UHGV virus genome: UHGV-0249804
Source of the DNA: a virus
Strand: one strand, 5' to 3'
DNA length: 14,897 bases
This document shows, piece after piece, positions 1 through 14,897 of this stretch. The notes beneath the pieces were generated by a model, which did not search any database, was not told the DNA's origin, and worked only from the letters and a program-made list of their open reading frames with translations. Each line of letters starts with the position of its first letter. The first letter of the stretch is position 1. The position numbers were made by a program, and so were the translations under genes.

Positions 1-23
1 TAGCCATTTGATTCACAAGGCCA

Positions 24-52
24 TTGACGCATCGCCCGGTTAGTTTTAACCT
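24..52 (+). promoter_or_regulatory. putative sigma70 promoter of the tRNA-Thr gene
   Basis: TTGACG hexamer at 24-29 with an A/T-rich hexamer 16-17 bp downstream, about 40 nt before the tRNA 5' end. Position and consensus only. Confidence 0.3.
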
Positions 53-92
53 TGTCCACCGTGATTCACGTTCGTGAACATGTCCTTTCAGG

Positions 93-168
93 GCCGATAT
101 AGCTCAGTTGGTAGAGCAGCGCATTCGTAATGCGAAGGTCGTAGGTTCGACTCCTATTATCGGCACCA
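93..168 (+). tRNA. thrW: tRNA-Thr, anticodon CGU
   Basis: 76-nt sequence GCCGATATAGCTCAGTTGGTAGAGCAGCGCATTCGTAATGCGAAGGTCGTAGGTTCGACTCCTATTATCGGCACCA folds as a cloverleaf with a GTTCGA T-loop and CGT in the anticodon loop. I recognise it as the enterobacterial thrW-type tRNA, a known attachment site for P22-like phages. Confidence 0.93.
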
Positions 169-182
169 TTTAAATCAATAAG

Positions 183-1346
183 TTACACATCACTAGTACC
201 TTCCTTATTTTTTGACTGGGACAAATTTGGGACCGATGGGTTCAGGATCGAGTCTATTTGCCGTGCATGTTCGGTAAGGTGATTAGGTGCGAGGTGAGCA
301 TATCGACGAACCATTTCGATAGACTCCCAGCCTCCCATTTCCTGTAACACTGACAACGGGACTCCGGCTTGAACCAGCCAACTTGCCCAGGTGTGTCTCA
401 AGTCGTGAAATCTGAAATCATCAATACCTGCTCGTCTCAGCGCCGCTTTCCAGGCTGTGTTTGCGTCATACCGCATCTTCCTGACCGTTGGCGCTTTCGT
501 TCCGTCTGGTTTGGTACAGCTTTCCTTGTACACAAATACCCAACGGTGATGATTCCCGATTTGTTTTTTCAATACGCGACATGCAGTATCATTCAGCGCA
601 ACGCCAATTGCGCGGTTTGATTTACTCTCTTCCGGGTTTATCCATGCCACCCGGCGCTGCATATCTATTTGTTGCCATTCAAGGTTGATGATGTTCGAGC
701 GTCTTAAGCCTGTTGCCAGTGCAAATTCAACAACAGACTTTAATGGCTCCGGACATTCATCAATCAGCCTTTGTGCTTCATGGGGCTCCAGCCAGCGGAT
801 CCGTTTATTCTTTGGTTGAGGCACTTTAATAATTGGTGCCTTATCCAGCATTTTCCATTCACGCTCTGCGGCTCTTAGTAGGGCCTTTATAAATGAAAGA
901 TGCGTAGCCTTCGTTGCAACGGACGCTGGTTTTGGCGTGTATTCTGGAACAGGTTTCCCTTTTTTTCTGCATGCTTCTGCCCTGAGTTTCCAGTTTTCCT
1001 CATGACGCCGGTTCGTCATTTTCTGCATTGCTGAATAAATTTTTGATTCAGTAATGTCTCTTAGTTGCATTCCTGCGAAATGTTGAAGCCAGAATCCGAT
1101 CCGGCTTTTGTCATCGTCCAGTGATTTTTTATGTGCTTTCTCTTCAAGCCACCTGACACACGCTTCCTCGAACGTTATATCAGGTATTTCACCAAGTTTG
1201 CTGACCCGCCATGCTTCAGCCTTTAGCTTGTCATGGAGTTCTGTCGCCTGCCTTTTGTCCTTTGTTCCAAGAGACTGTTTAAATCTTTTACCGTTCGGCA
1301 ATGTGAAACTGGCGTACCATATTTCACCTCTGCGGAAGAGTGACAT
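183..1346 (-). CDS. int: tyrosine site-specific integrase, P22 Int-like
   Basis: 387-aa ORF, recognised from memory as near-identical in its N-terminus to P22 Int ([47 protein letters not shown]...). C-terminal [16 protein letters not shown]...RYAHL carries the catalytic R-H-R-Y signature. Ends 15 nt from the tRNA. Confidence 0.95.
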
Positions 1347-1573
1347 TTTCTTTCCTCTGTTATGCCATCACCCGCGCTCACCTGGACAGTATGCAGCGGA
1401 GACTGAAGAGCCGCAATGCAGGCTTGTCGTGTTGTGAGGTAAGGAGATTTATTCTTAGTGGGATCTTTGCGTGTTGCCTGAAGACGCCCTGTGCGTATCC
1501 AGTTAATGGCAGTCGGTCTGGATATCTTGAGAAAATGACAGGCCTCATCGAGTGTGAGGCTGTATGGCTCCAT
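1223..1573 (-). CDS. xis: excisionase, P22 Xis-like
   Basis: Internal Met of the 144-aa ORF gives a 116-aa protein [66 protein letters not shown]... resembling P22 Xis. Overlaps the int 5' end in another frame, and its ATG overlaps the upstream gene's stop (TAATG). Confidence 0.8.
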
Positions 1574-1878
1574 TATTTCACCTCTTGCTGTGACATTGTT
1601 GAAAAATGGATACCAGCTCGTTGCTGCCAGACGATCCAACCGAGAGTCATATCCCATGCCATGTATTCGTTATCGCCGTTTTTTGCTCTCCGACGATCTA
1701 CTAAGTCACCGAAACGCTTTTCCATGAATAATTCATAAGCTTCGCGTTCATCTGGTTCTACTTCCAGCGATAGGAGTGCGATTTCATAAGCACGGCGCTC
1801 AATATCGTCTCGCACGTCAAGGCTGCTGATACGCTCTTTAATTTCTTTAATCAGTTCTTTGTCGGTAAAAGTGATCAT
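1573..1878 (-). CDS. hypothetical phage early protein (101 aa, acidic)
   Basis: Clean ORF in the int/xis operon; stop and start overlap neighbours by 1 nt, implying translational coupling. No recognisable motif. Confidence 0.6.
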   Translation of the reverse strand: MITFTDKELIKEIKERISSLDVRDDIERRAYEIALLSLEVEPDEREAYELFMEKRFGDLVDRRRAKNGDNEYMAWDMTLGWIVWQQRAGIHFSTMSQQEVK

Positions 1879-2240
1879 TATGCTCCAGCCTCCGGTGCTT
1901 TTGGCATTATTGCCCAGTGAGTGATATTGACGTTTTCAAGGTCCCCGACCTGAAATGTCCACTGCCATTCTCCGGTTTCTTTTTGTCCCCAGGTGTACCA
2001 GAGAGAACGCCAGCCAATTAGCCAGCCTTCTCCGTTAGCATCGAATAACAAAACACTTTCATTTGCTGGTGGCAGTTCAGCTGACACTGGTATTACTTTG
2101 TTTTCCTGTGCTGCACATTTAGCTTCAAGCGCATCGAATTTACGCACCAGGTATTCAGCATCTGTTTCATTTACTTTCAGATCTCGCGGTACACATCTCC
2201 CACGAAGAAACCCTTCCATTTCGAAAACATTCATGCGCAT
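1878..2240 (-). CDS. hypothetical phage early protein (120 aa, Trp-rich C-terminus)
   Basis: ORF in the same minus-strand operon, coupled to flanking genes; function not recognisable from sequence. Confidence 0.6.
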   Translation of the reverse strand: MRMNVFEMEGFLRGRCVPRDLKVNETDAEYLVRKFDALEAKCAAQENKVIPVSAELPPANESVLLFDANGEGWLIGWRSLWYTWGQKETGEWQWTFQVGDLENVNITHWAIMPKAPEAGA

Positions 2241-2767
2241 TTGCGTAACTCCGATAACTCGTTAAAACGTTCCATAAACATCCCGTAGGCATGGCCCGGT
2301 GCCTGTGGAATCACTTTGAACATCTCTGTTGCCGGGATACCTTCCAGTACAGGCCAGAAAGAGCCATCATCAAGCCCGAGATCGCGGCGTTCGGTTGCCA
2401 GCATAATGAGATCGGCATATTTCACTGGCGTGCTCATAACAGGAGGTAACCCGTATTTCTCACGTATTACGGCGTCTATTTTTTCTTCCATCCGTTTATA
2501 GTCAGGAAGAAGTCGTTTCAGTGGTGCGGGGATGTCCTGGCAATATGCTTCTGTTGCATCATGCATTAAAGCTTCAAAAGCAAATTCCTGTGGCACCAGC
2601 TGGCTGCAAAGCACCGCATGTTGGGCGACACTGTAGAAGTGTGAAAGATGTCCTGCAAAGCGACAGATATTTGAAAGGGAAACCGCGATATCGTTAATAA
2701 CGATGTCGTCTTTATTTATCCTGTCATAATAAAAATGCTTCCCGGAAAAAGTTTTAATAAATGACAT
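2231..2767 (-). CDS. HD-domain metal-dependent phosphohydrolase-like protein
   Basis: H...HD signature (AGHLSHF...AQHAVL...ALMHDATEAY). Preferred start is the ATG at 2767 (MSFIKTF), preceded by GGAG with 6-nt spacing; the ORF-track start at 2794 is a GTG without an RBS. Confidence 0.65.
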   Translation of the reverse strand: MSFIKTFSGKHFYYDRINKDDIVINDIAVSLSNICRFAGHLSHFYSVAQHAVLCSQLVPQEFAFEALMHDATEAYCQDIPAPLKRLLPDYKRMEEKIDAVIREKYGLPPVMSTPVKYADLIMLATERRDLGLDDGSFWPVLEGIPATEMFKVIPQAPGHAYGMFMERFNELSELRKCA

Positions 2768-2991
2768 TTTGTTCTCCACGTATATGCGCTGCACCGCGCT
2801 GAATTCGGGTAAAAGGAAGCCCTCACCGTCCGGCGATTATTGAGTCAATTACATTTCCATAAATGCCCCCGTAGGGGCGGTTAGTTTCTCCACAAAACAG
2901 AGAAGAACACCTGCGGTGGCAGCCGCCCGGATGGATTGGGTTACCTCATGGCAAAAAGTCCCGGATTCAGTGTGATGATGACGAAGGCATT

Positions 2992-3186
2992 ATGATAGAC
3001 AGTTGTGTGGCTCGGTTGAGAAAGTATAAACCAGAGGAATATGAGCTAATCATAGCTCACTTTGTCATTGGTATCTCATTACGCACTATTGCCAAGAAGA
3101 GAAGATGTTCAGATGGCACAGTTAGGAAAAAATTGCAGACTGCCTTGGGGTTTGTTGAAGGATGTATTTGTTTGATTGAGTTCTAA
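2992..3186 (+). pseudogene. C-terminal remnant of a Q-like late antiterminator (sigma region-4-like HTH)
   Basis: 64-aa ORF with an HTH-like segment (ISLRTIAKKRRCSDGTVRKKLQTALGFV), sitting at the early/late junction just upstream of the lysis region. Only about 200 bp lie between it and the upstream gene, too little for a full Q. Family assignment is from memory of Q-protein C-termini. Confidence 0.45.
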
Positions 3187-3188
3187 AA

Positions 3189-3212
3189 AGAATGAGGCGT
3201 AAGCCTCATTCT
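3189..3212. terminator. bidirectional rho-independent terminator between convergent genes
   Basis: Perfect 10-bp stem AGAATGAGGC / GCCTCATTCT with GTAA loop, A-run on the left and T-rich tract on the right. Overlaps the stop codon of the minus-strand membrane-protein gene. Confidence 0.7.
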
Positions 3213-3775
3213 TTATCTTTAATTATAAGTTTCGATTTTTCATCATGCATTTTGTCTATCATAAAATACATACCTAATGCCGTTGTGTATATAATGTTGC
3301 ATATGGTACTTAAATAAATAAACAAAAGTAATGATTTCACTAGTGGATATGATGAAAGGTGTAATTCCTTGATGCTTGCGCTGGTTAGTTGAAGTGCTCC
3401 TCCAACGAAATACAGCGCGATGCTCATAAACGCTAAATAACCAAATAGATAAGTGAGGAATTTACGCCTTGTAAGTTTTTTACCTTTTAATACCGGAGGT
3501 ATGCCATGCATAACTTCATCCATACCATCCTTACTGAAGGTTGCAACTGCAGCCATAGATGCAATGTAAAAACCAGATAGTATTTGAAGTATCCCGTTTA
3601 CTAAAGACACAAGACTATCCTTCCCGAGAAGTGAGATGGTTTTCGGTAAGTAATAGATGGATAAAGTAATAATTGCAGCAGTGAAAATGGGTAAAACCCA
3701 GTCAAAAAATCGCTTCTCAGGATGCTTTATGCGTAGGTAGTCTATAGGTGTAAAAACCTTAGATAAAACATACAT
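3206..3775 (-). CDS. small polytopic membrane protein (190 aa, four predicted TM helices), second gene of the AT-rich cargo operon
   Basis: ATG at 3775 preceded by AAGGAGG with 6-nt spacing; the ORF-track start at 3868 would overlap the upstream gene. Four hydrophobic segments of about 21-29 residues (about residues 22-43, 55-80, 106-128, 145-173) and a charged C-terminal tail. Sampled 60-mers are about 32% GC. Confidence 0.75.
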   Translation of the reverse strand: MYVLSKVFTPIDYLRIKHPEKRFFDWVLPIFTAAIITLSIYYLPKTISLLGKDSLVSLVNGILQILSGFYIASMAAVATFSKDGMDEVMHGIPPVLKGKKLTRRKFLTYLFGYLAFMSIALYFVGGALQLTSASIKELHLSSYPLVKSLLLFIYLSTICNIIYTTALGMYFMIDKMHDEKSKLIIKDKE

Positions 3776-3807
3776 ATATGCCTCCTTTTGACAGGTTTTC
3801 CATGCCT

Positions 3808-4743
3808 TCACTTTAACATAAAGTTTTGCATTTTTGCGAGAAGTTCTTCGTGAAATGCTGTTTGGCAAACGGCAATTGTTGATGCCAACACTGCTTTTTC
3901 ACGTTGTGCCAATTGTGCTGTTGCGAGTTCCTGTAGGCTCATTTCTTTTCCGATGGAAACAAGATCTGATGAAACGCGTTTATTTTTGTCTTTATAAGAA
4001 ATTCTTAACATTGTATACTTTCTACCACGAAGTTTGTCATATGCAGACTTAATCGCCTTAATTGCACCCTCTCCGCGACGTATTTTTGTTGATAGCTTTA
4101 GTGTTTCTTCTTCAACCATTACTGTGCCATCATCATCTAAAGAGTTATCTTTAAAGCGACGAGTAGCAGTAAGTCCACATAAATAACCAGTGGATAGAGA
4201 TTGCTCAAGTGTTGTTGCAGCCAAAAAATCAATGTCGAAAATAGGTCTGCACTTAAGTTCTTTTTTCCCTCCTGAACGGATAAAGGAAAAATTATTTTCT
4301 CGCAGGAAATAAGTTAAAGCTTGGGCTAATAAACCTCTGGTAATGCCCGGAACTTCTTCTAAAATTGCCTCATAACAATCTTGGAATGATGAGTCGCTCG
4401 GTCTTTTTTTGATAAGCACATGAGCAGAGTACCCCATACCTTCATCATTTTGCTTTTTCTCAATTCTGGTTTCACCAGTTTTTATGTTGGAAAAGGCGGG
4501 ATCAGAAGCATCTTTATTTATATATTGAAAAAGCAATTTCAGGTAATTTTCATCGTCTTTTATGGATAGCAATCTTATGACAGAACGTCCTTTGTTTAAT
4601 TCGTAAACAGCTTCTCCTTTGTTATAGCGATTTTTTAAAACAGGAATACAGTTTACTAAAGGCATGTCAGGTGCGTCATTAGGATACTTCTTTAAAGTAA
4701 CCTGGCATTTGATCATGAAACGTTCATTATCTCCCAAGAGCAT
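3808..4743 (-). CDS. hypothetical 311-aa soluble protein, first gene of the AT-rich cargo operon; possible nucleotidyltransferase-like motif
   Basis: Long ORF with an AAGGAA RBS 6 nt before the ATG, in AT-rich DNA (sampled 60-mers about 25-37% GC). No family recognised; residues 158-172 (GGKKELKCRPIFDID) fit a minimal hGG-x10-DhD pattern. Confidence 0.8.
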   Translation of the reverse strand: MLLGDNERFMIKCQVTLKKYPNDAPDMPLVNCIPVLKNRYNKGEAVYELNKGRSVIRLLSIKDDENYLKLLFQYINKDASDPAFSNIKTGETRIEKKQNDEGMGYSAHVLIKKRPSDSSFQDCYEAILEEVPGITRGLLAQALTYFLRENNFSFIRSGGKKELKCRPIFDIDFLAATTLEQSLSTGYLCGLTATRRFKDNSLDDDGTVMVEEETLKLSTKIRRGEGAIKAIKSAYDKLRGRKYTMLRISYKDKNKRVSSDLVSIGKEMSLQELATAQLAQREKAVLASTIAVCQTAFHEELLAKMQNFMLK

Positions 4744-4822
4744 ATCTGTTCCTTATACGAGCACTAATACTGATTGCTGTTTTTAGTTCAGCAGAACCAA
4801 AGGTTAACTGATTGTGCTTGAT

Positions 4823-4852
4823 AGTATATATTTTTCACTAACGCGTACGCAA
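4823..4852 (-). promoter_or_regulatory. putative promoter of the AT-rich two-gene operon
   Basis: On the minus strand, TATACT (-10) with TTGCGT about 18 bp upstream, roughly 80 nt before the ATG at 4743. Hexamer match only. Confidence 0.3.
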
Positions 4853-4898
4853 AAAGTATTGTATCGTGTTAAGAGTGGTTACTTCGCCACACAACTTA

Positions 4899-4922
4899 AA
4901 CCCGCCGCTGAGCGGTTTTTTT
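4899..4922 (+). terminator. candidate rho-independent terminator (short GC hairpin plus T7 run)
   Basis: CCGC-TGA-GCGG hairpin followed by TTTTTTT, in the intergenic region upstream of the small ORF and methyltransferase. Confidence 0.4.
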
Positions 4923-5044
4923 GTACCTGTAAACTTGGTGCAGTACAGTAAACACGCTGGTGGTCGTGAATACTGACTTTTTATCTTGCTGGCTTTTTAG
5001 ACAAGAGTTATTGGTATGTCATGTTAACCAGAAGGAAAAAAGAC

Positions 5045-5239
5045 ATGCTAAAACAGCTAGATATGACAGAAACGGCGAAAGTTGTTTTTAATGAATTAAG
5101 CGTCGAACCGGCAACAGTCGGGGAGATAGCACAAAACACATACCTTTCACGCGAACGCTGTCAGTTAATACTGACCCAGCTGGTTATGGCGGGGCTGGCA
5201 GATTACCAGTTCGGCTGTTACAGACGCCTTCAGCAATGA
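5045..5239 (+). CDS. small protein (64-72 aa), possible winged-helix DNA-binding regulator
   Basis: ORF 5021-5239. The ATG at 5045 has an AAGGA RBS 9 nt upstream; the 5021 ATG has none. The C-terminal part (TVGEIAQNTYLSRERCQLILTQLVMAGLADYQF) resembles small PapI/FaeA-type winged-helix proteins by pattern only. Confidence 0.45.
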   Translation: MLKQLDMTETAKVVFNELSVEPATVGEIAQNTYLSRERCQLILTQLVMAGLADYQFGCYRRLQQ

Positions 5240-5388
5240 AGGGCTTTTAATTTGTGAAAATGGGCGGCTGGTGGGTGTTGGTAGCACCTGCCAGCCATTC
5301 GCTCATGCTTACTGGTCACAAGCGAACCACGGCCCACTGCTTTAGCGCAAAAGCAAAGTGAGCCTACCAGAGTTACGCTTACTGATCC

Positions 5389-6441
5389 ATGAAAAATACT
5401 GTAAAAATAAACAGTGTTGATTTAATCAACGCTGATTGCCTGCATTTTATTCAGTCCCTGCCTGATGATTCCATTGACCTGATAGTTACCGATCCGCCGT
5501 ACTTCAAAGTGAAGCCCAACGGCTGGGACAATCAGTGGGAAGGGGACGAAGATTACCTGAAGTGGCTGGACCACTGTCTGGCCCAGTTCTGGCGGGTACT
5601 GAAACCATCCGGAAGCCTTTACCTGTTCTGTGGACATCGCCTGGCATCTGATATCGAGATCATGATGCGTGAACGTTTCAACGTGCTTAACCATATCATC
5701 TGGGCGAAGCCGTCTGGACGTTGGAATGGGTGTAATAAAGAAAGTCTGCGCGCATATTTTCCCGCCACAGAGCGTGTTCTGTTTGCTGAACATTACCAGG
5801 GGCCATATCGCGGCAAAAGTGACGGCTATGCGGCAAAAGAAAGGGAACTCAAACAGCACATAATGGCACCGCTGATTTCGTATTTCAGGGATGCTCGTGC
5901 CGAACTGGGTATAACGGCAAAACAGATTGCCGAAGCCACAGGTAAGAAAAATATGGTTTCCCACTGGTTTGGTAGCAGTCAGTGGCAGTTGCCGAACGAG
6001 GCTGACTACCGGAAGTTGCAGGCACTGTTTTCTCGTATAGCGGCAGAGAAGTTTCAGGAACAACAACTGGAACAACCACACCACCAGCTGGTGGCATCTT
6101 ATGATTCACTGAATCGCAAATATTCTGAATTGCTGGATGAGTTTAAATCTCTCCGGCGCTATTTCTCCGTATCAGTCTCCGTGCCTTATACCGATGTCTG
6201 GATGCATAAACCCGTTCAGTTCTACCCGGGTAAACATCCGTGTGAGAAACCGGCGGATATGCTCAGGCAAATAATCAATGCCAGTAGTCGACCAGGCGAT
6301 CTGGTTGCTGATTTCTTTATGGGATCCGGTTCCACAATAAAAGCAGCAATGGCGCTGGGGCGTCGGGCGTTAGGTGTTGAGCTTGAGTCAGAGCGGTTTA
6401 ACCAGACGGTGAAAGAGGTAAGTGAACTGGTGGGGAAATAG
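5389..6441 (+). CDS. DNA N6-adenine/N4-cytosine methyltransferase, beta class (DPPY ... FxGxG order)
   Basis: 350-aa ORF with motif IV DLIVTDPPY near the N-terminus and the AdoMet-binding motif I DFFMGSGST near the C-terminus, typical of N6_N4 amino-methyltransferases. A roughly 100-aa insert (about residues 150-260) is rich in helix-forming residues. GC is about 50%, unlike the AT-rich operon. Confidence 0.9.
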   Translation: MKNTVKINSVDLINADCLHFIQSLPDDSIDLIVTDPPYFKVKPNGWDNQWEGDEDYLKWLDHCLAQFWRVLKPSGSLYLFCGHRLASDIEIMMRERFNVLNHIIWAKPSGRWNGCNKESLRAYFPATERVLFAEHYQGPYRGKSDGYAAKERELKQHIMAPLISYFRDARAELGITAKQIAEATGKKNMVSHWFGSSQWQLPNEADYRKLQALFSRIAAEKFQEQQLEQPHHQLVASYDSLNRKYSELLDEFKSLRRYFSVSVSVPYTDVWMHKPVQFYPGKHPCEKPADMLRQIINASSRPGDLVADFFMGSGSTIKAAMALGRRALGVELESERFNQTVKEVSELVGK

Positions 6442-6446
6442 TTCTG

Positions 6447-6470
6447 GTGGCCACGTTGCGTGGCCTTTTT
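6447..6470 (+). terminator. rho-independent terminator downstream of the methyltransferase gene
   Basis: GGCCACG-TTG-CGTGGCC hairpin followed by TTTTTATTT, starting 8 nt after the methyltransferase stop. Confidence 0.6.
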
Positions 6471-6518
6471 ATTTCCAACACAGCACCCGCAAATAATCGC
6501 GAGGTGAGAGATGACGAA

Positions 6519-6854
6519 ATGCCTCATAACCCAAATACCTGGCCAGACTGGCTGGAGTTGTTTCAGAGCTGGTGGCGTGGAGATACGCCACTGGGCGCAG
6601 TGATTATGTCGATCGTTATGGCTGGCTTGCGCATTGCCTATTTTGGCAGTGGTGGTGGCTGGAAACGAAAAACGCTCGAGATTTTGCTCTGTGGCGCTCT
6701 GACACTGACCTTTGCATCCGCTCTTGAGTATGTCGGATGGCCTAAATCACTTTCTGTTGCCATTGGTGGTGGGGTGGGGCTGATCGGGGTCGATGCTATT
6801 CGTGGGGCTGCAATGAGGGTAATCGGTAACAAGTTTGGTAGCTCGAAGGAGTAA
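6519..6854 (+). CDS. putative holin (class I-like, three hydrophobic segments)
   Basis: Immediately upstream of the endolysin gene. ATG at 6519 is preceded by GAGGTGAGAG; the ORF-track start at 6447 lies inside the terminator hairpin and is rejected. Three hydrophobic stretches and a charged C-terminus. Confidence 0.75.
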   Translation: MPHNPNTWPDWLELFQSWWRGDTPLGAVIMSIVMAGLRIAYFGSGGGWKRKTLEILLCGALTLTFASALEYVGWPKSLSVAIGGGVGLIGVDAIRGAAMRVIGNKFGSSKE

Positions 6855-6857
6855 TTT

Positions 6858-7334
6858 ATGCAGGTACTAAATCCCCAGCGTAAAGCTTTCCTTGATATGG
6901 TGGCCTGGTCAGAAGGAACGGATAACGGGCGACAACCGACACGTAACCACGGTTATGACGTTATTGTCGGTGGAGAACTCTTCACTGATTACTCCGATCA
7001 CCCTCGCAAACTTGTCACGCTAAACCCGAAACTCAAATCAACAGCTGCAGGCCGTTATCAACTTCTTTCACGCTGGTGGGATGCTTACCGTAAACAGCTT
7101 GGCCTGAAAGATTTTTCTCCAGAAAGCCAGGACGCTGTAGCTCTGCAGCAGATTAAAGAGCGTGGTGCTTTACCGATGATTGACCGCGGCAATATTCGTC
7201 AGGCAATCGACCGTTGCAGCAATATCTGGGCTTCACTGCCGGGCGCTGGTTATGGTCAGTATGAACATAAAATTGGTGACCTGATTGCAAGGTTTAAAGA
7301 GGTTGGCGGGGTGGTAAATGAAGTTGAGCTATAA
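6858..7334 (+). CDS. R: endolysin, lambda R-type lytic transglycosylase
   Basis: 158 aa, recognised from memory as near-identical to lambda R over most of its length (...NQRKAFLDM.AWSEGTDNGRQ.TRNHGYDVIVGGELFTDYSDHPRKLVTLNPKLKST.AGRYQLLSRWWDAYRKQLGLKDFSP...). Confidence 0.93.
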   Translation: MQVLNPQRKAFLDMVAWSEGTDNGRQPTRNHGYDVIVGGELFTDYSDHPRKLVTLNPKLKSTAAGRYQLLSRWWDAYRKQLGLKDFSPESQDAVALQQIKERGALPMIDRGNIRQAIDRCSNIWASLPGAGYGQYEHKIGDLIARFKEVGGVVNEVEL

Positions 7335-7710
7335 GCTGGTTATTTCTGCTTTCCTCCTGACTTTATTCGGTTCTCTCGTCTGGTCAGCTAACCACTACCA
7401 CAGCAAATACCAGCGCGAAAAGAAACGCGCTGATGAGGCTGTACAAAATGCCGAATCAGCAACTGCCATTACCAATAACGTCCTGCAATCAATGCAAATC
7501 ATCAATACAGTTCTGGAGGCTAACCAGCATGCAAAACAGCAGATCGCACTGGAGTCACAGAGAACCCAGGAAGATATCAAAGTGGCTGTTGCGAATGATG
7601 ATTGCGCTTCACGTCCTGTGCCTGCTGCCGCTGCTGACCGGTTGCGGAAGTACGCGGACAGTTTACGTACAAGTTCCGGTGATACCGCTACCGGCAAGTC
7701 TGACCGCTGA
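7318..7710 (+). CDS. Rz: i-spanin Rz (inner-membrane spanin subunit)
   Basis: Follows R with overlap. N-terminal TM segment (LVISAFLLTLFGSLVWSANHY, compare lambda Rz ...CLSWAVNHY) then a coiled-coil-like periplasmic region. 130 aa is at the short end for Rz. Confidence 0.75.
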   Translation: MKLSYKLVISAFLLTLFGSLVWSANHYHSKYQREKKRADEAVQNAESATAITNNVLQSMQIINTVLEANQHAKQQIALESQRTQEDIKVAVANDDCASRPVPAAAADRLRKYADSLRTSSGDTATGKSDR

Positions 7711-7870
7711 AACCCCGCAACCAGCCATTCCCGATCCGCTGACCTATGGAGGCAGTCTGGATTTGAATGTGAGTCTGTTGTCAGCACTGACTAACTGTAA
7801 TCGGGATAAAACTTCTATTCGTAAAATAGAAGCAGAGAGTGTCAGTAAACGGATAAACCTTAATAAGTAG
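7595..7870 (+). CDS. Rz1: o-spanin Rz1 (outer-membrane lipoprotein), +1 frame, overlapping and extending beyond Rz
   Basis: In the +1 frame relative to Rz: MMIALHVLCLLPLLTGC with lipobox LTGC, followed by a Pro-rich mature region. An alternative start at 7529 has a GGAGG RBS 9 nt upstream but would give a 39-aa leader. The ORF ends 160 nt after the Rz stop. Confidence 0.6.
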   Translation: MMIALHVLCLLPLLTGCGSTRTVYVQVPVIPLPASLTAETPQPAIPDPLTYGGSLDLNVSLLSALTNCNRDKTSIRKIEAESVSKRINLNK

Positions 7871-8040
7871 TGCCATAGCAGCAGCCATGATATCCCAGAG
7901 AGCTCAAGGTTGCGCGTACCAGTCGCTCATTAATAGTGTAATTACACATTGTTTACGGTTGAGGGGAGCAGGGATATGCTCTAAGAAAATATCCACGTTA
8001 CTGGAGCGATCATTGAGGGAGTGTGGTATGTAGTATTTTC

Positions 8041-8070
8041 AGGCGCCTAGAAGGCGCCTATTTATTATTC
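8041..8070. terminator. hairpin terminator after the lysis cassette
   Basis: AGGCGCCT-AGA-AGGCGCCT (each 8-mer is self-complementary, giving an 8-bp stem) followed by ATTTATTATT. Overlaps the stop codon of the minus-strand 83-aa gene. Confidence 0.55.
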
Positions 8071-8316
8071 GTGACCAAAAGATAATAACTTTTCTTTGAA
8101 TTGCTGTAGGCGTTCAATTTCTTCTGGTGTATTTTCAGGAGAAATATCATTAGGGGCTATCGCCTCAACGACTTCTTGAAAAATAGTATTAACATCCATC
8201 CCAGAAGTGTTTGAAATATATTTCATGATGATTTTAATCATTACGCGATTTGCAGAGGTCTCAAGCTTTAATTCATCAATTTCTTTTTCTAATTCGGTAA
8301 TTATTTCTTGATTCAT
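8065..8316 (-). CDS. small acidic hypothetical protein (83 aa) in an AT-rich island
   Basis: Real gene is the C-terminal 83 codons of the 249-aa ORF (start MNQEIITELEKEIDELK at 8316); the rest of that ORF is antisense to the GC-rich plus-strand gene. No signal peptide or TM segment, so not a Bor-like lipoprotein. Confidence 0.6.
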   Translation of the reverse strand: MNQEIITELEKEIDELKLETSANRVMIKIIMKYISNTSGMDVNTIFQEVVEAIAPNDISPENTPEEIERLQQFKEKLLSFGHE

Positions 8317-8355
8317 GTAATTGCCCTTTTCAAAATCGTACAAGAGATAGAAATT

Positions 8356-8961
8356 ATGCCACCACGAACTCCTAAAGCCTGCCGGGTCCGAGGGTGCGGC
8401 AAAACGGACAGTAAAACCACCGCCACGGCGACGCAGCAGCGTAACGTGGTTGCCAGCACCCTTCGTACGACCGCAATCAGCGAAGCGGCGTATGCCGTCA
8501 TCCGATTGCCTGCGCCAACAACTTCCGCGGTGATGCAGAATGCCACAGTGGGGCAGGCAACAACACCTGCGCAGAGCACCGGTTGGCCTTCCGTCACGCA
8601 TCCGGCACTGAACAATGCACCGGCGGTGAAAAACACGGTTGACCTGCCGACGTGGGAAGAACTGACTGACATTCGCGACACACTGAATACGGCAATTGAT
8701 AAGGAGTTGTCCCGTACAACCAGTGATGCGCTGTTTCTGGCGCTGCGCCGGGTGAAAGCAGATCTGAATGCGGATATCAACACGCGCCTTGAGCAGTCTG
8801 CACGGATCATTCATCGCACACCGGATGAGGTTTTACCCGCGCTGGTGCTGGCGGCGACCTGGTTTGATAACGCGGCGCGTGACGCGGACATTATCCGGCG
8901 TAATGCCATTACGCATCCCGGCTTTGTGCCGGTGATCCCTCTGAAGGTGCCAGTGCAATGA
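8356..8961 (+). CDS. tail/baseplate-associated protein, probably a 5'-truncated remnant of the gene preceding Mu P (N-like)
   Basis: GC-rich ORF directly upstream of, and coupled (ATGA overlap) to, the gpP/D-like gene. Its reading frame runs back into the AT-rich island without an upstream module, and the first ATG in GC-rich DNA is 8356. Homology to Mu N is by position only. Confidence 0.45.
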   Translation: MPPRTPKACRVRGCGKTDSKTTATATQQRNVVASTLRTTAISEAAYAVIRLPAPTTSAVMQNATVGQATTPAQSTGWPSVTHPALNNAPAVKNTVDLPTWEELTDIRDTLNTAIDKELSRTTSDALFLALRRVKADLNADINTRLEQSARIIHRTPDEVLPALVLAATWFDNAARDADIIRRNAITHPGFVPVIPLKVPVQ

Positions 8962-10037
8962 ACGATAACGTCACGCTACGGGTAAATGGCCGGGAGTGGA
9001 ATGGCTGGACATCGGTGCGCATCGGTGCCGGTATTGAACGGCTGGCGCGGGATTTCAGCGTGGAGATCACCCGCCAGTGGCCGGGAGATGAGGGTATCAC
9101 CACGCTTCAGCCGCGCATTAAAAATGGTTCAAAAGTGGAAGTGCTGATTGGTGATGAGCTGGTGATCACCGGCTGGGTGGAGGCGACCCCCGTTCGTTAC
9201 GATGCCCGTTCGGTCAGCACCGGTATTGCCGGACGTAGTCTGACTGCTGACCTGATTGACTGTGCAGCCGAACCGACACAGTTTAACGGACGATCGCTGG
9301 TACAGATTGCGCAGGCGCTTGCTGCGCCTTTCGGCATTGAGGTGGTGAACAGCGATGCGCCGTCGGGTGTTATTCCTGATGTCCAGCCTGATCACGGTGA
9401 AACGGTGATCGAGGTGATCAACAAAATACTCGGTCAGCAGCAGGCGCTGGCTTATGACGACCCGCACGGCAGGCTGGTGATTGGCGGTATTGGCTCAACG
9501 CGGGCACATACCGCGCTGGTACTTGGGGAAAACATCCTTTCCTGTGATACGGAGAAGAGTATCCGGGAGCGGTTTTCAGTTTACCAGGTGGCGGGGCAGC
9601 GTGCCGGAAACGACGATGATTTCGGTGAGGCCACCACCACCGCGCTGCGGGCCCGCACAGAGGACGCATTTATTGCCCGTTACCGTCCGATGTATATCAG
9701 GCAGACAGGGCAGGCCACGGGGGCAGGCTGTATTGCGCGTGCTGACTTTGAAGCCCGACAACGGGCGGCGCGGACGGATGAAACCACCTATGTGGTGCAG
9801 GGCTGGCGACAGGGTAACGGTACGCTGTGGCAGCCCAACCAGCGGGTGATTGTCTTCGATCCGGTCTGTGGTTTCGACAATACCGAACTGCTTGTCTCGG
9901 AAGTCACGTTTACTCAGGACCAGAACGGCACCCTGACGGAAATCCGTGTCGGCCCACCTGATGCTTATCTGCCTGAACCAGAAGCCCCCGGCGCGCGGAA
10001 AAAGAAAAAAGCCAGAGTACAGGAGGACCCGTTCTGA
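8958..10037 (+). CDS. tail protein, Mu P / P2 gpD-like
   Basis: 359-aa ORF in conserved position upstream of the baseplate V-like gene, coupled to both neighbours. Family assignment rests on gene order and size in Mu-like baseplate modules. Confidence 0.7.
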   Translation: MNDNVTLRVNGREWNGWTSVRIGAGIERLARDFSVEITRQWPGDEGITTLQPRIKNGSKVEVLIGDELVITGWVEATPVRYDARSVSTGIAGRSLTADLIDCAAEPTQFNGRSLVQIAQALAAPFGIEVVNSDAPSGVIPDVQPDHGETVIEVINKILGQQQALAYDDPHGRLVIGGIGSTRAHTALVLGENILSCDTEKSIRERFSVYQVAGQRAGNDDDFGEATTTALRARTEDAFIARYRPMYIRQTGQATGAGCIARADFEARQRAARTDETTYVVQGWRQGNGTLWQPNQRVIVFDPVCGFDNTELLVSEVTFTQDQNGTLTEIRVGPPDAYLPEPEAPGARKKKKARVQEDPF

Positions 10038-10585
10038 TGAGGACGATTGAAGCCATGCAGCGACAACTCCTCGGCCTGATTGGGCGGGCCGTGGTGAAAA
10101 GCATCAGTGCCGCCACGAAATGTCAGACCGTGGATGTGTCCCTGATTGCCGGTGAACCCAAAGCCGGGGTTGAACATCTTGAACCCTACGGTTTTACCGC
10201 AAGGGCAAACAGCGGTGCGGAAGCGGTGGTGTTGTTTCCGGATGGCGACCGTTCTCATGCGGTGGTTGTTACGGTGTCGGACCGGCGCTACCGCCTGAAA
10301 GGGCTGCAGACGGGTGAGGTGGCTGTCTATGACGATCAGGGGCAGTCCGTGACGCTGACCCGGGAGGGGATCGTAGTGGACGGTGCAGGTAAAACGATCA
10401 CGTTTCGCAATGCACCTGAAGCACGTTTTGAAATGGACCTTGAAGTGACCGGACAGGTGAAAGACCTGTGCGACTCCGGCGGCACCACCATGTCAGCGAT
10501 GCGGCTTGCCTATAACGGGCATTGTCACAGAGAGAACGGTCAGGGCAGTAACACCGACAAACCTGATAAAGCGATGGAGGCATGA
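10037..10585 (+). CDS. baseplate assembly protein V-like (Mu gp45-type spike)
   Basis: 182 aa; C-terminal NGHCHRENG resembles the His-containing apex motif of gpV-type spikes. Start overlaps the upstream stop (TGATG). Confidence 0.8.
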   Translation: MRTIEAMQRQLLGLIGRAVVKSISAATKCQTVDVSLIAGEPKAGVEHLEPYGFTARANSGAEAVVLFPDGDRSHAVVVTVSDRRYRLKGLQTGEVAVYDDQGQSVTLTREGIVVDGAGKTITFRNAPEARFEMDLEVTGQVKDLCDSGGTTMSAMRLAYNGHCHRENGQGSNTDKPDKAMEA

Positions 10586-11010
10586 TGGAACTGTGGCTGA
10601 CGGTGAACGGTAAACGCACCTGCGCCAGCGCACCGCTGGATCCGCTGACCCGCGCCGTGGTGATTTCCCTGTTTACCTGGCGGCGGGCGGAGCCTGATGA
10701 CAACGCCGACGTCCCGATGGGATGGTGGGGGGATACCTGGCCTGCGGTACAGAATGACCGTTACGGCTCCCGACTGTGGCTGCTTCAGCGCAGCAAACTG
10801 ACCAATCAGCTGGTGCAGACGGTAAGGGGGTATATCCGTGAATGCCTGCAATGGATGATTGATGACGGCGTGGTGTCCCGTATTGATCTGGATATCCGCC
10901 GCACCGGGATTAATGAACTGGGTAACAGTATCACCCTCTGGCGTCGTGACGGACCGGTAATGATTTCTTTTGATGATCTGTGGAGTGCGATAACGCATGG
11001 CGGACAGTGA
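10582..11010 (+). CDS. baseplate protein, Mu gp46 family (gp25-like wedge)
   Basis: 142 aa, Trp-rich (GWWGDTWPAV), in the conserved position between the V-like and J-like genes; start overlaps the upstream stop. Confidence 0.8.
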   Translation: MMELWLTVNGKRTCASAPLDPLTRAVVISLFTWRRAEPDDNADVPMGWWGDTWPAVQNDRYGSRLWLLQRSKLTNQLVQTVRGYIRECLQWMIDDGVVSRIDLDIRRTGINELGNSITLWRRDGPVMISFDDLWSAITHGGQ

Positions 11011-12055
11011 ATTTCAGCGCCCGACGCTGGCAGAAAATATCAGTATGCTCCGTAACGATTTATTCGCCAGGCTGGACGTCAGCGACACGCTCCGGCGCAT
11101 GGATGAAGACGTGCGGGCAAAGGTGTATGCGGCGGCGCTGCATACGGTTTACGGGTACATCGATTATCTGGCAATGAATATGCTGCCTGACCTGTGCGAT
11201 GAGTCCTGGCTGGCGCGACATGCTGCGATGAAACGGTGTCCGCGCAAGGGGGCCACGGCTGCCAGCGGGTATATGCGCTGGGAAGGTGTCAGCGATGGCC
11301 TGAAGGTGACTGCCGGGAGTGTTATTCAGCGCGATGACCTGGTTCAGTACACGGCAACTGCCGATGCAACCAGCTCCGGTGGTGTCCTGCGCGTGCCGAT
11401 CGCCTGCTCAAGTGCAGGCGCGGTCGGTAACGCTGACGACGGTACGTCATTAATCCTGGTCACGCCGGTGAATGGTCTGCCGTCTTCCGGCGTGGCAGAT
11501 ACCCTGACAGGTGGATTTGATACTGAAGAGCTGGAAACGTGGCGCGCCCGCGTCATTGAGCGGTATTACTGGACACCTCAGGGCGGGGCTGACGGGGACT
11601 ATGTCGTCTGGGCTAAAGAAGTGCCCGGCATTACCCGCGCATGGACATACCGTCACTGGATGGGAACGGGAACTGTCGGTGTGATGATTGCCAGCAGTGA
11701 CCTGATTAATCCCATTCCGGAAGAATCAACGGAAACGGCAGCAAGACAACATATCGGGCCACTGGCCCCGGTGGCAGGCTCTGATTTGTATGTATTCAGG
11801 CCGGTGGCACATACGGTGGATTTTCATATCCGCGTGACGCCGGACACACCAGAAATACGGGCTGCCATTACCGCGGAGTTGCGTTCGTTCCTGCTGCGTG
11901 ATGGTTATCCGCAGGGAGAGCTGAAGGTGTCGCGTATCAGTGAAGCGATTTCCGGTGCGAACGGGGAATACAGCCATCAGTTGCTTGCACCGGCAGACAA
12001 TATCTCCATTGCGAAAAACGAACTGGCGGTTCTGGGGACGATTTCATGGACGTGA
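10997..12055 (+). CDS. baseplate J-like protein (Mu gp47 family)
   Basis: 352 aa, in the conserved position before the DUF2313-like and tail-fibre genes; overlaps both neighbours by a few codons. Confidence 0.85.
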
Positions 12056-12630
12056 CAAACGATGATTACATCCGTCTGTTGTCAGCACTGTTGCCGCCCG
12101 GTCCGGCGTGGTCAGCCAGCGATCCGGCGATTGCCGGTGCAGCACCATCATTAACCCGTGTTCATCAGCGTGCGGATGCCCTGATGCGGGAGCTGGATCC
12201 GCGCACCACCACCGAACTGATAAACCGCTGGGAGCGTCTGTGCGGTCTGCCGGATGAATGTATTCCGGCGGGAACGCAGACCCTTCGCCAGCGTCAGCAA
12301 CGGCTGGATGCGAAGGTTAACCTGGCGGGCGGCATCAACGAGGATTTTTATCTTGCACAGCTTGCTGCCCTGGGCAGACCAGATGCCACCATCACGCGAT
12401 ACGACAAAAGCACCTTCACCTGCTCATCGGCCTGTACTGACGTGGTGAATGCGCCGGAATGGCGGTATTACTGGCAGGTCAACATGCCAGCTGCCACCAA
12501 CACCACCTGGATGACATGTGGTGATCCCTGTGATTCCGCACTGCGTATCTGGGGCGACACCGTTGTCGAGTGCGTGCTTAACAAACTCTGCCCGTCGCAT
12601 ACCTACGTAATTTTTAAATATCCGGAGTAA
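12046..12630 (+). CDS. tail protein, Mu gp48 / YmfQ (DUF2313)-like
   Basis: 194 aa, Cys-rich C-terminus, immediately upstream of the tail-fibre gene as in e14 and Mu-like elements. Confidence 0.8.
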
Positions 12631-12633
12631 TCC

Positions 12634-13284
12634 ATGCATCGTATAGACACGAAAACCGCGCAGAAGGATAAGTTCGGCGCGGGTAAGAACGGTTTTACCC
12701 GTGGTAACCCCCAGACCGGCACGCCTGCCACCGATCTGGATGATGACTACTTTGACATGTTGCAGGAGGAACTTTGCAGCGTGGTGGAGGCATCCGATGC
12801 CAGCCTGGAGAAGGGGCGGCACGACCAGTTACTTACCGCACTTCGCGCGCTGCTGTTAAGCCGCAAGAATCCGTTTGGCGATATCAAATCGGATGGCACT
12901 GTGCAAACGGCTCTCGAAAACCTTGGTTTGGGAGAAGCAGCTAAAAGGAATGTAGGTACAGGGGCGAATCAGATACCTGATATGAGCCTGTTCGCGTCAA
13001 TTAATACCGTAACGGCTGCTGCGCAAAAATTTCCGTCTGGATTAATTTTACAGTGCGGTCAGTTGAATGGTGCCCCGAATGTATCTTCAACATACGGGAT
13101 GACGTTCCCGATGACGTTCTCAAGAGTCCTTGCTGTCACAGTTACATTGAACGTTACTGGCGCGTCAGGGCAGCCGACTGTATCGGCGACAAATGTCCAT
13201 AACACTGGATTTGATATTACAGTGTCGCCCGGTTCAGGATATGGTTCATCTGCTGATGCGTATTACATTGCAATGGGATATTAA
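12634..13284 (+). CDS. side tail fibre protein (constant N-terminal part joined to the currently expressed variable C-terminal cassette)
   Basis: 216 aa. The N-terminal conserved segment ends with ...[15 protein letters not shown], whose coding sequence is the crossover site; the C-terminal part is lower-GC variable sequence. Confidence 0.85.
12819..12937. repeat. left inverted repeat of the invertible tail-fibre segment (at least 119 bp; partner at the right window edge)
   Basis: The reverse complement of the last ~119 bp of the window is identical to 12819-12937 by direct comparison. Identity stops at 12938 and may extend further left; the window edge truncates the partner. Confidence 0.85.
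12911..12936. other. Gin/Hin/Pin-family crossover site (left)
   Basis: 26 bp CTCTCGAAAACC-TT-GGTTTGGGAGAA with imperfect dyad symmetry, matching the TTCTC.AAAACC half-site pattern of hix/gix/cix sites. It lies exactly at the inner edge of the inverted repeat. Confidence 0.7.
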
Positions 13285-13288
13285 CGAA

Positions 13289-13708
13289 ATGTCATATTTT
13301 TATTCTGCATCGACAAACGGATTTTATTCGACTGAATTTCACGGCACCAATATTCCTGATGATGCAGTGGAAATCTCGGAATCAGAGTGGAAAACACTGA
13401 TTAACTCACAGAGTGTAACAAAAATGATTACCTGTGGTGAGAACGGTCACCCTGTCATTGTTGACCGTCCTTCTCCAACACCAGAACAATTAGCCTTAAT
13501 AAATGATGAAAAGAAATCTGCACTGATAGCAGAGGCAACGAATGTAATAGCTCCGCTTCAGGATGCGGTTGATTTAGGTATGGCAACAAATGATGAAACG
13601 AAACTGTTACTAGCATGGAAAAAATATCGAGTGCTATTGATGCGTATTAATACTTCAACAGCACTCGATATTGAATGGCCTACGCCTCCGGCAGTTCAGG
13701 CCAGATGA
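13289..13708 (+). CDS. tail fibre assembly protein (U/Tfa-like), current orientation
   Basis: ATG at 13289 ([17 protein letters not shown]...) 4 nt after the fibre stop; the ORF-track 5' extension overlaps the fibre gene and is rejected. Typical Tfa N-terminus. Confidence 0.8.
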
Positions 13709-14282
13709 CATCCGGCGCTGTGCTGGTATCTGTTGCCATCACCGCGTCAATGTAATCCAGCACAGCGTTAAGGCGGGTTGTTTCTGCCTGCGTCAGCTTC
13801 CGCCCGGCCTGTAATTTCAGTTGAATCAGACTAATGGAAGCCATTGCAGCATCAATCAGTGACTGACGCTGTGCTTCTGCCGCTTCGACTGCTGCGCTAT
13901 GCTGTGCCTCAGTATCTGTTACCCATTTCTCACCATCCCATTTATCGTATGGCGTTAACGGGGCGATAGTGGTCGTGTTTTCAGGATAATCACCCGGAGC
14001 TGTGATTTCTTTTGATTCTCCTGTTTCGGTGCTATAGACGATTTCACCGCGATGGTCTGGCACATATTCCCATGAGTTAAAATCTGCAGAACGGCAAATT
14101 GCATAACCAGCTTTATATGAGCCAGGAGCATCTAAACAGGAACATGCCGGGATACCGACGCCAACCGCAAGATATTCAGTTGATGTGGAAATATATTCCC
14201 GCGTTTCACCATCATAATTATAAATGGTAATGTCTCCCGCTTTTATGGCAATGAGTTCGTTATTTAATACGGCTTTATTCAT
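13680..14282 (-). CDS. alternative tail fibre assembly protein (U'/Tfa-like), inverted cassette
   Basis: 200-aa minus-strand ORF directly downstream of, and coupled to, the S'v cassette (start overlaps its stop by 1 nt). Converges on the plus-strand tfa gene. Confidence 0.8.
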
Positions 14283-14897
14283 CAGGCAGCCCTCACGATA
14301 TAATTAAAGGCAATGTTACGAGGACGGTTTTCGTTTGCAGTTGGAACAATTCTTGAAGCATCAAGGCCAATCACTTTTGGGTAAACAGAGCCATCTGTTC
14401 TTTCTATCACCATACTTCTGATTAAGGAGAAATAACTATTGTTCGTTGAGGGGTTCAAAGGCACCACTGCCCCCTTAAATGAGTCTACTGATTCCCATAT
14501 TGAATAATTTTCGGTGTTTACAGTCTTGAACTCACCATAGATATTACGTATGGCATCGCCCTGAGCGGATAATATTGCCCTCCCCGTATCCATACCACGT
14601 CCGTCATCCCAGCCACGAATAAACTCACCACGTAAATCAGGCAATTTATTTGTCGGGTAAGCCTTTGCCAGTTCCGGGTATTCTTCAGCAGAAAAAGCTG
14701 CTCCGTTGCATTTCAGCCAGCCTGTTGGCGGAGTGGCTGAAGGCCACGGAACAGGCACCCCAACAGGTAATGCAGAGCCTTCTCCCAAACCAAGGTTTTC
14801 GAGAGCCGTTTGCACAGTGCCATCCGATTTGATATCGCCAAACGGATTCTTGCGGCTTAACAGCAGCGCGCGAAGTGCGGTAAGTAACTGGTCGTGC
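14282..14897 (-). CDS. alternative tail-fibre variable C-terminal cassette (S'v) plus inverted copy of the constant-region 3' end; 5' end beyond window or absent
   Basis: The minus-strand frame encodes ...[12 protein letters not shown] followed by a different C-terminus, and stays open to the window edge through the inverted repeat. The 'M' in the ORF track is the GTG codon for that Val. Confidence 0.75.
14779..14897. repeat. right inverted repeat (truncated by window edge), containing the right crossover site at about 14779-14805
   Basis: Reverse complement identical to 12819-12937. Coordinates here may be off by 1. Confidence 0.8.

Follow-up and report, generated by a model that had tools for sequence, protein, structure and literature searches.

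A two-gene prophage operon of the PDC-M53 family as a possible, very divergent RexAB-type exclusion system

The window, i.e. the whole stretch of 14,897 nucleotides analysed here (UHGV virus genome UHGV-0249804), carries on its minus strand a compact operon of two genes, A and B, whose products are assigned by profile searches to PDC-M53, a family catalogued in PADLOC. We think it somewhat probable (about 0.6) that the pair is a very divergent exclusion or abortive-infection system of the RexAB type, in which A would be a DNA-binding sensor and B a membrane effector. This is the explanation that best accounts for the RexA-like fold predicted for A, its obligate four-TM partner, the position of a part of the pairs in the immunity region, the mobility of the pair between prophage hotspots and the embedding of its relatives in defence loci, as recorded for PADLOC candidates. 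A defence role had already been put forward in the initial annotation, made from the letters of the sequence, and it is still the best reading of the pair.

RESULTS

The A-B operon and its signals

The features of the operon and of its immediate borders are as follows.

2944..3186, plus strand: remnant of the Q antiterminator gene, a part of the phage backbone outside the module; its first 34 codons are gone
3187..3214, no strand assigned: 12-bp GC-cored hairpin with T-runs on both sides (terminator scan and sequence)
3206..3775, minus strand: gene B, inner-membrane protein of 189 aa, predicted to have four TM helices and both termini inside (PADLOC PDC-M53B; hydropathy)
3781..3787, minus strand: ribosome binding site of gene B, AAGGAGG, inside the 32-nt A-B spacer, 5 nt 5' of the ATG
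3808..4743, minus strand: gene A, 311-aa soluble basic protein (ATG start; PADLOC PDC-M53A; RexA/RdgC-like two-domain fold predicted)
4750..4754, minus strand: ribosome binding site of gene A, AAGGA, 6 nt 5' of the ATG (sequence reading)
4823..4852, minus strand: candidate sigma-70 promoter for A-B (relaxed hexamer scan; weak, 8/12)
4804..4923, plus strand: probable late promoter (pR'-like), conserved leader and tR'-like hairpin with a T-run (scan); boundary of the slot

The initial annotation had described two co-directional minus-strand genes 32 nt apart, the second one preceded by an AAGGAGG ribosome binding site, and on these points it was right: A comes first, and the site lies at 3787-3781. 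Its figure of 311 aa for A also stands, whereas the 190 aa given for B become 189. The start of B was placed at the ATG at 3775-3773, and a TTG-initiated version of 220 aa (from 3868) was dropped, because of the consensus ribosome binding site and the agreement of the ATG with the RefSeq call and with the homologues. The hairpin announced at the end of the operon is real as well, save that its stem is made of 12 pairs (3187-3214) and not of 10 (3189-3212). Since it overlaps the stop codon of B and lies one base past that of Q, it is able to terminate both convergent genes, and is probably a bidirectional terminator between Q and A-B.

The promoter-like region proposed upstream of A was not supported. 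A consensus promoter scan of the minus strand upstream of A found none, and the weak candidate consists of a -35 TTGCGT (4852-4847), an 18-nt spacer and a -10 TATACT (4828-4823); its -35 falls in the element TGCGTACGCG, which is invariant over all Q-type loci (ten upstream regions aligned). The probable late promoter and the terminator on the other strand fill most of the region upstream of A.

Three further observations concern the nature of the DNA. The operon lies in an AT-rich island (3187-4900, 36.3% GC; A, 36.9%; B, 34.7%) set in a window which is otherwise at 50.5%; the contrast claimed initially, 25-37% against 50-68%, was thus genuine but overstated. Comparison of A and B with their Salmonella copies gave pN values of 0.09-0.12 for saturated pS values of 0.78-0.86, which indicates that both are real genes under strong purifying selection, and both are intact here although repressor, replication and head genes are missing from the prophage around them. 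The Rfam and tRNA scans returned the tRNA-Thr gene at 93-168 as their sole hit, and hence nothing in the module.

Assignment to PDC-M53

The pair had been called undescribed and without match to any named family. Neither statement holds, since both proteins are covered by PADLOC models, and the pair is therefore already catalogued, as candidate PDC-M53: A matched PDC-M53A (PDLC04696, 1e-17) plus four more M53A models, and B matched PDC-M53B (PDLC04699, 1.6e-39, positions 2-186 of 188). Distant members of the family also match PDC-M53 models. In PHROGs, A and B match families 16499 and 8257, for which no function is named, and the Pfam and NCBIfam scans of both proteins gave nothing.

PDC-M53 (cassette CAS_00171) is a bioinformatic label, one of 145 'phage defence candidates' obtained by guilt-by-embedding from genes that lie within BREX, DISARM or type I RM systems (Payne et al., bioRxiv 10.1101/2024.01.29.577857). 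The main text of that paper contains no occurrence of Rex and offers no mechanism for PDC-M53. Elsewhere in the searchable literature the family is mentioned only in the legend of a table of PADLOC categories, in a comparison of Salmonella genomes; queries with PDC-M53, the RefSeq accessions or Rex/RdgC-type defence retrieved no functional study of it from that literature, within which no paper states a Rex-like nature for PDC-M53.

A word-indexed search found 39 close A clusters, in Enterobacterales and Pasteurellaceae. The exhaustive search with the A profile extended the family to 753 representatives at 50% identity (423 with E <= 1e-10), with clusters from Enterobacterales, Pasteurellaceae and metagenomes; among the matches listed, nearly all A representatives are 300-340 aa long and match over their full length.

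Linkage of A and B and their genomic positions

One check suggested at the outset was whether the pair co-occurs and moves as a unit, and it does. Among 38 loci collected for their A homologue, the DNA continues in 37, and in every one of these a B homologue follows A directly and in the same orientation, the spacer ranging from -10 to +35 nt. (A peptide-pattern scan of genome contigs, with narrow patterns, gave 3 loci.) The linkage extends to distant relatives: each of six distant A representatives is followed by an ORF of 185-227 aa, and the three of these ORFs tested by HMM all belong to the B family (E from 1e-46 to 1e-52). The pair is thus a conserved, tight operon with the soluble protein first, as in Rex-like systems in the broad sense. 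Its two members diverge unequally. Between divergent copies identity is 27-40% for A versus 39-63% for B (for instance, B 52% versus A 36%, and B 39% versus A 27%), and in PADLOC five HMMs are needed to cover A but a single one for B.

Three prophage positions were found. In 20 loci (the window, Salmonella, Citrobacter and other relatives), the pair and Q are oriented towards each other. In 15 of the 38 loci, which are from Pasteurella multocida, Haemophilus and Proteus, it lies 22-307 nt 3' of a co-directional CI-type repressor gene (HTH plus Peptidase_S24). In one locus, which belongs to a P2-like phage, it is flanked by ogr and gpA. In the window the pair is not beside the repressor, which has been deleted, but between Q and the late promoter.

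Prophage surroundings and the cargo slot

A decayed prophage, integrated beside tRNA-Thr (93-168), makes up the window. Besides the features given above, it contains:

183-1346, minus strand: integrase
between the integrase and the Q remnant: yfdT/yfdR-like genes
5021-5239: small ORF
5389-6441: N6/N4 DNA methyltransferase
past the methyltransferase: holin and lysozyme, then Mu-like baseplate genes

The truncation of Q, which the initial annotation had noticed, is borne out by the ORF at 2992-3186, which matches Pfam Phage_antitermQ (PF06530) at 2e-19 over model positions 52-113 of 118. An intact version of the prophage is present in E. coli MLI104K1 (our locus L001), integrated beside proA and tRNA-Thr. 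A deletion of 7,534 bp relative to it has taken from the window the repressor, a cro-like gene, the replication genes and codons 1-34 of Q; a second breakpoint lies at window position 8405. The full pair is infrequent in this host (4 of 5,426 complete E. coli genomes) and megablast found it in no deposited phage genome.

On the other side of the operon, the plus strand displays a late promoter-like site, TTAACT-17-TATATT (4804-4832), followed by a hairpin with a T-run (4904-4923). The segment between them, 4835-4900 (the 65 bases just 5' of A), is conserved in some 860 genomes of E. coli as well as in lambdoid phages devoid of the pair. The 4804-4923 region is probably where Q acts, with the late promoter, its leader and the terminator; if so, the cargo sits between Q and the target promoter of Q, antisense to both. 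Phage mEp460 has, in the same slot between Q and the late promoter, a 308-aa antisense gene whose product is unrelated to A. This different cargo indicates that lambdoid prophages have here, between Q and their late promoter, a site at which antisense cargo can be exchanged. With the low GC content of the island and the three different prophage positions, this agrees with the operon being horizontally mobile cargo, in line with the initial view that it was acquired horizontally.

The soluble protein A

The division into a soluble and a four-TM protein made in the initial annotation is confirmed by hydropathy. A has a pI of 9.1 and is devoid of hydrophobic segments (maximum KD19 of 1.1); the four segments are in B. 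The order of secondary structure elements in the A model, i.e. seven strands and a helix in the N-terminal part, then a central alpha/beta region and a C-terminal helix, is compatible, as compared by eye, with the split between globular and dimerisation domains of RexA. On this predicted structure A has the RexA/RdgC two-domain fold of Rex-like proteins in the broad sense. Foldseek gave no significant match for the model in the PDB, and in BFVD its matches were limited to four uncharacterised phage proteins; the best fold matches are non-enzymatic DNA clamps and DNA-binding dimers. Together with the basic pI, these matches lend indirect support to the proposal that A would clamp DNA as a dimer.

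Sequence searches were silent as to an activity. A profiles built from 25 and from 89 sequences had no match at E <= 10 among PDB sequences, and no enzyme or nuclease family was found in A by the Pfam, NCBIfam and PDB sequence searches. Alignment of 89 diverse members revealed six near-invariant polar residues, R8, R93, E101, H108, E129 and D203, which could form an active site of a kind not known in RexA.

The membrane protein B

The hydrophobic segments of B span residues ~25-45, 61-82, 106-128 and 147-172, and the positive-inside rule places both ends in the cytoplasm. These segments align in 17 homologues, the TM core being strongly conserved. The AF2 model of B consists of four long helices predicted at low confidence; made from the single sequence, it has a pLDDT of 52.7, too poor for a fold search. 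The B profile had no match at E <= 10 among PDB sequences. As predicted, B corresponds to the small polytopic four-TM partner, with both termini cytoplasmic, of Rex-like pairs in the broad sense.

Searches for Rex, RdgC and Kiwa homologues

That the architecture recalls Rex without any similarity in sequence had been stated from the start, and all searches agree. A had no match at E <= 1 to Pfam PF15969 or to the PADLOC RexA model, and B had none to Pfam PF15968 or the PADLOC RexB model; in control searches lambda RexA matched its own Pfam and PADLOC models at 1e-97 and 9e-110, and lambda RexB matched its own too. None of the 89 members of the A family matched Pfam RexA or RdgC at E <= 0.01, and membership of A in the RdgC family was rejected on that result. 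Profile-profile comparison with hhalign gave the A family (89 sequences) a probability of 0.9% against RexA (25 sequences) and, when lambda RexA was used by itself, no signal; between the B and RexB families the probability was 0.4%. These failures of HMM and profile-profile searches place the pair outside of the RexA and RexB sequence families: its likeness to Rex resides in fold, architecture and genomic position.

A true RdgC gene is present near the pair in a Proteus prophage, which shows that RdgC and A are distinct. The initial annotation had also brought up Kiwa, and there the comparison found no support. The PADLOC scan at E <= 1 gave PDC-M53 models only, with neither KwaA nor KwaB among them; DUF4868, the domain of KwaB, was absent in the Pfam scans, and the order of the genes is opposite, the membrane gene being first in Kiwa.

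DISCUSSION

Proposed mode of action

If the pair is a RexAB-type system, its operation can be pictured as follows. The lysogen would express the operon, in the present case from the weak promoter proper to A-B (antisense to the late operon) and in other hosts within the repressor transcript. A could sense a phage-specific DNA or DNA-protein intermediate and, once activated, engage B; B would then impair the membrane potential or the integrity of the membrane, so that the infected cell would stop growing and the burst be aborted. DNA binding, dimerisation, interaction of A with B, depolarisation and a phage-resistance phenotype are what one would expect by analogy with lambda Rex and RexABpp (PMC12894663). 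A variable A combined with a conserved B fits a division of labour between sensor and effector. Another way to understand the fold is that the family forms a separate and larger lineage, in which a clamp of the RdgC/RexA fold is combined with a membrane effector and of which lambda Rex is a side-branch; we regard this as possible but unlikely.

Alternative explanations

The roles of the two proteins may be the reverse of those just proposed, A being a toxic or enzymatic effector, active for instance on DNA by way of its conserved E/H/D residues, and B anchoring or sequestering A at the membrane until infection. The Rex-like system of Butters (gp30/gp31) works in this way (PMC12894663), published data on lambda RexA revealed no correlation of DNA binding with exclusion, and the near-invariant charged residues conserved over 89 A members would suit a catalytic or a ligand-binding site. 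Still, B is the more conserved of the two and its TM core is strongly conserved, a pattern that suits an effector better than a passive anchor; moreover, no enzyme family is detectable in A by the three sequence searches, and its best fold matches have no enzymatic activity. On balance, we hold reversed roles to be rather improbable. A function in the life cycle of the prophage, where A would bias the switch between lysogeny and lysis and B would antagonise it, as lambda RexA and RexB are reported to do during induction, seems to us very unlikely. It would agree with the adjacency to the repressor in 15 loci and with lambda RexA favouring the lytic state independently of RexB, as stated in two reports (PMC11077077; bioRxiv 10.1101/2021.04.19.439022). 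Against it are the 20 loci, the window included, where the pair lies well away from the immunity region and runs antisense to the late genes, the relatives embedded in chromosomal BREX, DISARM or RM loci (bioRxiv 10.1101/2024.01.29.577857), and the persistence of an intact pair in a window from which repressor, cro and replication genes are gone, so that no switch is left to act upon.

That persistence in a decaying prophage could be explained otherwise, by a non-defence moron or addiction module made of a membrane toxin and a soluble antitoxin, or by a host-fitness factor without relation to phages; small pairs of a membrane and a soluble protein are also known among toxin-antitoxin and stress modules. 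We give this explanation a very small probability, as no toxin-antitoxin, transporter or virulence family was matched in Pfam, NCBIfam or PHROGs, and as phage defence is favoured by the consistent placement in phage immunity and moron hotspots, by the embedding signal behind the PADLOC candidate and by the predicted RexA-like fold of A. Finally, a four-TM protein paired with a soluble protein of about 300 aa, probably a DNA binder, is also what a Kiwa-like system would look like, with a membrane sensor and, as effector, a DNA-binding protein that stops both the replication of the phage and its late transcription; given the search results and gene order reported above, this is extremely unlikely. 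A RexAB-type system with A as sensor and B as effector thus remains our preferred explanation.

Significance

RexAB was the first abortive-infection system to be discovered, and a new family of the Rex type would be of interest for the question of what triggers it and how it kills. If PDC-M53 does work in that manner, it would bring to the class a family of large size (753 clusters at 50% identity), whose strongly conserved membrane partner and several prophage contexts would lend themselves to comparative and genetic work in E. coli and Salmonella; and a PADLOC candidate which is now a mere label in censuses of defence systems would receive a functional reading.

Comparison with known systems

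Rex-like systems described so far are few, only five by a 2026 count (PMC12894663). RexABpp (PP_5643/PP_5644) of the Pseudomonas putida prophage P1 (Sci Rep 2026, PMC12894663), differs from the present pair in that RexApp is recognisable as RexA (HHpred, 98%), whereas the A family is not by hhalign. The pairs Sbash gp30/gp31, CarolAnn gp44/gp43 and Butters gp30/gp31, which are likened here by description, also associate a soluble RexA-like protein with a membrane protein, are carried by prophages and exclude heterotypic phages; their hosts are other, their RexA-like proteins are 337-372 aa long, and the adjacency to the repressor and the orientation vary among these actinobacteriophage pairs. 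Adjacency to the repressor varies among published Rex-like systems at large. RdgC (PF04381, PDB 2OWL) is, by contrast with A, the product of a stand-alone recombination-associated gene and has no membrane partner.

With lambda itself, the likeness of A to RexA (PDB 8TWQ) is one of fold and concerns a predicted model. RexB and RexBpp are reported as four-TM proteins with an N-in/C-in topology, and B is a small protein predicted to be the same; it has in addition a conserved cytoplasmic loop and an N-terminal helix, both of which RexB lacks. A and B are respectively 32 and 45 residues longer than their lambda counterparts. As to position, the lambda rex pair is in the immunity region while that of the window is antisense, between Q and the late promoter; in the CI-adjacent pairs, the arrangement is that of lambda, cI-rexA-rexB.

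Deletions in the prophage

E. coli MLI104K1 carries this prophage intact; set against that copy, the window is a prophage remnant with two deletions and the following features at their junctions:

2941-2943: junction of the first deletion
8405: second breakpoint
8065-8814 (-): 249-aa ORF spanning the second junction

A stretch of 7,534 bp of the MLI104K1 prophage, comprising the repressor, a cro-like gene, the replication genes and the first 34 codons of the antiterminator gene Q, is missing from the window. At position 8405, the interior of an HNH endonuclease gene, situated just beyond the lysis genes, is fused to Mu-like baseplate genes. The exact arrangement of the window was found in no complete E. 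coli genome of the collection searched. The 249-aa ORF, which has no match in Pfam, may be a chimeric or spurious frame produced by the rearrangement.

Probable late promoter region and methyltransferase

The region between Q and the holin contains the following elements:

4804-4923 (+): promoter-like site, then a conserved leader, then a hairpin with a T-run
5021-5239 (+): 72-aa ORF preceding the methyltransferase gene
5389-6441 (+): N6/N4 DNA methyltransferase, 350 aa (PADLOC MTase_II, 7e-151)

The first of these, in which the leader holds the invariant palindrome TGCGTACGCG, is probably a Q-dependent late promoter followed by a Q-utilisation site and a tR' terminator. It is kept in about 860 E. 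coli genomes as well as in phages mEp460, SfII and the Stx2a-converting phages, and it matches no Rfam family. No restriction gene adjoins the methyltransferase gene, which follows the late promoter and precedes the holin, so the enzyme appears to be an orphan phage methylase. The sole match of the 72-aa ORF was a weak one, to a Csa3-like (winged-helix) protein.

Cargo in the Q to late promoter slot and other sites of the pair

Three comparison loci bear on the A-B pair (A, the soluble protein with a predicted RexA/RdgC-like fold; B, the four-TM membrane protein) or on the slot it occupies:

L040 1516-2442 (-): antisense 308-aa ORF, different from A, in phage mEp460_4F5
L009 7172-11263: the A-B pair, preceded by a CI repressor and followed by a 67-aa ORF and then by a true RdgC (PF04381) homologue, in a Proteus mirabilis prophage
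L039 3106-4714: distant A-B copy between ogr and gpA, in a P2-like phage contig

The antisense ORF of mEp460_4F5 fills the same space between Q and the late promoter as the pair. It shows no similarity to A and no match in Pfam or PADLOC, and may be a further uncharacterised cargo or defence gene. With this gene order, a single early-left region of the Proteus prophage encodes both a canonical RdgC and, close by, a protein with the RexA/RdgC fold. The copy in the P2-like contig shows 27% identity for A and 39% for B; its position between ogr and gpA, the latter being the replication gene of the P2-like phage, is a third type of prophage site for the A-B cassette.

Follow-up and report, generated by a model that had tools for sequence, protein, structure and literature searches.

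A structured leader RNA and a small winged-helix ORF upstream of an M.EcoGII-type methyltransferase gene in a defective lambdoid prophage

What does a solitary DNA methyltransferase do for the phage that carries it, and how is its expression controlled? Both questions are raised by a 14,897-nucleotide stretch of DNA from the virus genome UHGV-0249804 (the window), in which a methyltransferase gene follows a small ORF of the same orientation. A sequence-only reading of this locus had described a beta-class amino-methyltransferase with its own terminator and a small upstream ORF, carried as prophage cargo, and every element that it listed was found where it had been placed. The two genes of the module are the following.

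5045..5239, plus strand: small ORF, 64 aa, homologue of SfV orf47, winged-helix protein (homology, coding signature, AlphaFold2)
5389..6441, plus strand: beta-class N6-adenine DNA methyltransferase of the M.EcoGII family, 350 aa (PF01555, PADLOC, homologues)

The 350-aa product matches Pfam PF01555 (N6_N4_Mtase) at 147.5 bits (cutoff 26.7; E 7.1e-43) and PADLOC MTase_II at E 7e-151. DPPY (motif IV) occupies residues 35-38 and FMGSG (FxGxG, motif I) residues 310-314, giving the order motif IV at the N-terminus, target-recognition region, motif I at the C-terminus; both motifs are unchanged in an alignment of the window enzyme with those of SfV and phage 1720a-02. The PF01555 match and the motif positions bear out the assignment to the beta-class amino-methyltransferases. 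The match extends over residues 29-341 on a 221-position profile, and comparison of match span with profile length gives ~90-100 extra central residues, in agreement with the central insert of ~100 aa noticed earlier; judged by alignment, these residues correspond to the target-recognition domain (TRD) plus linkers of M.EcoGII, a domain described as a four-helix bundle (PMC11551740).

The closest of the named relatives compared is SfV orf48 (98% identity), followed at full length by the engineered ancestor Anc291 (88%) and, at 70%, by SUPREM, likewise an engineered ancestor. M.EcoGII itself is 80% identical to the window enzyme (90% positives, full-length over 349 residues with 2 gaps), a comparison made with a sequence machine-read from the PDF of Table S1 of PMC11551740, which contains some OCR errors, such that a few residues may be wrong. 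The TRD aligns to that of M.EcoGII without gaps, and by a hand count from the alignment ~19 of 78 residues in the region differ. The enzyme of phage 1720a-02, called very similar to M.EcoGII by Murray et al., is 80% identical. On these comparisons, the placement by REBASE or HMM that the sequence-only reading had called for puts the enzyme in the characterized M.EcoGII family, and the 350-aa gene is read as an orthologue of prophage-borne M.EcoGII, essentially SfV orf48. It is not a new methyltransferase; the gene is very common in phages, and this copy of it is unremarkable.

The module was found in 2567 of 5426 complete E. coli genomes (~47%), a commonness that the sequence-only reading had overlooked.

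The surroundings of the module place it in a late operon, the elements of which are listed here.

4838..4890, plus strand: block present in same-Q-type relatives only (CTAACGCGTACGCAAAAAGTA...TGTTAAGAGTGG), probable late promoter pR' and Q-utilization site (upstream-region alignment)
4900..4922, plus strand: tR'-type intrinsic terminator, stem 4904-4916 followed by T7 (terminator scan; SfV annotation at the equivalent site)
4985..5021, plus strand: non-coding block CTTGCTG-N-AGAGTTAT-GTATGTCA, 5' of the small ORF (invariant columns in 15 loci from different genera)
6449..6474, plus strand: intrinsic terminator between the methyltransferase and holin genes (terminator scan; SfV annotation)
6519..7870, plus strand: lysis cassette of the same late operon (Pfam; E. 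coli D1 and SfV annotation)
6519-6854, plus strand: holin, 111 aa as annotated in E. coli D1 (Pfam PF05106, E 5e-27)
6858-7334, plus strand: endolysin (annotation of identical E. coli D1 DNA; SfV)
7318-7710, plus strand: Rz (annotation of identical E. coli D1 DNA; SfV)
to 7870, plus strand: Rz1/LysC (annotation of identical E. coli D1 DNA; SfV)

SfV is annotated in the order Q, terminator, orf47, orf48, terminator, S, R, Rz; E. coli D1 has identical DNA between an intact Q gene and the holin; and in 1720a-02 the module lies between Q and stx2A, with the equivalent of block 4838-4890 directly after the Q stop codon. The similarity of most relatives to the window starts at 4838-4845, and among 15 aligned loci most have tR' at a distance of 100-130 nt before the small ORF. 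Block 4985-5021 is a poor match to sigma-70 and was not reported by the promoter scan. The sole sigma-70-like hit near the module, at 4804-4832, was rejected as a shared late promoter because the DNA there is insert-specific. Downstream, the terminator attributed to the methyltransferase by the sequence-only reading is confirmed as a 7-bp stem (six G-C pairs) at 6449-6465, followed by TTTTTATTT; it is also annotated in SfV, and 29 of 57 distinct downstream sequences carry compensatory stem variants. A holin start at GTG 6447 would overlap this terminator, and the start at 6519 annotated in E. coli D1 was adopted. Lying as it does between Q/tR' and the lysis genes, the methyltransferase would therefore be a Q-dependent late gene, and the idea of free-standing cargo with its own transcription unit does not hold.

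In lysogens, pR' is constitutive and its transcripts are terminated at tR' (PMC7547250). The enzyme encoded in the window would likewise be silent in a lysogen because late-promoter transcripts are proposed to end at tR'. After induction, RNA polymerase modified by Q would pass tR', the small ORF, its spacer, the methyltransferase gene, and the terminator behind it, and would then continue into the lysis and morphogenesis genes.

What the enzyme does once made can be judged from its relatives. M.EcoGII, Anc291, and SUPREM have all been expressed and are reported to be largely non-sequence-specific, and the window enzyme, by homology, most likely methylates adenine in any sequence context. Its role is most likely broad anti-restriction, shielding phage DNA from host restriction enzymes, as the sequence-only reading had proposed: the enzyme would methylate the adenines of replicating phage DNA whatever their context, and progeny genomes would therefore be protected in the next host against many m6A-sensitive restriction systems. 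M.EcoGII-type enzymes are toxic when expressed (PMC5778455; PMC12707154), and confinement to the late phase would avoid the toxicity of genome-wide methylation. Two further expectations of the sequence-only reading change in meaning. Prediction of a target is moot, since the hallmark of the M.EcoGII family is that it has no target sequence; and the failure to find a methylation motif attributable to the gene, offered as grounds for refutation, is the expected outcome because homologues are silent in lysogens (PMC5778455; PMC6602927). REBASE-based annotation tags such homologues 'nonspecific', and the methylomes of the lysogens are without signal (PMC6602927).

The same reading had offered, as an alternative, an orphan methyltransferase with sequence specificity that serves to regulate host or phage genes epigenetically. 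Beta-class orphans such as CcrM do act as regulators, the window enzyme has a partial NCBIfam match to CcrM as well as PDB matches, and its TRD is unlike that of M.EcoGII at roughly a quarter of positions. Yet its relatives found to be non-specific are 80-88% identical to it (M.EcoGII, Anc291; SUPREM 70%) with no gap in the TRD alignment, homologues yield no methylation motif in lysogen methylomes, and the gene is placed behind tR' in the late operon; an epigenetic role is also unlikely because constitutive expression of an enzyme of this type is toxic. We consider this alternative very improbable.

The methyltransferase is solitary in the window. Searches for a nuclease family match gave none (Pfam with ten window proteins, NCBIfam with seven, PADLOC with four), and together with a structure model of the divergently transcribed 311-aa protein they support the earlier statement that no partner restriction endonuclease is present. 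The 311-aa gene belongs to a separate insert.

3206..4743, minus strand: low-GC two-gene insert, outside the module (PADLOC PDC-M53)
3808-4743, minus strand: 311-aa protein, component of the PADLOC candidate system PDC-M53, RexA-like model
3206-3868, minus strand: 220-aa membrane protein, component of the PADLOC candidate system PDC-M53

That the methyltransferase and the 311-aa protein form a conventional restriction-modification system, the latter as nuclease, is hardly credible. In its favor are the divergent orientation of the two neighboring genes and the initial lack of annotation (Pfam) for the 311-aa protein, but this protein and its 220-aa neighbor match both components of PDC-M53, the 311-aa model is similar to lambda RexA and RdgC and shows no nuclease fold, and a methylase without specificity has no means of setting a cognate site. 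The pair also differs from the module in GC content (0.36-0.38 vs 0.46-0.51). Of the 2575 E. coli records that match, just 4 carry it together with the module at >=99% identity, and it is missing beside the module in SfV, 1720a-02, most relatives, and nearly all E. coli copies. The separate acquisition of the 311-aa gene suspected in the sequence-only reading is upheld. The pair looks RexAB-like; no mention of PDC-M53 was found in the literature searched. What is inserted between Q and the late promoter varies among relatives. Because the insert here is a RexA-like/membrane-protein pair, prophage-borne defense genes may be worth seeking at this site.

Upstream of the insert lies what is left of the antiterminator gene.

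2941..3186, plus strand: 3' remnant of antiterminator Q gene (Pfam PF06530, E 2e-19)

The remnant covers only positions 52-113 of the 118-position PF06530 profile; its ORF from ATG 2992 has 64 aa, and its alignment to the intact 115-aa Q of E. coli D1 begins at about window position 2941. Relative to D1, the first ~34 Q codons and everything further upstream are deleted, and the window prophage is without immunity, replication, terminase, and head genes. The prophage is SfV/e14-like and lambdoid, and the methyltransferase copy in the window is probably silent, and may be inert, because Q is truncated and the prophage defective. Expression would therefore require a compatible Q provided by a co-resident prophage.

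The small ORF was described earlier as a 64-72-aa frame that may encode a winged-helix regulator. Its codon-position identity of 0.83/0.84/0.54 across 20 loci shows that it is truly coding, and only the 64-aa form is conserved; the longer alternative (5021-5239, 72 aa) is not. The fold stands up: the AlphaFold2 model (pLDDT 88.5) has the topology H1-b-H2-H3-wing (b-hairpin), and a fold search gives TM-scores of 0.82-0.86 to IclR-type wHTH domains (Foldseek TMq), with further matches to the winged-helix domain of SelB bound to the SECIS RNA hairpin (TMq 0.77) and to winged-helix dimerization domains of O-methyltransferases. The product is 97% identical to SfV orf47 and belongs to PHROG 331 (E 2.5e-34), a family listed as of unknown function; Pfam TrmB (PF01978; 17.6 bits, cutoff 25.6) and DprA_WH (17.5 bits, cutoff 22.9) score below threshold. 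At NCBI the family carries the name 'TrmB family transcriptional regulator'. No discussion of SfV orf47/orf48 was found in the literature searched.

Helix 3 (C39-L51) is invariant and largely hydrophobic, whereas the wing is variable. This helix is conserved as protein: its synonymous codons vary freely, and an overlapping RNA constraint was for that reason rejected as the source of its conservation. The protein has two cysteines only, C39 and C58, of which C39 alone is invariant, and a net charge of about -1 counted from the sequence. Its slight acidity, hydrophobic helix 3, and unconserved wing mean that a role in protein-protein contacts fits as well as nucleic-acid binding.

Between the small ORF and the methyltransferase gene lies a conserved spacer of 149 nt, which the sequence-only reading had overlooked. 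The following features were found in it and at its border.

5227..5253, plus strand: short hairpin CCUUCA GCAA UGAAGG followed by a U-rich run, weakly terminator-like (terminator scan)
5253..5388, plus strand: conserved structured leader RNA of the methyltransferase (conservation, fold, pairing statistics)
5260-5306, plus strand: leader hairpin P1 (fold and covariation)
5314-5323 paired with 5377-5387, plus strand: leader helix P2, ending 2 nt before the AUG
5331-5364, plus strand: leader hairpin P3 (fold and covariation)

The border hairpin contains the stop codon of the small ORF in its 3' strand. Its stem sequences vary by taxon yet remain complementary, it is kept where the small ORF is replaced, codons 61 and 63 show no synonymous variation, and its energy is modestly better than that of shuffles (-11.4 vs -8.9 kcal/mol).

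The spacer is conserved, non-coding, and base-paired. Its length is 142-154 nt in 20 loci, and its nucleotide identity is 0.84 vs 0.52-0.54 at neutral third-codon sites. As a coding region it offers a 33-codon mini-ORF from a conserved ATG, rejected because the frame has <=7 codons in 11 of 21 sequences; a tRNA-like remnant was likewise rejected, the only tRNA reported by ARAGORN being tRNA-Thr at 93-168. The leader folds with a z-score of -3.2, 90-91% of cells are paired vs 26-45% with partners slid, and 11-12 pairs are changed on both sides vs 4.0-4.1 +/- 1.0-1.1 in shuffles (0/500), 3-4 pairs with compensatory changes lying in P2. Since the majority of leader positions do not vary, the covariation is limited to these 11-12 pairs, and the sequences tested for it are those from which the structure had been derived. 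G-U pairs that are conserved (columns 19-61 and 73-147 in alignment A5) place the structure on the sense strand, where a search with the covariance model gives a single copy at each locus. When run on raw MAFFT alignments, RNAalifold returned structures that were incomplete or out of register, and realignment with the covariance model left the apical register of P1 unfixed. The leader was sampled in loci down to about 64% methyltransferase identity, the related-locus search having returned 98-99% copies only. An additional helix, UGUGA 5253-5257 with UCACA 5316-5320, is compatible with the alignment (88% paired) and is hypothetical because it shows no compensatory change. Rfam 15 gave nothing overlapping the leader in a search of positions 2700-7000 (E up to 1), and two chance-level hits only in 5200-5420 searched alone (E up to 10).

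No Shine-Dalgarno sequence was found at the methyltransferase start codon. The energetic case for an occluded start site is weak: the start region opens at a cost of 6.5 kcal/mol, against 5.1 kcal/mol when the sequence before it is shuffled, and in many homologues the two values do not differ significantly. We infer a regulatory role for the leader and a ligand for the small protein. The structured leader of ~135 nt and the missing Shine-Dalgarno sequence would govern translation of the methyltransferase as a second layer of control, on which the co-transcribed 64-aa winged-helix protein would act in a manner analogous to Com on the mom mRNA of phage Mu.

The spacer could instead act as DNA, with the small protein a conventional transcription factor, repressing or activating through an operator or promoter located there, or the spacer a recombination 'linker' joining phage modules, and with no translational control at the RNA level. 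The best fold matches of the small protein are DNA-binding domains, the NCBI family name speaks of a transcriptional regulator, P1 is a near-perfect inverted repeat and hence a possible operator, and a CCAGAGTTA motif occurs upstream of both the small ORF and the methyltransferase gene; two loci (L046 and L093) have a recombination breakpoint within the leader, and the weak occlusion of the start fits as well. However, the G-U pairs and compensatory changes are strand-specific and indicate pairing in sense-strand RNA, conservation extends over the whole ~135 nt, beyond an operator of 15-20 bp, and the promoter scan found no sigma-70-like promoter in the spacer, while the wing, the usual DNA contact, is unconserved and the TrmB and DprA_WH hits are sub-threshold. 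Action at the DNA level is unlikely on this evidence.

Whether the small protein acts on the leader at all depends on their linkage. Of 131 informative loci, 118 combine the small ORF, the leader, and the methyltransferase and keep the AUG at a constant distance, and the small ORF still stands beside the methyltransferase across Enterobacterales genera in which it has diverged to 48-55% identity. The association can be broken in both directions: at least six loci have the leader and a full-length methyltransferase without the small ORF, and five (L017, L046, L093, L121, and L142) have the small ORF without the methyltransferase. The small protein is therefore not an obligate partner. It might even be functionally unrelated to the methyltransferase, as an independent late gene or a protein-binding factor in, for example, anti-defense, leaving the leader to act alone; its slight acidity, its invariant hydrophobic helix surface, its resemblance to the dimerization domains of O-methyltransferases, and the lack of an assigned function for PHROG 331 would suit such a role. 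The frequency of co-occurrence at constant spacing and its persistence at ~50% identity argue otherwise, as does the narrowness of the small-protein family, which in the loci examined is essentially confined to the context of this module, and we regard an unrelated function as doubtful.

A control module made of leader and small protein is preferred here, and by analogy with Com the winged-helix protein is the leader's most likely trans-acting partner. Together they would probably keep a toxic enzyme off until late in infection. A more specific version, in which the leader represents a new family of cis-regulatory RNA that closes a start without a Shine-Dalgarno sequence and the winged helix, as an RNA-hairpin-binding protein comparable to SelB on SECIS, opens or locks it, making the pair a functional analogue of Com and mom that arose independently out of unrelated components, is possible but tentative. 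The broader model, of a Q-gated late gene of the M.EcoGII type that would serve anti-restriction and would be controlled a second time through leader and winged-helix protein, we consider likely.

M.EcoGII is a widely used reagent, and its native control has been described merely as silent in lysogens and toxic if expressed. The folded leader is apparently undescribed; the M.EcoGII papers PMC5778455 and PMC11551740 contain no discussion of an upstream ORF or leader. A selected, length-invariant structured leader with a tightly linked winged-helix ORF provides a concrete candidate for the native control of enzymes of this type. If the proposal is correct, it would be a second, independent case of the Com-mom solution for expressing a dangerous DNA-modifying enzyme.

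Among known systems, M.EcoGII (also M.EcoGI; E. coli O104:H4 C227-11), Anc291, and SUPREM share with the window enzyme the beta class, a length of 349-350 aa, and the order DPPY, central four-helix TRD, FxGxG. M.EcoGII-type enzymes are prophage-borne, as is that of the window; the window enzyme belongs to the SfV orf48 sub-lineage and M.EcoGII to the 1720a-02/M.EcoGII sub-lineage. The beta-class methyltransferases of solved structure (M.RsrI, M.MboIIA, CcrM, DpnA, and PDB 8urk/9c3u) have the catalytic Rossmann halves and motifs IV and I in common with it, matching at E 1e-13 to 3e-24 in two separate stretches, but lack a counterpart to its central TRD. The divergent pair shows no detectable sequence similarity to lambda RexA-RexB; its site is between Q and pR' instead of the immunity region, and its membrane protein is longer than RexB.

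The Mu com-mom operon, like the com-hin1523/nma1821/hia5 operons of Mu-like prophages, has a small ORF directly upstream (62 aa for Com, 64 aa here), and in Mu and, judged by homology and position, in the window a co-oriented small ORF precedes a toxic, broad-specificity adenine-modifying enzyme with late expression. In Mu, the hairpin bound by Com is adjacent to the structure that inhibits mom translation (PMC6483171), and an RNA structure at the translation start, predicted in the window, is common to mom and the methyltransferase gene. In FluMu and Pnm1, com homologues precede non-specific adenine methyltransferases (PMC3299994), m6A methylases as that of the window would be. The proteins are not homologous: Com is a CCCC zinc finger and the small protein a winged helix with two cysteines, while Mom is an acetamido-transferase and the Hia5-type methyltransferases are Dam-like, in contrast to the beta-class enzyme here. 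The leader, with ~135 nt and three helices, is far longer than the structure in Mu, and the likeness draws on the genes and the predicted RNA, the energetics of start-site occlusion being weak.

SfV orf47-orf48 (with mEp460, cdtI, phiP27, 1720a-02, and Stx2 phages) is the same gene pair at 97-98% protein identity, and SfV likewise has terminators on either side, a lambda-type holin, and the pair placed behind Q; in SfV, however, an intact Q lies directly upstream, whereas in the window Q is truncated and the PDC-M53 insert separates it from the late-promoter region. Other lambdoid cargo under pR'-tR'-Q control, such as the stx genes and the StxS transcript, occupies the same slot between Q/tR' and the lysis genes, and for it, as for the window module, expression is expected only after Q-mediated antitermination (PMC7547250). 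Compared with stx-type cargo, that of the window would be a DNA-modification enzyme serving the phage itself, accompanied by a conserved leader RNA.

The 350-aa methylase of the window is a further member of a well-known enzyme family, and it is carried in a module with a small ORF and a structured leader RNA whose helices are called P1 to P3:

5021/5045-5239, plus strand: small ORF 5' of the methylase (64-aa form from 5045)
overlapping the small-ORF stop codon, 5' of the leader, plus strand: stop-codon hairpin, followed by a U-rich run
5260-5306, plus strand: P1, a long leader hairpin
5314-5323 paired with 5377-5387, plus strand: P2, which stops 2 nt 5' of the methylase AUG
5331-5364, plus strand: P3, a leader hairpin
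5389-6441, plus strand: methylase ORF, 350 aa (Pfam N6_N4_Mtase, E 7e-43)

The motifs described in the sequence-only reading are present in the enzyme (DPPY at residues 35-38, FMGSG at residues 310-314), and a strong terminator (6449-6465) directly 3' of the ORF bears out the claim that the gene has its own. The ~100-aa central insert is the counterpart of the four-helix-bundle TRD (residues 160-237), with its linkers, in PMC11551740; in solved beta-class structures only the two catalytic halves match. Of 5426 complete E. coli genomes, 2567 contain a match to the DNA at 4750-6560; the match covers 80% or more of that stretch in 1909 of them and is 100% identical in strains D1 and MLI104K1. Matches also occur in 49 phage records, e.g., SfV, mEp460, cdtI, phiP27, 1720a-02, and Stx2 phages. 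At the protein level, identity is 98% to SfV orf48 and 80% to the 1720a-02 enzyme, which Murray et al. call very similar to M.EcoGII (PMC5778455), a prophage-carried, 349-aa beta-class adenine methylase that methylates any sequence context, is unexpressed in lysogens, and is harmful to the cell under constitutive expression (PMC5778455). Over its full length the window methylase is 80% identical and 90% similar to M.EcoGII, whose sequence, machine-read and hence slightly imperfect, was taken from the SUPREM paper (PMC11551740, Table S1); identity is 88% to the reconstructed ancestor Anc291 and 70% to SUPREM, both reported as largely non-sequence-specific (PMC11551740). This homology argues strongly for a window methylase that is non-specific for sequence.

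The position of the module points to late expression. The annotated order in SfV is Q, terminator, orf47, orf48, terminator, S, R, Rz; in strain D1, whose SfV/e14-like prophage is apparently complete, identical DNA separates an intact 115-aa Q from the holin; and in 1720a-02 the module lies between Q and stx2A. About 120 nt 5' of the small ORF is a tR'-type terminator (stem 4904-4916 followed by T7), also found in most aligned relatives, and 5' of this terminator a block (4838-4890) is common only to loci of the same Q type, as would be expected of a Q-specific late promoter and qut site, which we infer it to be. In lambdoid prophages pR' is constitutive, and without Q transcripts end at tR' (PMC7547250). 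Taken together, the gene order, the terminator, and this pR'-tR' logic mark the methylase, on sequence grounds, as a Q-dependent late gene, which would explain why the methylation signal of its homologues is absent in lysogens (PMC6602927). The earlier observation of a methylase with a small upstream ORF is confirmed and its interpretation right in outline: the methylase is solitary and phage-borne, with anti-restriction as its likely role, while the proposed alternative of epigenetic regulation is unlikely, as is a conventional restriction-modification system.

The window copy itself lies in an incomplete E. coli prophage, whose other features are as follows:

93-168: tRNA-Thr (CGU), beside the integrase gene
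183-1346, minus strand: integrase, adjoining tRNA-Thr and followed by early genes on the minus strand
2992-3186, plus strand: antiterminator Q fragment (Pfam PF06530, covering only profile positions 52-113 of 118)
3187-3214: 12-bp perfect hairpin AAAGAATGAGGC GTAA GCCTCATTCTTT, separating the stop codon of Q from the end of the 220-aa gene
3206-4743, minus strand: PDC-M53 pair (311-aa and 220-aa genes), GC 0.36-0.38
3' of the methylase region, plus strand: lysis genes (lambda-type holin, endolysin, Rz spanin)

Beyond the lysis genes come baseplate-type genes, which take their names from the annotation of matching records. The tRNA-Thr (CGU) gene, directly next to the integrase gene, is probably the prophage attachment site, and the hairpin at 3187-3214 probably a bidirectional terminator serving the convergent genes. 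Relative to the 100% identical prophage of D1 and MLI104K1, two stretches are deleted: ~7.5 kb of immunity and replication genes with the first ~34 Q codons (junction near 2941), and the terminase, portal, capsid, tail sheath, and tube genes (junction near 8405), the second deletion beginning within an HNH gene. This arrangement was found in no complete E. coli genome, so the window comes either from a defective derivative or from a join made in assembly. The methylase gene is intact; it can be transcribed only if another prophage provides a compatible Q, and is of no use to the progeny of this defective element.

The divergent 311-aa protein had been considered as a formal restriction partner and judged not to have been acquired with the methylase, a judgment that holds: it and the 220-aa protein match both components of the PADLOC candidate system PDC-M53 (E 1e-17 and 2.7e-39), and the low-GC pair occupies precisely the interval from the Q stop codon to the pR' block. 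The best match is at least 99% identical in only 4 of 2575 matching E. coli records, and the matches listed, except D1 and MLI104K1, start 3' of the pair, at about 4838. Neither protein has a match in Pfam or NCBIfam, and a Foldseek search with an AlphaFold2 model (pLDDT 81) of the 311-aa protein gave none; its 220-aa partner contains four hydrophobic segments. A RexAB-like exclusion module, with no relation to the methylase, is the best reading of the pair, and this RexA-like insert is a second point of value in the window. Other relatives hold different genes in the same slot (window 3187-4837), identified by eye from sequence: a Dam-like methylase and a 463-aa ParB-like protein (L014:1480-3777), a 250-aa protein (L010:2743-3495), and a 291-aa NYN-like protein (L004:562-1437). 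This stretch from Q to the late promoter is a possible hotspot for cargo or defence genes.

What the module adds beyond the known enzyme is a conserved leader RNA and a linked winged-helix ORF; no paper describing either was found. The spacer between small ORF and methylase is 142-154 nt long in 20 loci from about 15 species, and the mean identity of its core (0.84) equals that of first and second codon positions in the genes on either side, against 0.52-0.54 at third positions, which indicates purifying selection at the nucleotide level. A coding spacer was rejected: in 11 of 21 sequences its 33-codon mini-ORF is interrupted. Scanning viral contigs with a degenerate motif enlarged the set to 144 loci (a further nine hits were due to chance); of the 131 informative loci, 118 have small ORF, leader, and methylase side by side, with a fixed AUG offset. 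The sense strand of the spacer folds with z = -3.2, and the methylase AUG is preceded by GCUUACUGAUCC, without a Shine-Dalgarno sequence. In the raw alignment of 42 non-redundant sequences, 90% of cells in the helices pair, vs. 29-43% with partners slid, and 11 pairs are changed on both sides vs. 4.0 +/- 1.0 in shuffles (0/500); a model-based alignment agrees (91% paired, 12 pairs changed on both sides). From its conserved G-U pairs the structure can be assigned to the sense strand, and a search of 412 kb with a covariance model gives exactly one sense-strand copy at each locus; no Rfam family matches. The leader exists and is under selection. The stop-codon hairpin is retained even where the small ORF is replaced, and is only modestly more stable than shuffles.

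The small ORF is truly coding, as identity at codon positions 1/2/3 (0.83/0.84/0.54) demonstrates. Its conserved form is the 64-aa one, with AAGG 9-10 nt 5' of the start at 5045; the ATG at 5021 is missing in other genera. The family is narrow and confined to Enterobacterales (285 clusters at 90% identity, the best 120 of which are at least 78% identical), with only 63 representatives among 1.84 billion proteins. The winged-helix fold suspected earlier is recovered in canonical form by the model of the protein (pLDDT 88.5). Structures on which this model can be superposed include IclR-type DNA-binding domains (TMq up to 0.86), the SECIS RNA hairpin-binding domain of SelB (0.77), and O-methyltransferase dimerisation domains. 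In lineages diverged to ~50% identity, helix 3 (C39-L51) is invariant in protein while synonymous codons vary, and the wing is replaced. Nineteen repeats of a giant protein (P0121, 5774 aa) match the 64-aa ORF (~25% identity, E 6e-33), which suggests reuse of the winged-helix unit as a repeat module. An invariant non-coding block, CTTGCTG ... AGAGTTAT ... GTATGTCA, lies 5' of the small ORF in all genera (4985-5021), and its motif CCAGAGTTA recurs at 5367-5375, 14 nt 5' of the methylase AUG; these match a sigma-70 promoter poorly and may be a shared binding site or an additional RNA element.

Several relatives carry rearranged modules. Four viral contigs (L046, L093, L121, L142) retain the small ORF and P1, but an AT-rich 237-aa gene (about +118 to +831 relative to the leader motif) has taken the place of P2, P3, and the methylase, with the recombination breakpoint within the leader; short overlapping ORFs, possibly tRNA genes, follow, and further on L093 has a 617-aa ORF resembling a Stx-phage nanS-p-type esterase. 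In four others (L044, L087, L117, L132) a 220-231-aa protein with an N-terminal hydrophobic segment replaces the small ORF, with stop-codon hairpin, leader, and methylase still present; in L073 the small ORF is simply deleted.

A small ORF, followed by a structured leader that runs up to the start codon and by the gene of a toxic late enzyme that modifies DNA, makes an arrangement resembling Mu com-mom, in which 62-aa Com exposes the start signals by binding a hairpin beside a structure that inhibits translation (PMC6483171). Against a simple Com-like model, the energy needed to open the start region is only 6.5 kcal/mol vs. 5.1 in controls, at least six loci have leader and full-length methylase without the small ORF, five have the small ORF without the methylase, the small protein is slightly acidic, and no covariation was found in the alternative helix UGUGA:UCACA. 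On these grounds a cis-regulatory role for the leader is likely, if only modestly so, and a Com-like role for the small protein possible but rather doubtful. The likeness to Mu is one of arrangement, with parts unrelated to Com and Mom, and extends to Mu-like prophages in which com homologues are found 5' of non-specific adenine methylases (PMC3299994).

Follow-up and report, generated by a model that had tools for sequence, protein, structure and literature searches.

A Pin-type invertible tail-fibre segment of an e14-family Escherichia coli prophage, with a right repeat arm most of which is probably a contig-end fold-back

The DNA analysed here (the window) is a stretch of 14,897 nt, the right-hand end of which carries a tail-fibre gene, two tail-fibre assembly chaperone genes, and a second fibre tip in the opposite orientation (Table 1). 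The genes upstream of the fibre have Pfam matches to Mu gp44, gp45 and gp46, baseplate J, and gp48 (YmfQ). An original prediction for this region described the fibre as a constant part with a variable C-terminus, followed by a Tfa chaperone gene, and both the open reading frames and Pfam agree with that description. The variable tip now in use (Sv) matches PF21882 (Gp53-like_C; E 4e-14, residues 132–216), while its match in the PDB is weak (short tail fibre gp92, E 0.0045). The chaperone gene behind it encodes a Caudo_TAP protein (PF02413, E 8e-31), for which the gene calls of RefSeq and of a near-identical contig (L037, see below) use upstream ATGs equivalent to 13241 or 13256.

A second cassette with its own chaperone gene had been predicted on the minus strand, and is indeed found there. 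Its tip (Sv'), in a reading frame (ORF 14282–14815) that is open as far as the window end, matches PF07484 (Collar, E 1e-15). The comparison of the two C-termini with known domains—one of the checks proposed at the outset—thus pairs a Gp53-like_C tip with a Collar tip, the latter resembling the tip of T4 gp37 (PDB 2XGF, E 1.5e-17) and a short tail fibre (9CUY, E 2e-26). The minus-strand chaperone is also a Caudo_TAP protein (E 8e-33), and an identical protein is present in 264 blocks of the searched collection. The 3' ends of the two chaperone genes overlap by the predicted 29 nt (13680–13708). Scans of 12400–14897 for promoter and terminator consensus sequences gave matches no more numerous than in shuffled sequence, and a tRNA was the sole Rfam match.

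Table 1. Features of the invertible tail-fibre region, with positions in the 14,897 nt window.
Feature	Position	Strand	Remarks
Fibre ORF	12634–13284	+	216 aa
Constant 5' part (Sc) of the tail-fibre gene	12634–12924	+	Codons 1–97, up to the crossover core
Left crossover site	12911–12936		CTCTCGAAAACC TT GGTTTGGGAGAA; reverse complement of published pixL
Variable fibre tip (Sv), now fused to Sc	12925–13284	+	gp53-like C-terminal type
Tail-fibre assembly chaperone for Sv	13289–13708	+	139 aa from ATG at 13289
TfaE-like chaperone for the alternative tip	13680–14282	-	200 aa
Alternative fibre tip (Sv')	14282–14791	-	Collar type; 'off' copy in the window orientation
Right crossover site, as written	14780–14805		TTCTCCCAAACC AA GGTTTTCGAGAG; pixL again
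Reverse-complement copy of fibre codons about 63–93 (12819–12910)	14806–14897	-	Extends to the last base of the window

Both cassettes lie between the arms of an inverted repeat, which within the window is perfect over 119 nt (12819–12937 and 14779–14897, 100% complementary). The right arm reaches the last base of the window, so that 119 nt is the length visible there. Towards the inner end of each arm is a 26 bp crossover site. The two sites, in inverted orientation and with identical cores (AA/TT), both fit the pattern TTC---AAAC- -A -GTTT---GAA of the Din family (Hin/Gin/Cin/Pin), in line with the half-sites predicted for the inner 26 bp of the repeat. The core is TT at 12923–12924 in the left site, which codes for LENLGLGE within the fibre, and AA at 14792–14793 in the right site. 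One detail of the prediction was off: identity between the copies had been thought to end one base inside the site but, in the published register, runs one base past its inner edge.

The published sites are pixL, TTCTCCCAAACC AA GGTTTTCGAGAG, and pixR, TTCTCCCAAACC AA CGTTTATGAAAA (PMC3241671 Table 3). The left site of the window matches pixL at 26/26 positions and is the same as the site in K-12 e14. With pixL also at its right end, the segment as written has pixL at both ends and pixR at neither. In the right site, it is the inner half and the AA core (14780–14793) that are common to the relatives, and the outer half that is not; the alignment of loci, K-12 and the published site pair all give pixR CGTTTATGAAAA as the relatives' outer half. 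The 14-mer TTCTCCCAAACCAA occurs exactly twice in the window, at 12923–12936 (-) and 14780–14793 (+), against a chance expectation of 0.17 matches. Further Din-type or pix-like sites, which would point to Min-type multiple inversion, were sought throughout the window and none was found beyond these two; the region is a simple two-site switch. Its layout is that of e14, with the crossover inside the fibre coding sequence and two opposed tips, each with a chaperone gene, and Sc joins either tip in frame, in the window orientation and in the flipped state alike.

The closest known system is the P segment of K-12 e14 with its invertase PinE (stfP-tfaP-tfaE-stfE-pinE). Megablast against complete E. 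coli genomes returned loci annotated as ymfQ, tail fibre, tfa, tfaE, phage tail protein and pinE, and the gene order (ymfQ, fibre, tfa, tfa, fibre tip, pin) is shared with e14. The likeness to e14 extends to (i) the crossover sites, the left being identical over 26 bp and the right identical in its inner half and core, (ii) the jayE-ymfQ-stfP constant region, 97.6% identical at the nucleotide level (window 11268–12945), with a single residue of the first 101 aa of Sc differing from K-12 StfP, (iii) the tfaE-like gene, 90.5% identical in nucleotides, with the same 29 nt chaperone overlap, and (iv) a pin-proximal leader, MPFA(R/C)YF..INVGLGE, fused to the off cassette. The two elements differ in their plus-strand cassette, the gp53-like tip and its chaperone being unrelated to the StfP tip and TfaP save for the last 13 aa of the chaperone, and in the middle of the Collar-type tip. 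The segment measures about 1.87 kb here and 1.80 kb in K-12 e14; the attachment context is tRNA-Thr rather than icd; the gene after pin is a LEM-3-like GIY-YIG gene in near-identical contigs rather than mcrA; and the deletions that the two elements have suffered are different.

In K-12, PinE was shown by experiment to invert the P segment at TTGGTTTGGGAGAAGG / CCTTCTCCCAAACCAA, as was PinQ acting in trans; the inverted form accounts for about 30% of a wild-type culture (PMC12529663). The inner half and core of the sites described here equal the K-12 inversion junctions of both enzymes, TTGGTTTGGGAGAAG / CTTCTCCCAAACCAA (PMC12529663). Both P-segment states coexist in clonal MG1655 cultures (PMC4272514). 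Sequence comparison identifies the region as the e14 P region, the same and already known system, with matching sites and, in near-identical contigs, a recombinase that differs little from PinE; many sequenced E. coli genomes already contain the cassette pair in annotated form. The original call of a Gin/Pin-type switch of the Mu G, P1 C or e14 P kind is thus borne out by the identity of the left site with pixL and by the K-12 e14 gene order.

Other inversion systems share parts of this arrangement. In P2-like E. coli prophages (e.g., ML35), the whole invertible segment is found at 99.8% identity, bounded by the crossover sites and lying next to a 188-aa recombinase, and it is present in both orientations (L005 versus L006). 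These prophages differ in their constant part, which is of the P2 gpH type, 350–400 aa long and without similarity to the one here, and in their outer half-sites, TTCTCGCATACC and CGTTTAAGAAAA. The same segment also occurs in a third phage type (L012). The G segment of phage Mu, inverted by Gin, has the same plan of a constant Sc, opposed alternative Sv/U and Sv'/U' cassettes and an adjacent invertase, with 26 bp sites of TTC...AAACC half-sites, and the baseplate genes upstream of the fibre here are Mu gp44–48-like. The gix core is GA, compared with AA here; similarity to the Mu S fibre is marginal (E 0.088); and the G segment is about 3 kb long with 34 bp repeats. The C segment of P1 (Cin) and the Min region of p15B also switch fibre tips at Din-family sites. 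The P1 segment has 0.6 kb repeats with cix at their outer ends, and Min has six sites compared with two here, where the real repeat is the site itself.

The invertase gene had been predicted to lie just to the right of the window, with the suggestion to look there for a serine recombinase of ~190 aa. The gene is indeed outside the window, which stops 92 nt past the right site. Sister contigs were found through an element-specific 201-aa ORF (8356–8961), a fusion made by an internal deletion; looking it up gave eleven contigs of this defective element, all short and drawn from metagenomes and Logan. As members of one defective prophage, they are 99.7–99.9% identical to the window overall, with some spans reaching 100%. 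The first, L037 (ERZ27272609), follows window 38–14798 at 99.73% in the window's own orientation (A) and continues into pixR, a 54 nt spacer and a 184-aa Resolvase+HTH_7 gene. The second, L036 (ERZ27272610), follows window 23–12937 at 99.93% and then runs from 14897 back to 12918 at 99.95% (its own positions 15341–13362 correspond to window 12918–14897); it is in the flipped orientation (B), and past its flipped segment come pixR and the same recombinase. Orientation A is also seen in L039 (ERZ27259223; window up to 13718, 100%) and L040 (ERZ28664197; up to 12977, 99.99%), and orientation B in L038 (ERZ27272624; 5388–12937 at 99.95%, then 14897–14653 at 100%). The Logan contig L041 (SRR10333435; 6981–12937, 100%) breaks off precisely at 12937, beyond which the two states differ.

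Both orientations of the segment therefore occur in the same defective element, A in three sister contigs and B in two, and the window itself carries the left junctions of both states. The 266-aa Sc-Sv' fibre encoded in L036 has the same sequence as the flipped-state fibre predicted from the window. On the pin-proximal side of these contigs, the tip that is 'off', whichever of the two it may be, is preceded in frame by a fused leader, MMPFARYFCIFIN-VGLGE; in L036, the chimera of this leader and the gp53-like tip is 133 aa long (L036 14975–15376). The recombinase of L036 and L037 (184 aa, PF00239 and PF02796, starting MLIGYVRVSTNDQ) has its ATG 54 nt to the right of pixR and is identical to K-12 PinE at 177/184 residues (96%), with 524/555 nt identical to pinE. 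It answers to the serine recombinase that had been anticipated in both size and position. A Resolvase+HTH_7 gene adjoins the segment in complete genomes and in the sister contigs, and a small serine recombinase is present in every related locus examined that has both cassettes and sequence past the right site. Judging from the sister contigs, the recombinase gene, pixR and the enhancer should lie beyond the right end of the window. Among complete E. coli genomes, the A junction was found at a coverage of at least 80% in 14 genomes, and a synthetic B junction in 514. The strains LD27-1 and LD26-1, considered as an isogenic pair of opposite orientation, were rejected as such: their prophage contexts differ, and one of them lacks the second cassette and pin.

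The A and B sister contigs come from different samples, as they would if the switch were a fossil that no longer inverts in this lineage, its two orientations being contributed by different strains, each with a fixed state. The defective nature of the prophage would suit such an explanation, as would the loss of pin and one cassette in some relatives (e.g., L023; L004, with an IS3 insertion). We consider it unlikely, however. The sister contigs retain both pix sites and an intact pin gene, the product of which is close to the active PinE; they are no more than 0.3% apart and yet opposite in orientation; and in three of the six contigs, the sequence breaks off at the point where the two states part, or no more than about 130 nt from it. 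Moreover, the K-12 element flips in clonal cultures at the same sites, and responds in trans to PinQ as well.

The switch being of the Pin type, what remains to be accounted for is the length of the repeat. The original prediction had an inverted repeat of at least 119 bp bounding the cassettes. This is correct as a description of the window, where 119 nt are perfect, but is not supported as a biological boundary: six related loci repeat only the site. In L001–L003 the inverted repeat at the segment ends is just 20–27 nt long, and in K-12, L036 and L037 it consists of the 26 bp pixL/pixR sites alone. Five loci (L015, L016, L017, L021 and L037) are 99.5–99.98% identical to the window up to 14798 (L037 at 99.73% over its whole span), and the outer 92 nt of the right arm (14806–14897) are absent from that place in all five. 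After the AA core, the first four of them read CGTTTATGAAAA TGCAGAAATAACG...ATGCTTATTGGC, that is, pixR and then pin, whereas the window reads GGTTTTCGAGAG and then the reverse complement of the fibre's constant part. Divergence between the window and these near-identical loci begins exactly past the crossover core. As the change-over falls at the crossover core, the final stretch of the window (14806–14897) can be read, on sequence grounds, as probably the Sc-Sv' junction of the flipped state, attached as a contig-end fold-back; the same junction is contiguous in L036 and L003. Taken as a whole, the window runs from the left flank through the segment into the left flank reversed, an arrangement that in a single molecule would amount to a fold-back.

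Most likely, then, the outer 92 nt arose as a fold-back at a contig end, from DNA in which the orientations were mixed, and are not a biological repeat. Its simplest origin would lie in the assembly graph: with both orientations sequenced, the last k-mer before the branch (ending at 12937) would have two successors, and the contig would re-enter that k-mer in reverse and then stop. The repeat length of 119 is itself a common, standard k value for de Bruijn assembly. If this reading is right, the artefact is evidence for both orientations, or for two strains of opposite orientation, in the sample. For the source sample, the apparently chimeric contig end is the one observation that speaks for coexistence of the two orientations, and two strains fixed in opposite orientations would yield the same contig. 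A 41 nt exact pattern spanning the element-specific deletion junction (8383–8423) had no match in viral contigs, JGI metagenome contigs or GTDB genome contigs.

A repeat of at least 119 nt that is real in one molecule would require an inverted duplicate of a piece of the fibre's constant part beside Sv', and would turn the system into a switch between two pixL sites flanked by long homology, not unlike the P1 C segment with its 0.6 kb repeats. The repeat is, after all, perfect and part of the sequence as given, and since the window simply stops, nothing contradicts its continuation. Such a structure is nonetheless quite improbable. The five loci named above have pixR and pin in its place, no such structure occurs among the complete genomes examined, and divergence starting exactly past the crossover core is what a recombinant junction predicts. 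In addition, the arm stops at the window's last base, and the extra sequence has no obvious source and, lying beyond the crossover sites, would take no part in the inversion; in the P1 repeats, cix occupies the outer ends. General (RecA) homologous recombination between the arms, for which 119 nt of perfect repeat would suffice in length, is scarcely credible as the source of inversion and ranks low together with the genuine long repeat: in related genomes the repeat is only about 20–27 nt, the junctions of both orientations coincide with the Din-type core, and the K-12 segment is locked by deletion of pinE and pinQ (PMC12529663).

The reading that we favour, at a probability of roughly 0.88, combines the two parts argued above: a P-type invertible segment of an E. 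coli e14-family prophage, switched by Pin, and a right arm that is a contig-end fold-back. Under this reading, the Pin serine recombinase, encoded just past the window's right end, would bind as dimers to each of the two 26 bp pix sites and, assisted by a Fis-bound enhancer inside pin, would make staggered cuts at the 2 bp cores (12923–12924 and 14792–14793), rotate the strands and religate them. The segment of roughly 1.87 kb between the cores would flip. The fibre gene would retain its first 97–101 codons and its upstream late-operon transcription, while exchanging the receptor-binding tip and the chaperone gene that follows. The window orientation would give a 216-aa fibre with a gp53-like tip and a 139-aa chaperone, and the flipped orientation a 266-aa fibre with a Collar-type tip and a 200-aa TfaE-like chaperone. 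The real right flank would be pixR, then 54 nt, then pin; the outer 92 nt would be foreign to the element in that position: with both orientations in the sequenced DNA, the assembler would have appended the left junction that belongs to the flipped state. The cleavage chemistry, the dependence on the Fis enhancer and present activity in the source organism are expected by analogy with K-12 e14 and the Hin/Gin literature.

The prophage that carries this switch is heavily deleted. Relative to the complete prophage of GCA_007148845 (L033/L017), with which its shared parts are 100% and 99.98% identical, the element lacks about 13.7 kb, with the junction at about 8401–8405. The lost block holds the HNH, terminase, portal, protease, capsid, connector, sheath, tube and tape-measure genes and most of the DNA-circularisation gene. 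A second missing block, left of 2941, is the lambdoid early region. What survives is an integrase gene adjoining tRNA-Thr, together with a DNA methylase, the lysis and baseplate genes and the switch. The fibre thus does not belong to a virion-building phage. Because the head, sheath, tube and tape-measure genes are lost and no virion is possible, host-range switching is moot: the predicted host-range switch stands as an identification of the system, but here it cannot alter a virion's host range, and K-12 e14 is defective in the same sense.

By analogy with K-12, there is a slender chance that an intact switch in a deleted prophage is kept for the benefit of the host, as a recombinase-switched block of phage adsorption with a different tip. 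In the sister contigs, the leader MMPFARYFCIFIN-VGLGE joined to the off tip corresponds to the StfE/StfE2 chimera of K-12, for which a block of phage T2 adsorption has been reported. If this were true, the gp53-like, lectin-type tip could give a different phage specificity.

The biological import of the region itself is small, as an e14 P region with the same sites and a near-identical invertase is already described; the e14 P region was reported in 1985 and is still under study. A more general lesson concerns sequence assemblies: a perfect inverted repeat at a contig end, the inner edge of which is a recombinase site, should be taken to indicate mixed orientations in the sample rather than how long the biological repeat is. 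Finally, the presence of the segment at 99.8% identity in e14-like prophages, P2-like prophages and a third prophage type is an example of the modular way in which unrelated phages are known to swap fibre tips.

Large parts of the prophage in the window have been lost. Head and tail genes spanning about 13.7 kb are absent, with a junction at about 8401–8405, and the lambdoid early region is missing to the left of position 2941. At the junction, the two alignments overlap by 5 nt, which suggests microhomology. Since the parts shared with a complete prophage are 99.98–100% identical, both deletions appear to be recent. Records of the 201-aa fusion ORF (see table) are limited to 11 short contigs from metagenomes and Logan. 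Retained despite the deletions is a DNA methylase gene, lying immediately upstream of the holin gene and identical in many complete prophages of the same family.

The tyrosine integrase gene is the immediate neighbour of a tRNA-Thr(CGT) gene, and this e14-family element is therefore placed at a tRNA-Thr site; K-12 e14, in contrast, is located in icd. Bases 1–22 of the window do not match sister contig L036, which carries the same defective element with the invertible segment flipped.

Coordinates of the features discussed (window, sister contigs L036 and L037, and related prophages L004 and L023)
Feature	Location	Strand	Remarks
tRNA-Thr(CGT) gene	window 93–168	+	
Tyrosine integrase gene	window 183–1346	-	Phage_integrase, E 3e-48
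N6/N4 DNA methylase gene, 350 aa	window 5389–6441	+	PF01555, E 7e-43
201-aa fusion ORF	window 8356–8961		
18-bp hairpin, then six U	window 13617–13672	-	
Leader plus 'off' tip ORF, 183 aa	L037 14245–14796	-	
Leader plus 'off' tip ORF, 133 aa	L036 14975–15376	-	
Lost switch	L004 (strain CFSAN061762) about 6196–7359		tfaE cut short by an IS3-family element that takes the place of second tip and pin
Lost switch	L023 (strain LD27-1) about 6023–6257		gtr-type glycosyltransferase genes in place of second cassette and pin

Shortly 3' of the stop codon of the 200-aa chaperone gene, and within the plus-strand chaperone coding sequence, lies a hairpin of -32 kcal/mol (z -7.3; none of the shuffles was equally stable). 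It looks like an intrinsic terminator of the flipped-state operon; the consensus terminator scan overlooked it because its loop measures 14 nt.

In the sister contigs, the interval between the right crossover site (pixR) and the invertase gene pin contains an in-frame leader, MMPFARYFCIFIN, on the strand opposite pin. The leader is joined, via VGLGE, to whichever of the two tips is 'off'. The resulting ORFs are analogues of K-12 StfE and the StfE2 chimera, the latter of which has been reported to block T2 adsorption.

The switch is gone from some related prophages: in L004 and L023, the gp53-like state is locked. Elsewhere, the entire invertible segment (window 12912–14798) is found at 98.6–99.8% identity in L001, L005, L006 and L012, which comprise P2-like prophages, where both orientations are seen, and a prophage of a third, myovirus type. 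At both ends, identity stops at the crossover sites, and the flanking regions are unrelated. The invertible segment appears to be a module that moves between phages.
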